This document shows, piece by piece, positions 1-64,000 of a stretch of DNA of 64,000 bases. Position 1 is the first letter of the stretch; every line of letters begins with the position of its first letter. The notes under the pieces are model-generated. The model saw only the letters and a program-made list of their open reading frames with translations. It did no database searches and had not been told where the DNA came from. The position numbers and the translations under genes were made by a program. The DNA comes from a virus. Its lineage: Duplodnaviria; Caudoviricetes. The stretch is from the IMG/VR virus record IMGVR_UViG_3300021400_000347, positions 1-64,000 of that record; one strand, 5' to 3'.

Positions 1-43
1 TTTATTAAAATTTTTAGTATAATATATATGTAATCAAGGGAAA

Positions 44-116
44 GCACCATTAGTCTAACTGGATAAAACACTTGACTACGGATCAAGGTATGTGGGTTCA
101 AGTCCTGCATGGTGCG
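44..116 (+). tRNA. tRNA-Arg(ACG)
   Basis: Cloverleaf; acceptor gcaccat/atggtgc; anticodon arm cttga-ctACGga-tcaag; T loop ttcaagt. Confidence 0.93.
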
Positions 117-120
117 CGAG

Positions 121-262
121 GGTACTGCTATCCTTGGTGGAAAGACCACAAGCGGCGGCTGAAATGTCGTTAGGATGGGAACCGATATTTGAAGCACTAA
201 GACCCGAAACTTAGTGTGCGTTTGTCGGAATTAAATGAGGAAACACGGGGATCTACCATCCA
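121..262 (+). ncRNA. Unassigned structured RNA between tRNAs
   Basis: No ORF; nested helices atcct/aggat, tggt/acca, ccgata/tgtcgg, cactaag/cttagtg. Confidence 0.4.
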
Positions 263-270
263 TATTTTAT

Positions 271-343
271 GCACCATTAGCTCAGTTGGAAGAGCACTTG
301 ACTCTTAATCAGGGTGTCCAGGGTTCAAGTCCCTGATGGTGTA
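271..343 (+). tRNA. tRNA-Lys(CTT)
   Basis: Cloverleaf, loop ctCTTaa. Confidence 0.95.
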
Positions 344-348
344 CTTTC

Positions 349-421
349 GCGAGGTTAGCTCAGTTGGGAGAGCATCTGCCTTACAAGCAGAGGGTCGGCG
401 GTTCGAGTCCGTCACTTCGCA
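349..421 (+). tRNA. tRNA-Val(TAC)
   Basis: Cloverleaf, tctgc-ctTACaa-gcaga. Confidence 0.95.
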
Positions 422-426
422 CTTAT

Positions 427-499
427 GCTCCGGTAGCCCAGTTGGAAGAGCAGTAGACTGAAAATCTACGTGTGGGTAGTTCGATTCTACCCCGGAGCA
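427..499 (+). tRNA. tRNA-Phe(GAA)
   Basis: Cloverleaf, gtaga-ctGAAaa-tctac. Confidence 0.95.
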
Positions 500-502
500 C
501 AT

Positions 503-578
503 GCTCGTGTAGCCAAGCGGTAAGGCACTTGACTTTTAATCAAGGTACGGTCGGGTTCGACTCCCACCACGGGCACCA
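503..578 (+). tRNA. tRNA-Lys(TTT)
   Basis: Cloverleaf, cttga-ctTTTaa-tcaag, encoded CCA. Confidence 0.93.
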
Positions 579-608
579 TCAAAATAAATACAAAGCGAGG
601 TTTTTAGA

Positions 609-815
609 ATGAGTTTCAAAGAAGCATACAAGGCTATGCGCGAAGGTAAGGCAATCTCAAATACCGAGCATCCAGATGATCGGTGGGTTTGGGAGAATGA
701 TCAGATGGTTTTCAAAAGCGGTGGCGGCCTAAATTATCCTGTACAGGATATGCTCTGTATTGAGTATCTACTCGATCAGATCGTGCAGGATATTTGGTTT
801 ATTGTTGAAGAGTAA
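609..815 (+). CDS. Small protein resembling DUF2829/Tad2 family
   Basis: RBS gagg; N-term MSFKEAYKAMREGKAI and C-term ..QDIWFIV resemble the family's termini (by eye). Confidence 0.45.
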   Translation: MSFKEAYKAMREGKAISNTEHPDDRWVWENDQMVFKSGGGLNYPVQDMLCIEYLLDQIVQDIWFIVEE

Positions 816-926
816 ACAACATATTTAGGGACGCTTCACCTTGCTAAAGCCGTAATACGTGGCTAAAGTAACGAATGGCGTGAAGCATAGCATAGTTGTT
901 GGGAGAAGGCTTGACTATGCTAATAT

Positions 927-1000
927 AGGGGTGTGGTGTAATGGCAGCATTAGACTCTCCAAAAGTCCAGATTGGGGTTCAAGTCCCTGCGCCCCTGCCA
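927..1000 (+). tRNA. tRNA-Trp(CCA)
   Basis: Acceptor aggggtg/cgcccct, loop ctCCAaa, G73+CCA. Confidence 0.88.
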
Positions 1001-1003
1001 TAT

Positions 1004-1078
1004 GCGTATGATACTCGTCGGCCGGGTGGCGGCCTGCAAAGCCGCTGTTAGTAGGTCCAACTCCTACCATACGCTCCA
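1004..1078 (+). tRNA. tRNA-Cys(GCA)
   Basis: gcggc-ctGCAaa-gccgc, U73+CCA; atypical T loop tccaact. Confidence 0.85.
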
Positions 1079-1081
1079 TAT

Positions 1082-1153
1082 GCCCCATTAGCTCAACGGA
1101 CAGAGCCCGTGCCTTCTAAGCACGTCATATATGTTCAACTCATATATGGGGTA
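1082..1153 (+). tRNA. tRNA-Arg(TCT)
   Basis: cgtgc-ctTCTaa-gcacg, cloverleaf. Confidence 0.88.
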
Positions 1154-1195
1154 CTAGCCCGTGAGGGCAAAATATTCTAAAAGAGGTACAAAACT

Positions 1196-1735
1196 ATGGC
1201 AAATGCAAGACTAAAGATTCTTCCACCTTGGACTATTGCTATCCGTAAGTTTGAGGCCCTGTTTGATGGTGACCCTTAGATCGCATGTAACTGTAACTTT
1301 GGTGGCTCAGAGCCTTCTATCATATTCGCCTGTAATAATGGTGATAAGGTAGCTGCTCTACTTCAGATTCTTCCTGAAGAGATTGATTTTGGCAATGTTA
1401 AGCTAAAGGTAGTTGTTGATGGCACCCCCAGTAATCGTGCTTTCACAAGCAAGGTTGACCTATTTGACGCTGCTTTTAAGGGCAATCCAGCTTATGCTTA
1501 TTCCGTTTGCCCCGCTGAGGAAGGCTACCAGTGGATTGGAACTACTTATGTAGTATTCAACAACTGCGTGGTACAGTTTGCTGCGGACAACCTAAACGAT
1601 TGCCACGGTGTAATCAGCACTCTATACGAGACTATTGCTGATGAGCTTCTAACTGGCCCCGCTACAGAAGGCGTATTCTTCAATACTAACGTTGAGCGCG
1701 CGGGCGTAGGTATGCCGCTTGGTGAATGGCCCTAA
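1196..1735 (+). CDS. Hypothetical protein, 179 aa (one TAG read as Gln)
   Basis: RBS agaggt; frame open except TAG at 1277; ends TAA before a hairpin; missing from ORF track. Confidence 0.8.
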
Positions 1736-1762
1736 TTACTCTGGCGGCTTTAGCCGCCACTC

Positions 1763-1833
1763 GCACCTATGATGTAGTGGTAACATACGATCTTGCCAAG
1801 GTTGGTTCACCGGTTCAAATCCGGTTAGGTGCT
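1763..1833 (+). tRNA. tRNA-Gly(GCC)
   Basis: Cloverleaf, loop ttGCCaa. Confidence 0.9.
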
Positions 1834-1836
1834 TAT

Positions 1837-1910
1837 GCCAGTTTAGCTTAGTTGGTTAAAGCGCTTGCCTTGTAAGCATGAGAGCCTCGGTCCGAATCCG
1901 AGAACTGGCT
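1837..1910 (+). tRNA. tRNA-Thr(TGT)
   Basis: Cloverleaf, loop ctTGTaa. Confidence 0.88.
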
Positions 1911-1930
1911 TTTTACAAAGGAGGATAACT

Positions 1931-2410
1931 ATGCTAGAATTTTCTAAAGAAGAAAATAAGCGTCTATGTGATACTTACCCCTTCCTAATTCCATCAAATC
2001 CATTTAGTGGAAAACGTATTAATAGCGGCGAAAAGGGCTTCTGGCCCGGCTCTCCTGATGAAATGCCAGAGTGGGATTACGAATATACTGAGCTTGATAA
2101 CGTGCCTGATGGATGGCGTCTTGCTTTTGGCGAACAAATGTGCGCAGAAATTAAGCAGGCACTTGTTGAAGAAGGGCTACTTGACGATTACCGTATTACT
2201 CAAATCAAGGAGAAGTATGGCTCTTTAAGATGGTATAGTAATTTTTCCACAAGAAAAATAGAGCGGATAATCGACAAATATGAAGAACTTAGTCTGCGCA
2301 CTTGTATTGTATGTGGCGCGCCCGCCACTAAATTAAGCAGAGGTTGGATTTGTCCATACTGTGACAAGTGCGCAGATCCAAATGAAGAGTTTGATGAATT
2401 AGATATTTGA
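1931..2410 (+). CDS. Phage hypothetical protein (QIKEKYGxLRWY motif, C-terminal Zn finger)
   Basis: RBS gagga before ATG 1931; CxxC..CxxC. Confidence 0.75.
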   Translation: MLEFSKEENKRLCDTYPFLIPSNPFSGKRINSGEKGFWPGSPDEMPEWDYEYTELDNVPDGWRLAFGEQMCAEIKQALVEEGLLDDYRITQIKEKYGSLRWYSNFSTRKIERIIDKYEELSLRTCIVCGAPATKLSRGWICPYCDKCADPNEEFDELDI

Positions 2411-2435
2411 CTTTTCCTAAAAATTTTGCTATAAT
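2407..2435 (+). promoter_or_regulatory. sigmaA-type promoter upstream of suppressor tRNA/DUF2828 unit
   Basis: TTGACT-N17-TATAAT. Confidence 0.85.
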
Positions 2436-2468
2436 ATATACATAAGGTGAGGGAAGAAACCTCCCTAT

Positions 2469-2557
2469 AGCCCCTTAGTTGAATGGCACAACAGCTGACT
2501 CTAAATCAGTAAGCGTGGCTGACACCGCGGGTCTGGGTTCGAATCCTAGAGGGGCTG
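2469..2557 (+). tRNA. Amber suppressor tRNA (anticodon CUA), long variable arm
   Basis: agcccct/aggggct acceptor, gctga-ctCTAaa-tcagt, 22-nt variable region, ctggg-ttcgaat-cctag, G73. Confidence 0.9.
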
Positions 2558-2615
2558 CTAAGGCTTGGGTAAGAGAACCCTGTAAGTAGTTGATAATGGA
2601 ACAATAACCTTGTAT

Positions 2616-2689
2616 CCGGGTGTAGCGCAGCTTGGTAGCGCATCTGCTTTGGGAGCAGAGGGCCACAGGTTCAAATCCTGTTACCCGGA
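2616..2689 (+). tRNA. tRNA-Pro(TGG)
   Basis: tctgc-ttTGGga-gcaga, cloverleaf. Confidence 0.95.
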
Positions 2690-2722
2690 CTGAACAAGAG
2701 AAGAGAAGAAGGAGAAAAGAAG

Positions 2723-4237
2723 ATGGACAACACTTTCACTAACGCCGCTCGTAAGGTGGCAACCTATACTACTACCGAAAATGGCCATGATGCCGTTTCC
2801 ACTACTGGTGCGGCCGTACTTGACCTTTATGGCCTTGTTGGCGCACTTCGTGGCGCAGACAAAAATCGCATTCAGGAGCTTTTTGCTCGTGCGATTGCGG
2901 AGGATAAACTCCTGGCCGCACGCACTATGTTCTACGCCCGTGATGCCCGTGGTGGTGTTGGTGAGCGCGACGTTTTCCGTACCATGCTCCACTATGCCGC
3001 TATTGCGCATCCGGAGATTGTGCGGCCTAACCTCAAGTATATCCCTGAGTTTGGCCGTTGGGATGATGTCTACGCTCTTGTGGATACTCCTCTTGAGAAG
3101 CAGGGCTTTGAGCTGATGGAGAATCAGCTTCATAACGACCTTGCCGCGCTTAAGCGTGGTGAGAGCATTAGCCTTCTCGCGAAGTGGCTGAAGAGTTGTA
3201 ATGCTTCTTCTTGGGTGACTCGTCGTCTTGGCGAGCTCACTGCTAAGTATTTTGGCCTTCCTGAAGCCCAGTATCGCCGTGTACTTAGCCGCCTGCGCAA
3301 CGCGATTAATATCGTAGAAACGCAGATGTCCCAGAGCAAGTGGTCAGAGATTGACTACTCTAAGCTTCCTAGCCGCGCTGGCCTTGTTCATCGTGAAGCT
3401 TTCAAGCGGCATGATGAGGATCGCTACTTCGATTTCATTACGCAGGTTAATGAGGGAAAGACTTCCATTCATACTGCGATGAATACTCCTCAGGATCTCG
3501 TCCATGTTTACATGGAGCAGGGCGACGAAGATGAAGATCCTACTGTAGAAGCGATGTGGAAGAATCTGCCCAACTTTGTTGGAACGGATGAAAACATCCT
3601 TTGTATGGTGGACGTAAGTGGCTCGATGAACGGGCGGCCAATGGAGGTATCGACTGGCCTTGGAATGTACTTCGCGCAGCGCAATACTGGCGCATTCCAT
3701 AACCTCATGCTCACCTTTGAGTCTAAGCCTGCGTTTGTCGCGCTTCGTGAGGGAGCTAGTCTGCGGCAATGTCTGATGGATACCCTACGAATGGGTTGGG
3801 GTGGTTCTACCAATCTAACCCTTGCTTGTCAGGAGATTTTGGACTTCGCTAAGAAGAATCATATCCCTGATAAAGATATGCCGCGGCGTTTCATCATTAT
3901 CTCCGACATGGAGATTGATGATGCTACTCGGGATTGGACCGGTTACTACCGTTATAAGGACACGATTGACCGCAGCAACATTCTCCATTGCGATGAACTG
4001 CGCGCGCAGTACGCCGCAGCAGGCTATACCATGCCGCAGGTCATCTACTGGAATGTTGCTTCTCGGGACAACCGATTCCAGACCCAATCCGACGTACCCG
4101 GCACCATGCTTGCTTCTGGTAGCTCTCCGGCTATTTTCAAGGCACTCATGGAAATGAAGGATCTTAACATCACTCCTCTGGATGCGATGCGCGAGGTTCT
4201 TAACAGCGAACGCTACAGTGTTATCACTGTAGAATAA
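2723..4237 (+). CDS. DUF2828-family Ro60/TROVE-like protein with C-terminal vWA domain
   Basis: TENG..STTG N-term, RDARGGVGER, GRWDD, LAKWL; vWA MIDAS DVSGSM, GGSTN, IISDME, YWNV. Confidence 0.85.
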   Translation: MDNTFTNAARKVATYTTTENGHDAVSTTGAAVLDLYGLVGALRGADKNRIQELFARAIAEDKLLAARTMFYARDARGGVGERDVFRTMLHYAAIAHPEIVRPNLKYIPEFGRWDDVYALVDTPLEKQGFELMENQLHNDLAALKRGESISLLAKWLKSCNASSWVTRRLGELTAKYFGLPEAQYRRVLSRLRNAINIVETQMSQSKWSEIDYSKLPSRAGLVHREAFKRHDEDRYFDFITQVNEGKTSIHTAMNTPQDLVHVYMEQGDEDEDPTVEAMWKNLPNFVGTDENILCMVDVSGSMNGRPMEVSTGLGMYFAQRNTGAFHNLMLTFESKPAFVALREGASLRQCLMDTLRMGWGGSTNLTLACQEILDFAKKNHIPDKDMPRRFIIISDMEIDDATRDWTGYYRYKDTIDRSNILHCDELRAQYAAAGYTMPQVIYWNVASRDNRFQTQSDVPGTMLASGSSPAIFKALMEMKDLNITPLDAMREVLNSERYSVITVE

Positions 4238-4246
4238 ATAAAATCT

Positions 4247-4511
4247 TTAGGCGCACACAGCAACTTTAAAAGTTCTTGAAAAACTTAAACGCGCCTAGTT
4301 AGGCACTTACAGCAAAGATTTTATGAATAATAATTTACTTTTAGGCACGCACAGCAACGATTGGGATTGAACATAGAATATGTTTACTACCGTGCCTAGT
4401 ACATAACTAAGACGCATACAGCAATTTATATGTATAATTGATTGGGTTGAATCATACAAAGCGCGTCTTGATTAGCACCACCTCCTCTGTCCGTATAACT
4501 TAAGTGCCTAG
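4247..4511 (+). repeat. Array of four TWAGRCRCDYACAGCAA stem-loop units (putative ncRNAs)
   Basis: Units start 4247, 4299, 4341, 4408; each 5' arm has a complementary 3' arm (4291-98, 4501-11, 4391-99, 4463-70) with compensatory changes. Confidence 0.85.
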
Positions 4512-4512
4512 T

Positions 4513-4544
4513 CGCGCCGTGTACAAAAGCACGGCGCGTTTTTT
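4513..4544 (+). terminator. Rho-independent terminator
   Basis: cgcgccgtgt-acaaaa-gcacggcgcg + T6. Confidence 0.85.
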
Positions 4545-4559
4545 GAAAGGAGAGCAAAT

Positions 4560-4994
4560 ATGAAATTATATACTTCATACTTTTATCAAATTAGATTCTT
4601 TCCTCGTAATTTAATTCCGCTATCTACGGTGGTCTGGCCGCCTAAATATCAAATTAAAGATAGCACAGGCGCGCCCGCATTGATTATTGATTGCCCGCCA
4701 CTTAAGCCTGGATCTGCGTGCGAAGGGCTTTGTCGTGGCGCGTGCTCACCGAAGCATCCGTCTAACTGTGATTTCTTAAAAGTCTATCATAAGCAACTAC
4801 AAGCTATTGATTTTACAAAGTTTATGCGCAAGCTAGAACATTTAAAGAAAATTATTGAAGAGCAAGAACATCTAGAGGATGTAAACTTTGCCTTTATTGT
4901 TTTTGAAGCCCCGACTAATTTATGTAGTGAAAGAGTAATAATTCAATCTTGGTTTGAAGAAAATGGTCTAGAAGTAAAAGAATGGCAGAGGTGA
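4560..4994 (+). CDS. Hypothetical protein, DUF488-like
   Basis: LYTSYF start; C-terminal FEAPxxxCSERxII..WF. Confidence 0.55.
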   Translation: MKLYTSYFYQIRFFPRNLIPLSTVVWPPKYQIKDSTGAPALIIDCPPLKPGSACEGLCRGACSPKHPSNCDFLKVYHKQLQAIDFTKFMRKLEHLKKIIEEQEHLEDVNFAFIVFEAPTNLCSERVIIQSWFEENGLEVKEWQR

Positions 4995-4999
4995 TATTT

Positions 5000-5299
5000 A
5001 TGCGCAACCTCGCGGAGAAGCGTCATAACGATTGGAAGAAAGCTATTCGTAAGCGCGATATTGTCAGGGATGTATATCGCTTTGATAACGATTGGTATGA
5101 TAACTTACATCAGTATAGCAAGAATAAGATTTTCTGTTCTTGCCCTATGTGCGCGTGTAAATCTACTGGCAGGCTAGCTAAGCGATTAGCCGGCCCCGCA
5201 GAAAATTGGAGTATTGCTGACAAACGTAAGCAGCAGTCTGCTGCTGAACAAATGGAGGAGTTTGAAAATGAGTGTGAGACAGACACCGATTCTGACTGA
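5000..5299 (+). CDS. Hypothetical protein
   Basis: RBS gaggtg; CSCPMC. Confidence 0.7.
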   Translation: MRNLAEKRHNDWKKAIRKRDIVRDVYRFDNDWYDNLHQYSKNKIFCSCPMCACKSTGRLAKRLAGPAENWSIADKRKQQSAAEQMEEFENECETDTDSD

Positions 5300-5534
5300 A
5301 TCGGATTTTATTACAGCCTGCGGTGAAGCATTCGAGCGCGGCGAAACTGTATTTGTACAATATAAAGATGTAAACCCAGATACTTACGAGCCAGAAGTAG
5401 TCCTAGCAGAAAACTTCATTTGGTATCTCTCTGGCCCTAATGACTTCTGGTATGAGTTTGAAACCGGTAAAGTGCGCGCCTGGAAATATTTTCCAAATCG
5501 CGAAGAACGAGATTTGCCTTGGGAAAACTCTTGA
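5268..5534 (+). CDS. Hypothetical protein
   Basis: RBS ggagg before ATG 5268. Confidence 0.65.
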   Translation: MSVRQTPILTESDFITACGEAFERGETVFVQYKDVNPDTYEPEVVLAENFIWYLSGPNDFWYEFETGKVRAWKYFPNREERDLPWENS

Positions 5535-5559
5535 CTTTTTACAAAAATTCAAGTATAAT
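5531..5559 (+). promoter_or_regulatory. sigmaA-type promoter
   Basis: TTGACT-N17-TATAAT. Confidence 0.8.
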
Positions 5560-5585
5560 ATACTTGTAAGAAAGGGGAAAATAAG

Positions 5586-5918
5586 ATGAACATCTATATC
5601 TATGTCGATGATATTCGTACCGATGATCGCTTCTTTCGTTCTCTGAACGGCGAGTGGTGTCCTGTTATCTGTAGGGACTACGATGAGACGATTAACATTC
5701 TCCAGAATGGTATTCATCCCGATGACGTTGTTATCATTGACCTGGATCACGATCTCGGCTTTGACGATGATAGCGTTGAGCTGAACGGCTACGACATTTG
5801 TCGGTATATTGTTGAGCATCAACTCCCCATTTCCGCTTTCCACATTCATTCTATGAACCCTGTTGGTGTTGCCAATATGCGGCAGCTCCTCACGCATTAT
5901 GGTGTAAAGGAGATTTAA
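5586..5918 (+). CDS. Cyclic-phosphate-processing receiver (REC-like) domain protein
   Basis: YVDDIR, IDLDHDLG, GYDI, IHSMNPVG..NM motifs. Confidence 0.75.
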   Translation: MNIYIYVDDIRTDDRFFRSLNGEWCPVICRDYDETINILQNGIHPDDVVIIDLDHDLGFDDDSVELNGYDICRYIVEHQLPISAFHIHSMNPVGVANMRQLLTHYGVKEI

Positions 5919-5919
5919 G

Positions 5920-6300
5920 ATGAAAATTATCGACTTCGCGCGCAAGGGTAATGTTGTTCGTTTCTATCTGGGTGAAGATGACTTGACCGATTGGTATGGT
6001 GATGACTGGAATGATTATCCATACGAGTGCAATGCGGGCCGTGTGTATGAACGCTTCGTATCTGGCATTCGTGACATTGTTGTCCCGTTTGAATGGCTTG
6101 TCCTTGAACCTTGCCAGACATATTACCACGGTGAGTTTTCCAAGGATGAAATGAAGGCGCGCAAACTTCCTTGCCTTCTGTTTATCCCACCGTATATGGA
6201 TACTTGGAGTGACGATTATCATCATTATCTTGGTTCAGAAGGTGTTATTAAGGTATACCTTGGTGATGATATCAAAAAGTATACCGACTTAACATTTTGA
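5920..6300 (+). CDS. Hypothetical protein
   Basis: ORF with RBS; YGDDWNDxPYECNAG. Confidence 0.7.
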   Translation: MKIIDFARKGNVVRFYLGEDDLTDWYGDDWNDYPYECNAGRVYERFVSGIRDIVVPFEWLVLEPCQTYYHGEFSKDEMKARKLPCLLFIPPYMDTWSDDYHHYLGSEGVIKVYLGDDIKKYTDLTF

Positions 6301-6325
6301 CTTTTATTAAAAATTGCGATATAAT
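6297..6325 (+). promoter_or_regulatory. sigmaA-type promoter
   Basis: TTGACT-N17-TATAAT. Confidence 0.8.
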
Positions 6326-6351
6326 ATATATGTTGAAAGGAGAGATGACCT

Positions 6352-6708
6352 ATGAGAGAGTACTCAATGGGTAGCCATGATAGGCGCAAACATCAGCGTT
6401 GGCTTAATGCTTACTGCCGCATGATGAACAGAAGCATTGCAAATGACCCTCTTTGGTTAGGTCGTTTCGTCATCGAACAAAAAAGTACCGCAATAAAATG
6501 GTTTGAGGACGGAAGCGGTGGTCTGCTTTACTGCCACCTTCGCTTCCGCGATAAGAAAACTGACCGCGTAAAAGATTGGTACACAGATTGCTTAGATCTA
6601 TGTTGGCACGGCTGGTTTCAAATGAACGACTTCATTGTTAAGGATTGTAAAGTTTGGGAACTGGAACGTCCCTGTGAGGACAGAAAGGATTACAGAAATG
6701 TCAACTAA
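6352..6708 (+). CDS. Hypothetical protein
   Basis: RBS aaggag. Confidence 0.7.
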   Translation: MREYSMGSHDRRKHQRWLNAYCRMMNRSIANDPLWLGRFVIEQKSTAIKWFEDGSGGLLYCHLRFRDKKTDRVKDWYTDCLDLCWHGWFQMNDFIVKDCKVWELERPCEDRKDYRNVN

Positions 6709-6925
6709 CCGTTATGAGTTCACCTTCTATCCGGGCGAAGATAATGAGTACGAGCATTATACTTGCCTGACTCTTGAGGCCCCTGAAGGTCTCCACGCCG
6801 CTGACTTCCATCGTATGTGCCGGAACTTCGCGCTCGTACTTGGCTATGCGCCTGAAACCATTGATGAATATTTCGGCCCTGAGCGTGATGACGCCTTCCT
6901 GGAGAACATTGGACATGACAATTAA
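6698..6925 (+). CDS. Hypothetical protein
   Basis: Overlapping ORF, RBS aagga. Confidence 0.65.
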   Translation: MSTNRYEFTFYPGEDNEYEHYTCLTLEAPEGLHAADFHRMCRNFALVLGYAPETIDEYFGPERDDAFLENIGHDN

Positions 6926-7094
6926 TTTTGATGAGTTATATCATGATCTAATGGAATATTGGACACATATGGAACAGGGCTTCGTAATCAATGCTATGAT
7001 TGATGTTCAAAAGGCTTAGGAAAAGCAAGACTATGAGACAATCGTAGCTTGGGCAGTACAGGAGGGATTTGATCTAAATGATTACTCTTCATGA
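6915..7094 (+). CDS. Hypothetical protein (one TAG=Gln)
   Basis: RBS ggag; reads through TAG 7017 to TGA. Confidence 0.6.
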
Positions 7095-7272
7095 ACTTCA
7101 TAAGAAGTACCTGATGGAGCATACTGGCGCCGATAAGATTATTGAGGATCGAGGCCTGTGGGGCTATGATAAGTATTGTTTCAGCGAGTTTGTGACTTCA
7201 CAGGGCGGAGATGTTGTTGTATATCGTATTTACGGTACGGATGAAAAAACCATGAAGTGCTGCGTTCACTGA
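7078..7272 (+). CDS. Hypothetical protein
   Basis: RBS ggaggg. Confidence 0.65.
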   Translation: MITLHELHKKYLMEHTGADKIIEDRGLWGYDKYCFSEFVTSQGGDVVVYRIYGTDEKTMKCCVH

Positions 7273-7284
7273 GAGGAGAATAAG

Positions 7285-7491
7285 ATGTTTAAGTATAAGG
7301 TTGACTTTTGGGACGAACTTGAAATGGACAGACATGAAGCAGAAGGTCTGATCGGCTGTGATGAATGGGGCGAAGCCATTGAAACAGTCAGGACTTTCTA
7401 TGGGAAGGGCAACGTAATTGGTATTTATATCGAAGAGTGGTCAAACATCGTTGAGACAGAAGATGTCGTTCACGGCTTGACTGATAAGTAA
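7285..7491 (+). CDS. Small acidic hypothetical protein
   Basis: RBS aggag; resembles 10752..10955. Confidence 0.65.
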   Translation: MFKYKVDFWDELEMDRHEAEGLIGCDEWGEAIETVRTFYGKGNVIGIYIEEWSNIVETEDVVHGLTDK

Positions 7492-7511
7492 TCGCGGCGA
7501 AAGCCGCATAT

Positions 7512-7874
7512 GCGGGTATGGCGGAATAGGCAGACGCCACAGACTTATATAATTTGAGCACTAAGATACGAAAGTTCTTATGTGAATGCTCCCTAATTCG
7601 GTAAAACTCCCTCTGGGACAATACCGAGCTAAAATAAATAGTTGGTTCCGCTAAGCTCCTATTTGTGATTGTGGCGTAGATTAAAGCGTGAGCAGTTAAG
7701 GGGTCACCGCCAGTTATTTATAAATGTGTAGAGACTATATAGGAGCCTCCTAAATCGTAAGACAAGGAGAAGAGATAGCCCAGACTACAACGCAGTAATG
7801 CGGCCATAGTAATATGGAGTAGTAAGAAAATCTGTTGTCCTCTGGACGTGCCGGTTCAAGTCCGGCTACCCGCA
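7512..7874 (+). tRNA. tRNA-Leu(TAA) interrupted by a group I intron
   Basis: Exon1 7512-7546 (..acagactt) + exon2 7827-7874 (aaaatctgt..) rebuild acaga-ctTAAaa-tctgt; acceptor gcgggta/tacccgc. Confidence 0.9.
7547..7826 (+). mobile_element. Group I intron (280 nt, no homing endonuclease ORF)
   Basis: Follows exon U, ends in G; P/Q/R/S-like aattcggtaaaa, aataccgagc, gtagagactata, aagagatagccc. Confidence 0.85.
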
Positions 7875-7878
7875 CTAT

Positions 7879-8066
7879 TATGCCATCACGCATCTGCAAA
7901 TGCGTGTGAGTCTGTTGCAGCAGACAAAAGCGAAGCGACGAATGAGCTGGCATTCTCCCAGCCCCAAGGGATATATGTCGCCGGACACCTCGCCCGTTGA
8001 GGAGGGAAAAGTGAGTGAATGTCACTTAACTCACTACCAGAACATAAGGGCATATGGAATGGTATA
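7879..8066 (+). ncRNA. Unassigned multi-hairpin RNA
   Basis: Closing tatgccat/atggtata; helices cacgcat/atgcgtg, gtctg/cagac, gcgac/gtcgc, agtgagt/actcact. Confidence 0.55.
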
Positions 8067-8078
8067 TGTGACTTATAC

Positions 8079-8160
8079 GCCCGAGTGGCGGAATGGCAGA
8101 CGCGCCTGACTCAAAATCAGGTCCGTAAGGGTGTGGGTTCAAGTCCCACCTTGGGTACCA
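8079..8160 (+). tRNA. tRNA-Leu(CAA)
   Basis: cctga-ctCAAaa-tcagg, variable arm, ACCA. Confidence 0.95.
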
Positions 8161-8255
8161 ATGGCTTTTAGAACAAAAGAGGTTAGCCTGCGCAAGAACC
8201 CATGTGTCGTTGTGGTGACGTGAAGCCACACCAGCAGTATTAGGAGGTCATCATT

Positions 8256-9263
8256 ATGTTGTTAGATATCATTATCCCTTCCTATAAAAATATGTCAGGG
8301 CTAGTTAACACATTAAATATGATTGATGGCTAGTATTTGACTGAGGTAGCGGTCACTGTGGTGGATGACTGCTCCGGTGAAGACTACTCTGATATATTAA
8401 GCTAGTTTCCTTTTGTTCACCTTCTCTCACTAAAGCATAATGGTGGCCCTGGAGTTGCGAGGAATGAAGGTATGGCGCATACTCGTAACCCATATATTAT
8501 GTTTATTGATTGCGGAGATTACCTTATTAAGAAAGAATACCTTGGTTTGGTAATTGAAACAATTAAAAACAATCCTGATAAATTAGTCTATTCTTGGCTT
8601 CATACTATAGAAGAGCCTGATAAAACTTGGACTAATGAGACATAGAAAAATAATCGTTTACATGGAAGGGTGTTTAATAGAAAATTTATTGAAGACACCC
8701 ACACAGATTTTAGCGTAAGCGGTTCGCGCGCAAATGAGGATATTGGTTTTATGTAGGCTCTCCGTATATTAGTTTATTATACTAATCAAGATCTATGGTA
8801 TGAAAATGATACGCCTATTATTCTCTATACGTATGATGAAAACTCAATTACTAGGAAGAATAGACACGAATTTAATTTAAAAGCGGGGACTACAGGTATG
8901 ATTGAAAATGCTATTCATACCGTACATATCTTGTAGAAAAATCCTATTCCTGATGAAGCGTGGCAGAAATTCATCTATGAAAAATTTGGTGTATTTGCTA
9001 CTCATTTCTTTGAAGCAGCAATTGGTAATCCTAAAAAAATACCGCATTGTTGGAGCGAGTTAAAAAGGTATTATAATTATTTTGCTGAATACTTATCCAA
9101 TGTCAATGAAGATTTATTCCAAATCGCCATCGCGCCTATCCATAGAGCAACTGTAAATTATTTTCATGATTGGGATATTCCATTTTCTATTAATTATAGA
9201 CGCATATTAGATGAATTACCATAGAATAAAGAACCACCATCCTATTACTACTTCGATTATTAA
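8256..9263 (+). CDS. Glycosyltransferase family 2 (six TAG=Gln)
   Basis: IIIPSY, VVDDCS, NGGPGVARNEG, FIDCGD, NEDIGF; RBS aggagg; missing from ORF track. Confidence 0.85.
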
Positions 9264-9280
9264 TGCCCGAAAGGGCTCTT

Positions 9281-9354
9281 GCGCCATTAGTGTAATGGTA
9301 ACATTTCTGCCCTCCAAGCAGACGTTGACGGTTCGAGTCCGTTATGGCGCTCCA
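9281..9354 (+). tRNA. tRNA-Gly(TCC)
   Basis: tctgc-ccTCCaa-gcaga (C at 33), TCCA end. Confidence 0.88.
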
Positions 9355-9718
9355 TCAGGGCTGTGTTTAATGAGCACGGTCTTCGGAAAAAATTTTCCGT
9401 GTGACCAGTAAGTCTAAAAACTGCCGTGGGCTGAGTGTGACGCTCCGGGTCCATCGCATTATAATGCTGAGTTTCTCTTGACTCTGGGATGTTCCCTAAA
9501 TAAGATATTTAAATTAATAGGAGTCTTGAAGCTGTATTAGACTTAATACTCTCAATGCGGGCAACGTGGACGCACGATCCCGCGAACAAATCCTATTGAT
9601 ACTATAATGAGTAGATGCTTATCTACCTAGGACTATTGAGGACGCGAGCGGCGGGAATGTTTGAGCGGCAAAGCCGAAGGTAAATAGTCTAAGTACAGAC
9701 CACCTGAGTGTGGCCTGA
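9355..9718 (+). ncRNA. Large (~365 nt) unassigned structured RNA
   Basis: ORF-free gap between tRNAs; end pairings tcagg/cctga and ctgtgttta/taagtacag; taagtcta/tagactta; gactatt/aatagtc. Confidence 0.55.
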
Positions 9719-9722
9719 GTAG

Positions 9723-9809
9723 GCAGGCATGGCTGAGTGGTCGAAAGCAACGGTTTGCTAAACCGTCGTACTATAACTGGTACCGAAGGTTCAAATCCTT
9801 CTGCCTGCG
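9723..9809 (+). tRNA. tRNA-Ser(GCT)
   Basis: acggt-ttGCTaa-accgt, long variable arm, G73. Confidence 0.93.
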
Positions 9810-9827
9810 CTTTGAGGAGATGATTAT

Positions 9828-10223
9828 ATGAGTGAATATTATACTACACCCGCCTAGCAAGGTTGGGTGTGTCCAAAATGTGGCGCTGTTATGGCGCCTT
9901 GGCAGAGTTATTGTGTAAATTGTAAAGGTGTGAGTGAGACGACAGCTGCGCCAAATGTCACGCCCGAAACAACCCCATTTATAAGTCATGATGATACACC
10001 TTGGTGGATTACAAAGCCATTTATAAGTTGTGATGATACAGTTCCGGCGGAGAAGATTACAATAAGTAGTGAAGTAGATAAATATGGATTACGAGAATCA
10101 TTAATTCATCCAAAAATAGAATCTCCATGTACATATTATATGAAAGAATATGGCAGAAAAGTTTGCTACGGAACGAAAGAAAAGGATGAGGTCAGCTGTA
10201 ACGGCGATACAAATAAATGTTAG
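9828..10223 (+). CDS. Hypothetical Zn-ribbon protein (one TAG=Gln)
   Basis: RBS gaggag; PA*QGWVCPKCG..CVNC. Confidence 0.7.
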
Positions 10224-10291
10224 ATTCACTTCTAACGCGCGCGGAGGCGAACAAATGTTCGCCTCCCGTTCTTTTTCAAGAGGTGAGAAGA

Positions 10292-10585
10292 ATGAAAGAA
10301 GTTACAGCAGACGATTTATATAATGAACTCCCGCCAATCTTTTTCCCAGCTCTCTTGGGCGAAATTGTAAGTATGTATGGTGAGCCATTCTTTGGAGATA
10401 TAGGAAGTCTTGCCTGGTACTCGGCATTTAAGGCAGCGTGTAAAAAAATTAATGCTAAATGGATATATAAAAAGTATCGTAGAATGCCGTGGGATGTTGG
10501 GGACGAGTTCGCTTGGATGGTTAGTAATAAAATTCAAAGTCTAACTCCCGCAGAACGTCAAGCATATTAGAATTTTATAAAATAA
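10292..10585 (+). CDS. Hypothetical protein (reads through TAG 10568)
   Basis: RBS gaggtg; ends TAA. Confidence 0.65.
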
Positions 10586-10590
10586 AAATA

Positions 10591-10619
10591 TTGACTTTTA
10601 ATAAAAATTAGAGTATAAT
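10591..10619 (+). promoter_or_regulatory. sigmaA-type promoter
   Basis: TTGACT-N17-TATAAT. Confidence 0.8.
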
Positions 10620-10751
10620 ATGTATGTACAAAAGGAAAGGAGTACCGATTATGAAGAACGAAGAGATTCATTACACTAACGACAATGATAAGATTAATGA
10701 GTATCAGGACAAGAATGACAATGGCAGCGCGGGCAAAGGAGTTGTTGTGCG

Positions 10752-10955
10752 GTGATTTGGTTCTATAAGATTGAATATTGGCACGAATCAGAGATTAAAA
10801 CCGATCGCGGTTTTATTGGCGCGAATACTACTGATATTGTAGATGAGCTTGAAAATGTTTATGGCGGTGTTACTCATAATAGTATCGAACGCATTGAACT
10901 TCGTCCTGTTGGAGTTCATATAGATGAGAATGATATCTTTGAAATGTTTGATTAA
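10752..10955 (+). CDS. Small acidic hypothetical protein
   Basis: RBS aaggag; resembles 7285..7491. Confidence 0.6.
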   Translation: MIWFYKIEYWHESEIKTDRGFIGANTTDIVDELENVYGGVTHNSIERIELRPVGVHIDENDIFEMFD

Positions 10956-10977
10956 ACGGCGGCGCAGGCCGCTTTAA

Positions 10978-11048
10978 TGGGGGCTCGTATAGCGGCAGTA
11001 CAGCAGACTTTGACTCTGCTAGTGGTGGTTCGACCCCACCGCCCCCAG
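10978..11048 (+). tRNA. tRNA-Gln(TTG)
   Basis: U1-A72, gcaga-ctTTGac-tctgc, G73. Confidence 0.92.
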
Positions 11049-11120
11049 CTTTGGTATAAGGATGCCCCAGATAGCTATGAAACAATAAACGGGGATTGGC
11101 GGATTCCTTATACCATTTAT

Positions 11121-11207
11121 GGGCCAGTAGCTAAATGGTTATAGCCCAGGTCTTATAAACCGGAGGCCCTCACAAGGTATATCTTGGTTCAAGTCCAAGC
11201 TGGCCTA
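11121..11207 (+). tRNA. tRNA with UAU anticodon (nominal Ile), long variable arm
   Basis: gggccag/ctggcct acceptor, loop ctTATaa, 19-nt variable region, A73. Confidence 0.78.
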
Positions 11208-11213
11208 CTTATT

Positions 11214-11320
11214 GGAAGATGGCCGAGTAGTAAGGCAGCCCGCTGTGCCGGCGGGCGTAGAGCGTTCGATTCGCCGTAGGTTGTGGCAAACCACATAGGG
11301 TGCAAGTCCCTATTCTTCCA
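11214..11320 (+). ncRNA. Aberrant tRNA-like RNA with extra arms
   Basis: ggaaga/tcttcc ends, D-like arm, gcccgc/gcgggc arm, internal gcg-ttcgatt-cgc and terminal ataggg-tgcaagt-ccctat T-like arms. Confidence 0.6.
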
Positions 11321-11325
11321 TTTAT

Positions 11326-11411
11326 GCAAGCGTGACCGAGTGGCTTAAGGTGGCGGTCTTGAAAACCGTTGTAGCTAATCACTACCGTGGGTTCAAATCC
11401 TACCGCTTGCG
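11326..11411 (+). tRNA. tRNA-Ser(TGA)
   Basis: gcggt-ctTGAaa-accgt, long variable arm, G73. Confidence 0.93.
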
Positions 11412-11429
11412 CTTAGAAAGGAGTTTGTT

Positions 11430-12143
11430 ATGTCTCGTATATTTTACTTTACTGATGTCCATGGTCATGAATTAACTTTTCATGTCCTAGATTGGTGCTT
11501 TAGACAAGATCCTAATTGTACCATTATCTTTGGCGGCGATGCCATTGACAGAGGTAACTGTGGCTACAAAATTATGCTATCCTTGCTTCAAATGCCTAAC
11601 GTAATCTATCTACTTGGTAATCATGAAGATATGTTTATTAAAGCAGCATATGATGTCGCGCATGATAATTTTAAGTCCACAGCCGTACAGCTACATTGCT
11701 ATAATGGCGGCCTTAAGACATTAGAGGATTGGTGTGATGAAGATTGTCCAATGGATGTTATTGAGCGGCTACAGCGCTTACCTTTAACATATTCCTATGA
11801 GAATATAGATTTCTGTCATGCGGGCGCAAAGTATATTGATTTTTGCCAAAAAACTGCCCATCCGCTGTTATGGGATAGAGATGAGCTTATCTCTGACTGG
11901 GCGCAAAACCGCTATTGTGTTCATGGGCATACCCCCATCTGCTCACATTTAGGCGGCAGATTGACCCGTCCGCAGCTTTGGCTGAACAAGGATAAGACAG
12001 GCGGCCGCATTAATATGGATGGCGGCACTTATAATACAAACAAAATCTTTGTCTTAGACATTGAGACATTTATGGTCTATGAGTTTGTATCTACAAATAA
12101 AGAACCAATTACAGAATATTCAGTTTTGGAAAGTCAAGAGTAA
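11430..12143 (+). CDS. Calcineurin-like metallophosphoesterase (PPP/NinI-like)
   Basis: DVHG, GDAIDRG, GNHE, HAG, HGHT. Confidence 0.9.
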   Translation: MSRIFYFTDVHGHELTFHVLDWCFRQDPNCTIIFGGDAIDRGNCGYKIMLSLLQMPNVIYLLGNHEDMFIKAAYDVAHDNFKSTAVQLHCYNGGLKTLEDWCDEDCPMDVIERLQRLPLTYSYENIDFCHAGAKYIDFCQKTAHPLLWDRDELISDWAQNRYCVHGHTPICSHLGGRLTRPQLWLNKDKTGGRINMDGGTYNTNKIFVLDIETFMVYEFVSTNKEPITEYSVLESQE

Positions 12144-12223
12144 TTTCTTGACTTTTTTAAATTATTAAAGTTTTTTAATAAGTATATTACTTTATTTTAG
12201 AAAAAGAATTGGAGGAATGTAAA

Positions 12224-12727
12224 ATGGCCAAAAATAATAATTTACCTTTGCCTCCCGATCCAACTCATGCCGTCTTAAAAAAAATATATCCTTGGGATGG
12301 ATATAATATAAATGTAGTTACACAATGGTTATATACTCAAGCTTAGAACACAGGCTTCTATGGCACATTTGAAGATTTTAAGCAAAGATATGGCGCTTTT
12401 ATTGAAGCATAGGATGCTCAAGATTTAAATGATTTAATTGAACATTATGAAGGTAGCTATCATGTAACTCCATCTATTGGCATGACGCAGGTTTTATAGA
12501 CTGAAAATAAGGTATTAAATGAAAATATTATCGTAGATGCTATTCCAGATAATATTATTAATCGTAAACCCACTTATACTGGAAAGTATTAGGTTACCCC
12601 TCTACCATTTACCGCGCAAATTCTACGCACGGATGAGCGCATATTAACAGAAAATATTATTGTAGAAGAAATACCATATGCAGAAACAACTAATGCTGCA
12701 GGCGGTTATACTGTAACAATTGGATAA
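12224..12727 (+). CDS. Putative virion/tail-associated protein (four TAG=Gln)
   Basis: RBS ggagg; repeated YxGxYxVTP motif; C-term NAAGGYTVTIG similar to next gene. Confidence 0.7.
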
Positions 12728-12740
12728 GGAGGAATTTATT

Positions 12741-13355
12741 ATGCCTACTAATTTATATAAAAATAAAGTTATCTATGGAGGTCAAATTTTAATTGACCTT
12801 ACAGGAGATGACGTAACTCGCGCAGATGTACAATCTGGAAAACAATTTCACTTACCAACTGGTGAGATAACTACTGGAACTAATACTTTTGATGCCGATA
12901 CTCGCGATGCTACTGCAGTCGCGGCAGAAATACTAGACACAAAAACTGCTTATAAGAATGGCACGAAATTAACAGGAACTATGCCTAATCGTGGAAGTCA
13001 AGTTGGCGCTATTACTGAGAAGGCAGGTGCCGTTACCATTCAACAAGGTTATCATGATGGAGGAGGCTCCATCGGGATTGATAGTGTAGAATAGGCTAAA
13101 TTAATTCCAACCAATATTCGTAGTGGAATAACTATTTTAGGAGTAGAAGGTAGTATGAGCGGCAGCGAGGATGTGCGCGCAACTTCTGTATCAATCACTC
13201 CTTATTTAACTTCACAGACAATCATTCCATCTGATTTAGGCAACTATAATAGTATTACTCAAATTAATGTAGCAGCTATTACATATGGAGAGGCTGATAA
13301 TGAAGCCGGTGGTATTACAGTGACAATTGGAGCAACTGCTCCAAGTGGTTCATAA
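12741..13355 (+). CDS. Putative tail-fibre-associated protein (TAG=Gln at 13092)
   Basis: Joins two track ORFs in frame; NKV..LIDLT, GYHDG, E*AKLIPTNIRSGITILGV. Confidence 0.75.
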
Positions 13356-13368
13356 GGCGGTGGCTTAA

Positions 13369-15303
13369 ATGGCTAACAATCCTTATATTAATAAAGTACA
13401 ACTAGCGAACGGATAGGTATTAATTGATTTAACAGCAGACACTGTTGATACCGAACATTTAATGCAAGGATATACAGCGCATGACGCGACAGGCGCCGTC
13501 ATTATAGGCACGGCAACAGGCGGTGCTCCGTGGAAAATTAATGTTGAAAATACAACTCCATGGCAACGGCCTTCTAGCTGGCCAAATTTAGATAGTATTC
13601 CAATAGGCGCGAATGAAGAGGTATGTTATCTAACTTATGATTTAACTAAAACCCCTGGATACGCATGGATGGGATTGTATTGTACAGTCAATGGCAGTGG
13701 CGCTAAATGGATTATAGAACGCGGGCATTTAGAAGGGACTTCATTTGTGGCAGATGATCACGTTGAAGAAGCAACGAAAACCAGATATACCACAGAACTT
13801 GATCCTGAAAATGGTGATGTACAGCTTTACAGAATAACTTCTACTTCTGGAGAGATTACATAGCTTTAGTTCGCTTCTATTGGCTCAACCAATGCTACTT
13901 GTTTTAATAACTTTGCGCAGCCTTGTGTAGAACGCGCGGGACGCTTACCCCACTTAACAACACTTACAGGTACTCGTGGCGCAAGAACTACTTATTATCA
14001 TCCAGCAACACAATGGTTAGAAAAAGATTCATTGGCTCCTGGAGAGCTTGCCCAACCAACTTCTCTTACCGGTTATTATAATAATGCGTATAAATTACGT
14101 GTTGTTGATTTTAGCCATTGGAAAACTGCTAATTGGACAAAAATGGCCAATTTATCTAATATGTTTGCTGGTTGTTTTTCGTTGGATGAAATAGATTTAT
14201 CTCCTTTGGATACATCAACATGGGCAATAACAACAACAGCAACTATGTTTTCATAGTGTTATTGTTTAAAATCAATTAATTTCGGGACAATGGATACTAG
14301 CAATTGGGCAGTAACAACAATGGCTTCTATGTTTGCCAACTGTTGGTCACTAGAAGAAATAGATTTAACATTCTTAGATACCGAGAAGTGGGCTGTTACT
14401 ACTCTCGCTACTATGTTTCAATATGATTATAATTTAAAATCAATTGATATGCACGACTTAGATACATCTAATTGGGCCGTTACAACAATGGCAAATATGT
14501 TTAATGAGTGTTATTCCTTACAGGATATTAATTTAAGTGGCTGGGATACAAGCGAATGGGCAGTAACTACGCTTGATGGTATGTTTAAAACTTGTTATGC
14601 CTTACATGAACTAACATTACCCAACTGGGACACAGCAGATTGGCCTGTTACAACAATTGCGAATATGTTTGCGAATTGTTATTCATTAGAATAGTTAGAT
14701 GTTAGTAATTGGAGTACAACTAATTGGGGAGTTACTACTATGGCATCTATGTTTTCTGGCTGCTGGTCAATAGAGGAAATAGATCTCGATTCTTGGGATA
14801 TGAGTAATTGGAAGGTAACTACTGTAGCCTCTATGTGTCAATATTGCCGTAGTTTAAAATCTTTTGTACCACATTGGCAAACTGCTGATTGGCCACTTGC
14901 TACAGTAACAAGTTTATTTGCCTATTGTGTAAGTTTAATTGAAGCAGATTTAAGTAATCTTGATGCTACTAGCTGGGCTGTTACTGGCGGCGGTACAGTA
15001 GTTCAAAACTGTTATAACTTAGTAACTTTCAAATTTCCAAGTGATGCCGGGGCGCCCATAACAACAACAAGTAACATGTTTTCCGGTTGTTATAGCTTAT
15101 AGCATTTACGTTTTACGGCTGTTAATGCTGCTTGGACATTAAGTGGTTTTAATTTATTAACGCGCGAAAGTCTACTAGATTGTATTAATAAACTTCCACA
15201 GACTTCAACAGCGAAGACTTTCACACTGGGTCAAGAAAATAAATTAAAGCTAACTGACGCAGAATTAGCAATTGCGACAGGAAAAGGATGGACAATTGCA
15301 TAA
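13369..15303 (+). CDS. Fibre/adhesin-like protein with BspA/DUF285-type leucine-rich repeats, 644 aa (TAG=Gln)
   Basis: Four track fragments share one frame; ~28-aa repeats LxxWDTSxWxVTTMAxMFxxCxSL; N-term NKV..IDLT. Confidence 0.8.
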
Positions 15304-15320
15304 TTTTAAAAATTTTTTTC

Positions 15321-15349
15321 TTGACTTTTTTTAAATTTTTCGCTATAAT
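15321..15349 (+). promoter_or_regulatory. sigmaA-type promoter
   Basis: TTGACT-N17-TATAAT. Confidence 0.8.
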
Positions 15350-15381
15350 ATATATGAAAGATGAGGAAAGGGGACTTGAGA

Positions 15382-16212
15382 ATGGCAGTCGCAAAGTCTT
15401 ATGAAAATATGGAAATTGTAGGTGAACCCTATGAAAAAGACGGTAAGATGTATGTCGTTGTCAAGCGCCCCTGCCCCCGCTGTAGCGGCACGGGTCATTA
15501 CTCGGTAAACGCGCAGGGTGATTCCACTTGCTACCGGTGCGGCGGCAAGCGCGTTGAGGAGAAAGAAGTACGGTGGTATACTGACGCGCAGCGCGCAGCT
15601 ATGGATAAGCGCGCGAAGCCTGCACCCACCCCTGCGCAGCCCCGCACAAAGATGAACGCGCGCTATAATTACTTTGGCTTTGGTGATGCTGGCTACATCT
15701 ACTTGGTGTGCGGCGAGTTCAACAAGGTTAACGAATGGGCGCATGAAACCGACCCTTGCCGCGCGCGGTTTACTACTGTCTTTGGTTGGTTCATTCCTTC
15801 TACTATGGAAGTGCCCGAGCTGCCTGAAGGCATTACTCTTATCAAGCTGATGTGGGATGAAGTAAGAGACGAAACCGACCCGGAAAATTGCTCTATGAAG
15901 GATTCTAGTTTCGTAGAGCAGAAGGTGCGCGAGCTCCGTGGTGAAATCTCTAGCAATAGTGAGTATCAGGGTGAAGTCGGGCAGTGGATGGACGTGTACC
16001 TCATGGTGCGCGATAAGTTCCAGGCTGATACTCGCTATGGCGACAAGTTCACTCATATCATGATTGATGCCAACGGTAATGTCTTCCAGTGGGCTACTGG
16101 TACGAAGAACTATGAAGTTGGCACTTCCATTCACCTTAAAGTAAAGGTCAAGGAACATAAGGAAATTAAGCACGAGAAGCGCACTATCGTGTGGTATTGT
16201 AAGGAGATTTAA
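15382..16212 (+). CDS. Hypothetical protein, Zn finger (CPRCSGTG..CYRCGG), possible C-terminal OB fold
   Basis: ORF track; motifs by eye. Confidence 0.7.
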   Translation: MAVAKSYENMEIVGEPYEKDGKMYVVVKRPCPRCSGTGHYSVNAQGDSTCYRCGGKRVEEKEVRWYTDAQRAAMDKRAKPAPTPAQPRTKMNARYNYFGFGDAGYIYLVCGEFNKVNEWAHETDPCRARFTTVFGWFIPSTMEVPELPEGITLIKLMWDEVRDETDPENCSMKDSSFVEQKVRELRGEISSNSEYQGEVGQWMDVYLMVRDKFQADTRYGDKFTHIMIDANGNVFQWATGTKNYEVGTSIHLKVKVKEHKEIKHEKRTIVWYCKEI

Positions 16213-16213
16213 T

Positions 16214-16411
16214 ATGAAGTTGCTTGATCAAAGGTATTTTGGCTCTATCGCACGGTGCGAGTGTGGAGCCGTTATAGGATATAACATTAAGGACGTATAT
16301 GATGACTGTTATATATACTGTCCTTAGTGTAAAAATAAAATTAAGATATTATTTAGTTACAAGTATGATGGGCTGATAAGAGAGGAGAAAAAAGATGGAA
16401 CTGTACTTTGA
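16214..16411 (+). CDS. Small Zn-finger protein (CP*C = CPQC)
   Basis: RBS aaggag; CECG..CP*CK. Confidence 0.65.
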
Positions 16412-16661
16412 GAATAGCCGTGGAGATTGGCGCCTGGTTGCTGATTGCGCGAACAAGATTGATGTTGGTATCGCAATTCGTGCCTTCATCGATCAGGCTA
16501 ACGCAGCGCGCGCAGATAACGTGAAATTCACCGTACCATATGTTCGCACTTGGGATAGTGATGGCTATCGACATTATGATGTTGGCTCTCATACCGAGTT
16601 CTTCCACTGGCATATAGGAAGTGATTCCGATGATTACGAAGGCAGCGATGCGCGTCTATGA
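16395..16661 (+). CDS. Hypothetical protein
   Basis: RBS gaggag. Confidence 0.65.
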   Translation: MELYFENSRGDWRLVADCANKIDVGIAIRAFIDQANAARADNVKFTVPYVRTWDSDGYRHYDVGSHTEFFHWHIGSDSDDYEGSDARL

Positions 16662-16905
16662 TAAACGTAGACAAATTGAAATGTACTTAACCGGCCATCG
16701 TCATCATGATATTATACATAATTTATGCGTAATGGGATATCAAGCGCATATAGATTATGTGATACTCGAGCAAGGATTTATGAATAATAATGATGTCTTT
16801 CTTTCGCGCGAAGAAGCCTGGGATGAAGCATATAGATGCGGGCAACTTAAATGGAAAGACCATTCCATTAACGATTATATATTATATTCCGAGGACTTAT
16901 GGTAA
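16630..16905 (+). CDS. Hypothetical protein (GHRH..QGF..FLSREEA..LYSEDLW)
   Basis: ORF with a motif pattern typical of small phage proteins. Confidence 0.65.
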   Translation: MITKAAMRVYDKRRQIEMYLTGHRHHDIIHNLCVMGYQAHIDYVILEQGFMNNNDVFLSREEAWDEAYRCGQLKWKDHSINDYILYSEDLW

Positions 16906-17303
16906 TGAATTGGCACTTACTTCCATTAGAAAAAGTTTACGACACGAAAATGAATACCACATATCTTAAGGTATGTTATTACAACTTATATGAGAAATAT
17001 GAATGTGGTATTATTGCGCAAAAAGATTGGGAGTTGATAGCCAAATGCTTTGGTTTCTAATTTCAGGATATATTATCATAGAAGTAGTTTATTATTTACT
17101 ATCCGATGGACTAAACTGGCTATATGAAAGAGAGGAGCATGAAAATGACAAATGAAGTAAAAATTGGGATGCTACAGGCAAGATATAACCTCCTAATGGC
17201 GCGAGGTCCGCATAACTATAAGTTGTGTCAGAAAATCTTGCGAAAAATTAGAAGGCTTGCGTAAGCAAGCCTATTTTTTTTATTTAGAGGAGGTGGAGAT
17301 TGA

Positions 17304-19286
17304 ATGGCTGAAAATAATGCAGCAATTAACATGCAAGATGCAATATTTTATCCAACAGATTTAAACTATGTTTTTTTTACATCATTAGAGGAATCTGAAA
17401 TTTATAAAAATAGACTGCCCGGTGGGATAGCTTCATTAATCTCAAACTTAACTTTTGAGCCAAATGGCATATCTAAAGAGTCCACTCGGATGAAAAATGC
17501 ATTAAAATTTTTAAGCGATGCAAAAAATGCTGCTCGCAGCTAGGAAATAGCTGCAATTAAATATTTTAAAGAACAAATAGAAAGTAAATTTGGTGGGAAA
17601 GGGAAAGTACCGGAAAAAATACAAGATTCTTTAAATGCAATAGATAAAGGTGAAGAAAATATATCAAGAATTGTAATTGCTTTTCGTGCATTAAGGCAAC
17701 GCGTTGATGAATATAAACGTTTATTACAAGAAAAAGGTGCTCCATATTTTGAAACACAAGTCCAAAAAATGGCAGAGAGTTTTATTTTAGCGCCTTAGCT
17801 ACAACAAGATACGATAAACATAGAACTAGCTTAGAAAAAAACAGGAGAAACTGAATTCGAGACCCTGGCAGTCGCACGAGAAATGTATACAGATATACGC
17901 GGTATAATTGATGCACAATTAGGCCAACAAATTAAACAAGTAGCAACTACAATTGCATCTTATCTCCCAAAATATAATCCTCAGTAGATCGTACAATTAC
18001 TTTATACTGCTATTTTTATTGATTATTCTTTTTATATTAGTAATTCAATCACACCTGAGTCAATTAATGCTATTTTAGAGCAGGCAGTCTAGCCATCAAC
18101 TTTTAACAACTATTTATCCAACAAAACATTATTCTCCCAATATATAGCTAATCCAAGTCAATATATTGAACAATTAAAACATAGTATAACAAGTTTACAA
18201 GATCAATTAGGTATTTAGATACTTAATCGTAGTATGTTAAAAAAAATGACTCAAACAGTGAATGCCGCAAAAAAAGACAAAAAGAAATCTCCAAAGGATA
18301 CCCGTTGGTTTAGAAACGCAAAGAAAATTGCTAAAAATACAGCAACAAAACAAAAAGATGCTGTTACTGTTAAATTTCACACAAAACAATCTCATGGTTT
18401 TATGAATGAGGCTATGCTCACTATTTTTTAGCCCGCGGTAAATGTAAAAGCAAATGTTGGTATTGATAACATTGTTGAGCTAGGTGAAGTTGAGTTTAAA
18501 TTTCCATCTTTATTACCTAAGTTAAATGATGCATTAACGAGCCATTTTAATGCCTTATTAAAAAAAGATAATCCTCTTGATGGAACTATAGAAACAAATA
18601 TAGAGTATCAACAAAAATTAACTGGTGATATCAGTGATGCAATTAGGGCAGCAATAACATAGCGTCAACAAGAATTATCCGAGATTGAAGGCATTATAGA
18701 TGAGTTCATCAGTTATGAAACTTTAAAATTATATACGCAAAGAGTAGGCGATTCATTAAGTGGACGTTCCATGGTAATTGAAAATGCATTAGGTAAAATT
18801 GGAGCTGGTTTATCTGCAGATGGATTAACCCCTGCCGATATTATCTCCTTAAAACCATATATATTAAATTTAACCACATCAACCTTAGGTGGGAATAATA
18901 AACCAAAATTAGAAGAATATCTTTCTTATTTTTCTGCTCTATTGATGTTTGATGATTTACCAGGAATTGTTGATCCTGTTATAAAGGCTGCGAAGCAAGT
19001 ACAAGTACATTAGCTCTATATTTATAATTTTTAGAACTAGCAATACCCAATGTCAGTAGTTTTAGAGTATTTACTTAATTTTTTTAACGATTTAAATAAA
19101 TTCTATACAGATGCATTTTATGCTGAAATTACACAGCCAGAAAATTTAAACGTATTAAATACAGAAACATCAGCAACCACTGAGACAGCATGGAATACAA
19201 TAAGAGATTACACTTGGAGTAATACAAAACTAGAATTACATATGTCTTGGAATATGTTAGCTGCATTAGAATCATTACTCTCATAA
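17304..19286 (+). CDS. Large hypothetical protein, 660 aa, TAG-rich (possibly virion-associated)
   Basis: RBS ggaggtg; four track fragments in one frame separated by TAG. Confidence 0.75.
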
Positions 19287-19304
19287 ATCGGAGGTGATCC
19301 CACA

Positions 19305-19739
19305 ATGACCACAGAGTAGATAGTAAGTTGGCTTATCACAAACATTATACCTGTAGTATGTATTTTGTCCACGATAATCCAAGTTGCACCAATCAAATGG
19401 AATCCAATAACTTCATTTATAAATTGGCTGGGTAAAATAATCACGGCCGATTTAGATGAAAAGATGGATGAGTTAACTGAAACAGTTGATGACATCCAAG
19501 AGCAAGTTGATGAAAATGAGAAAGACCGAATCCGTTATGAGGTACTAAGTTTCGCAAACTCATGTAGAAACAATTGTAATCATACTAAAGAAGAATTTGA
19601 TCACATCATTGATCTCAACGACAAATACCAAGTATTACTTAACAAGACTAAAGATAAAAATGGCGTCTTTGAAGCTGAATACGAATATATTCAAGAGCTA
19701 TACAGAGATCGCCAGAAAAACAATACCTTTTTAAAGTAA
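19305..19739 (+). CDS. Lysis-cassette membrane protein (holin-adjacent); TAG at codon 5
   Basis: RBS ggaggt; N-terminal TM, IQVAPIKWNP motif. Confidence 0.7.
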
Positions 19740-19752
19740 GGAGGAGATTCTT

Positions 19753-19965
19753 ATGAAGAACTTCAAACAATGGATTAAGGCCGCGGGCATCCGCGCGATC
19801 AAGACTGTAGCTCAAACTGCTGTAGCCACAATTGGCACCAGCGCTCTTCTCTCCGAGGTTAATTGGCTAGTAGTTGGCTCTGCTTCTCTACTTGCCGGTA
19901 TTCTAAGCCTACTCACCAGCGTTGCTGGACTACCCGAGGTACCTGACGAACCAGAAGAGAATTAA
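19753..19965 (+). CDS. Holin, r1t family
   Basis: WIKAAGIRAIKTVAQTAVATIG..SLLTSVAGLPEV. Confidence 0.88.
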   Translation: MKNFKQWIKAAGIRAIKTVAQTAVATIGTSALLSEVNWLVVGSASLLAGILSLLTSVAGLPEVPDEPEEN

Positions 19966-20025
19966 ATACTTGCCTTTTACTAAAAATTATGCTATAATAT
20001 AAAAAAGTGAAAGGAGAAAGAAAAT

Positions 20026-20526
20026 ATGGAACGCCGCAGTAAAGAAAAAGTAATTCCACTAGAAATTTACACCGACGGCTCTTCAAAACAATCCCCTGAC
20101 CGCCATCTATTTGGCGGTTGGGCTTTTGTGGCAGTTAATGATAGCAAGGAGATATACTATGGTAGTGCGGGGCAACTCGGCGCTACTAATCAAAGAATGG
20201 AATTAGAGGCCATTCGTCAAGCGTTGAAGTATGCTGAAAGTGCGCGCGAACCTAATCAGCGCGTAATTGTATATAGTGATTCTGCCTATGCTATCAACTG
20301 CCAACGCCAGCACTGGTATTACAGTTGGATGAATAATGGTTGGGTGAACTCAAAAGGGGAACCTGTTGCCAATAGGGATTTATGGGAAGAGATCATTCCA
20401 TACTTTGATAATTTTTGGTATACTTTCACTAAGGTCGCTGGACATTCCGGTATATATTGGAATGAACGTTGCGACAAACTAGCACAAGGCGAAGCGGAAA
20501 AATTAAAATTCACGCGCAGAGGTTAA
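20026..20526 (+). CDS. rnhA: Ribonuclease HI
   Basis: YTDGS, TNQRMEL, SDSAY, NRDLW, KVAGHSG..NERCDKLA; promoter at 19970-19998. Confidence 0.93.
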   Translation: MERRSKEKVIPLEIYTDGSSKQSPDRHLFGGWAFVAVNDSKEIYYGSAGQLGATNQRMELEAIRQALKYAESAREPNQRVIVYSDSAYAINCQRQHWYYSWMNNGWVNSKGEPVANRDLWEEIIPYFDNFWYTFTKVAGHSGIYWNERCDKLAQGEAEKLKFTRRG

Positions 20527-20530
20527 AATA

Positions 20531-20848
20531 ATGGATAATGAAATTTTTGAAGTAAGCTACGAGGAGTATATGGGATTCCTAAATTAGATCAAAAAGGACG
20601 CATATTTTACTACCCTAACTGAATATGAAGAATTGAAAGTCCTTGAAGTCTATAGTAAGAAAACTAATAAGCTTCTCGCGCGGCAGACTGTTAATCCAGA
20701 TGAAGAAAAAAAGTTCTATGTAATTGAAATGCCTGATGATGACGAGCGTAAAGAAGCGCCTCGTGTCAGGCAAATCCGCCTAGAAACAGAGGAAGAAGTA
20801 AAGCAATTCTTTGAGGTTCTTATGAAGGCGGTGAAGAAAGATGATTGA
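20531..20848 (+). CDS. Hypothetical protein (one TAG=Gln)
   Basis: RBS gaggt; extends track ORF upstream through TAG. Confidence 0.65.
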
Positions 20849-21056
20849 ACTATTCACAGATATTCCTGAATATGAGAAACAAATGGTTGAGCTATTAGTA
20901 AACACTGCTTTATTACAAGATGACTTGTTTAAGGCAGGAAAAATGTTAGAAGACTACCGCAAGTTATGCGACGAGGATCTTCAGGAATATATGGATTTCT
21001 ATTTTCATTTAAAATTGGAGGAACTACAACGTGAAAACCCTAATAATCAGCGGTAA
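20841..21056 (+). CDS. Hypothetical protein
   Basis: Overlapping ORF. Confidence 0.6.
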   Translation: MIELFTDIPEYEKQMVELLVNTALLQDDLFKAGKMLEDYRKLCDEDLQEYMDFYFHLKLEELQRENPNNQR

Positions 21057-21567
21057 GAGCGGTTCCGGTAAGGACGCAATTACATAGAAGCTAATTGAAA
21101 AATTAAATGATAAGCGTATTCTTGTAATACACTATGGCGATTTAGTTAAGTTTTATTGTAAAGAGTTTTATAATTGGGACGGAAATAAGGACGAAGCAGG
21201 GCGTTCATTGCTTCAGCATCTCGGCACGGATACCGTGCGCGCGCAGTACCCAGATTATTGGGCTGTAGCAGTAGCACAGTTTGCTAACGCAGTGCGCAAT
21301 GACTTTGACTACTGTTTCATTCCAGACGCACGATTCCCAAATGAAATTGAAGTAACGAAGCGATATCTACCAGAAGCAAAAACAGTTAGATTGAATCGTT
21401 TTTTGCCCAATGGTACACCGTGGAATAGTCCTCTTCTAACAGAGGAGCAGCGCCAGCATCCTAGCGAGATTTCACTTGACAACTGGCAATGGTTTGACTA
21501 TAAAATGGATTATTGTGATTTAGATGTACTGGCAGATTATATAATGACCTACATATTGGAGGAGTAA
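21031..21567 (+). CDS. Deoxynucleoside monophosphate kinase (one TAG=Gln)
   Basis: P-loop SGKSGSGKD, RxLLQxLGTD, DARFPNE, HPSE. Confidence 0.85.
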
Positions 21568-22683
21568 ATGAATTACTTTGAAAGTGAACCGATGAAGTAT
21601 TGGAGCTCTCCAGCTTCTATGTCCCCGCAGCAGAAACGTTTCAAACTGGAACAAATGTGTGATAGCGGCGATTACATCGCCTGTGAAAAAACAGACGGAA
21701 ACTGGAGTCGAGCTGTGCTAACATCGACCCGTTCTGCGTTACAGACGAGAGGAATTAGTAAAACAACTGGCACTTACGGAGAGATTCAAGATAAAGTGTT
21801 GTTCTGGGAAAATGTACTAAACGCGCATTGGACTGGCACAACTGTCATCCTAGGTGAAGTCTTTCGGCCAGGAGAGATTGATAAGGATATTGGTTCAACC
21901 TTGAGGTGTCTAGCTCCAAAAGCACTTGCGCGGCAAAAAGATAACCCCCTAAGATGGCGCATTTTTGATGTACTGTGTATTGACGGTACGGATTTAATGA
22001 ACACCCCTTTTGAAAAACGTTTAAGCTATGTCGAGGAAGTAGTTAAACGTATTAATTCTCCTCTTGTAGAAGGAGTAAAACATTTCCCAATGGACAGCAC
22101 CTTTTTTGATAAAATTGGTGAAATCTTTGCTGCTGGCGGTGAAGGAGTTGTATGCTACAAGCGCACCGCATTATATGAACCGGGGAAGCGTGGCCCGCAC
22201 GCGTGGGATAGCCTAAAAGTAAAGCAAGAAATCTCATCTGACATTGATTGCTTTATTCTCGCGCCAGTCCCCTGCGAACGCAACTACAATGGCGGTGAGA
22301 TTAGCCATTGGCAATATTGGGAGAATTCACGCACAGGTGAAAAACTTATCGGTGAATATTTTGGAGAATATCAGGCAGGAGGCCCGTATATTCCTATTTC
22401 TAAAAATTATTATTTTGGCTGGCCCGCTAGTATTACTGTTGGAGTTTTTGACAATAAGGGAAATATTGTTGAACTCTGTAAGGTAGCAGGCTTGACAGAA
22501 GATTTTAAAGAAGCATTGCGTACAGATTTTGATACAGAATGGTATATGTGCCCTGTAAGCATCAGCGGAATGATGGTATCTACCGCGCGCGAAAATATAT
22601 CCATTCGTCACCCTATTCTCAAGGCAATCCGCAAGGGTGATATTGATCCAAAAGATTGTACGCTATCAAAAATTATTAGTTAA
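21568..22683 (+). CDS. ATP-dependent DNA ligase
   Basis: EKTDG, LGEV, IFDVL, EGVV, LKVK, RHP..R. Confidence 0.85.
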   Translation: MNYFESEPMKYWSSPASMSPQQKRFKLEQMCDSGDYIACEKTDGNWSRAVLTSTRSALQTRGISKTTGTYGEIQDKVLFWENVLNAHWTGTTVILGEVFRPGEIDKDIGSTLRCLAPKALARQKDNPLRWRIFDVLCIDGTDLMNTPFEKRLSYVEEVVKRINSPLVEGVKHFPMDSTFFDKIGEIFAAGGEGVVCYKRTALYEPGKRGPHAWDSLKVKQEISSDIDCFILAPVPCERNYNGGEISHWQYWENSRTGEKLIGEYFGEYQAGGPYIPISKNYYFGWPASITVGVFDNKGNIVELCKVAGLTEDFKEALRTDFDTEWYMCPVSISGMMVSTARENISIRHPILKAIRKGDIDPKDCTLSKIIS

Positions 22684-22710
22684 GTTACTATAAGTAACGA
22701 GGAGATAAAT

Positions 22711-23316
22711 ATGGGATTAGATTTTGATATTTTAGAAGTTCCACTACAGACTAACATTAATCCAGTTGACTATCAGTACTTCCATCAGCTTATGGATAAT
22801 AGAACCATTATTTTTAATACTGAAGCCAATGAGGAAATTATTGAACGTGTATATCTTCCACTTAAGGATTTTGAAGAGGATGATAGCACAAGTCCTGTAA
22901 CTTTAATTATGAATTCTCCGGGTGGCTCTGTGTCTGACAGCTTCTTCCTCGCATATTATCTGGCCACCTATAAAAAGCCCTTAACTGTAATTATCCCCGG
23001 TTACGCGGCCTCAATGGCTACTGTTATTTTGTGTGGCGGTGGGAAGAACCCTAATGTGACCAGAGTATGCTATCCTAGCTCTTATGCACTAATCCACGAT
23101 GGTTATGTAGCGCTAAGCTCTAGTGAGGCCAAGACTGCTGAAGATATTATGGCATTTAATAAAAGCGTTGATGGACAAATTAGAAACTTTATTATTGAAA
23201 ATACCAACATTACTCCCGAATTATTCGATTCCAAGACCCGTCATCAATGGTTTATTAATGCGACAGAAATGAAGGAATTGGGTCTTATTGATAAAATAAT
23301 CGGAAGTGATGACTAA
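22711..23316 (+). CDS. clpP: ClpP-family protease
   Basis: MNSPGGSV, AASMA, LIHD, ELGLIDKI. Confidence 0.82.
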   Translation: MGLDFDILEVPLQTNINPVDYQYFHQLMDNRTIIFNTEANEEIIERVYLPLKDFEEDDSTSPVTLIMNSPGGSVSDSFFLAYYLATYKKPLTVIIPGYAASMATVILCGGGKNPNVTRVCYPSSYALIHDGYVALSSSEAKTAEDIMAFNKSVDGQIRNFIIENTNITPELFDSKTRHQWFINATEMKELGLIDKIIGSDD

Positions 23317-24539
23317 TGCAAAGTTTTCTAGACACATCAGCTATTCTTGATGGCGCATTAGATAGAACCGTTGAGCCTGTAATAAGTCCTTTAGTTCTTA
23401 CTGAACTAGAGGGCTTAAAGCATTCAACAGTTCCAGAGGTTGCTTATTAGGCAAGAAAAGCAATCAAAGAGATCCTTGGCTCTTTAAAATCAATAGAGGT
23501 GCCAATGATTGATTAGAAAAAAGTAGATAAACTGATAAAAACGTATAGCTTCTTAACCAATATTAACGATCACCGGTTGCTTTGCGAGGCTGAGCTATTC
23601 GCGCGCAGGCTACCTGAGCCACTCGAGTTTATTACCAGTGACATTGCTTTATATTTGTTTTCTCTACAAATGCCGCATTTAACTGGTAAATATTATTAGG
23701 ATAAAGAGCGCGATGTGGTTGATGAATATACTGGATGGACAGATTATTACCCAGATGATAACCAACTCAATTTAATCTATTCATCTCCGCAAACCAATGT
23801 TCTTAAATGTCGTACTAATGAGTTTGCGAAAATCTATCAGGACGGTAAGGTCGCAGATGTATTAATTTGGGATGGAAGCCAATATAGAAATCTAAAATAC
23901 AAGCCTTTTACCGCACCAACTGGCGAAACTATTTCTCCACGCAATCTAGAATAGAAAATGTATTTAGATTTACTTCAAAATGATAAAATACCAATTAAAC
24001 TATGTGTTGGTAATTTTGGTACTGGTAAATCTATGTTTGCCGAAACATGGGCAATCCATTAGGTAATGCAAGGCAAATATGATAAAATAGTATTTGTAAA
24101 AAATAATTTGGATGTAAAAGGCGCAGGAAAATTAGGTACTTTACCAGGGAACGAAATAGATAAACAATACCCCTGGCTACGACAAATTGAAGATCATATG
24201 GGAGTTCAATTGTTTGAGCAATATCTTGATCAGGGCATTATTGAACCTGCTCACCTATCTACCCTGCGCGGGCGCGACCTTAAAAACTCTATCATTTTAG
24301 TTGACGAAGCAGAGAATTTGCTTACTACAAACATCCAGCTTCTTTTAGGTCGTGTATCAGAAAATAGCCAAATTATTTTCTGCGCTGATATTAAACAATG
24401 CGATTATAAGGATACAACGATGAGTGGGATTCCTAAATTAATTAGCAGCTTAGCCGGCCATCCGTTGTTTGGAATGGTTAAGCTAAAGAAATCCGAGCGT
24501 AGTCTTGTAGCTGCTTGCGCAGACTTACTAGACAAATAA
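23316..24539 (+). CDS. phoH: PIN-PhoH family protein (about five TAG=Gln)
   Basis: PIN LDTS..LTELE..DHRL..TSD; PRNLE*K, GNFGTGKS, LRGRD, DEAEN. Confidence 0.85.
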
Positions 24540-24623
24540 TTGGGGCGGCAACGCCCCAACTTATTTTTTTGACTTTTTTTAGAAAATGTGATATAATAAA
24601 GAAAAAAGGATCGGAGGATACTT

Positions 24624-24920
24624 ATGAAGTATTTTACAACATTTTGGCAAGACTTTGATATCGCGGATGTTTATGGCGAAGAAGCAATTTGCGATACGGC
24701 TTCGCGCGCGTATGAGGAATGGAAAGATGATATTGAGTATCTTACAGAACTTGTAATGATTATCAACCATAAAAGTTGGTATTATTATGAGAAAGATAAT
24801 ATGGACTTATGTCAGGTATACACAGAACTTTATTATGAATATTATGATAAGGCTCTTTCGTATATTGAAAAAAATGGTTCCAAAGAAGATTTACGATACT
24901 TTGTTCAAACTTTGGATTAA
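24624..24920 (+). CDS. Hypothetical protein
   Basis: Promoter 24569-24597, RBS ggagg. Confidence 0.7.
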   Translation: MKYFTTFWQDFDIADVYGEEAICDTASRAYEEWKDDIEYLTELVMIINHKSWYYYEKDNMDLCQVYTELYYEYYDKALSYIEKNGSKEDLRYFVQTLD

Positions 24921-24934
24921 TGGAGGAAAATTAA

Positions 24935-25540
24935 ATGAAAGACAGGCCACTCGGATATCTTGGTGGCGATATTATGACACGAGGTTCTAACCTCGCGCGC
25001 CAAGAGGAATATGACAAGTTTAAAGAAGCAAACATCCCTGGAGAAGTTTATAGCCCAGTTCAAAACAAATCAATTAACGATAAGTCAAATATGACAGAAG
25101 AAGAAAATAATCATCTAGCGGAGAAGATTGTAGAAGCAGATGTAGAACGTCTATGGAATAGTGATTATACGGTTCTATGTCCAGAGCAGAGCGCAATTGG
25201 CACAATGTGCGAAATGGGAATCCTTTATGGATGGAAGTATATGTCAGACAAACTTTTAGAAATTTACCGTAAAGGAATGTTTGATAATAGTAAAAGTTAT
25301 GAAGAAGCTCTAGAGGATGTCGTGCGCGAAGTCGCGCGAATCTCTGATCAGCAAAATTACGCCCATTACTTCGATATCCGTACTAACCATCTAAATGAGA
25401 AAGACTGGCGACGTAGCTTTTCAATCAATCAATTCCTCTATGGAATTATTTTATACGCAACTGCTGATCACACGCTCCACAATTCTTTTGATGAAATTAT
25501 TCCCATTCTTAAGGAGAAGTTTGATGAATCACGAAGTTAA
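24935..25540 (+). CDS. Nucleoside 2-deoxyribosyltransferase superfamily protein
   Basis: YLGG, VYSP, D..RL..SD, GTMCEMG (catalytic Glu position), SINQF. Confidence 0.7.
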   Translation: MKDRPLGYLGGDIMTRGSNLARQEEYDKFKEANIPGEVYSPVQNKSINDKSNMTEEENNHLAEKIVEADVERLWNSDYTVLCPEQSAIGTMCEMGILYGWKYMSDKLLEIYRKGMFDNSKSYEEALEDVVREVARISDQQNYAHYFDIRTNHLNEKDWRRSFSINQFLYGIILYATADHTLHNSFDEIIPILKEKFDESRS

Positions 25541-26054
25541 AATGTTAAGCAGCTATAAATATCATTCAACTGCTGCTAAGCCACTACGCGATGCGAACTG
25601 GCAAGAAACTAAATATTCTCTTAAGCTTGATACTTATAAACATAAAAATTCAGCATTTTGGGATTGGCTACTCGTTACAGTCTTTGACGATGAACGCAAT
25701 CCAATCTGTCAATTTGTTCACAATCACCGGACACTTCCGCAACCAATTTATACTGTACAAAATAACAATGAGTATATTATTACTTCGCGCGATTATCGTT
25801 GTATTTCTATTTATAATATAACGACAAAAACATTTACAGATTACACTTATCCGGATGATAATGACGATTTTGTCAATAATCGTACACTTTGTCCAGAGAT
25901 CTATGAATGGGACACCCAGACTGATACTCTAACTGTTACCGGTAGTAAATGGGGAGGCCCGGAAGAAATTATGATCTTAGAACACGTTAATCTTGATAAT
26001 ATTGATATGTCTAAACCTAAGTGGAAAGACTATTATTCATATGAAGGAGAATGA
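25524..26054 (+). CDS. Hypothetical protein
   Basis: RBS aaggag. Confidence 0.65.
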   Translation: MNHEVKMLSSYKYHSTAAKPLRDANWQETKYSLKLDTYKHKNSAFWDWLLVTVFDDERNPICQFVHNHRTLPQPIYTVQNNNEYIITSRDYRCISIYNITTKTFTDYTYPDDNDDFVNNRTLCPEIYEWDTQTDTLTVTGSKWGGPEEIMILEHVNLDNIDMSKPKWKDYYSYEGE

Positions 26055-27322
26055 TTATGCTATATAATATTAATGATAAGCTACCCTTTCGGCGCCTAAT
26101 TGTCGCCGCATTCCAGTAGGTTATTGCCTGCTTTGTTGCCACCGTTCTTATTCCATCTATCTGCGGCGTACCTATCGCACCGGCTATGGTAGGCGCAGCA
26201 GTTGGTACTCTTATCTATCAGCTATGTACGCGCGGCCAGAGCCCTATGTTTATCAGCTCTTCCGGTGGATTTGTTGCCGCGGTAATTGGCGCGCTGACGC
26301 TTGGAACTGCGCCTAACTTTACGGCAGTTCTAATTGGCGGTATTATTGTATGTCTTATTTATTGTATTGTCGGTCTAGTAATTAACAAGTGTGGAACAGC
26401 TTGGATTAATAAGCTTTTGCCGCCATATGTCATTGGCCCGGTTGTTATGGTAATCGGTCTAAATCTAGCCACTTTCCTACCTACCTATTTTCAAGTAAAT
26501 GGTGAATATAGCTTAATCGGTTTTGGCCTTGGCATGCTAACCTTGGTTATCACGGCACTAATTTCTCATTATGGCAAAGGCTTTATTAAGAACCTACCAT
26601 TCCTATTCTCAATCTTTATCGTATATGGACTGTCTGTAATTCTTACACTCTGCGGCGTTCCAATTGTTAATTTTGAGCCATTCCATAATTTACAGATTTT
26701 TCAGATGCCAGATTTCTCATTCTTCCATCTTGATTTTGTAAACTTTGATTGGGGTCTAATGCCACAGATTCTACTGCTATTCGCGCCTTTATCCCTTGTA
26801 TGCCTATGCGAGCATATTTCTGATCATAAGGCTTTAAGCGCAGTTATTGGCACAGATCTAACCCAAAATCCTGGTGTTGGTCACACTCTAATTGGCGATG
26901 GCATTGCTACAGCTTTTGGTACCCTAATTGGCGCAATCCCCAATACTTCTTATGGAGAAAGTGTAGGTACAACTGGCTTCAGCAAGATTTGCTCAAAGTA
27001 TGTAATTACGCTAGCTGCCGTTATTATGGGTGTCGCCGCATTCTTTGGACCCCTACAGGCATTACTCGTTTCTCTTCCATCAGCAATCTTTGGTGGCTGT
27101 GCGGCCATTTTGTATGGTTACATTACCCTCTCTGGTGTACGCACCATTAAGGATAATAATCTTGACCTAAATGATAATAAGATTGTTACCATTATTGCCG
27201 CGATTCTAACTATCGGTGTATCTGGTGTAGTTTGTAACTTTGGAGTAGTAAGTATTGGTACAACGGCTCTTGCGATGATTATTGGTATTATTCTGAATTT
27301 AATTTTAAGGGAGAAAAATTAA
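26051..27322 (+). CDS. NCS2 uracil/xanthine permease, UraA-like (TAG=Gln at 26117)
   Basis: FQ*VIA, SSSGGF, EHISD, GDG, PNTSYGESVG; multi-TM. Confidence 0.88.
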
Positions 27323-27323
27323 T

Positions 27324-28634
27324 ATGAATTTTCTAGATAAACATTTTCACATTACCGAACGTGGTTCTACAATTGGCCGCGAAATTATTGGCGGCCTCGT
27401 AACCTTTATGGCTATGGCCTATATTATCTTTGTAAATCCGTCCATTCTGGGAGCCACCGGAATGGACTACACTGCGTTGACTTTGGCTACCTGTATTAGC
27501 GCCGCAGTCGGTACCCTTCTAACCGCCTTTATGGCTAACGTACCTTTCGCGCAAGCGCCTGGCCTGGGAATTAATGCACTGTTTACATACACACTATGTA
27601 TGAAGATTGGTTATAGCTGGCAGCAATGCCTTGCTATTACCTTCATTAGCGGCATTATTTTTCTAGCTATTACTCTGTCACCTCTGCGCAATAAGATTAT
27701 TGAAGCTATTCCTGCACAACTTAAGCGCGCGATTAGTGTAGGCATTGGTCTATTTATTGCTCTAATCGGTCTAATTAATGCTGGTATTGTAACCGCTAAT
27801 AATAATCTACTTGACCTTGGCGCAATCACTTCTGACGCACCACTACTAGCTCTAATTGGTCTATTTATCACTTCAATTCTACTTGTATTTAAGGTACGTG
27901 GAGCAATCCTATACGCAATTATTGCTACGACTCTAATTGGCATCCCGCTTGGCGTAACCAATACAGCTGTATCTTTCAATTTTGAAAATTTATCTATTGC
28001 CCCAACATTTATGAAGCTATCATTTACAGGTCTAACTGCGCTAGGTGTATTCCCACTAATTACATCCGTACTAACTCTATGTATGTGCGATTGCTTTGAT
28101 ACTGTTGGCACACTAACAGGTTGCGCAACTGGATGCGATATGCTTGATGAAGATGGGAACATGAAGAGTAAGGATATGTCTCGCGCACTTACTGCTGATG
28201 CACTTGCTACTGTTGGTGGTTCATTACTTGGTACAAGTACTGTTACTACTTTCGTTGAAAGTTCTACTGGTGTAGCCGCTGGCGCACGTACAGGTCTTGC
28301 TTCCATTGTTACTGGTGTACTATTCTTACTTGCTTGCCTATTTGCTCCAATTGCAGGTATCGTTCCATCTGCGGCTACTGCGCCAGCACTAATTATTGTT
28401 GGTATCTTTATGATGAAGAACGTAACCTATATTGATTGGACTGATATGGAGATTGCTATCCCAGCTTTCCTAACAATCGCTATGATGCCGTTTGCTTATT
28501 CAATTAGTGATGGTATTGGATTTGGTATGATTGCTTATGTACTGCTCAAAGCCGTTCGTGGAAAGTTTAAGGAAGTTCCAATTCTAATGTATATCTTAGC
28601 TGCTTTATTCGTAGTAATGTATATTGTAGCCTAA
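27324..28634 (+). CDS. NCS2 AzgA/PbuG-type purine permease
   Basis: EIIGGLVTFMAMAYIIFVNP, APGLG, FDTVGT, TFVESSTGV..GARTG, SISDGIGFG. Confidence 0.92.
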   Translation: MNFLDKHFHITERGSTIGREIIGGLVTFMAMAYIIFVNPSILGATGMDYTALTLATCISAAVGTLLTAFMANVPFAQAPGLGINALFTYTLCMKIGYSWQQCLAITFISGIIFLAITLSPLRNKIIEAIPAQLKRAISVGIGLFIALIGLINAGIVTANNNLLDLGAITSDAPLLALIGLFITSILLVFKVRGAILYAIIATTLIGIPLGVTNTAVSFNFENLSIAPTFMKLSFTGLTALGVFPLITSVLTLCMCDCFDTVGTLTGCATGCDMLDEDGNMKSKDMSRALTADALATVGGSLLGTSTVTTFVESSTGVAAGARTGLASIVTGVLFLLACLFAPIAGIVPSAATAPALIIVGIFMMKNVTYIDWTDMEIAIPAFLTIAMMPFAYSISDGIGFGMIAYVLLKAVRGKFKEVPILMYILAALFVVMYIVA

Positions 28635-28640
28635 TAATAC

Positions 28641-28697
28641 GGAGAGGTCAAAAATTGACCTCTCCTATTTGACTTTTCTCAAAAATTTTGTTATAAT
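28641..28697 (+). promoter_or_regulatory. Terminator-like hairpin containing an iteron copy, followed by sigmaA promoter
   Basis: ggagaGGTCAAAAATTGACCtctcc; TTGACT 28669, TATAAT 28692. Confidence 0.75.
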
Positions 28698-28750
28698 ATA
28701 TGTATAAAGTGAAAAGGGAGAAAATTTGCTATGAAGAGTGGTATATTTAG

Positions 28751-29095
28751 ATGAATTATGAAAATCAATTGCGAATTAATATAATTGACTTTGATAAAAT
28801 TACTCATAAAGAAGGTACTGCCAATCAATTCCTTCAGCCCATTAATTGGGAACATTTTGATAAAGCACTATCACAACTCAGTGGTAATGCTTTTAAATTG
28901 TGGTTGTATCTCTTACGATGGGAAGGAAAAAAATATTATGAATTTTCTCCGACACACTTATGCGAAGCTTTAAACATTGGCAGCCGTAATACTGTAAAAA
29001 ATGCAAAGGAAGAATTAATTAAAAATAATTATTTAGCATATAGAAGCGGAAATGTATATGAGTTCTATCCGTGCGGCGATGCGGTCAAAAATTGA
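28751..29095 (+). CDS. Winged-helix DNA-binding protein, putative origin-binding initiator
   Basis: LSGNAFKLWLYL..LCEALNIGSRNTVKNAKEELIKNNYL; abuts iterons. Confidence 0.65.
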   Translation: MNYENQLRINIIDFDKITHKEGTANQFLQPINWEHFDKALSQLSGNAFKLWLYLLRWEGKKYYEFSPTHLCEALNIGSRNTVKNAKEELIKNNYLAYRSGNVYEFYPCGDAVKN

Positions 29096-29287
29096 CCGTA
29101 TTTTTTATCCCCTTATTTGAATAACCCAAAAATTGACCACACTGTGATCAAAAAATGACCACACCATCGGTCAAAAATTGACCGCATGCGATCAAAAATT
29201 GACCACACTGTGGTCAAAAATTGGTTAAGTAATATAAATATAATATAAATATTATATAAATATCAAATATAAATAAAATAAAAATAT
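29083..29287. repeat. Putative replication origin: six GGTCAAAAATTGACC-type iterons plus AT-rich tract
   Basis: Copies at 29083, 29124, 29146, 29169, 29190, 29212 (last five 21-23 bp apart), then ~60 bp almost pure A/T. Confidence 0.75.
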
Positions 29288-29357
29288 GGTCGGCGCGCCG
29301 ACAAACTTGACAGGAGCAAAAGTTTATGCTATAATAAAAGAAAAGGAGGTAAAAATT

Positions 29358-29717
29358 ATGAAGTAGAAAATCTTATTTATTACCTTGGCACTTCTATGTA
29401 TTTTTTCATTTGCTATCGCAGAGGAAATGATTTCACCAGTAATTGCGCCAGATCCACTGATTGAACTCCAACCAGAGATGTCGGTAAAGATTAATTCAGA
29501 TCGCAAACCTATTATGCACACTGGTGAAACTATTCATCTCACCAGTACACTAATTGGATTCGATTGGTGCTCCGGAATCCAGTATCAGTGGGAATGCGAT
29601 AAGAATGATGAGTTTGGTTTTCAGCCTATTTTTGGAGCTACGTTAGATCACTACGAGTTTCCAGCTACGGCAGAGACGTTAACATGGTCTTGGAGATTAG
29701 TAGTACACTACAATTAA
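29358..29717 (+). CDS. Secreted protein with signal peptide, possible Ig-like fold; TAG at codon 3
   Basis: Promoter 29307-29335, RBS ggaggt; MK*KILFITLALLCIFSFAIA; YQW motif. Confidence 0.7.
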
Positions 29718-29718
29718 T

Positions 29719-30129
29719 ATGGAGGAATACTTTATGATTTCTTTAGATAACAATACTCCAGAATATATTGCTCGAAATATACAGCAAGTATTAGAACAAT
29801 ACCGTGCGCGCGCAGAACTAGCAGAAGAGTATGCGCTTAAAACAAAGGAAGAAATTGAGAGACTCGTAGATAAAAGGATCAAAGAATATGAATATCAATA
29901 TATAAAGCAAATTAGGCTTTCCTTTGGTTGCTTTCAACACGAAGAAGAATGCGATAAGTGGTCAGACTTTCTAAACACGCATTATGAAACATGCTATCCT
30001 CCACGCAAGCGTAAATATGAATTACTTCCTTATGTAATGCCCTATTTTAATAATCATAAACGTGGATACATAGCACGTTGCCCAGCGTGCGGTGCGGAAC
30101 AAGATATTACCTATAAGGAGGATACCTGA
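29719..30129 (+). CDS. Hypothetical protein
   Basis: ORF track. Confidence 0.65.
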   Translation: MEEYFMISLDNNTPEYIARNIQQVLEQYRARAELAEEYALKTKEEIERLVDKRIKEYEYQYIKQIRLSFGCFQHEEECDKWSDFLNTHYETCYPPRKRKYELLPYVMPYFNNHKRGYIARCPACGAEQDITYKEDT

Positions 30130-30395
30130 TGTTTAAAACAGATAATTTACGGCTTCTTATGGAAGAAGCCAATAAGGTAAGAGGAACACTTCTTGTTGAG
30201 GATAAAAATCGCGCGAATGAGTTAGCGCGCGAATGGAACTTAAATGATGTAGCAATTATTGACTTTGATGATTTGCGTCAAGGCAACTATTATCTCGGGC
30301 AATCATTCTTCATCTATGGAGTAAATCAAACTATTAAAGATTTGTTTTCGGATGTGTATGGACTTTATTTATGCGGATATAGTGAGGTAAGATAA
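30129..30395 (+). CDS. Hypothetical protein
   Basis: Coupled ORF. Confidence 0.6.
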   Translation: MFKTDNLRLLMEEANKVRGTLLVEDKNRANELAREWNLNDVAIIDFDDLRQGNYYLGQSFFIYGVNQTIKDLFSDVYGLYLCGYSEVR

Positions 30396-30396
30396 A

Positions 30397-30771
30397 ATGT
30401 ACGATTATAGAGCAGCCCTTGAAGAGGATATTAGAAATTATATTAATAATTATTGGGATATTGATGAACTAAAGGAAATGGGCCTTGATAGAGCAGAAGA
30501 AATGCTTGAAAATGAAATGTGGGAAAGTGATGAAGTGACTGGCAACATGAGCTTCTATGCGTCAGAGACAGAATGCGAACAATATCTAGTTGGCAATCTT
30601 ATGCTCGCTCTAGATGTACTAGAGGAGTTCGGTGGAGATTTTCATTCAATTCCTAGAGAAGCTCCAGCGCAGTATCTCGACGCCACTATTCGGTGTTATC
30701 TTCTTGGGGAAGTATTATATAAGGTTCTGCGCGAGCTTTTTGATGAGGAAGATAATAATGAGTCTGAATAA
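30397..30771 (+). CDS. Hypothetical acidic protein
   Basis: RBS gaggt; VTGN, DATIRCYLL. Confidence 0.65.
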   Translation: MYDYRAALEEDIRNYINNYWDIDELKEMGLDRAEEMLENEMWESDEVTGNMSFYASETECEQYLVGNLMLALDVLEEFGGDFHSIPREAPAQYLDATIRCYLLGEVLYKVLRELFDEEDNNESE

Positions 30772-31288
30772 AGGATATCTAACCGCGAAAACGGATAAAG
30801 CTTCTGATGAAGTATATACCCCCGCCTACGCGGTTAAACCAATTATTAAATATATTCCTAAAGATGCGATTGTATGGTGTCCTTTTGATCTTGAAGCCAG
30901 CGAATATGTTAAGCTAATTCGCGCGAACGGTAACCAAGTAATCGCAACTCACATTGATACTGGCTATAATTTCTTTGACTATGAACCAACAGAGCATTAT
31001 GATGTAATTGTGTCTAATCCGCCATTCTCAATTAAAGATGACATTGTTCGTAGGCTATATGAGCTAGATAAGCCATATGCGATGTTGCTACCAATTCCTT
31101 CCCTACAGGGCCAAAAACGTTTCCCTTATATTAAAGATTGTCAAGCGCTAATTTTTGATAAGCGAGTCAATTATTATACTAATCTACAAACAATGGAAAT
31201 CCAAAAAGGAGTAAGTTTTGGCAGCTTCTATCTTTGTCGAGACTTCCTACCAGAAAAGCTTATCTTTGAAGAATTGAAAATTGAATAA
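30758..31288 (+). CDS. Small N6-adenine methyltransferase-like protein
   Basis: DEVYTP, WCPFD, NFF, VSNPPFS. Confidence 0.75.
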   Translation: MSLNKGYLTAKTDKASDEVYTPAYAVKPIIKYIPKDAIVWCPFDLEASEYVKLIRANGNQVIATHIDTGYNFFDYEPTEHYDVIVSNPPFSIKDDIVRRLYELDKPYAMLLPIPSLQGQKRFPYIKDCQALIFDKRVNYYTNLQTMEIQKGVSFGSFYLCRDFLPEKLIFEELKIE

Positions 31289-31344
31289 TTTGACTATTCT
31301 TTCATTTTATGATATAATATTATTATAACAAGGAGGCGATTAGA

Positions 31345-33210
31345 TTGGCATATGATGCTAACTCAATTCAAGTAAGGGACTTTAGAACAGCCGCTCGTAC
31401 AACCCCAGGAATGTACATTGGTGCGGATGGACAGGATGCAGTATTTAATTGCTTCCTTGAAATCCTTAATAACTCTTGCGATGAAGCTATTATGGGACGC
31501 GGTGATCGCATCGAAGTTAATGTAAATGATAATGATATTGAAATTACAGATTATGGTGCTGGAGTTCCTCACGGCCCAAATAAGGACTGTGAGGAAGTTC
31601 TAATTGAACTTTATACCACCGCGCATTCTTCTGGTAAATTTGAATCTACTAACTATTCTCGGGTGCGTGGTATGCACGGTGTTGGCGCATCAACTGTATG
31701 CGTTTGCTCCAAAAAATTTAATGTCATTACTCGACGTGATGGATATGAGTGGTCACTTGAATTTGTAGATGGCATTCCGCAATCCGCTAAAGCAAAGAAA
31801 GGCAAGGTCACTAAAAAGACTGGTACAACTATTTATTTTGAACCAGATAAAAGCATCTTCCACATTCCAGATGACGTGCCTGCCTTTGATATTAAACGTA
31901 TTCGTGATGAACTTGAGCTTACAAGTTATTTTATTCCTAATGTTGAATTTTGTCTATTTACTGGTGAAAACGGTGCTATTTTTAAGTCTAAAAATGGATT
32001 AAAGGATTTTGCTGCCTCACGCATCACGAATGCGCTTCATAAGAACTATATTTACGCTAATAAACATTTTGATGGAGACATTGATATTGAGGTTTTTGCT
32101 CAATGGACTTCAGGGCGCGAAAAATGTTATGTCTTCTCTAATGGCGCATTAAATAGTGGCGGCGGCACCCCAGTAACAGGCATGAAGGCTGCTTTCACTC
32201 GCGCGATTAATACTGAAGCAAAAGAAGATTTTGACGGTGACTTAATCCGTAAAGGGCTTGTTACCATCATCAATATTAAGCATCCTCATCCTGTATATCA
32301 AAATCAGGTTAAAGATAAAATTCAAAATACAGAACTTCGTGGCCTGACACAAACGGCCTTTACAGAAGCTATTAAAACATGGATTACCGCTAATAGGTCA
32401 GATTTTGAACGCATTGTTGGTATGCTAGCGAAGGAACGCAAAGCCGACCAAGCCGCAGACCGTGCGCGCGAAGCTGTTCTAAATATGGAGAAAAAGGAAT
32501 CTGAACATAAGAAGCAGAAGATTACTTCATCTGACAAGTTTAAGGATTGTGAACGGCATGGTCAAGATTCTATGTTAATTATCTGCGAGGGAAACAGCGC
32601 CTTGGGTGGCCTAATGCCCGCGCGCGATGTTAACAAAGAAGCTCTTTACGCAGTGCGTGGTAAAGTAAAAAATTTGCTAAAGCATCCACTTGAAGAGTGC
32701 CTTGAGAACCAAGAAATTAGCGACATCATTATGGCACTTGGATGTGGGATTCAAGAACGGTATAATAGTAAAAAATTAAATTATGGCCGAGTAGCAATCG
32801 CTACTGATGGTGATGTCGATGGTTATTCAATTATGTGCCTAATTTCTACAATGTTCTATGTTCTTATGCCGAAGTTTATTCTTGAGAATAGACTTTGCTG
32901 GCTGCGTGCTCCTCTTTATAAGATTGAAAAAGGTAATAATAAGCTATTTGCTTATAATGATGAAGAGCTTGCGAAGATTAGAAAAGGACGTGAGAGTTGG
33001 GAGATTACACGTGCAAAAGGCCTCGGTGAGTTAAACAGCGATGATATGGAACGTTCAATGCTTCACCCAACCGAACGTCGCCTTGAAATTCTTTCAATTC
33101 ACGATGCAGAACTTGCGGCTGAAAGCCTAATGATGCTTATGGGCCCGGAAGTCGAAGGTAGAAGACAGTTCTTGTTTGATCATGTTGATTTTAGCGTTAT
33201 AAATAGGTGA
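31345..33210 (+). CDS. gyrB: Type IIA topoisomerase subunit B (GyrB/ParE)
   Basis: PGMYIG, EILNNSCDE, HSSGKF, GMHGVG, EGNSA, DGDVDG, KGLGE; promoter 31290-31318. Confidence 0.9.
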   Translation: MAYDANSIQVRDFRTAARTTPGMYIGADGQDAVFNCFLEILNNSCDEAIMGRGDRIEVNVNDNDIEITDYGAGVPHGPNKDCEEVLIELYTTAHSSGKFESTNYSRVRGMHGVGASTVCVCSKKFNVITRRDGYEWSLEFVDGIPQSAKAKKGKVTKKTGTTIYFEPDKSIFHIPDDVPAFDIKRIRDELELTSYFIPNVEFCLFTGENGAIFKSKNGLKDFAASRITNALHKNYIYANKHFDGDIDIEVFAQWTSGREKCYVFSNGALNSGGGTPVTGMKAAFTRAINTEAKEDFDGDLIRKGLVTIINIKHPHPVYQNQVKDKIQNTELRGLTQTAFTEAIKTWITANRSDFERIVGMLAKERKADQAADRAREAVLNMEKKESEHKKQKITSSDKFKDCERHGQDSMLIICEGNSALGGLMPARDVNKEALYAVRGKVKNLLKHPLEECLENQEISDIIMALGCGIQERYNSKKLNYGRVAIATDGDVDGYSIMCLISTMFYVLMPKFILENRLCWLRAPLYKIEKGNNKLFAYNDEELAKIRKGRESWEITRAKGLGELNSDDMERSMLHPTERRLEILSIHDAELAAESLMMLMGPEVEGRRQFLFDHVDFSVINR

Positions 33211-33230
33211 TAATATAATTATTATATAAA

Positions 33231-34055
33231 ATGAAAGGACTAATGTCTATGATTAATAAAAAGGCAGATAATCAATGGTATGGCAAAGGATTTGAGCAGG
33301 CGATTGTAATGGTAAAAAAAGGTAACCACTATATTAATCCTTATCCAGAGCATATCCCAAATAATGATTGGCTTGAAATTATAGAAAATGCTAAAGATTT
33401 TATTTCTCAATATGAAAAAATAGAGCCTATTATTTCTATTGAATGGATTGGAAATCATACCGGCACGCAAGATGGGGATTTAATTATTAATGGAGAGAAA
33501 AAAGAAATAAAAAGAGTATCACAAGGATTAGGAACTTGGGGAAATTTTACCATTAAACATCTTTATAAATATCTCCCTAAAGACTTTCCCTCGCACATTG
33601 AATTTATGAAAAAATCTGGACTTTATAGTAGCTTTCAGAGTGTTTCTTCAACTCATAAGTGGGAAAATGATTTATACGCAACTAACCCCCTTACAAAAGA
33701 GGAAGCAAAAAAATTTGGAGACAAGTTTATCGAAGAGGATGAAAGTTGGCGCCGAGATTTTGTAAAAGCCGTCTATAATGCTTTTTTAAACAATCCAGAA
33801 TTATTACAAGCTTTTATCAATGATTGTATTACTAAAAAAATCAGTCCTAGAAAAAATATGCCAAAAAGCCTAATTGTCTATAATTATAAAACAAAAAAAA
33901 TTAGTAATTTTGCTGATACAGATATTATCAAAAAGGAATATGATACTTCTATTAAAATCAATGAATTTGGCGTAATATTAGACACCATTAGAGTTAATTT
34001 TAGTTGGAAAAATCATTGCGGAAATAATTTAGCTATGTATATCTTTTTAAGGTGA
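33231..34055 (+). CDS. Putative PD-(D/E)xK (restriction-type) endonuclease
   Basis: GDLIINGEKKEIK motif; AT-rich; adjacent to MTase. Confidence 0.5.
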   Translation: MKGLMSMINKKADNQWYGKGFEQAIVMVKKGNHYINPYPEHIPNNDWLEIIENAKDFISQYEKIEPIISIEWIGNHTGTQDGDLIINGEKKEIKRVSQGLGTWGNFTIKHLYKYLPKDFPSHIEFMKKSGLYSSFQSVSSTHKWENDLYATNPLTKEEAKKFGDKFIEEDESWRRDFVKAVYNAFLNNPELLQAFINDCITKKISPRKNMPKSLIVYNYKTKKISNFADTDIIKKEYDTSIKINEFGVILDTIRVNFSWKNHCGNNLAMYIFLR

Positions 34056-34059
34056 TCTT

Positions 34060-34920
34060 ATGAATAATCTAGATAAATTTTATACAAAACCAAATATTGC
34101 AAAGCAATGTTTTTGTTTTTTACAACAGTACTACCCTCATATATCTGAAGAATATTTTTTGGAGCCCTCCGCTGGTTCTGGAAATTTTTTGCCCTTTTTG
34201 ACAAAATATGATGCTTTTGATATTAAACCAGAAGGAAATAATATTAAACAAGCAGATTTTTTAACATTAGAATTACTTCGTAATGATTATATTACTATTG
34301 GTAATCCGCCTTTCGGGAAACGATCAAAATTAGCTATTGATTTCTTTAACCATGCGGCAAAATATAGTAAAATTATTGCTTTTATAGTCCCGGTTTCATT
34401 TATGAAATGGGGGGTACATAAAGAATTAGATTCTAATTTTAATTTGTTAGCATATATGTATTTACCAGAAAATAGCTTTACAGATAATGGTAAAGATTTT
34501 TCTGTACGATGTGTATTTCAAATTTGGACGAGAGAAAATATTCCAAATAATTTACGTATTTTAAAATCGCCACCAATTAAACATAAAGATTTTAATATAT
34601 GGCAATATAATGCTACTCCGCAGGCTATGAAATACATAGATGAAAATTGGAAATATGCTATTTATAGACAAGGATATAAAGACTATCATCATTTGTTTAC
34701 ATAGAATGAATATGATACTGTGAAAGAACAAATGAAACAAAATATACAATTTTTTTTCATTGAACCGCTATGTGATAGAGCAGAGAAATTCGTCCATGAG
34801 GCTGATTTTGAGCAGCTTGCTTCTAGAAATACTTCTACTCCAGGGTTTGGAAAAGCGGATTTTGTTTCTTATTATTTACAATGGTTAGAAGAATCAAATA
34901 ATAATAAACAAAAATATTGA
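34060..34920 (+). CDS. N6-adenine DNA methyltransferase (TAG=Gln at 34702)
   Basis: DKFYT, FLEPSAGSGNF, ADFL, GNPPFG; joins two track ORFs in frame. Confidence 0.85.
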
Positions 34921-34973
34921 CAATAATCAAAATTCATGATATAATATATTTATGAAAAGGAGGATGATAACCA

Positions 34974-37352
34974 TTGATTTATGAAACGGATTTTCAAAAA
35001 TCAATTGAGGATGCTTTCCTTGCTTACGGCGCGTCAGTCGCGCAGGAAAGAGCTATCCCGGATGTGCGCGACATGCTTAAAATTGGCTTGCGGCAAGGTC
35101 TTTATGCGCAGTATAGCAATAAGCTAACTTATAAGGATAAGTTTCAAAAGGCGCAGAAGTCTGTAGCCGCCGCAATGAGCCAGTCATACGTTCACGGCGA
35201 TGCCGCAATGTATGACACATTCATTCGTGCCGCACGTCCTTGGTCTTATCGCTATCCTCTTGAAGCAGTACAAGGCAACTTTGGTAATCCAACTTCTCCT
35301 GATAGCCATGCGGCCGCGCGTTATGTCGAAATGAAGGCCGCAGAAATTAGTAATATACTATTTGATGGCCTTAAAAAGAAAGCTATTGGAGATCAATATT
35401 ATAATAACTATGACGATACTGAGCTGATCCCCTCAGTATTCCCATCAATTGGATATTGGAATATCGTAAATGGTTGCTCTGGTATTGCGGTAGCACTTGC
35501 TACATCAGTACCTTCATTTAATCTTCGTGAAGTAAATGAAGCGCTGATTAAATTGATTAAAGACCCCAATGCTCCATATGATGAAATCTATTGCGCTCCT
35601 GACTTTCCCTGCGGCGGAACCATTACTAACGCGCGCGAAGTAAAAGAAGCCCTTAAACAAGGGCAAGGCTCTTCTATCCGTATTCGTGCGAAAATGGAAT
35701 ATATTCCAGACCAGCATATGATTAAAGCAACAGAGCTGCCGCACGGTGTGTTTACAAATACGATTATTGAACAGTTAGCTGAACTAACTGTTGATAATCC
35801 AAGCTATGGAATTGAAAGAGTCGTAGACCATACAAAGCGCGAAGCAGATATTAGAATCTATCTAACTAAAGGCGCAAATCCAAACAAAATGATTGAGAAA
35901 CTTTATAAGGATACCTCCCTAGAAAACTGGTTCTCAATCAATATGGTTCTGCTTGATCAGGGTAGATTTCCAAAGGTTTTTGGATGGCGTGAAGCTTGCC
36001 TTGCTTATATTGCTCATATTAGAGAATGTAAGCGCAATATGATTCAGTTTGACCTGGACGGCGCGCTCGCCAGGTTAAATATTGTGGAAGGCTTACTTAT
36101 CGCGGCCGCATCTATTGATGAAGTAGTTGCTATTATCCGTAGTTCTAATGACCCGACCGAAGCGGCTACCAAACTAATTGCTCGCTTTGGGTTTAACGAA
36201 CCACAGGTAAAAGCTATACTGGCTATGAAGCTGGCCAGTTTAACTAAGATAGACGCCATAAAATTAAATAACGAGCGCGAGGAACTTATTAAATGTATTG
36301 AGGAGTATCGCTACTTATTAAATACCCCTACCGCTTTAGATGAATTACTTATAGAAAAACTTCAGGAAGTCGCCAAGAAGTATGGCGATGAGAGAAGGAC
36401 AAAGGTAGAAAACTTGATTAAGGCAGATGAAGAAGTAGAACTTCCTGTCGAGCAAGAAGTTAGCGTAATGCTCTTTGATAATAATACAATCCGAGTTGTA
36501 GAAAAGGATGAACTACAAGGCGCGAAGCGCGGCCGAAAAGGAGTAAATGTCAAACCGCCTAAAAACGCAAATCTCCGTAACACTCTCTATACTACTAATT
36601 TAGGGACAATCTCGGCTTTCACAAATCAGGGTAGAATGTATTCATTCCAGATTCACGAATTGGATATGAACAAAGATTATTCAATTTATGATATTCTTAC
36701 CCTACAATCAAATGAGCAAGTCCTATTACTTATTGACTCCACAATGCTAACCAAATATAAGCATTTGGTCACAGTCAGTCAACAGGGATATATTAAAAAG
36801 ACCAAAGTAAATGAATATACTGTACGTGCTCGTAAGGGAACCGCAGCAGTAAAACTAGAAGATAATGATTGTCTATGTAATGTATTCCTCAGTTCAAGTG
36901 ATGAAGATAGGATTTTGATTAGTAACACTTCTGGGTACTATAACTTCTATCCTCTTGGAGATATTAATCCAGTAGGCCGTAATAGTCGAGGAGTGAAAGC
37001 AATTAAACTTCTTGACGGAGAAGAAGTTCATTCTGCTACGCTTGTGCGCGAAGGCCATACTTATTCCGGCATCTTAACTGTATGCGCGGATGGGTACGGA
37101 AAAGTTACTCCTTTAGAGGATATTCCTATGGTTTCGCGCGGGAACCGTGGTTATAAAATCATTAATGTCGAGGATTCATACTTGGCAATGGTTTACGCGG
37201 TTTCAACTGAACAAGAAATGATTTATCTAACTGCTAATAATAAGGCTATTATAATTGAAAGAAAAGACTTATCATTTAGCGGTCGCACTGCGAGAGGAGC
37301 GAGATTAATTAATGTTACCGAAGATCTACGCACTCCAATGGATATTATGTGA
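34974..37352 (+). CDS. gyrA: Type IIA topoisomerase subunit A (GyrA/ParC) with beta-pinwheel CTD
   Basis: RAIPDVRD, HGD, AAARY, NGCSGIAV, PDFP; CTD repeats incl. QGAKRGRKG; promoter 34917-34945. Confidence 0.9.
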   Translation: MIYETDFQKSIEDAFLAYGASVAQERAIPDVRDMLKIGLRQGLYAQYSNKLTYKDKFQKAQKSVAAAMSQSYVHGDAAMYDTFIRAARPWSYRYPLEAVQGNFGNPTSPDSHAAARYVEMKAAEISNILFDGLKKKAIGDQYYNNYDDTELIPSVFPSIGYWNIVNGCSGIAVALATSVPSFNLREVNEALIKLIKDPNAPYDEIYCAPDFPCGGTITNAREVKEALKQGQGSSIRIRAKMEYIPDQHMIKATELPHGVFTNTIIEQLAELTVDNPSYGIERVVDHTKREADIRIYLTKGANPNKMIEKLYKDTSLENWFSINMVLLDQGRFPKVFGWREACLAYIAHIRECKRNMIQFDLDGALARLNIVEGLLIAAASIDEVVAIIRSSNDPTEAATKLIARFGFNEPQVKAILAMKLASLTKIDAIKLNNEREELIKCIEEYRYLLNTPTALDELLIEKLQEVAKKYGDERRTKVENLIKADEEVELPVEQEVSVMLFDNNTIRVVEKDELQGAKRGRKGVNVKPPKNANLRNTLYTTNLGTISAFTNQGRMYSFQIHELDMNKDYSIYDILTLQSNEQVLLLIDSTMLTKYKHLVTVSQQGYIKKTKVNEYTVRARKGTAAVKLEDNDCLCNVFLSSSDEDRILISNTSGYYNFYPLGDINPVGRNSRGVKAIKLLDGEEVHSATLVREGHTYSGILTVCADGYGKVTPLEDIPMVSRGNRGYKIINVEDSYLAMVYAVSTEQEMIYLTANNKAIIIERKDLSFSGRTARGARLINVTEDLRTPMDIM

Positions 37353-37363
37353 GGTAAAGTAAA

Positions 37364-37726
37364 ATGAATCAGTATAAAGAACTTTTCGCGCAGATCTGTA
37401 AGACTACTCGCTCCCTCGCGGAGCAAGTAGCAGATTATGACACCACCAATCACGATGAAAAAGGTGCCAACGCTGCGCTAGTAATGCGAGATGATTTTGA
37501 TCATCTAGCAGAGAAAATAACTAATAATGAACAGCTTGATAAAAATGATTATGTCAAGCTACTACTTGGGAGTATGGTTGTGTCCAACAACCTCCAAGAT
37601 AGAAAGGATATGCTAGAAAAAGCGTTAAACAATTATAAGATTGATGTCATTCCTAAGCTTGAACGAGTAGTGAATGAAAGTACCGATCAGACTCTAAAAG
37701 AGTTGGTTGATGAATTGTTTAACTAA
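37364..37726 (+). CDS. Hypothetical helical protein
   Basis: RBS gaggt. Confidence 0.7.
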   Translation: MNQYKELFAQICKTTRSLAEQVADYDTTNHDEKGANAALVMRDDFDHLAEKITNNEQLDKNDYVKLLLGSMVVSNNLQDRKDMLEKALNNYKIDVIPKLERVVNESTDQTLKELVDELFN

Positions 37727-37730
37727 ATAT

Positions 37731-37869
37731 TTGACTTTTGTCGAAAAATAGTATATAATTCTTACAGAAGGTGAGAGAGATAGCCTTCTAAAATATCGAG
37801 CCTATTTTATGAAATATAGGAAAAAGTAATATTGAAATATTTGACAATTGAATAAAAATTTGGTATAAT
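37731..37869 (+). promoter_or_regulatory. Tandem sigmaA-type promoters
   Basis: TTGACT-N17-TATAAT 37731-37759; TTGACA-N17-TATAAT 37841-37869. Confidence 0.8.
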
Positions 37870-37952
37870 AAAGCTATAAAGTGGAACGGGAAAAACCCAA
37901 CCATTTTAAATAAAATAACAACTAAAACACACAAAAAAGGAGATTGATTACT

Positions 37953-38312
37953 ATGACACAGAACAGCGAACTAGTACTAAACTATCTAAAGAAGAATTAT
38001 GGTCAGGAATTCAGTAAGAAGGAGATTGCCGATGCAGTTGGTATTTCCGTTCCCGCCGTTACCGGTAGCATGAATGGCCTACTCAAGCGCAATTTTGCTA
38101 CTACTACTCGTGAGGAGACTGTTGAGATTGCTCCTGCCACCGAGACCCGCAAGGCTCAGACCAAGGTCGTAAAGTATCACACCCTAACTGAGGCTGGCCT
38201 AGCTTATGACCCCGTTGCTGAGGCCGCAGAGAAGGAGGCCGCTAAGGCTGCTGAGCGTGAGCGCAAGGCCGCTGAGAAGGCTGCTGCTAAGGCCGCGAAG
38301 GAGAACGCCTAA
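37953..38312 (+). CDS. Winged-helix DNA-binding protein with Ala/Lys-rich tail
   Basis: KEIADAVGISVPAVTGSMNGL..LTEAG; terminator 38325-38358. Confidence 0.7.
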   Translation: MTQNSELVLNYLKKNYGQEFSKKEIADAVGISVPAVTGSMNGLLKRNFATTTREETVEIAPATETRKAQTKVVKYHTLTEAGLAYDPVAEAAEKEAAKAAERERKAAEKAAAKAAKENA

Positions 38313-38411
38313 TAGGAGCGCTACGCGGGAGGCTCCATGAGCCCCCGCTTTTTCTTTCTTGACAATTGTTAAAAAATAAAGTATAGTAAAAGAAAAAAGA
38401 GGTTGAAAGTT

Positions 38412-39296
38412 ATGAAAGCAATTACTACACAAGCACTAAATATTATTGAAGTTAATGGAAAACTATTAAATGCAACTGTCGCAGAAGGCACTCTTAAGGA
38501 TGGTCGCGCCTATAAGCGCGCGAATGCCACCGTTCGTGTAACCCAGACTTATGGCGGACAGGAAGAGACTAGTGAGATTCCAGTAAGTATGTTCGCCGCG
38601 CAGTACACTCAGGCTAACAAGCCTAACCCTGGTTATGAGCAGATTGAGAAGCTCGCAACTCTACCCACCGCGCAGAATGTTGGCATTAATGATGCCGCAT
38701 CAGTTCGTTTCTCTCGGGCCTCTATTCGCGAGAATAACTTCGTTTCCAAGAGCGGTCAGCTTATTAATGGCTGGCAGATTAATGGCAACTTTGTAAATTC
38801 CCCCCTCGCTAATAGCTGCGCTACTTTTGAGGTCCAGCTCTTCATTATGGATATGCACGATGAGATGGACCGTGAGGGCGATCCGACTGGTCGTCTTGTG
38901 ATTAAGGGCGGCCTTGTACAGTATGGCGGTAAGCTAGATGTACTAGAGTTCATCGTCGAAAATCCTGACGCAGTAAATTACATTAGCCGGAACTGGAATG
39001 TTAATGATACTGTAAACGCGCGCGGTCGTATTCGGTTCACTTCTAAGGAGGAGTCCGAGGGCGGCACTGGTAGTTGGGGTGAGCATATTCCTACTACAAC
39101 TACTCGTCTAGTCCGTGAGCTTATCATTACTGAGGGTAGTGATGAGGGACTAGAGGAAGAGTTCGCATATGATCCTGCCGATATTAAGAAGGCATTTAAT
39201 GTCCGTAAGGCCGCTATTGAGCAGATGCAGGTTAATGCAACTGCAGCACCGGCCGCGAAGGCTCAGCCCACCGCTTCAAAGTATAGTTGGGAGTAA
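38412..39296 (+). CDS. Putative single-stranded DNA-binding protein (tandem OB-like)
   Basis: IEVNGKL start, TVNARGRI; position before AAA/helicase/primase. Confidence 0.55.
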   Translation: MKAITTQALNIIEVNGKLLNATVAEGTLKDGRAYKRANATVRVTQTYGGQEETSEIPVSMFAAQYTQANKPNPGYEQIEKLATLPTAQNVGINDAASVRFSRASIRENNFVSKSGQLINGWQINGNFVNSPLANSCATFEVQLFIMDMHDEMDREGDPTGRLVIKGGLVQYGGKLDVLEFIVENPDAVNYISRNWNVNDTVNARGRIRFTSKEESEGGTGSWGEHIPTTTTRLVRELIITEGSDEGLEEEFAYDPADIKKAFNVRKAAIEQMQVNATAAPAAKAQPTASKYSWE

Positions 39297-39330
39297 TCCC
39301 AACTTACTTTTTTCAGGAGGTTGAGTAAGA

Positions 39331-40326
39331 ATGGCAGATATTAATATTTTTGAACTAGAGCCTTCTAAGATTAGCAGAGATTTGAAAGGTAAGTTCCTTA
39401 TGATTTATGGTGAGCCAAAGGTTGGTAAGTCTACTTTTGGTTCATAGCTCCCTAGAGCGCTATTTCTTAATTTCGAGCAAGGCACAAATGCCTTGGCAGG
39501 TATTCGCGGAGTACCAATTCTCCGTTGGTCAGATTTTAAGAAAGTCCTCGCGCAGCTAAGGAAGCCGCAAGGCAAGGAAATGTATGATAGTATCGTAGTT
39601 GATACAGTTTCTATTGCATGGCAGCTTTGCGAGAAGTACATCTGCCAGCGTGAAGGAGTAGAATCCATTCGCGATGTTCCTTGGGGACAAGGATGGGGTA
39701 TGCTAAGAAATGAGTTTAGCGAATGCTGGCGTGAGATTACGTTACTTGGGTTTGGTATCTTATTCATTGCCCATAGCAAGGAGAAGCCAACTGAGATGCG
39801 CGATGAGGATGGAAATACTATCACAGCGCTAGCCCCTGATCTTCCAAATCAGTGCTACACAATTATTAATAGCATCGTAGATATTATTGGTTATGTTCAG
39901 GTTCAAATGAACCCGGACGGAACCACAGAGCGCTACTTGTATACACGCGCAACACCAACAGTGTTCGCTGGTAGTAGATATCAATATCTTGCTCCAAAGA
40001 TTAAGTTTGGTTATCAAGAATTAGTAGATGCTATTGGTGACGCAATTGATAGCGCAGTAATTAAGGATGGCGCAGAAGTCACCGATCATACTGAATTCGC
40101 GCAGATTAAGGACCGCCCATTCCAAGAGATTATGGCGGATGCGAAGAATATCTGGGTGAGCTATCTAGAACAAGCTACTACCGAAGAGGAAAAGGAACAG
40201 CGTTTGAATATTATGAAGGACATAGTAAAGAAAGTTTTCGGTTCAGAGACTTTCAAGCTAAGTCAGGCTGTTCCATCTCAGGCAGACCTTCTAGAGCTGT
40301 TTATTACCGAGATGAAAGAGTTATAA
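39331..40326 (+). CDS. AAA_24/Sak4-like ATPase (TAG=Gln at 39445)
   Basis: YGEPKVGKST, FEQG, VVDT, FIAH. Confidence 0.82.
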
Positions 40327-40408
40327 AAGAGCCGAGCCGATGCCGGCTCTTTTTATTTGACAAAATTATAATTTTGTGGTATAATTATTGTAGTAAAGTA
40401 ATAAAGGA

Positions 40409-40942
40409 GTGGCAACAATGACGAAAAGTAGAACGTGTTTTGGATGTAAAGAAACATTTAATAGTAGTTCATTGGTTCAATATGCGTCTCCCAATTCTAC
40501 AGTAATGCATTGGTATTGTCCAAAATGTTTACAAGAGAAAACGGAGCGAGATAGATTTAGCAGCGTAGTCTGTAATATCTTTGGCCTTAAAGCACCGGGC
40601 CCGCGCATTTGGACAGAAAGAAAAAGACTGATTGATACATATGGATATACTGATGATCAACTAATTAATTGCCTAGAGTATCTATACCAGATAAAGGGTT
40701 TGAAAAAATTATCTGAATCTTTATGTTTAATTAATCCAAAGTCTATGTCTGAGATGTATGCCTATAAGCAGCGTCAATAGAATGAAAATAAACGGCCAGA
40801 AAATATGGCTAGAAATATTACTAACGCCGCGGCAAAAACTGAAATTAAAAATTATTTAGTGTCTGTATTTGAAAGAAATAGAGAGAAAGTCAAACAATTA
40901 AATCCTGACGATTGGTGGGATGACAATGACACTGATAGATAA
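40409..40942 (+). CDS. Zn-binding protein upstream of helicase (TAG=Gln at 40778)
   Basis: CFGC..CPKC; promoter 40357-40385. Confidence 0.65.
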
Positions 40943-42533
40943 AGGCACATATCGTCAAATTATCGGAAGTTTAATGCGTAATACATTCCTGCTTGTACAA
41001 TATGACGATATCGAGCCCTCTGATTTTGGCGAGCGGTGCGCGCAAACTGCCTTTATCGCTATTAAAAACCTTTATCAAGCGGGCGCGCAGCAGCTAACCG
41101 CATCAGAGGTTGAGCAAGAAATAGAGAAGCACGAACGTAGTTATTTATACTATGTTGAAAATAATGGGCGAGAATTTCTAACAACTTGTTATGAATTAGC
41201 TAACCCAAGTAATTTTGAAACATATTATAATCAATTAAAGAAATGTTCTCTTCTGCGCGAGCTTCAAAGAGAGCATTATGATATTAGCGAGTTCTTTATT
41301 GATGATAAAGATGTAGTTAACCCGCTAGAAGCAGCGAAAGTTCAAGAGCATTGTGAACAGTCAAGTCTTGAAGATATTCTAGATAGTATTGAATCAAAAT
41401 ATTCAATCATTCGTAATAAGTTTTTACATGGAGGCAAGTCACAAGGAGACCCCTCGGAGAAGATTAATGAACTTATTGAACGACTTAAGGAAACGCCTAA
41501 TGTAGGTGAGCCACTAGAGGGGAAACTATTTAATGCTGCCTGCCGCGGGGCCCGAGTTGGATGCTTTTATCTTAAATCTAGTTCTAGTGGTTCTGGTAAA
41601 ACAAGAACATCAGTTTTTGATGCTTGTAAGTTAACATTTCCAATTAAATGGAGTCATACTATGCGAGACTTCATTATGGAAACGCCAATTAATAATGAAG
41701 ATGTAATGCGCGATCCAGTAAAGACTTTGTTTATTGTTACAGAGATGGATAAAGAAGAACTCCAAACAATTATGCTAGCATATCTATCAGGTGTGCCAGA
41801 AGATAGGATTTTAACTGGTTCATATCTTGACGATGAGTATGAAAGAGTATTGTTTGCCGCGTAGATTATTAAAGATTATCACGATAACTTCATTATAGAA
41901 GAAATTAGTGAACCTAATTTGGTAAATGTGACTGCGACAATTAAAAGATATGCTACAGTGGAAAATGTTAAGTATGTCTTTTTTGATTATATTCATAGTA
42001 CAGCAAGTATGATGAGTGAATTTGCGAAGACAGGTCTGCGTGAGGATGTAGTACTCATGCTAATGGCTAATCAGCTAAAGCAGTTAGCAAAAGATTATGG
42101 ATTGTTCATTTTCTCAGCCACGCAGGTAAATGCTTCTGCTATGACAGAAGATGATGGTTTTAAAAATGAGGCCAGTATCAGAGGAGCAAAAAGTATAGCT
42201 GATAAGGCAGATATGGCATTAATTATGACAAAAGTGACACAGAAAACTTTAAACGCGGTCATGCCAGCTTTTAAACAAGCGGTCAACGAAGGAACTTTAA
42301 ATCCTAGTATATTAGCAACTCCGCCAACCCACGTATTAGACATTTATAAAATGCGTCGTGGACGTTATAAAAATGTCCGTATATGGATTAATTTAAACTT
42401 AGGAAACGGAGAACGTACCGATCTCTTTATGACTGGCGCAGATAATCTTCCTCTAGGGGAGCCAATAGATATGTATACTGGATATTATGAGAGACGCTTA
42501 ACGAATTGGAGGCAGCAGTTATGTTTGACTTAA
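40920..42533 (+). CDS. DnaB-like replicative helicase (TAG=Gln at 41862)
   Basis: SSSGSGKTR, TEM, FFDYI, SATQVN, KMRRG. Confidence 0.88.
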
Positions 42534-43636
42534 CGCACGCAGACAAAGAGCTAGAATATTTAAACTTATCTGCTCGTGATATAGTTGACGCGCTTGAGCT
42601 CGAAGATGTAGAAAAGTTTTTGCTCAGCCTAGGAGTCGAACAATTACAGGTTATGCCTGAAAAGGGATATATTATATCTCCAACAATTTGTCATAATCCA
42701 TTAGGCGCGGAGAGTAGCATGAAACTGTATTGGTATCAAAATAATAAGATATTTAGATGCTATACAGAATGTAATGAAGCTATGTCTATTTTTACACTCT
42801 ACCAAAAGTTTATGGCACTAAATTACCATGAAGTAAGTTTTGTTGAAGCTGTTGATTATGTAAAAAAGTTTATTCATGGAGAAGTTAAACCACGCGCGCG
42901 AAGCAACACCAATTATGACATAGAGAAATATAAGTATAATACAGTTATTCCTGAGCTAGAAGAATATAATCATAGTATTCTAGATTATTTTACTGTTTAT
43001 CATCATCCAGCCTGGATTAAAGATGGTATATTGCCAGAAACTATGGACAAGTTTAATATTCGTTTTTCACTAGGACAAAATAAGATAATTATTCCGCATT
43101 ATGATATTAAGAACAGACTTATTGGAATCCGCGGCAGAGCCCTAGAGAAAAAGGAAATAGATGAATTTGGGAAATATCGTCCAATTCAAGTCGGTGAAAC
43201 AATATATACTCATCCCCTTCAATTTAACTTATATGGGATTAATTTTCACCAGAATGGAATAAATAAACGTCGATCGGCCTTGCTGGTTGAAGGAGAAAAA
43301 TCTGTTATGATTGAGGACGGCTGGTATGGAGATTTAAGCAATAGCGTAGCGGTATGCGGCTCTCATTTTAATAAATATCAAATAGCATTATTAATTAGTA
43401 ATTTAAATGTGAATGAAATTATTGTTGCTTTTGATAAAGAATATGAGCAAAGCGATAGTGATCAAGGACATAGGTATCGCGCGAAAATTGAATCAATGTG
43501 TAAGCCTTTTCTTAATCAAGCTAATTTTTATTATATATGGGATTATAATAACTTGCTGGAGGAAAAAGATGCCCCAGTAGATAAAGGACAGCGAGTCTTT
43601 GAAGAATTATATAGAAATAAAGTAAAGGTAAGGTAA
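42521..43636 (+). CDS. DNA primase (Zn-binding + TOPRIM)
   Basis: CHN..CYTEC, IGIRGR, VEGEKS, AFDKE, KDAP. Confidence 0.85.
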   Translation: MFDLTHADKELEYLNLSARDIVDALELEDVEKFLLSLGVEQLQVMPEKGYIISPTICHNPLGAESSMKLYWYQNNKIFRCYTECNEAMSIFTLYQKFMALNYHEVSFVEAVDYVKKFIHGEVKPRARSNTNYDIEKYKYNTVIPELEEYNHSILDYFTVYHHPAWIKDGILPETMDKFNIRFSLGQNKIIIPHYDIKNRLIGIRGRALEKKEIDEFGKYRPIQVGETIYTHPLQFNLYGINFHQNGINKRRSALLVEGEKSVMIEDGWYGDLSNSVAVCGSHFNKYQIALLISNLNVNEIIVAFDKEYEQSDSDQGHRYRAKIESMCKPFLNQANFYYIWDYNNLLEEKDAPVDKGQRVFEELYRNKVKVR

Positions 43637-43641
43637 TATAT

Positions 43642-45411
43642 ATGAAATATAAAGAGAAGAAGCATTATACACGGAATCCTAAGCAGGCATTAAATGATAT
43701 TCTAACGGACCGTGGAGTATTGGATATTGATAATTTTTTACACCCAAGCAGCGCGTGTGAGCTAGACCCAGCTCGTCTAGAGAACCTAGACGTTGGCGCG
43801 CGGATGCTGATGAAGCATCTTGAGAATAATAGCAATATTTTATTCATCGTGGATTGCGATGTGGATGGTTACACATCAAGTTCCATTCTCTGGCTATATA
43901 TTAAAGAGTTATATCCAGATATTAATTTAGACTTTATGGTTCATGAACATAAGCAGCACGGTTTATCGGACGTTGTTCATAAGATTGAAGACGGTAATTT
44001 TAATTTAGTTATTTGTCCCGACTCCGCAAGTTATGATGTAGAAGAGCATTGGACATTAAATAATATGGGGATGGATTGCCTGGTTATTGACCATCATGAG
44101 CAGCAAAATGATGATAACGGTAACCCGATTGTAAGTGATGCGCCAAAAACAATTGTTATCAATAATCAGCTTTCGCCGAATTATCCAAATAAAAGCCTGT
44201 GTGGTGCGGGCGTTGTATATAAGTTCTGTGAATATTTAGATAGCCTTCTCGGCGTCAATAACGCATTTAAGTTTATTGATTTAGTAGCTCTGGGTGAAAT
44301 TGCCGATGTTATGAATAGAACAAATACCGAAACCAATTATTTAATGATGGAAGGACTAAGGCATATTAGGAATAAAGGTTTTGAGACGCTATTAACCGCG
44401 CAATCTTACTCACTCAAAGATAAAGCTATCCCCCCATTTAATGGATTAACAACTATAGATGTAGCTTTCTATATCGCACCGCTGATTAACGCGATCACCA
44501 GAGTTGGAACCCGCACTGAAAAAGAAACTCTGTTTAAATGTTTTGTTTCTCCTGACGAGCTAGTGCCGAGCACAAAGCGCGGCGCCAAGTCTAGCGATTA
44601 TGAAACGGCCGCAGAACAGACCGCGCGCGTGGGTAAGAATGCGAAGTCTAGGCAGGATCGCATTAAAGAAAAAGCTATGGAAACCATTAGCTTTAAGATT
44701 GAAAAAGAAGGACTTGAGAATAATAATATTATTCTTGTAGAAGTAGATGCGGATGATGATATCCCACAAGAGCTAACTGGATTAGTAGCTATGGGTATGG
44801 TCAATAAATATCATCGTCCAGTTATGATAGGCCGGCGCAATGATAATGATCTAATTCAGGGAAGCATTAGAAGTAATAATAACTTTGCTGGTATTCCTAG
44901 CTTTAAACAGTTTTTGGAGAACAGTAAGTTTATTGAGTATACTGCTGGCCACGATAATGCGGCGGGCTTTGGTATTTCTGGTAATAAAGTAGACCAATTT
45001 ATCCAGTTCGCAAATACTACTTTGCGCGCAGAAGACTTCGACAACTGCTATCTCGTGGATTATATTCTAAATGCTGACGATGATAACTATGACCTTCTAA
45101 TTGAACTTGGCTCTCACGGGCAATATTTTGGTAATCAAATTGAAGAGATTACTTTAGTAGTAGAAAATATTACCTACAACAATTTCGTTCGTATGGGCGC
45201 GAATAAGGACAGCGTAAAAATCTCTTATAATAATATGGATTATATTAAGTTCAAAGACGAAGATTTTATCAATGAACTTGAACAAAATAAAAATAAGAAG
45301 TTGGTCATCTATGGCCGCCCGAATGTAAATGAGTTTGCTGGTAGGACAACTATCCAGTGTATCATCAATGACTATCAATTCGTAGATGATTTAAGCAAAT
45401 ACGACTTTTGA
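43642..45411 (+). CDS. recJ: RecJ-like ssDNA exonuclease (DHH/DHHA1)
   Basis: DCDVDG, DHH, LCGAGV, GSIR, GHDNAAG. Confidence 0.88.
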   Translation: MKYKEKKHYTRNPKQALNDILTDRGVLDIDNFLHPSSACELDPARLENLDVGARMLMKHLENNSNILFIVDCDVDGYTSSSILWLYIKELYPDINLDFMVHEHKQHGLSDVVHKIEDGNFNLVICPDSASYDVEEHWTLNNMGMDCLVIDHHEQQNDDNGNPIVSDAPKTIVINNQLSPNYPNKSLCGAGVVYKFCEYLDSLLGVNNAFKFIDLVALGEIADVMNRTNTETNYLMMEGLRHIRNKGFETLLTAQSYSLKDKAIPPFNGLTTIDVAFYIAPLINAITRVGTRTEKETLFKCFVSPDELVPSTKRGAKSSDYETAAEQTARVGKNAKSRQDRIKEKAMETISFKIEKEGLENNNIILVEVDADDDIPQELTGLVAMGMVNKYHRPVMIGRRNDNDLIQGSIRSNNNFAGIPSFKQFLENSKFIEYTAGHDNAAGFGISGNKVDQFIQFANTTLRAEDFDNCYLVDYILNADDDNYDLLIELGSHGQYFGNQIEEITLVVENITYNNFVRMGANKDSVKISYNNMDYIKFKDEDFINELEQNKNKKLVIYGRPNVNEFAGRTTIQCIINDYQFVDDLSKYDF

Positions 45412-45465
45412 CAAAAAACAAAAAATCTGTTATAATATTAGTATAAACTAGAACGGAGTGATAGA

Positions 45466-48400
45466 ATGGACTTACGACAATATAAGCGTATGGAGACTCA
45501 TTCACATAGTAATTATAGTAATATTCGGCTACTAGACTCAATTAATCGTCCAAAGGATATGATTTTGACGGCAGCGTCACTTGGGTTGAGTGGTGTAGCA
45601 TTAACAGATCATGAGTGTCTTTGCGGTGCGGTTGAATGGTTGACGTTGGAAAAAGACTTGAAGGCCGCTGGAAAAATCCCAGAAGATTTTAAATGCGCGA
45701 TTGGCAATGAGATTTATTTGGTTGATGAAAGAAAGGCAAAGCAGCCATATTATCACTTTATTCTTATTGCCAAAGATACAATAGGTTTTAGACAGCTATG
45801 TAAGTTATCTTCTCAAAGTTGGTATAATTCATATCATGACCGTGGTATGGAACGAGTACCGACTTTAAAGTCAGAGCTTTATAAAATTGTTAAAGAAAAT
45901 CCAGGACATTTAATTGCGACAAATGCTTGTATTGGTGGAGAGCTACCAAGAGCATTATTAAAGTTAATTGAAGCGGAAAAGAATAAAGATGAAGCAACAA
46001 TTAATGCCGCGCGCGAACAAGTAAATAAGTTTATTGAGTTCTGTCTGGATTTGTTTGGTAATGACTTTTATATTGAGGTTGCGCCGGGAACTAGCCCAGA
46101 GCAGGTGGCATACAACAAACGAGTTGTTAGTATTGCGAAGTTCTTCAATATTAAAATGATTTATGCGACCGACGCACATTATCTAAAGAAGAGCGATAGA
46201 TATGTACATAAGGCATACTTGAACTCTAAAGTTGGCGAGCGTGAGGTTGATAATTTCTACGAGTTCGCGCACTTTATGGACAATAATGAAGCGTGGGAAT
46301 ACCTTTCAGTCGCATATAATGAAGAGCAGTTCATTGAATTTTGTAATAATTCAATGGAGATCTACGGGAAAATTGGGACTTATGATATTTTTAGAAATCC
46401 AATTATTCCTAAGATTGAAGTAAAAGATTATCCAAAGCGGGAAGCATTTCTTGATGGGTATCCAGTATTAGCTTATCTATTTAACTCTGACGAAGTTCAG
46501 GAGCGATATTGGGTAAATGAATGCTGGAATAGGTTATGTGAACTAGGCCTGAATCAAAATGACGTATACATCAAGCGTCTTGAAACTGAAGCTGATATTA
46601 TTCAAACAATCGGGCATAAACTGGGCAATTGCCTATTTGAATATTTCAATACGTTCCAGCATTTTATTGATTTGTTCTGGGAGTGCGGTTCAATTGTAGG
46701 CCCCGGGCGTGGAAGTAGTGTATGTTTCTTATCAAACTTCTTGCTAGGTATCACGCAGCTTGACCCAATTAAATGGAATCTTGTAGAATGGCGTTTTCTA
46801 AATAAAGAGCGTACAGAACTCCCTGATGTTGATATTGATTTAAGTCCATCAAAACGTCCACTCATCTTAAAACGAATTCGTGAAGAGCGCGGAGAGCTTA
46901 GAGTTCTACAAGTAGCGACATTTGGAACAGAAGGTACAAAGAGCGCGATTATCACAGCTTGCCGTGGTTATCGTAGCGAAACATATCCAGAAGGTATTGA
47001 TAATGATACGGCATTATATATTGCCAGCCTTGTCCCGCAGGAGCGCGGAATGCTATGGAGTCTGGATGATGTAACGAAAGGTAATGAAGAAAAAGGTCGT
47101 CAGCCAGTAACTATGTTTAATAATGAAATGGATAAGTATCCTGGATTATTAGATATTGTTTATGGTATTGATGGTCTGGTAAACAAGCGGAGCCAACATG
47201 CGTCAGGTGTTATCCTATATAATAGTGACCCTTGGGATACAAATGCTGTAATGAGAAGCCCAAATGGAGATTTAACGACACAATTCGATCTTCATAAGTC
47301 TGAGGCTTTAGGAGACACCAAGTTCGACTTCCTCGTTACTGAAATCTGTAATAAAATCACCAATGCCATTCTTCTAATGCAGAATGATAATGTACTTCCT
47401 AAAAATATGTCATTGAGAGAAGTATATAATAAGTATCTTCATCCTGATGTTATTAATTTGAAAGATGATAGACTGTGGGATACATTAGCATCTGGACAAG
47501 TAGTAGATTTGTTCCAGTTTGATACGCCAGTTGGCGGGCAAGCGATTCGTTCAATTCTACCTCGGGATCCGATTCAAATGATGATGGCCAACGCATTGAC
47601 TCGACTGACGGGTGAGAAAGGGCAAGAGCGTCCAATTGAAAAGTATGTACGCTTTAAGAATGACATCCGTCAGTGGTATAATGAATGTAAACGGTGGCAT
47701 TTAACTGACGATGATATTAAATTGCTTGAACCATATTATTTGCCTGTATTTGGAGTCCCAACTACACAGGAGAAATTAATGCTTCTTTGTATGGAGCCAA
47801 AGCTCGCACATTTCACTCTAGCGGAAGCAAATACTGCTAGAAAGATTTGCGCGAAAAAGCAGTTAAATAAAATTCCCGATCTTAAAGAGAAGTTCATTTC
47901 ACAATGCCCTAAACGAGAGTTGGGAGAATATGTATGGTTTAGCGCGATTGAACCACAGATGTCATATGCGTTCGCAGAGCCGCACGCTTTAGCATATAGT
48001 TTTATTGCGATTCAAATCTTAGTATTAACAACATATTATCCAATCATTTATTGGAATTGCGCGTGTTTAATTACTAATAGCGGCGGAGACGATTTTATTG
48101 AAGTCGATAACGAAGAAATTGAAATTAATAATGATGATGATGACGATGAAGAAGACGATGATGACGATGAGGAGATAAGTAAAAAAGTTAAGACTACTGA
48201 TTATGGAAAAGTCGCGACAGCGATTGGTAACTTCCAGAATCGAGGTATTAAAATCGAACCTCCTGATGTAAATAGTTCATTGTTTACGTTTTCTCCAAAT
48301 GTCGCAGATAATAAAATCGTTTATGGGCTTCGCGGTATTACAAGGTTGTCTGTGGATACAATTAAAAGTATCATTGCGAATCGTCCATTTAGTTCTATGG

Positions 48401-49380
48401 AAGATTTCCTGACTAAAGTAAAGCTTAATAAGGTTCAAATGATTAATCTTATTAAATGTGGCGCGTTTGATGTTGTAGAAAATAAGCCTCGAGAAGAAAT
48501 AATGCATAAATATCTTGAAAGTATCGCAGATAAAAAGACGAGGCTGACTTTACAGAATATGCAGATGCTAATCACAAAAGAGCTCATTCCTGATGAGATG
48601 AGTTATTATGCGAAGTTATTCTTGTTTAATAAGCATCTAAAAACGCAGAAGGCCGGACAATATTATATGTTGAACGATGCCGCGATTCGATTCATTGACG
48701 AGCATTTTGATTTAAATAAAACTGCGGACGGCGATAAGATCCTCCAAACCGTATGGGACAAAATGTATAGTAATGGAATGGAGCCAATGCGCGCGTATCT
48801 AAAGGCGCACGCGCAGGAGATGTTGGACGCATTGAATCAAAGCTTGTATGATGAAGTTGCTGAAAAGTATGCGCAAGGTAATATTAGCCACTGGGAAATG
48901 GAATCAGTAAACTTTTATTCGCACGAACACGAATTAATTAAAGCTGCGAATGATTATGATGATTTCTTCTCACTTCCAGAAGAGCCAGAACTTGAATATT
49001 CTTTCGTGTCAGACAGTGGCCAGGAGATAAAAATCTTTAAAATCCATCGTATTATTGGTACAGTAATTGATAAAAATAAATTAAAGAATACCGTAACTTT
49101 ATTAACCCCAACCGGTGTAGTAAATGTTAAGGTATATAAAAATCAATACGCTGTATATGATAAGCAAATTTCCGCGCCAAAGCCAGGCGGCGGAAAAACT
49201 GTTCTAGAAAAAAGTTGGTTTAGCCGCGGGAATAAACTGCTCGTACAAGGCATTCGCAGAGGGAATGAATTTATTCCTAAAAAGAAAAAGCAAGCATTAC
49301 TACCAGTAATTACAAAAATTATTGATATTGATGAAAAAGGGACGTTGACTTTCCAGCAAGAACGAGTGGAGGTAGATTAA
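45466..49380 (+). CDS. dnaE: DNA polymerase III alpha subunit
   Basis: PHP HSH/TDH/TDAHY; GPGRGS, PDVDID, HASGV, KFDFL; promoter 45408-45436. Confidence 0.95.
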   Translation: MDLRQYKRMETHSHSNYSNIRLLDSINRPKDMILTAASLGLSGVALTDHECLCGAVEWLTLEKDLKAAGKIPEDFKCAIGNEIYLVDERKAKQPYYHFILIAKDTIGFRQLCKLSSQSWYNSYHDRGMERVPTLKSELYKIVKENPGHLIATNACIGGELPRALLKLIEAEKNKDEATINAAREQVNKFIEFCLDLFGNDFYIEVAPGTSPEQVAYNKRVVSIAKFFNIKMIYATDAHYLKKSDRYVHKAYLNSKVGEREVDNFYEFAHFMDNNEAWEYLSVAYNEEQFIEFCNNSMEIYGKIGTYDIFRNPIIPKIEVKDYPKREAFLDGYPVLAYLFNSDEVQERYWVNECWNRLCELGLNQNDVYIKRLETEADIIQTIGHKLGNCLFEYFNTFQHFIDLFWECGSIVGPGRGSSVCFLSNFLLGITQLDPIKWNLVEWRFLNKERTELPDVDIDLSPSKRPLILKRIREERGELRVLQVATFGTEGTKSAIITACRGYRSETYPEGIDNDTALYIASLVPQERGMLWSLDDVTKGNEEKGRQPVTMFNNEMDKYPGLLDIVYGIDGLVNKRSQHASGVILYNSDPWDTNAVMRSPNGDLTTQFDLHKSEALGDTKFDFLVTEICNKITNAILLMQNDNVLPKNMSLREVYNKYLHPDVINLKDDRLWDTLASGQVVDLFQFDTPVGGQAIRSILPRDPIQMMMANALTRLTGEKGQERPIEKYVRFKNDIRQWYNECKRWHLTDDDIKLLEPYYLPVFGVPTTQEKLMLLCMEPKLAHFTLAEANTARKICAKKQLNKIPDLKEKFISQCPKRELGEYVWFSAIEPQMSYAFAEPHALAYSFIAIQILVLTTYYPIIYWNCACLITNSGGDDFIEVDNEEIEINNDDDDDEEDDDDDEEISKKVKTTDYGKVATAIGNFQNRGIKIEPPDVNSSLFTFSPNVADNKIVYGLRGITRLSVDTIKSIIANRPFSSMEDFLTKVKLNKVQMINLIKCGAFDVVENKPREEIMHKYLESIADKKTRLTLQNMQMLITKELIPDEMSYYAKLFLFNKHLKTQKAGQYYMLNDAAIRFIDEHFDLNKTADGDKILQTVWDKMYSNGMEPMRAYLKAHAQEMLDALNQSLYDEVAEKYAQGNISHWEMESVNFYSHEHELIKAANDYDDFFSLPEEPELEYSFVSDSGQEIKIFKIHRIIGTVIDKNKLKNTVTLLTPTGVVNVKVYKNQYAVYDKQISAPKPGGGKTVLEKSWFSRGNKLLVQGIRRGNEFIPKKKKQALLPVITKIIDIDEKGTLTFQQERVEVD

Positions 49381-49381
49381 A

Positions 49382-50458
49382 ATGATAGGATTGGTTGATT
49401 ATGATCTATAGACGTCAGCTCTATCAGAGCTGACCCCTCCAAACTTGGAAATAATGAAGCTGGCCAATTATTATAAAATAGAAGAAAACAAGTTCTGTAG
49501 ATTGGTTTCACTAAAGGAAGAAGATCTATCTAATTATAGTTAGATTTATTTCTTTAGTGAAACCGCGCGCGAACCCGATATACCAGAAGCCTTTAAGACC
49601 AATCCTAATGTTATATACGGCGGTTCAGCTTTTACTAATGAGTAGTATGTGCCATTTGCCAATGATTTAATTGATTATACTCTTCCTTCACCGATGATTT
49701 ATAAAAACTTTTTAAAAGAAAAGTATGATGAAGGTATTAAAAGTAATGTGATTGAACATATTTTAGATGATAGTTATTATAGGCAAATGGCAGGGGATAA
49801 AAAATTACCCATTCCGCCGGTAAAAAAGAGAAAACGGGTGTATATCTATGACCGAGATTTTTTCGCGCCAGATTGGGAAAAGAATATTTCCATCTTGAGC
49901 GATAGACATCCTTCTTCTATCATTACTATCCATCCTATTCATTGTAAGACTCTAACGCAATATTTTAATTTAAGAAACTTCCCTAAACTTTCGCGCGCGA
50001 ATGGCATCATTCTTGACGTAGATGTTCCATACGATGATATTCCTTATCTACTAAAAAAATATTTAAAATTATTTTTAGCAGATATTAGCACTATAACACC
50101 ATTTTATATCGCAATAGGCGGGAATCTTAAAAGTAATCGTGCCTATTACACTAATTTGATTAAACAATTAAATTTATTATATTCTTTCTGGGCAAAATCA
50201 GTACCAGTAAAGATATATTATATAAAACCCGGACTTGGATACAATAATCCATTAGATAATTTATTCAAGGCATTAGAACTATGGACAAGAAGTTTTAATA
50301 AGGATAAAACAATCAATGACCGTATTGTTTATAAAAAAAAGAAGATATAGATAGAACGTGACGAGCGCGATGAGCTATTAAAATTTTATCCTACGGCAGC
50401 CACATTGTTTGATTAGAGTTTTAATGCTGTATCTTCAAGGGGGTATTGGAGAATATGA
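49382..50458 (+). CDS. Hypothetical protein, possibly degenerate radical-SAM-like (TAG=Gln)
   Basis: MIGLVDYD..PNLEIMKLANYYK..GGSAF N-term; no CxxxCxxC seen. Confidence 0.6.
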
Positions 50459-50661
50459 CAGTAGATGAAATCATTATAAAACACGAATAGCTATCTAAGC
50501 AATTAAAGGTTGCTGCGTCTACGATGGCGTTAAGTGATGATGTTAAAACAATTTTTGCTAAAATAAAGGATCTACAAGAGCAATGCCCACATTTTAGCGC
50601 AAAACATAATTTTGTATAGATAGACGATAAATGCCCTTATTGCGGCAAGAAATTGGAGTGA
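50455..50661 (+). CDS. Small Zn-ribbon protein (two TAG=Gln)
   Basis: CPH..CPYCG. Confidence 0.6.
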
Positions 50662-50666
50662 TTAAT

Positions 50667-50882
50667 ATGGTAACGTTATATACAAGTGATACTTGTGGAG
50701 TATGTAAGGCTATGAAAATGAAGATGGCTATGAAGAATATTCCATATGAAAATAAAACAGACATTGATTACTTAATGGACAAGGGCATTTAGAGATTACC
50801 TGTGCTTCAGCTTGAAGATGGCACGCTAATTGATTCTCCTACCGAAATCAATGCTTGGATTAAATCACAGCCGGAGGAGTAA
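50667..50882 (+). CDS. Glutaredoxin/NrdH-like redoxin (one TAG=Gln)
   Basis: TLYT..CGVC..LPVL; missing from ORF track. Confidence 0.8.
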
Positions 50883-50886
50883 GAAA

Positions 50887-52809
50887 ATGGATATTAGAGT
50901 CAGATTAAATAAGAACTTCCAGACTGCGTATAACCGTATGAGCGAGAAGTACGGAGAAGAAATGGCCTATTTAAATGGCTTTGGAGACAAGCAGTTATCA
51001 TATACAGATTTTATTGATAATTTTATTGATAAAGAAACTGTCGCTGATGCCTCCGTAGATGGTAATTCAAATGTTGGCAATAAAGATATGCGCACCCTAA
51101 TGAATGAAATGCCTAAGCCGCACCGTAAGCTACTCGCTTTTAATAAGATTTATTATGAGCTTAATAAAAAGTATGGATTTAAGGTAGCAAATGACTGGCT
51201 TGAAAAAGAGTGGACGAAGGCATTATACATGCATGATGCTGACACCAGCACATACATCCATTATTGTTTTGCGTATGATTTGAAGGATGTCGCAGAAAAG
51301 GGATTATTTTTCCTAAACAACTTCAATGCTGAGCCGCCACGTCATTTGAGCACTTTTGTAGATTTCGTTAAGGAGTTTATTAGCTTTGCGGCAAATCGCT
51401 CTTCCGGCGCAGTTGGTCTACCAAATATTATTCCTTATATGTATTATTTCTGGAAAAAAGATTGCGAAACTGGATATGCTACAAAGTCTCCCGAGTATTA
51501 TGCGCGCCAGCAGATTCAGCGCTTCGTATATGCTGTAAATCAGCCGTATGTAAGGGATGGAATGTAGAGCGCATTTACAAACTGTTCTGTTTTTGATATG
51601 GCTTATCTTGAGGCGCTGTTTGGTGGGAGCATATTCCCAGATGGCTCATTTATGATTGATGAGCTACAAGGTATCCAAGATTTCCAAAAGGTTTTCATGG
51701 AAACTATCGCGGAAATTAGACAGCATAATATGTTTACCTTCCCGGTTCTGACGATTAGCCTTCTACGTAAAGATGGTAAGTTCGCGGACGAAGCCTTCGC
51801 GCGCTGGGGAGTAGAGCATAATAGAAAGTGGAGTGACAGTAATCTATTCATTGATGACAGTGTTAATTCATTAAGCAATTGCTGCCGCCTAAAGAGTAAT
51901 ATCCAAGACCTAGGTTATTTCAATTCCATTGGAGGAACCGCACTAAAGGTCGGCTCCGTAAAGGTCTCTACTGTAAACCTAGCCCGCCTAGCACTAGAAC
52001 ATCCCGGTGATGAAGAGGGCTATCTCGCTGCGCTTGAGGAGCTAGTAGAGCTTGATTGTAAGGCGCTAGATTGTGTAAGAAATATTATTGTTCGCAATGT
52101 AGAAAAGGGACTACTTCCCAATTTCTCAAAGGGCATTGTAGATTTTGATCATTTATATAATACTGTCGGTATTATTGGTATTTATGAGACAATGAAGACT
52201 TTCCACTATACCACAGAAGATGAGTTCGGTAATGTTTTTTATACCAAAAAGGCTGATGAGTTTGGTAAGCGCATTTTTGAAGTGCTACATAGAACAAAGG
52301 ATGCTTTTGCCGCGGATAAAAATTATAAGATTAATGTAGAGCAAATCCCCGGCGAATCCGCGGCCGCAAAACTACAAATCGCGGACGAGTTCTTCTTCCC
52401 AGAGACAGTAGTAAAAGATTTGCCACTATATGGTAATCAATTTATTCCTCTTGGAATTAAGACGACAATGGTTGAGCGCATTCGTATTGCTTCCCTATTC
52501 GATAGCTATTGTAATGGCGGCAGCATCGCTCATTTGAATATTGACGCCCCGTTTGACAGCTTTGAGAAAGCCTGGGACGCAGTTAATTATATTGCTGATC
52601 AAGGGCTAACTTACTTCGCCTTTAATACAAAGATTCAGGCCTGCGCGAAAAACCACGCATTTTATGGTACGAAGTGCCCAGTTTGCGGCGGAGATGTTGC
52701 GACAGAATACACACGCATTGTAGGTTTCTATACTCCAATTAAGTCATGGTCAAAAGAAAGAAAAGCAGAGTTTACATTACGTCAATGGGAGCATTTAAAT
52801 GAAACTTAA
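50887..52809 (+). CDS. nrdD: Anaerobic ribonucleoside-triphosphate reductase (TAG=Gln at 51565)
   Basis: RDGM*SAFTN, TFPVLT, SNCCRL, EQIPGESAA, CPVCG, RIVGF glycyl-radical motif. Confidence 0.92.
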
Positions 52810-53278
52810 AGGCATTATAGACTATGACTGTACTAATTATAAAAAGCCGTGCTTAACACTTGAATTTCCACACTGCTCATTTAAGTGCGATGAACTAAAT
52901 GGTATTCAATGCTGCCAGAATGGACAGCTCGCGCGCGAACCTGATATTGAAGTTTCATTTGAATCTATTTGGAAACTATATCAATCGAATCCGCTAACAA
53001 AGGCGTTCTGCTGCCAAGGTCTAGAGCCATTTGACAGTTTAAATGATTTGTGGGAATTAATTGATTATATTCGTAATATGAAGCATTGTACAGATGAATT
53101 TATTATTTATACTGGCTATAATAGAGATGAATGCTCATACGCATTAGAGCTATTGAATGGCTATCCTAATATAGCAATTAAATGGGGACGTTATTTAATA
53201 AATAATGCCCCCCACTATGATGATACGTTAGGTATATACCTAGCTAGTGATAATCAGTATGCTGAATGGGTGAGTTAA
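52799..53278 (+). CDS. nrdG: Anaerobic RNR activating protein
   Basis: CSFKC..CC, GLEP, YTGY, ASDNQ. Confidence 0.85.
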   Translation: MKLKGIIDYDCTNYKKPCLTLEFPHCSFKCDELNGIQCCQNGQLAREPDIEVSFESIWKLYQSNPLTKAFCCQGLEPFDSLNDLWELIDYIRNMKHCTDEFIIYTGYNRDECSYALELLNGYPNIAIKWGRYLINNAPHYDDTLGIYLASDNQYAEWVS

Positions 53279-53362
53279 TCTCACCCACTTTTCTTTTTAG
53301 ATATTTGACTTTTCTCTCAAAATATGTTATAATAAATTATAAACAGAGAGAGGTAGATAAGT

Positions 53363-54316
53363 ATGTGGTATATCATTGTTGGTATTTGTATCGGCGTTAT
53401 TATTTTACTTAGTATCAAATTAGCGCAAAAGTAGAAATTAGATTATAGTGAGTTAAATAAACTTACTCAATAGCTTGAATTTGCGCGCGATAGTCTAGTC
53501 AGCACTGAACAAAGACGATTGCGCGCATAGGTTGAGTTAAATAACGCGCAAGACTAGTATCATGCTTTAATCTAGAATAAGACAGAAGAACTTAAACGAA
53601 ACTTTGAATAGCAATCTAATGAATAGCAAGCTAGACTGAAAGAGCTTTGGGAAACCAAGAAAAATAATTTAGAATTAAAATTAGCCACGTTAGAGCAAAG
53701 TTATACCGAGCAGGAATTAAAAATAAAAAATGATTTTGAAGCTTAGGAAAGCGCTTTAACCGCGGCGCTAGTAGACTTAAACTCTAAAGTAAATTATGAA
53801 ACGGAGCGCTATAATGGGATATTAGAGCCTTTAAAAATACTAGAAAAAGAACGCCAAGATAAGCTATTCTATACGATTTAGATTCCACTTGAATATCACG
53901 ATGATATTGATTTCTTACTTACTACTGTCGCCGCAAAAGTACAACATCCAGATATAATTAGTAAATTAATTTGGGCAGAATATATTAAGCCCAATTTGGA
54001 TGAAACCTTTAAACGTGTTGGGATAGAAGCAAAATCTGGTATATATAAATTAACAAATATAGATAGCGGAAAAGCCTACATAGGAAAAAGTACAGATATA
54101 AAGAAACGTATTGCTGACCACTTCAAGTCCACAGTTGGAATTAAATCTATTGCTGATTAGTATGTACATCATGAAATATTAAAAACTGGTTTATGGAATT
54201 GGAGTATTGAATATATAACCTATTGTGATAAAGAAGAGTTAAGTGATTTAGAAAAGTATTATATCAACTTCTTCAAAACGCAAGAATTTGGTTATAATCG
54301 TAAGGAGGGCGGCTAA
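53363..54316 (+). CDS. Membrane-anchored coiled-coil protein with C-terminal GIY-YIG nuclease (ten TAG=Gln)
   Basis: Promoter 53305-53333; N-terminal TM; SGIYKLTN..AYIGKS..R..H, E..YI, GYN; missing from ORF track. Confidence 0.82.
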
Positions 54317-54573
54317 TGGATAACGACCAATTACTAATTGATGAGTTAACCGATGAGTTAACCTCGGAAATTAATAACAGGACGGCGCATTCACTTAATC
54401 GCGCGCAGCGCCGCGCATTAATGAAAAAGACTTCCAAGAAGAATCGGCAGTCTGCTGATTTAATTAATGAAACCACAAAGAAACTATCATATATCAATTT
54501 AATTCAAAAACTAAGACAACTAAACAAAGAAAAGGAGAATGATAACGATGAAGATTCTACTAAAGACAACTGA
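54316..54573 (+). CDS. Hypothetical protein
   Basis: NRAQRRA; coupled start. Confidence 0.65.
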   Translation: MDNDQLLIDELTDELTSEINNRTAHSLNRAQRRALMKKTSKKNRQSADLINETTKKLSYINLIQKLRQLNKEKENDNDEDSTKDN

Positions 54574-54754
54574 TGTATACCGTGTTAATGACGAAGACGA
54601 GGCCGTGCGCCTGATTGAGGACTTTAAGAGCCGCCAGAACAGTGAAGCCTATTCTCTAACCAAGTCTGGTTATGTGCTTAAGAACAAGAAGCAAAAGGGC
54701 GAGATTATTGATGAGTGGGCTGTTGTGACACTAGAGCGCACTTTTAATGAATGA
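54548..54754 (+). CDS. Hypothetical protein
   Basis: RBS aaggag. Confidence 0.65.
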   Translation: MKILLKTTDVYRVNDEDEAVRLIEDFKSRQNSEAYSLTKSGYVLKNKKQKGEIIDEWAVVTLERTFNE

Positions 54755-54765
54755 GGTGAATAAAT

Positions 54766-55572
54766 ATGTCTGAACTATTTACAGCAGATGTAATTGACAA
54801 TAATCCAGATTTGGCTCAATTTGTTGGGCTGTTTGACGATATTATGAAGCTACCAGACGAGTCTTTAAATAGCACTACGTTTGATATGTATAAGAATGTT
54901 GTAGCCGCTATCCTAACTCCTGAGACTCGCAAGCAGAGTATCAATGATACAATTGAGAAGTGCCGCGCTGAAGGCATCTCTCGTCCGGCCTTCGCCCACA
55001 TCGTTGAGCAGACCAAGACTAGCCTCGCAGACTATATTAACGGCCTGAAGCCATCCGCCGCGAAGCGCGAGATGCTAGAGCTAGTTGCTCGAACCGTAAC
55101 TGATATGTTTGATGAAGCATATGAGCAGTACAACGCCGAAGATTTCAAGCTCGCTATGCGGCTAGACCCAGGCGCACACGAGCCCACTTACGCGCACTCC
55201 ACTGATGCGGCCGCGGATCTATATGCTCTCGAAGATATGGTACTTCCGGCCCATTCCCTAAGCAATAAGGTACGGACTGGCGTATATATTGCGCTCCCAG
55301 ATCGTTGGATGGCACTAATCCTCCCTCGTTCCAGTATTGGCGCGAAGACAGGGCTACGGCTAAGCAATAGTGTTGGAGTTATTGATAGCGAGTATCGCGG
55401 TGAGATTGGTGTACTTTATGACAACATTTCCGATTCTGATTATACTATTCATGCCGGTGATCGCATCGCGCAGATGCTAATCATGCCGGCGCATAGCTTT
55501 GCTGCTAATGTTGTTGATATCCTTCCTGCTAGCGACCGAGGGGAAGGAGGATTTGGCAGCACGGGTAAGTAA
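54766..55572 (+). CDS. dut: Trimeric dUTPase with ~125-aa N-terminal extension
   Basis: AAADL, PRSS, GVIDSEYRGE, GDRIAQ, RGEGGFGSTG. Confidence 0.9.
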   Translation: MSELFTADVIDNNPDLAQFVGLFDDIMKLPDESLNSTTFDMYKNVVAAILTPETRKQSINDTIEKCRAEGISRPAFAHIVEQTKTSLADYINGLKPSAAKREMLELVARTVTDMFDEAYEQYNAEDFKLAMRLDPGAHEPTYAHSTDAAADLYALEDMVLPAHSLSNKVRTGVYIALPDRWMALILPRSSIGAKTGLRLSNSVGVIDSEYRGEIGVLYDNISDSDYTIHAGDRIAQMLIMPAHSFAANVVDILPASDRGEGGFGSTGK

Positions 55573-56318
55573 TGCCAATTAATATTTATACTGTCACTAA
55601 TCATCTAGAAGATAATGGTTGGAAACTGATTAGTGACAGTTATAAAAACTTAAATACAGAATTAGAAATGATGTGCCCGAAAGGACATAGATAGTTCCAA
55701 ACCTATGGCAATTGGCGCAAACATATGATTTGCGAGCAATGTATGGGCGGTAATGGAAAAAAAGTTAAAAAAAATAATGTGCCAATCAAACCGATTGACA
55801 CGTAGAGGATTTTAGCACTTGACGCGGCTACAGGCATAACAGGGTATGCTGTGTATGATAATCATGAGTTGGTCGCTTATGGAACATTTAAAACAGATAA
55901 TATGTTAGAAGCACCAGCCCGTATAAATTAGGTAAAAAAGTGGTTAGAGGATGCTATAAAGAATTGGGAGCCAGATTTCGTAGGAGTAGAGAATATTTAG
56001 CTCTAGAAATATGGTGCGGCCGCAAGTCAGGTCCAGGCCAAGACATTTTAGACTTTAGCCAACTTACAAGGAGTAATAATTGATACACTATTTGAGCAAT
56101 GTATTGATTATGATTTAGTCTACTCAAGCGAATGGCGCAAGTACTGCGGCATTAGCGAGGGAGATGCGCATAGAGAGAATAAGAAAAAGGCCGCGCAAGA
56201 TAAGGTTAAACTATGGTATAATTAGGATTGTACACAAGATGAAGCTGACGCAATTTGTATAGGAAAATATTTTTGTGGAAAATTAAAAAGAACTTGGGGT
56301 GAAAGTATTTATGATTGA
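55572..56318 (+). CDS. RuvC-like resolvase with N-terminal Zn ribbon (seven TAG=Gln)
   Basis: CPKGH..CEQC; ILALDAATGITGY, VENI*L*, DEADAICIG; missing from ORF track. Confidence 0.85.
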
Positions 56319-56694
56319 ACTAACAGTACAGGAAATGATTGATAGTATCCCAACTTTGCGGGAACTAAGTAATAAGCAGCTTAAGAGTAAGGTTGCTTAT
56401 CGTGTAGCCAGACTTCTGCGTGAAGTACAGGCCGAGAGTGAAACATTTGAAACCGCGCGCGTGAACCTAATTAAGCTATATGGTGCGAAGGATGAGAATG
56501 GCAATCTTAAGACCGATGAAAATGGTAATACTTATATTGAGCAAGATAAGATTGCTGAGTTTAATAGTGAGCTAACTGATTTGCTCACTAATAAGATCAC
56601 TATTAATGGTGATAAGCTAAATATTGATGATTTAGGTGATGAAACTTTTACTCCTCAGCAGATGCTAAGCTTTAGTGCGTTCCTTGATGAGTAA
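56311..56694 (+). CDS. Hypothetical protein (DUF1617-like)
   Basis: AYRVAR..LIKLYGAKDENG. Confidence 0.6.
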   Translation: MIELTVQEMIDSIPTLRELSNKQLKSKVAYRVARLLREVQAESETFETARVNLIKLYGAKDENGNLKTDENGNTYIEQDKIAEFNSELTDLLTNKITINGDKLNIDDLGDETFTPQQMLSFSAFLDE

Positions 56695-56738
56695 AAAAAT
56701 AAGTGCCCCTCCCGTAATGGGAGGGGCTTATTTTTTTA
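56693..56738. terminator. Bidirectional terminator between convergent arms
   Basis: A-tract, gcccctccc-gtaat-gggaggggc, T-tract. Confidence 0.85.
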
Positions 56739-59700
56739 TGGATAATAGTAAACTGTACAAGGCACACGAGATGTGGTTGTATCATTAGTACAAATTAATC
56801 TTATATTACTAATTGAAAAGTTTCGACTGGTAACAGTACCGCCGTTAATGGAAACGGACGCGGAAATATAATAATATATATCTGTATCTTCTTTACATAA
56901 ATTATATGTTTCTGGTTCCTATAGTTTTACAGTGCAAATACTGCCAGTGCCATCACCGACTGCTCCAGAGTAACCAACTGAGTTAATTGGATTTGCTGTA
57001 TAAGCGCTATTAGAAAACTATAATCTAACAGGAGCCGATGAATAATTATTACTGTTCATGGCAGTATTTGATAAATAAATTGTAAAATTATCAATAGAAA
57101 CAGAACCGCCGCTGTTCTATTCTCGAGTCGGTCCTTTAAACGTAAGCGCCATCTAATATTGATAAAAAGAAGCGCCATCCCCAAAAGATGTAGTATTACC
57201 GCCCGCCTATGTTAAATGACCAGTTAAACTAATTGAATAAGAATTGCTGGTTCCAGTTCCGCTTAAATTTGAACAATTATAAGTAATTGAAGAATCATAG
57301 AAAGGTCTAATTAAGACCCAATCATGCTAACCGTTCATTTCCCCTTCGATGCCCTCTACACTGCTTCTCCATGCATCAGCCCCGTCGGCATTGGGGTTCA
57401 TAATAATAATATCCCCTCTACTCCAAACATCTTCACCGTTAATCTAAATCGCGGCGGAATTAACCTATAATCCATTTTGACCCATAATAATAGAAACATC
57501 GTTATCATTAGTGTCGCGAGTATTTAAACTAATGCCATTAGAATTCATATGAATATAATTATCATTACTATAATCAAAATTAATACAAGTCTAATTAATT
57601 GTAACCGCGGCTTCATTTCCATTCTTAGCAATAATTATACCTGTATCGTAATTTGTATTTGCGCCGATTAATAAATTATCAGTAGAAGTAATAGCAACTT
57701 TATATGTATTTCCATTCCATTGATAATTAGAACTTATTCCATCAATCGTAAAATTGTCAGGAATTGTAGGAGCATCACTAATATTACTATAAGGAATTTT
57801 TACCCCTTGTGCTAACTAAAAACTGGTAGCAGTAATTGCTCCTTCAATAATCGCATCAGTAGCTCTTAATTGTCCCGATTTAGTTACACTAAAATGCGCG
57901 TATGTTGTAACACCATTTTCAGTCTTTTCTGGAGATTCATCCCCAGCCCATAACGCATAAGCATTGGTACTGTCACTATTTAAACCAACATAGCTTGTAT
58001 TAGCACCAGAGTGTAATGAATTAGTATCTATAGTCCATCCGCCTATAGCGCCACTAGTAGCTGTTATTGCGCCAGTGATATTTAAATCACCAGTATCAGG
58101 ATCGGCATAAAACACTTCTTGCCCAGCATAATTTCTTAATTTAAACCCATCCCAACTAATTTCTACTCTATCAACATCTTGATTTGTAGTCACTAAACTG
58201 CCTTCAATATGCGTTCCCTCGCCATTTTCATTAGCGACTTCTTGTTCATTTATTCCAACTATTGCGCCGCTTAACGCACGCAAAAATAATCCTTCACTAT
58301 TATGAACAACATATTGTTTACTATCATACCCGGCATTATTAATAGTATCATTTAATTGTGTTGATAAGCTTTCTCTATTCTTAATAACAGGAGTTTCTTG
58401 ATCATCCTCTGTCCTATTAAGCTAATTGCTAATAGTCTAGCTGTTAGTTTTATATGCGAATAAACCATCAGCGTTTAATTGAAATCTTAAGGTGTCTCCA
58501 GCATATACCCTAATTCTATTAGTATCTAACTACCCAGTAGTAATCAAATCCGCATTAATTCCAGCTGGTGTAATACCTGTATTCCAAATCCAATTATCAT
58601 TTTCATCTTTACGAGTAGCAGTAAATATACCGCCGCCGCGCATAGCAACTACACCGCTATCACTTGTAGCCCAAATGCCATTTGCGTTATCAATCGTCAA
58701 AGTGCCTTGATTAAATTGATAATCTAAATTAGCATGACGCATTGTATTAGCAATAGTATCTTCATTAATATTTCCATCCGCGGTAAAAGCCGCCGCGGCC
58801 AGACCTATTGTTGCTGAGTTCTTCTACATCTATTGCGTCTGCGCGACAATAGTAGAGAAGAGATCCTCAAATTTATTTTTGTAATTCTTTATTTTAACAG
58901 AATCTTCCCAAGGCTTGTCTAAAGAAAGTTCTAGCTCCGAGACATAACCTAAAACATTTCTAAATTGAAGTTCATAGTCATTAATGCTGGCGATATGCCC
59001 TAGTAAATTATATGCTTCTTCAATTAGCTATTTGTTAATTACATTTAAAGACACTTCATATTCTACCTTTGGATATGCGTTCTATTTTGCGATTTCTAAC
59101 GCATCTAAATAAATGGAAGTGGTTGCGTTAGAAATAGAATAGCTTAATTCTACAGGAATATCATTATTATACCAATTTGTAATAAATGATCTAATATATG
59201 GAGAAATGAAATAAGCATCATAAACTTCATTCTAGGTAGTTACATGCTATGAAAGTACGCTATAATCGACGAACTCTGCGAGCATTCTATCGGCATAGCG
59301 CAGGAGTAGTTCATCGGAAGAGGTCTTTAAATACATATTCGCTATTTGAATATGAGGATAATAAAGATCATTGTCAGCGCTACATTGACCAAAAGAAAAT
59401 ACCTAATTAGAATCAATAAAAGATAGTTCATCATTATCATTAAACTTGATTATACCGATTTTTGGATCAGAATGTTGAATATGCTCTGCTTCAGGAGTAG
59501 TATAAACACAACTTACCTCCCCGTTTGTAGCAGTAATTGTTTGCTTACTTACTCCGGCAGTAATATTAAAATAATAATATTCTAATCCTTTGTCTGTGAT
59601 AATTTCCTATGTATTGCCCTATACGTCAGTATAGGTAATCGTCATAGCAGGCCACTCGTTCTCAACTTGCTAATTATTTTTCACAGCCACACCGATAGTT

Positions 59701-62084
59701 GTGCCCTATTTCGCATTAACTACAGACGTATTAGTACAATTTTCCCAATTAATTTGGCCAGAAGTTGTAATGGCGTCAAATGTTGCATCATCAATACTAT
59801 CTTCCTAAGTGCCAGTCAATAATAGCACAGGAATATACTTATCGCCCTCTTTAACGATAGCATACTACATCCTTGAGCCAATAGTATATACTTTTCTAAA
59901 AGCTAAAGTGTGATGTGCTGGATCAGTGTCGCGGCTATCATAGAAAATAAAACTAAATTGATCTTTACCAGTTGTATTAATCCAACTCATCAGTTCTTGG
60001 CTGATTCTAATATAATAATAATATTGACGTTCCTAACTAACGCCAATCTCATAATATGCCTTCTATTCGCCAAACTCGTCCTGCGGCGGCTACCAGATAA
60101 CCGTGGGCTAAGCATATTTGCTTAATTTGCCGTTTATTTTCTTTAAGTCCTTGGTCACCGCATTTTTGTCACCATAGTCCTTATAATCATCTTCTGGCTG
60201 CCAATATCCTTCACGGATGGCCGCGCCCATAATGCGCTCAAATTCAGCAATTCGCGCGCGCTTCTTCTCGAGAGCAGTTGAAAGGTTAGGCAAAACGTTA
60301 TTGTTTAAAGTATTATTTAAATTCTCAACTTGTTCATCTGCCTTCTCCTTTTCATCCTCATCCTTATTTAATTTCTATTGCCACATTTTTTTAACAGCTT
60401 CATAATATAGCTGTGGCGCATAGGTATAGACGGCATAGAAGAATGCTGATGAATTGATTGTTTCATCGCTCTCTTCGGTTAATGTCTTTGTTAGCACGAT
60501 ATTCTCAATGCGAGTTAAGTAACCAAATTCATCTGTAATAATTTTAGCATTTTCTAAGCTAATTTTCGTGTCTGGATTAACTTTATTAGTGCTAAAATTT
60601 TTCTTCTCATATAACTTAATACTACCAGCTAAGATACCTTTTTCGGTTAGTTCAACGTAGTAAGTATATTTATATAAATTAGGCCCATCCTCTTGTTCGA
60701 TTTTTTCCATATCCTAACTTGGAATAGCTGTTACCGGTTTAGAAATCTCTAACTGTGCTAAATCAATAACGCCAGTATTGTTAGTGATTTGATTCAACAA
60801 ATCATCCGCGGCAGAAAGCTACTCTTTATCACCTTTAATAGAGTTTTCTAGAATCGTCTAGCGCGCAAGCAGGCCATTTGTGGTATTATTAAGTAAATAC
60901 TCAATGTTACGCTACTCAGCCTGTAGCGTAGAAATCTCATTATTTAATTTCTTAATATCAACTTCAAATTGCTTAAGCTCTTCTTCCTAGTCAGGAGTAA
61001 TACAACCGATAGTTTTTAGATAATCGAAATTAAGAATATAATCCTCACCGAGCTTATTTGCTTCGGTATTCATAATCGTAAGAGCTTCTCCGCTATCGTT
61101 TCCACCACCACCAGGTTCTAGAACGAATAGCTTTGTGGCTACATCATTAGCATCACTGGTACGGGTTACCTCGGACGTATCATATGGATAATTTATATCA
61201 AATGTGCCTTCGCCCTCCATAAGATACTCATCATAATATATAACTTTTTTCCCAGTGATTTCAAAGGTCACAGGATTATGTTCATATTCATATCGGCAGA
61301 AGACACCAAAAGTTTTCGCAATGTTTTGCGTTAAATTATAAACATTACTATCTTTTTCATCAATTAAACGGCACTTTTCTTTACCGACTTCATAATTAGT
61401 AGAAACCAATTTATTATCCTGAACCGTCCAAGAAGATACGTAGTCATCTTCATAAACCTTATCCGCGGCTAAACCTTTACCCTGATTCATAGCGTGGGAC
61501 ATTCTTACTTCATATGTCCATTGCCATTTATTCTTCCCATCTAGTGTAAAAATCTTATCATTCCAATACTGAATATTGTTTATTGGCAAAGGTGGCCGTT
61601 CCTATGTCAGCTCATCAGGAACTGCTTCAAACGCCTCATTATATTCATTGTAATAGGCGTCTTTCTATAAAGCAATACGGTATCCAATTTTTCCTAATTC
61701 GTGGAAAGCTAATCCTTCACAATTAACTTCACATGTAAGCTAAAATCCGGAATGCTTCTCGCTCACTTTAGTAATAAGCATTTCATATATAACCGGTTTA
61801 TTACTGCCTTTCTTAAAGATAAGCTTAATCTTCCTTAGCGCGGCGACTAGGTTACCATTTATCTTGTTTACCCATAGTGGATTCTGTATTCTCCTTCCTT
61901 CGGCATTCATGTAATACATTGGTATAGAAAAGCTAAATTCTTCGGTTCCATCATCCTTAATGGAAAATTTAGGCTCCTATAATTGACCTTTTATCTCTAC
62001 ATCATAGGGCTTCAGGACAGATAGAAATCTGTCCTGAAGCGTCCATATAGAGACTTCATAATTTCTTACCATACGCTCATACAT
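56736..62084 (-). CDS. Large tail/baseplate (Tal/host-specificity-like) protein, ~1782 aa, TAG-rich
   Basis: RBS aggaggag; five track fragments share this frame; NIAKTFGVF, coiled coil, GINADLITTG, GAIGGWTI. Confidence 0.75.
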
Positions 62085-62108
62085 TATTCAGTCTCCTCCT
62101 TTAACTCA

Positions 62109-63674
62109 TTATAAGTATCTATTTCTGTATTCAATATTGAAATTATCTAATTCACAATCAGCAGTTACAGGCGTACACTCATTTTCTGTAACTACATTGT
62201 CGCTATTAAAATAATTTCTATCAGTCAAATATAGGTATTTATCATATACCATGTCTCCAACATTTTCTTCAACTACATATGGAGTCAATTCAATATTTGT
62301 TACGGTTTCCCCATTTTCCTCTGTTGTCTTTGTTTCATATTTATTAATAGTAAACTTACCAGTGGCTTCTCCAGTCGCGGAATTAAAAGTAAATTCACAC
62401 GGCTATATGCTCTCGCCAAATAACTTTTTCATTTCTGTAATAAAGCTATTAGTAAAACCATTTGAAATAACACCTGTGGAACGATCCACATTTTCACTAA
62501 CCTTATTTAATGCCTACAATGCCCACGCGCGCGAATAGTACTCGTGAACGTCATCCATAAGTTTTAGTCTAATATCATTGATATTATTTCCAGATGAGAA
62601 AGAAGATACAACTTTAATTGCTGTATTATAGCCAGTTAAAATGCCAGGCGTAGTAAACTTAAACTCCTATGTTCCAACATTAATTTTATTGTAGTTCGCA
62701 TATTCATTAGCATTCTGCGTATGTACTTCTTTATAAATATTATTAGATGGGAAATTAATATATCCTTCATCACTATATGTAGGAGTAAGTGAGAAAGATA
62801 GCTTCGTTGGTGCCTTCGCCGTCCCGGCATAAAAAATATAAGCAGTTGAATTATTACCAGTTGTGCTAATCTAAATTTTAGTAATGGCCAACCTATCACC
62901 AACGTGCGCCTAGCCAACAATCGGGGCACTTGAAGCAACACGCTCTCTACCACTCATAAAAGGCTTTGAGGTTAAATCAGCACTGATCATGCTCCTAGTA
63001 GGCACTCCATCCTCAAAAATAATCTTTAATATATCATCATCTTGAAGAGTAGAAACCCATTGATTATTTACGTTATAATGTGAATCAGGGAGAATATTTT
63101 CGCGCGAATACCAATATGGATCGTCCATTACAAATTTTAAATCAATTTCTCCGCGGTAAACTGTCGTAGATACCTAATAAGTTTTACTATTGCCCCCTAT
63201 ATTAATCGTTTTCTCGCTTACTTTCTAGAAGGGTAATAAATGGTACTAAGGAACCTCTGAAACACGCGCCATTATCGCGCGATTGGGGTGTTCTGCGAGA
63301 ACTAGTTCTTTTGGCGGCCCGGGAGTAAACATACGTTTAAACTTCTCTAACAATGCTTCTTCAATCTCATCTGTTGCTAAAGTTAATGATAAAGAATTAG
63401 TAGTATAATGCGTGCCCCAATAAAATTGGCCATCAATTACATTATATGTACTTGTGCTATCTTCAAAATTAGCATAGATGTTCCTATCCATCCTATCTCC
63501 GCTAACCACAGAAACAAAGTTAAAATCTTCAATATTTTCTCCACCATAGGTGAAGCTAATGAAAGAACGATGCATGAGAGGCAGACGATTGTCTGCCCCA
63601 TCATGCGTTGCCTAGTATACCTAAGTTCTTACCGGTTTATTACTCGGTTCTTCATTTCCAATTAAATTTGCCAT
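62109..63674 (-). CDS. Distal tail (Dit-like) protein, ~521 aa, TAG-rich
   Basis: SFTYGGE..DGQFYWGT..ELVLAEHP..MDDPYWYS..YRNRYL; between tape measure and Tal-like genes. Confidence 0.7.
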
Positions 63675-63681
63675 TACTCCT

Positions 63682-64000
63682 TTACCTCCTTATTGAATTA
63701 ACGCTTGTTTTGCGCGCAATCTTTAAGATTTCGTCCATAGCTGTATCAGCAGCTTGACGTACATCATAATCGTTCGCGATTGAAGCGACATTCATATTTA
63801 ACGTAATACCACCAAAATCGGTGCTTGTGCCAATTGATGAATAGTCAGGTTGATTGTTAAGTACATTACGGAAATCAAGTAGAAGATTCGCTAGTGAATT
63901 AGAGCCACCGGAGCTAAGGATTTGATTCTTCCATAGTTGAGTCTCTTCTGCGTTCAAGAAGGCTTCTGGCTTGGATTTAGAACCGTGAACCATTGCCAGA
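63682..64000 (-). CDS. Tape measure protein, C-terminal part (runs off window)
   Basis: HGSKSKPEAFLNAE..ITLNMNV..IANDYDV; position upstream of Dit-like gene. Confidence 0.6.
   Translation of the reverse strand, partial: LAMVHGSKSKPEAFLNAEETQLWKNQILSSGGSNSLANLLLDFRNVLNNQPDYSSIGTSTDFGGITLNMNVASIANDYDVRQAADTAMDEILKIARKTSVNSIRR

What the first reader, a model, noticed from the sequence alone, without database searches (positions are those of the whole stretch)
2407..4544. Ro60/TROVE-like DUF2828 gene co-transcribed with a nested array of covarying ACAGCAA stem-loop RNAs: candidate phage ribonucleoprotein system
Seen: between the DUF2828 stop (4237) and a terminator (4513) lie four copies of TWAGRCRCDYACAGCAA. 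Each 5' arm pairs with its own 3' arm: ttaggcgc/gcgcctag, ttaggcactta/taagtgcctag, ttaggcacg/cgtgcctag, taagacgc/gcgtcttg. Substitutions between units are compensatory, ACAGCAA is invariant, and the enclosed sequences all differ. Unit 2 (4299-4511) encloses units 3 and 4. One promoter (2407) could drive suppressor tRNA, tRNA-Pro, the gene and the array. Known: Ro60/Rsr proteins (TROVE+vWA) bind a conserved stem of adjacent Y RNAs, and bacterial YrlA RNAs carry tRNA-like modules. Inference: a constant protein-binding handle carrying variable payloads, i.e. a Y-RNA-analogous family loaded on DUF2828, possibly for tRNA protection, decoying or RNA quality control.
Basis: partly seen in the sequence, partly recalled or inferred. 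Interest (0 to 1): 0.92.

Follow-up and report, generated by a model that had tools for sequence, protein, structure and literature searches.

The report
Phage Ro-like protein's partner RNA family
Behind a phage gene for a Ro60-shaped protein lie four small folded RNAs that share one constant "handle", and the same handle turns up beside this gene family in very different phages, which points to an undescribed counterpart of the Ro60/Y-RNA particle.

Summary
Four units at 4247-4511 share a closing stem followed by NN-ACAGCAA. Unit 2 encloses units 3 and 4. A promoter-like site lies at 2407 and a terminator at 4513.

A covariance model built from such units found 215 matches in 80 viral loci chosen only by DUF2828 protein similarity. 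Of these, 214 lie on the gene's strand and none of the best 150 lies inside the gene. In whole-record scans, 14 of 14 records with the gene hold the RNA, against 0 of 24 records without it. The helix covaries at 7 of 8 pairs.

The motif also sits beside the gene in cultured phages of Staphylococcus, Listeria, Enterococcus, Bacillus, Mycobacterium, E. coli, Campylobacter and Fusobacterium. In some units the loop holds a YrlA-like rotated tRNA.

The predicted protein structure matches Ro60 over its whole length (Z 15). It fails Pfam TROVE, and the RNA fails Rfam YrlA and lacks the CGAA-type Ro motif. A canonical phage Ro60 locus (Bxz1) lacks the new motif.

Best reading: a second, phage-borne Ro/Y-type ribonucleoprotein. 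The association is shown; binding and function are inferred. I found it neither in Rfam 15 nor in the papers I could search.

The parts
2407..2435 (+). sigma-70-type promoter-like site (TTGACT, 17 nt, TATAAT, with TG extension) in front of the two tRNAs, the gene and the RNA array
   Evidence: 11 of 12 hexamer positions match. This is a consensus match only; transcription is not shown.
2469..2558 (+). suppressor-type tRNA with anticodon CTA and a long variable arm
   Evidence: ARAGORN; Rfam tRNA, 57.4 bits.
2616..2690 (+). tRNA-Pro (TGG)
2723..4237 (+). Gene for a 504-aa protein of the DUF2828 + DUF7788/vWA family, with a predicted Ro60-like ring plus vWA fold and an intact MIDAS DxSxS motif
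   Evidence: Pfam. PHROG 850 'RNA-binding protein', E 2.5e-123. Structure model. Ro60 as best structural match. D297, S299 and S301 invariant in 9 homologues.
4247..4298 (+). RNA unit 1: 7-8 bp closing stem, NN-ACAGCAA, 27-nt loop
   Evidence: Covariance model R1: 46.7 bits, E 2e-9. Fold.
4298..4512 (+). RNA unit 2: the same handle with a 10-12 bp closing stem whose loop holds units 3 and 4 plus about 30 nt of unique sequence
   Evidence: (I3, arms 100% complementary), (present in the minimum-energy fold). R1 does not find it because the insert is long.
4341..4399 (+). RNA unit 3
   Evidence: R1: 43.0 bits, E 1.9e-8. Fold -16.4 kcal/mol, z -3.43.
4408..4470 (+). RNA unit 4
   Evidence: R1: 49.1 bits, E 5e-10. 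Fold.
4513..4545 (+). intrinsic terminator (10-bp G+C-rich stem, T run) that closes the unit

Best explanation
The four units are genes for small structured RNAs of one family. The family's constant part is a 7-8 bp closing helix whose 5' strand runs on, after two free bases, into single-stranded ACAGCAA. I read this constant part as the docking handle for the Ro60-shaped DUF2828 protein encoded just upstream. Together they would form a phage ribonucleoprotein analogous to Ro60/Y RNA.

The variable loop is the payload. In this window the payloads are plain loops, and in unit 2 the payload is two further handles, so one RNA could carry up to three rings. In relatives the payload is often a tRNA-like module.

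By analogy with Ro60/Y RNA, the handle would sit on the ring. The payload would then tether or gate a host RNA enzyme such as an exoribonuclease, or mimic tRNA, during infection by phages that bring their own tRNA sets. Copies in the gene's 5' leader may also let the protein limit its own synthesis.

Shown: the family exists, its helix is kept at the RNA level, it co-occurs with the gene, and the protein is predicted to have the Ro60 fold. Inferred: binding, transcription and processing, and the downstream function.
For: 1. Association in loci chosen by protein only. In 80 viral loci (715 kb, 62 clusters at 90% nucleotide identity), model R1 gave 215 matches at E<=1, 214 of them on the gene strand. 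The best 150 lie in 52 of the 80 loci: 127 upstream of the gene, 23 downstream and 0 inside it. A plain count gave ACAGCAA 324 times on the gene strand and 38 on the other. Stem-closed units numbered 177 in 67 loci on the gene strand, against 10 on the other.

2. Co-occurrence in whole records. 14 of 14 records with the gene have 2-8 matches each. 0 of 24 records without it (1.24 Mb) have any. One 54%-complete fragment has matches at its contig start and no gene.

3. The converse search. A scan for the DNA pattern alone returned 11 of 80 fully flanked loci with a DUF2828 homologue (33-68% identity) within 2.5 kb.

4. RNA-level helix. 7 of 8 pairs show double changes. 91.5% of cells are paired, against 75.6% in shuffles and 22-54% when the partner is slid. 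G-U pairs are present (seed set).

5. Breadth. In bacterial genomes and MAGs, 45 of 45 matches are on the gene strand, in 30 of 80 loci. In cultured phages, R1 matches 9 of 12 loci, and the motif with flanking arms is visible by eye in the other 3.

6. Specificity. R1 gives 0 matches around the canonical TROVE Ro60 gene of phage Bxz1, with filters off and E<=10.

7. Protein. Ro60 entries fill Foldseek ranks 1-12, and Z reaches 15.0 over 412 residues. The next fold is a vWA domain alone at Z 8.9.

8. Y-RNA likeness. In relatives the handle encloses T arm, sealed acceptor and D arm. One such unit matches Rfam YrlA over the full model at 37.7 bits.

9. Loops diverge while handles stay. The nearest relative (protein 68-69% identical) has three units in the same place with unrelated loops.
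Against: No experiment or tool here shows that the protein binds the RNA.

Transcription is not shown. Contigs from RNA libraries of two studies hold 4253-4503 with 0 differences, but such libraries can contain DNA.

The model was seeded with units picked by my own stem finder, and alignments A3 and A4 are fitted to the model, so the pair counts lean towards the structure. E-values come from a shortened calibration.

12 of the 80 viral loci have no match even at E<=1, and 50 of the 80 genome loci have none at E<=0.01.

Some units lie 15-60 kb from the gene, two of them on the other strand.

Sequence profiles link the protein to Ro60 only through the vWA half, so the ring rests on a predicted structure.

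No tRNA-like module is detectable in the four units of this window.
Confidence: 0.72

Rival explanations
1. The units are only cis-acting elements of the DUF2828 messenger. They would be leader or trailer structures through which the protein, or another factor, controls the gene's own translation or stability, and not free RNAs with a job of their own.
For: In bacterial-genome loci the usual picture is one or two units ending 13-35 nt before the start codon, with the ribosome site just behind them. In Fusobacterium phage FNU2 the order is promoter, unit, gene. In Vibrio phage nt-1 an ACAGCAA hairpin can enclose the ribosome site and the ATG.
Against: In this window all four units lie behind the stop codon. 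Many loci have 3-6 copies. Copies lie inside tRNA arrays and 6-60 kb from the gene. Some payloads are complete tRNA-like domains. The nt-1 hairpin is weak: -2.9 kcal/mol, z -0.15. Autoregulation can coexist with the main reading.
Confidence: 0.15
2. The units are processing, stability or termination signals of phage tRNA-array transcripts, read by host RNases. They would have no direct tie to the DUF2828 protein.
For: They sit in and beside tRNA arrays, filling unannotated gaps between tRNA genes. Examples are Bacillus phage Skywalker and E. coli phage EC6.
Against: 0 of 24 records without the gene hold a match, while 14 of 14 with it do. Loci without tRNAs nearby still carry the motif next to the gene, for example Staphylococcus phage 6ec and FNU2. 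An invariant single-stranded heptamer across phages of at least five bacterial phyla does not fit host-specific RNase sites.
Confidence: 0.06
3. The repeats act as DNA: as recombination hot spots, protein-binding sites or a small mobile repeat.
For: One RNA-library contig carries the same array joined to unlike upstream sequence, with the break inside a handle. This would fit exchange at the repeats.
Against: Strand bias is 214 to 1 and 45 to 0. G-U pairs would be mismatches on the other strand. Arms covary while the loops are unrelated.
Confidence: 0.03

Closest known systems
Ro60 (Rsr) with Y RNAs, especially bacterial and phage YrlA (Chen et al. 2014, PMC4201824: abstract, sections 5 and 6, methods passage and Table S2 read)
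   Same: A ring-plus-vWA protein gene has one to several small RNA genes within a few kb on the same strand. Each RNA has a closing stem, a conserved motif on the stem's 5' side and a large loop. In part of the family the loop holds a rotated tRNA (T arm, sealed acceptor, D arm). Both lie next to tRNA genes, and in one phage next to an RtcB-type ligase.
   Different: The protein matches Pfam DUF2828/DUF7788, not TROVE/vWA_Ro60. The conserved RNA motif is ACAGCAA behind the helix, not GNCGAAN0-1G or GGUCCGA. Rfam YrlA does not match the window's units. Most units are 50-70 nt with no tRNA-like part. The 22 phages in that paper's Table S2 are C1 mycobacteriophages, Bacillus phage G and CcrColossus; the one I fetched, Bxz1, carries canonical TROVE Ro60.
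Thermus phage phiLo Ro60 with Yrl1/Yrl2 (Hu et al. 2025, PMC12135203: abstract and found passages read; PDB 9KOP, 9L5Y)
   Same: A phage-encoded Ro60-type ring is paired with phage-encoded Y-like RNAs upstream of its gene. These structures are among the best structural matches of the model (Z 15.0 and 14.1). The paper reports binding to host PNPase, which gives a concrete idea of what such a particle may do.
   Different: The phiLo RNAs were picked by the CGAA motif. The family here has another handle, and its protein shares only 16-18% identity with phiLo Ro60 in the structural alignment.
Database labels 'Ro-like RNA binding protein' / 'RNA-binding protein' / 'vWFA protein' on DUF2828 genes of cultured phages (PHROG 850)
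   Same: This is the same protein family. 704 of 50,697 phage records hold a homologue. The Ro-likeness of the protein is therefore already on record.
   Different: These are labels only. None of the 12 phage records I fetched annotates an RNA gene at the motif sites. The 5 papers that mention DUF2828 concern plants or a tardigrade, by their search listing.

Membership tests
Pfam DUF2828 (PF11443) + DUF7788 (PF25043) / PHROG 850 | Match to the family profiles above the curated cut-off | tested here: met
   DUF7788 scores 114.9 bits (cut-off 27.1) and DUF2828 104.3 bits (cut-off 29). PHROG 850: E 2.5e-123.
Ro60 / TROVE protein family | Match to Pfam TROVE (PF05731) and vWA_Ro60 (PF25045) | tested here: not met
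   Neither profile is listed at E<=0.01. Bxz1 Ro60, as a control, matches both. Sequence searches against the PDB find no Ro60. hhalign against Bxz1 Ro60 aligns only the vWA half: probability 89.6%, E 1.9e-6.
Ro60 / TROVE protein family | Fold: helical-repeat ring closed by a vWA domain | tested here: met
   This rests on a predicted model only (pLDDT 78.9, pTM 0.72). Foldseek ranks 1-12 are all Ro60 entries, E 8.5e-8 to 6.6e-6. VIA-align gives Z 11.9-15.0 for ten Ro60 entries, with 379-416 residues aligned; the next match is Z 8.9 for a vWA domain alone.
Ro60 / TROVE protein family | MIDAS motif (DxSxS plus T and D) in the vWA domain | tested here: met
   D297, S299, S301, T363 and D395 are invariant in 9 homologues. 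That these positions form the MIDAS motif is my recalled reading of the pattern.
Ro60 / TROVE protein family | Binds Y RNA on the ring surface and misfolded RNA ends in the hole | not testable with these tools
   No protein-RNA tool was on hand.
Y RNA / YrlA (Rfam RF00019, RF02553) | Match to the Rfam covariance model at its gathering score | tested here: not met
   No match at 4240-4510 at E<=1. The best match in relatives is 37.7 bits against a gathering score of 69, on a unit of L023.
Y RNA / YrlA (Rfam RF00019, RF02553) | Encoded near the Ro-type gene on the same strand | tested here: met
   Window: the units start 10 nt behind the stop codon. Relatives: 214 of 215, and 45 of 45, matches on the gene strand.
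Y RNA / YrlA (Rfam RF00019, RF02553) | Conserved Ro-binding motif GNCGAAN0-1G / GGUCCGA on the 5' strand of the terminal stem | tested here: not met
   The conserved 5' element here is WWAGRCRC-NN-ACAGCAA. The Y RNA motif is as given in PMC4201824, section 6.
Y RNA / YrlA (Rfam RF00019, RF02553) | tRNA-like domain (T arm, acceptor-like hairpin, D arm) in the loop | tested here: inconclusive
   None is detected in the window's four units. It is present in some relatives: L023, Snenia and iF6, and 3 of 137 distinct units have both arms by regular expression.

The most novel reading that the evidence does not exclude
DUF2828 proteins and ACAGCAA-handle RNAs form a second, phage-borne Ro/Y-type particle. 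It is present in hundreds of sequenced phages that carry tRNA sets, among them Felix-O1-like coliphages, Listeria and Enterococcus herelleviruses, cluster L mycobacteriophages and Staphylococcus phage 6ec.

Its handle is a portable module. It appears on plain loops, on rotated tRNA mimics, inside normal-order tRNA-like genes in place of the anticodon arm, and, in this window, nested so that one RNA could assemble three rings.

The particle would use its tRNA-shaped or other payloads to capture or blunt a host RNA enzyme (an exoribonuclease, a tRNA repair factor or a tRNA-cutting defence factor), and so protect the phage's translation programme.
Probability: 0.35. Interest if true: 0.9.

Novelty: new variant of a known kind. 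Interest (0 to 1): 0.8.

Why it matters
Ro60 and its Y RNAs are a long-studied particle whose job in bacteria, and above all in phages, is still only partly understood.

This work gives a large, uncharacterised phage protein family a specific, testable RNA partner. The family has 704 of 50,697 phage records and hundreds of metagenomic loci. The work defines the partner's recognition element to the base.

It also explains many unannotated gaps in phage tRNA arrays. And it shows that the "handle plus tRNA mimic" design has arisen, or diverged, with a completely different handle.

Several carriers grow on laboratory strains: Felix-O1-like phages isolated on E. coli K-12 MG1655, and cluster L phages on M. 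smegmatis mc2 155. Binding, structure and phenotype can therefore be tested at once.

Tried and rejected
1. The single-protein scan of viral contigs found no relative. The profile scan did.

2. Rfam gave nothing at the units, in the window or in 11 related loci, apart from tRNA and one sub-threshold YrlA match.

3. Sequence and profile searches of the PDB gave no Ro60. Only the fold comparison did.

4. No RtcB was found in the window's own record, which is 76% complete.

5. RNA libraries. Four runs were laid. Only 4253-4503 was covered at 100% identity, in X1 and X2. X3 and X4 covered only the tRNA-Pro region, at 90-99% likeness, plus a short gene fragment at 90-95%. Missing cover over the gene is not interpretable, because the X1 contig runs on into unlike sequence and these are contigs, not reads.

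6. The hairpin around the start codon in Vibrio phage nt-1 is too weak to count as evidence.

7. I looked for a sequence that ACAGCAA could pair with inside the units and saw none. A loose WUGG motif occurs in 25 of 108 short loops, and I did not test it against chance.

8. PHROG search of three frames read with TAG=Q gave no family for two of them, and a homing endonuclease for the third.

9. Look-ups of earlier scan notes by place and by sequence gave nothing.

10. Literature. No paper describing an RNA partner of DUF2828 or this motif came up in searches. Subscription-only papers are not covered.

11. Complex prediction was not used, because it takes no RNA.
Full report
WHAT IS IN THE WINDOW

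The window is the first 64 kb of a 132.9-kb linear virus record, rated 76% complete. Its left end is a tRNA region with 18 tRNA genes, all on the + strand.

At 2407-2435 there is a near-consensus promoter-like site. It is followed by a tRNA with anticodon CTA (2469-2558) and tRNA-Pro (2616-2690). Next comes a 504-codon gene (2723-4237), which matches Pfam DUF2828 and DUF7788/vWA and PHROG 850 "RNA-binding protein".

Ten bases behind its stop codon the four units begin. Each unit has a complementary 3' arm. The arms of unit 2 (4300-4309 and 4501-4510) enclose units 3 and 4. The whole stretch folds that way, more stably than any of 100 shuffles. A strong intrinsic terminator follows at 4513.

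IS IT A FAMILY, AND DOES IT GO WITH THE GENE?

A scan of the viral collection for the bare 17-nt pattern returned many single hits. Most are chance. In 11 of the 80 loci fetched with full flanks, however, a DUF2828 homologue (33-68% identical) lay within 2.5 kb on the same strand, and several further units stood around it.

I aligned 27 such units (A2) and built a covariance model, R1, from an 8-bp closing helix plus NN-ACAGCAA. The seed units were chosen by my own stem finder, so the real tests are on independent material.

Test 1: loci chosen by protein only.
- A profile of nine homologues (A1) fetched 80 viral loci with 4-kb flanks: 715 kb, forming 62 clusters at 90% nucleotide identity.
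- R1 found 215 matches at E<=1, of which 214 are on the gene's strand and 1 on the other.
- The best 150 (E below about 0.01) lie in 52 of the 80 loci (40 of 62 clusters), with 1-6 per locus. Of these, 127 are upstream of the gene, 23 downstream and 0 inside it.
- By my reading of the table, 68 of the 80 loci have at least one match at E<=1 and 12 have none.
- A model-free count agrees. ACAGCAA occurs 324 times on the gene strand and 38 on the other. Stem-closed units number 177 in 67 loci on the gene strand, against 10 on the other.

Test 2: co-occurrence.
- Of the 69 pattern-hit loci without the gene in their flanks, 23 had R1 matches at E<=0.01.
- I searched the whole records of 22 of these. 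One was not held.
- I also searched 26 of the 46 records without a match. One was not held, and 19 were left out because of a 50-handle limit.
- The gene was present in 14 of the 22 records with matches and in 0 of the 26 without. All 5 matched records that are at least 90% complete have it. The 8 that lack it are fragments, 1-54% complete.
- Scanning whole records with R1 gave 2-8 matches in 14 of 14 gene-bearing records and none in 24 of 24 gene-less records (1.24 Mb). A fifteenth record, a fragment, had two matches near its contig start.
- In the gene-bearing records 53 of 55 matches are on the gene's strand.

Test 3: other collections.
- In 80 loci from bacterial genomes and MAGs (mostly Lachnospiraceae and other gut Firmicutes, likely prophages or binned phage contigs), 45 of 45 matches at E<=0.01 are on the gene strand, in 30 loci. 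Most are just upstream of the start codon.
- In 12 loci from GenBank phage records, R1 matched 9. All 21 matches at E<=1 are on the gene strand.
- In the other three (Vibrio nt-1, Campylobacter F358, Fusobacterium FNU2) ACAGCAA with flanking complementary arms is visible directly in front of the gene.
- The carriers include Staphylococcus phage 6ec (three units right behind the gene), Bacillus phage Skywalker (four units filling gaps in and after its tRNA array), Listeria phage LMTA-57, Enterococcus phage iF6, Mycobacterium phage Snenia (cluster L) and the Felix-O1-like coliphage EC6.

Test 4: specificity. Around the canonical TROVE Ro60 gene of mycobacteriophage Bxz1, R1 finds nothing, even without filters and at E<=10.

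THE RNA

The consensus over 150 independent matches has four parts:
- a 5' arm WWAGRCRC;
- two free bases, then ACAGCAA (C, A and G invariant in all 150; the second C in 149);
- a loop with a median unit length of 63 nt (range 38-125);
- a 3' arm GYGYCUWG, ending in a G that is kept in 147 of 150 although it mostly cannot pair.

Seven of the eight pairs show changes on both sides. 91.5% of cells pair, against 75.6% in shuffles and 22-54% with slid partners, and G-U pairs occur. That alignment is fitted to the model, which favours the structure. The strand bias and the G-U pairs nevertheless argue for RNA and against a DNA element.

Loops are unrelated even between the window and its nearest relative L062. 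There the protein is 68-69% identical and three units sit in the same place, followed by the same downstream gene. Selection is therefore on the handle.

PAYLOADS

Most units are plain. In a minority the loop holds a T arm, a sealed acceptor-like hairpin and a D arm in that order, which is the rotated-tRNA design of YrlA. One such unit in L023 matches Rfam YrlA end to end at 37.7 bits, below the gathering score of 69. The Snenia unit folds in exactly this way, and phage iF6 has several. One unit in L023 encloses a complete tRNA-like sequence.

The converse also exists. Genes that Rfam scores as tRNA (45-49 bits) have the anticodon arm replaced by a small hairpin followed by NN-ACAGCAA (L011, L016, L010). 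Geometrically this is the same junction: a helix whose strand runs 3' into the heptamer. The other end is the open one, so the two forms are circular permutations of one design.

The window's own peculiarity is unit 2, whose payload is two further handles.

THE PROTEIN

Sequence methods do not link it to Ro60, apart from the vWA half by profile comparison.

The AlphaFold model (pLDDT 78.9, pTM 0.72) has Ro60 structures from frog, human, Deinococcus and Thermus phage phiLo as its 12 best Foldseek matches. VIA-align gives Z 11.9-15.0 over 379-416 residues, well above the vWA-only matches at Z 8.9 or lower. The DxSxS metal-site residues are invariant.

The protein is therefore Ro60-shaped, but it fails the TROVE profile test. 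I file it as a separate family with a Ro60-like fold.

WHAT IS KNOWN

Chen et al. 2014 (PMC4201824) found YrlA RNAs near TROVE-annotated Ro60 genes in 254 bacteria and 22 phages. Their Table S2 lists C1 mycobacteriophages, Bacillus phage G and CcrColossus, none of them a phage named in my DUF2828 hit lists. The conserved motif there is GNCGAAN0-1G.

Hu et al. 2025 (PMC12135203; abstract and passages read) solved phiLo Ro60. They showed that it binds two CGAA-motif Y-like RNAs and host PNPase.

Iyer et al. 2021 (PMC7824862; one passage read) mention TROVE proteins with a tRNA-like partner in some jumbo phages.

DUF2828 genes are labelled "Ro-like RNA binding protein" in actinophage records. I found no paper or Rfam family for their RNA.

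HOW IT MOST LIKELY WORKS

Shown:
- a covarying, strand-specific RNA family;
- strict co-occurrence with one protein family;
- a predicted Ro60-like fold;
- tRNA-like payloads in part of the family;
- a position in tRNA regions, between a promoter-like site and a terminator.

Inferred:
- The ring protein docks on the helix-plus-ACAGCAA junction, much as Ro60 contacts mainly the 5' strand of the Y RNA stem (PMC4201824, section 6).
- The payload recruits or blocks a host RNA enzyme.
- Leader copies give feedback on the gene's own translation.

Weak support for expression: contigs from RNA libraries of two studies hold 4253-4503 without a difference.

VERDICT

This is a real, widespread and apparently undescribed RNA partner family for a Ro60-like phage protein. 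I class it as a new variant of a known kind.

Noticed in passing
window 2469-2558; 56736-62087 (-); 17304-19286 (+); L062 about 2700-2760: The phage probably reads TAG as a sense codon in part of its genes. With TAG open, frames of 150 aa or more rise from 12,164 to 20,126 aa in total. One 1783-aa frame holds 40 in-frame TAGs. A tRNA with anticodon CTA lies under the same promoter-like site as the DUF2828 gene. In L062 a TAG stands where the window's homologous gene (4560-4994) has CAA. The DUF2828 gene itself has no in-frame TAG.
   Followed up: partly
window 9358-9455 (+): A sub-threshold but strong match to the Rfam motif cow-rumen-3 (RF03083; 76.8 bits against a gathering score of 86.7, E 4e-16), directly behind tRNA-Gly 9281-9354.
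   Followed up: no
L011 2065-2177; L016 2365-2478; L010 2554-2666: tRNA-like genes in normal order (acceptor, D and T arms intact; Rfam tRNA 45-49 bits) whose anticodon arm is replaced by a hairpin plus NN-ACAGCAA and a long insert. This is the circular permutation of the YrlA-like units.
   Followed up: partly
window 4253-4503: Contigs from metatranscriptome libraries of two studies match the array with 0 differences. One 1244-nt contig runs on upstream into unlike sequence that itself ends in an ACAGCAA-like stretch, with the break inside the handle of unit 1. This may reflect exchange between phages at the handles, or an assembly break at the repeat.
   Followed up: no
L201 (Listeria phage LMTA-57) 6841-8052: An RtcB-type 'tRNA-splicing ligase' gene lies 1.3 kb downstream of the DUF2828 gene. 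This recalls the bacterial rsr-Y RNA-rtcB operons. The window's own record has no RtcB.
   Followed up: partly
L203 (Vibrio phage nt-1) 3918-3968: An ACAGCAA hairpin whose 3' arm overlaps the start codon of the DUF2828 gene and whose loop holds the ribosome site. It is weak thermodynamically (-2.9 kcal/mol).
   Followed up: partly
L212 (contig of a Bacteroidales MAG): This is the closest homologue in the genome collection (63% identity). It has two units before and two after the gene, and is a possible hint to the host group of the window's phage.
   Followed up: no
window 4359-4378 and 4440-4459: Units 3 and 4 share a second short motif in their loops (GAUUGGGWUUGAAYC-like). Similar WUGG stretches occur in 25 of 108 short units elsewhere. 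I did not test this against chance.
   Followed up: partly
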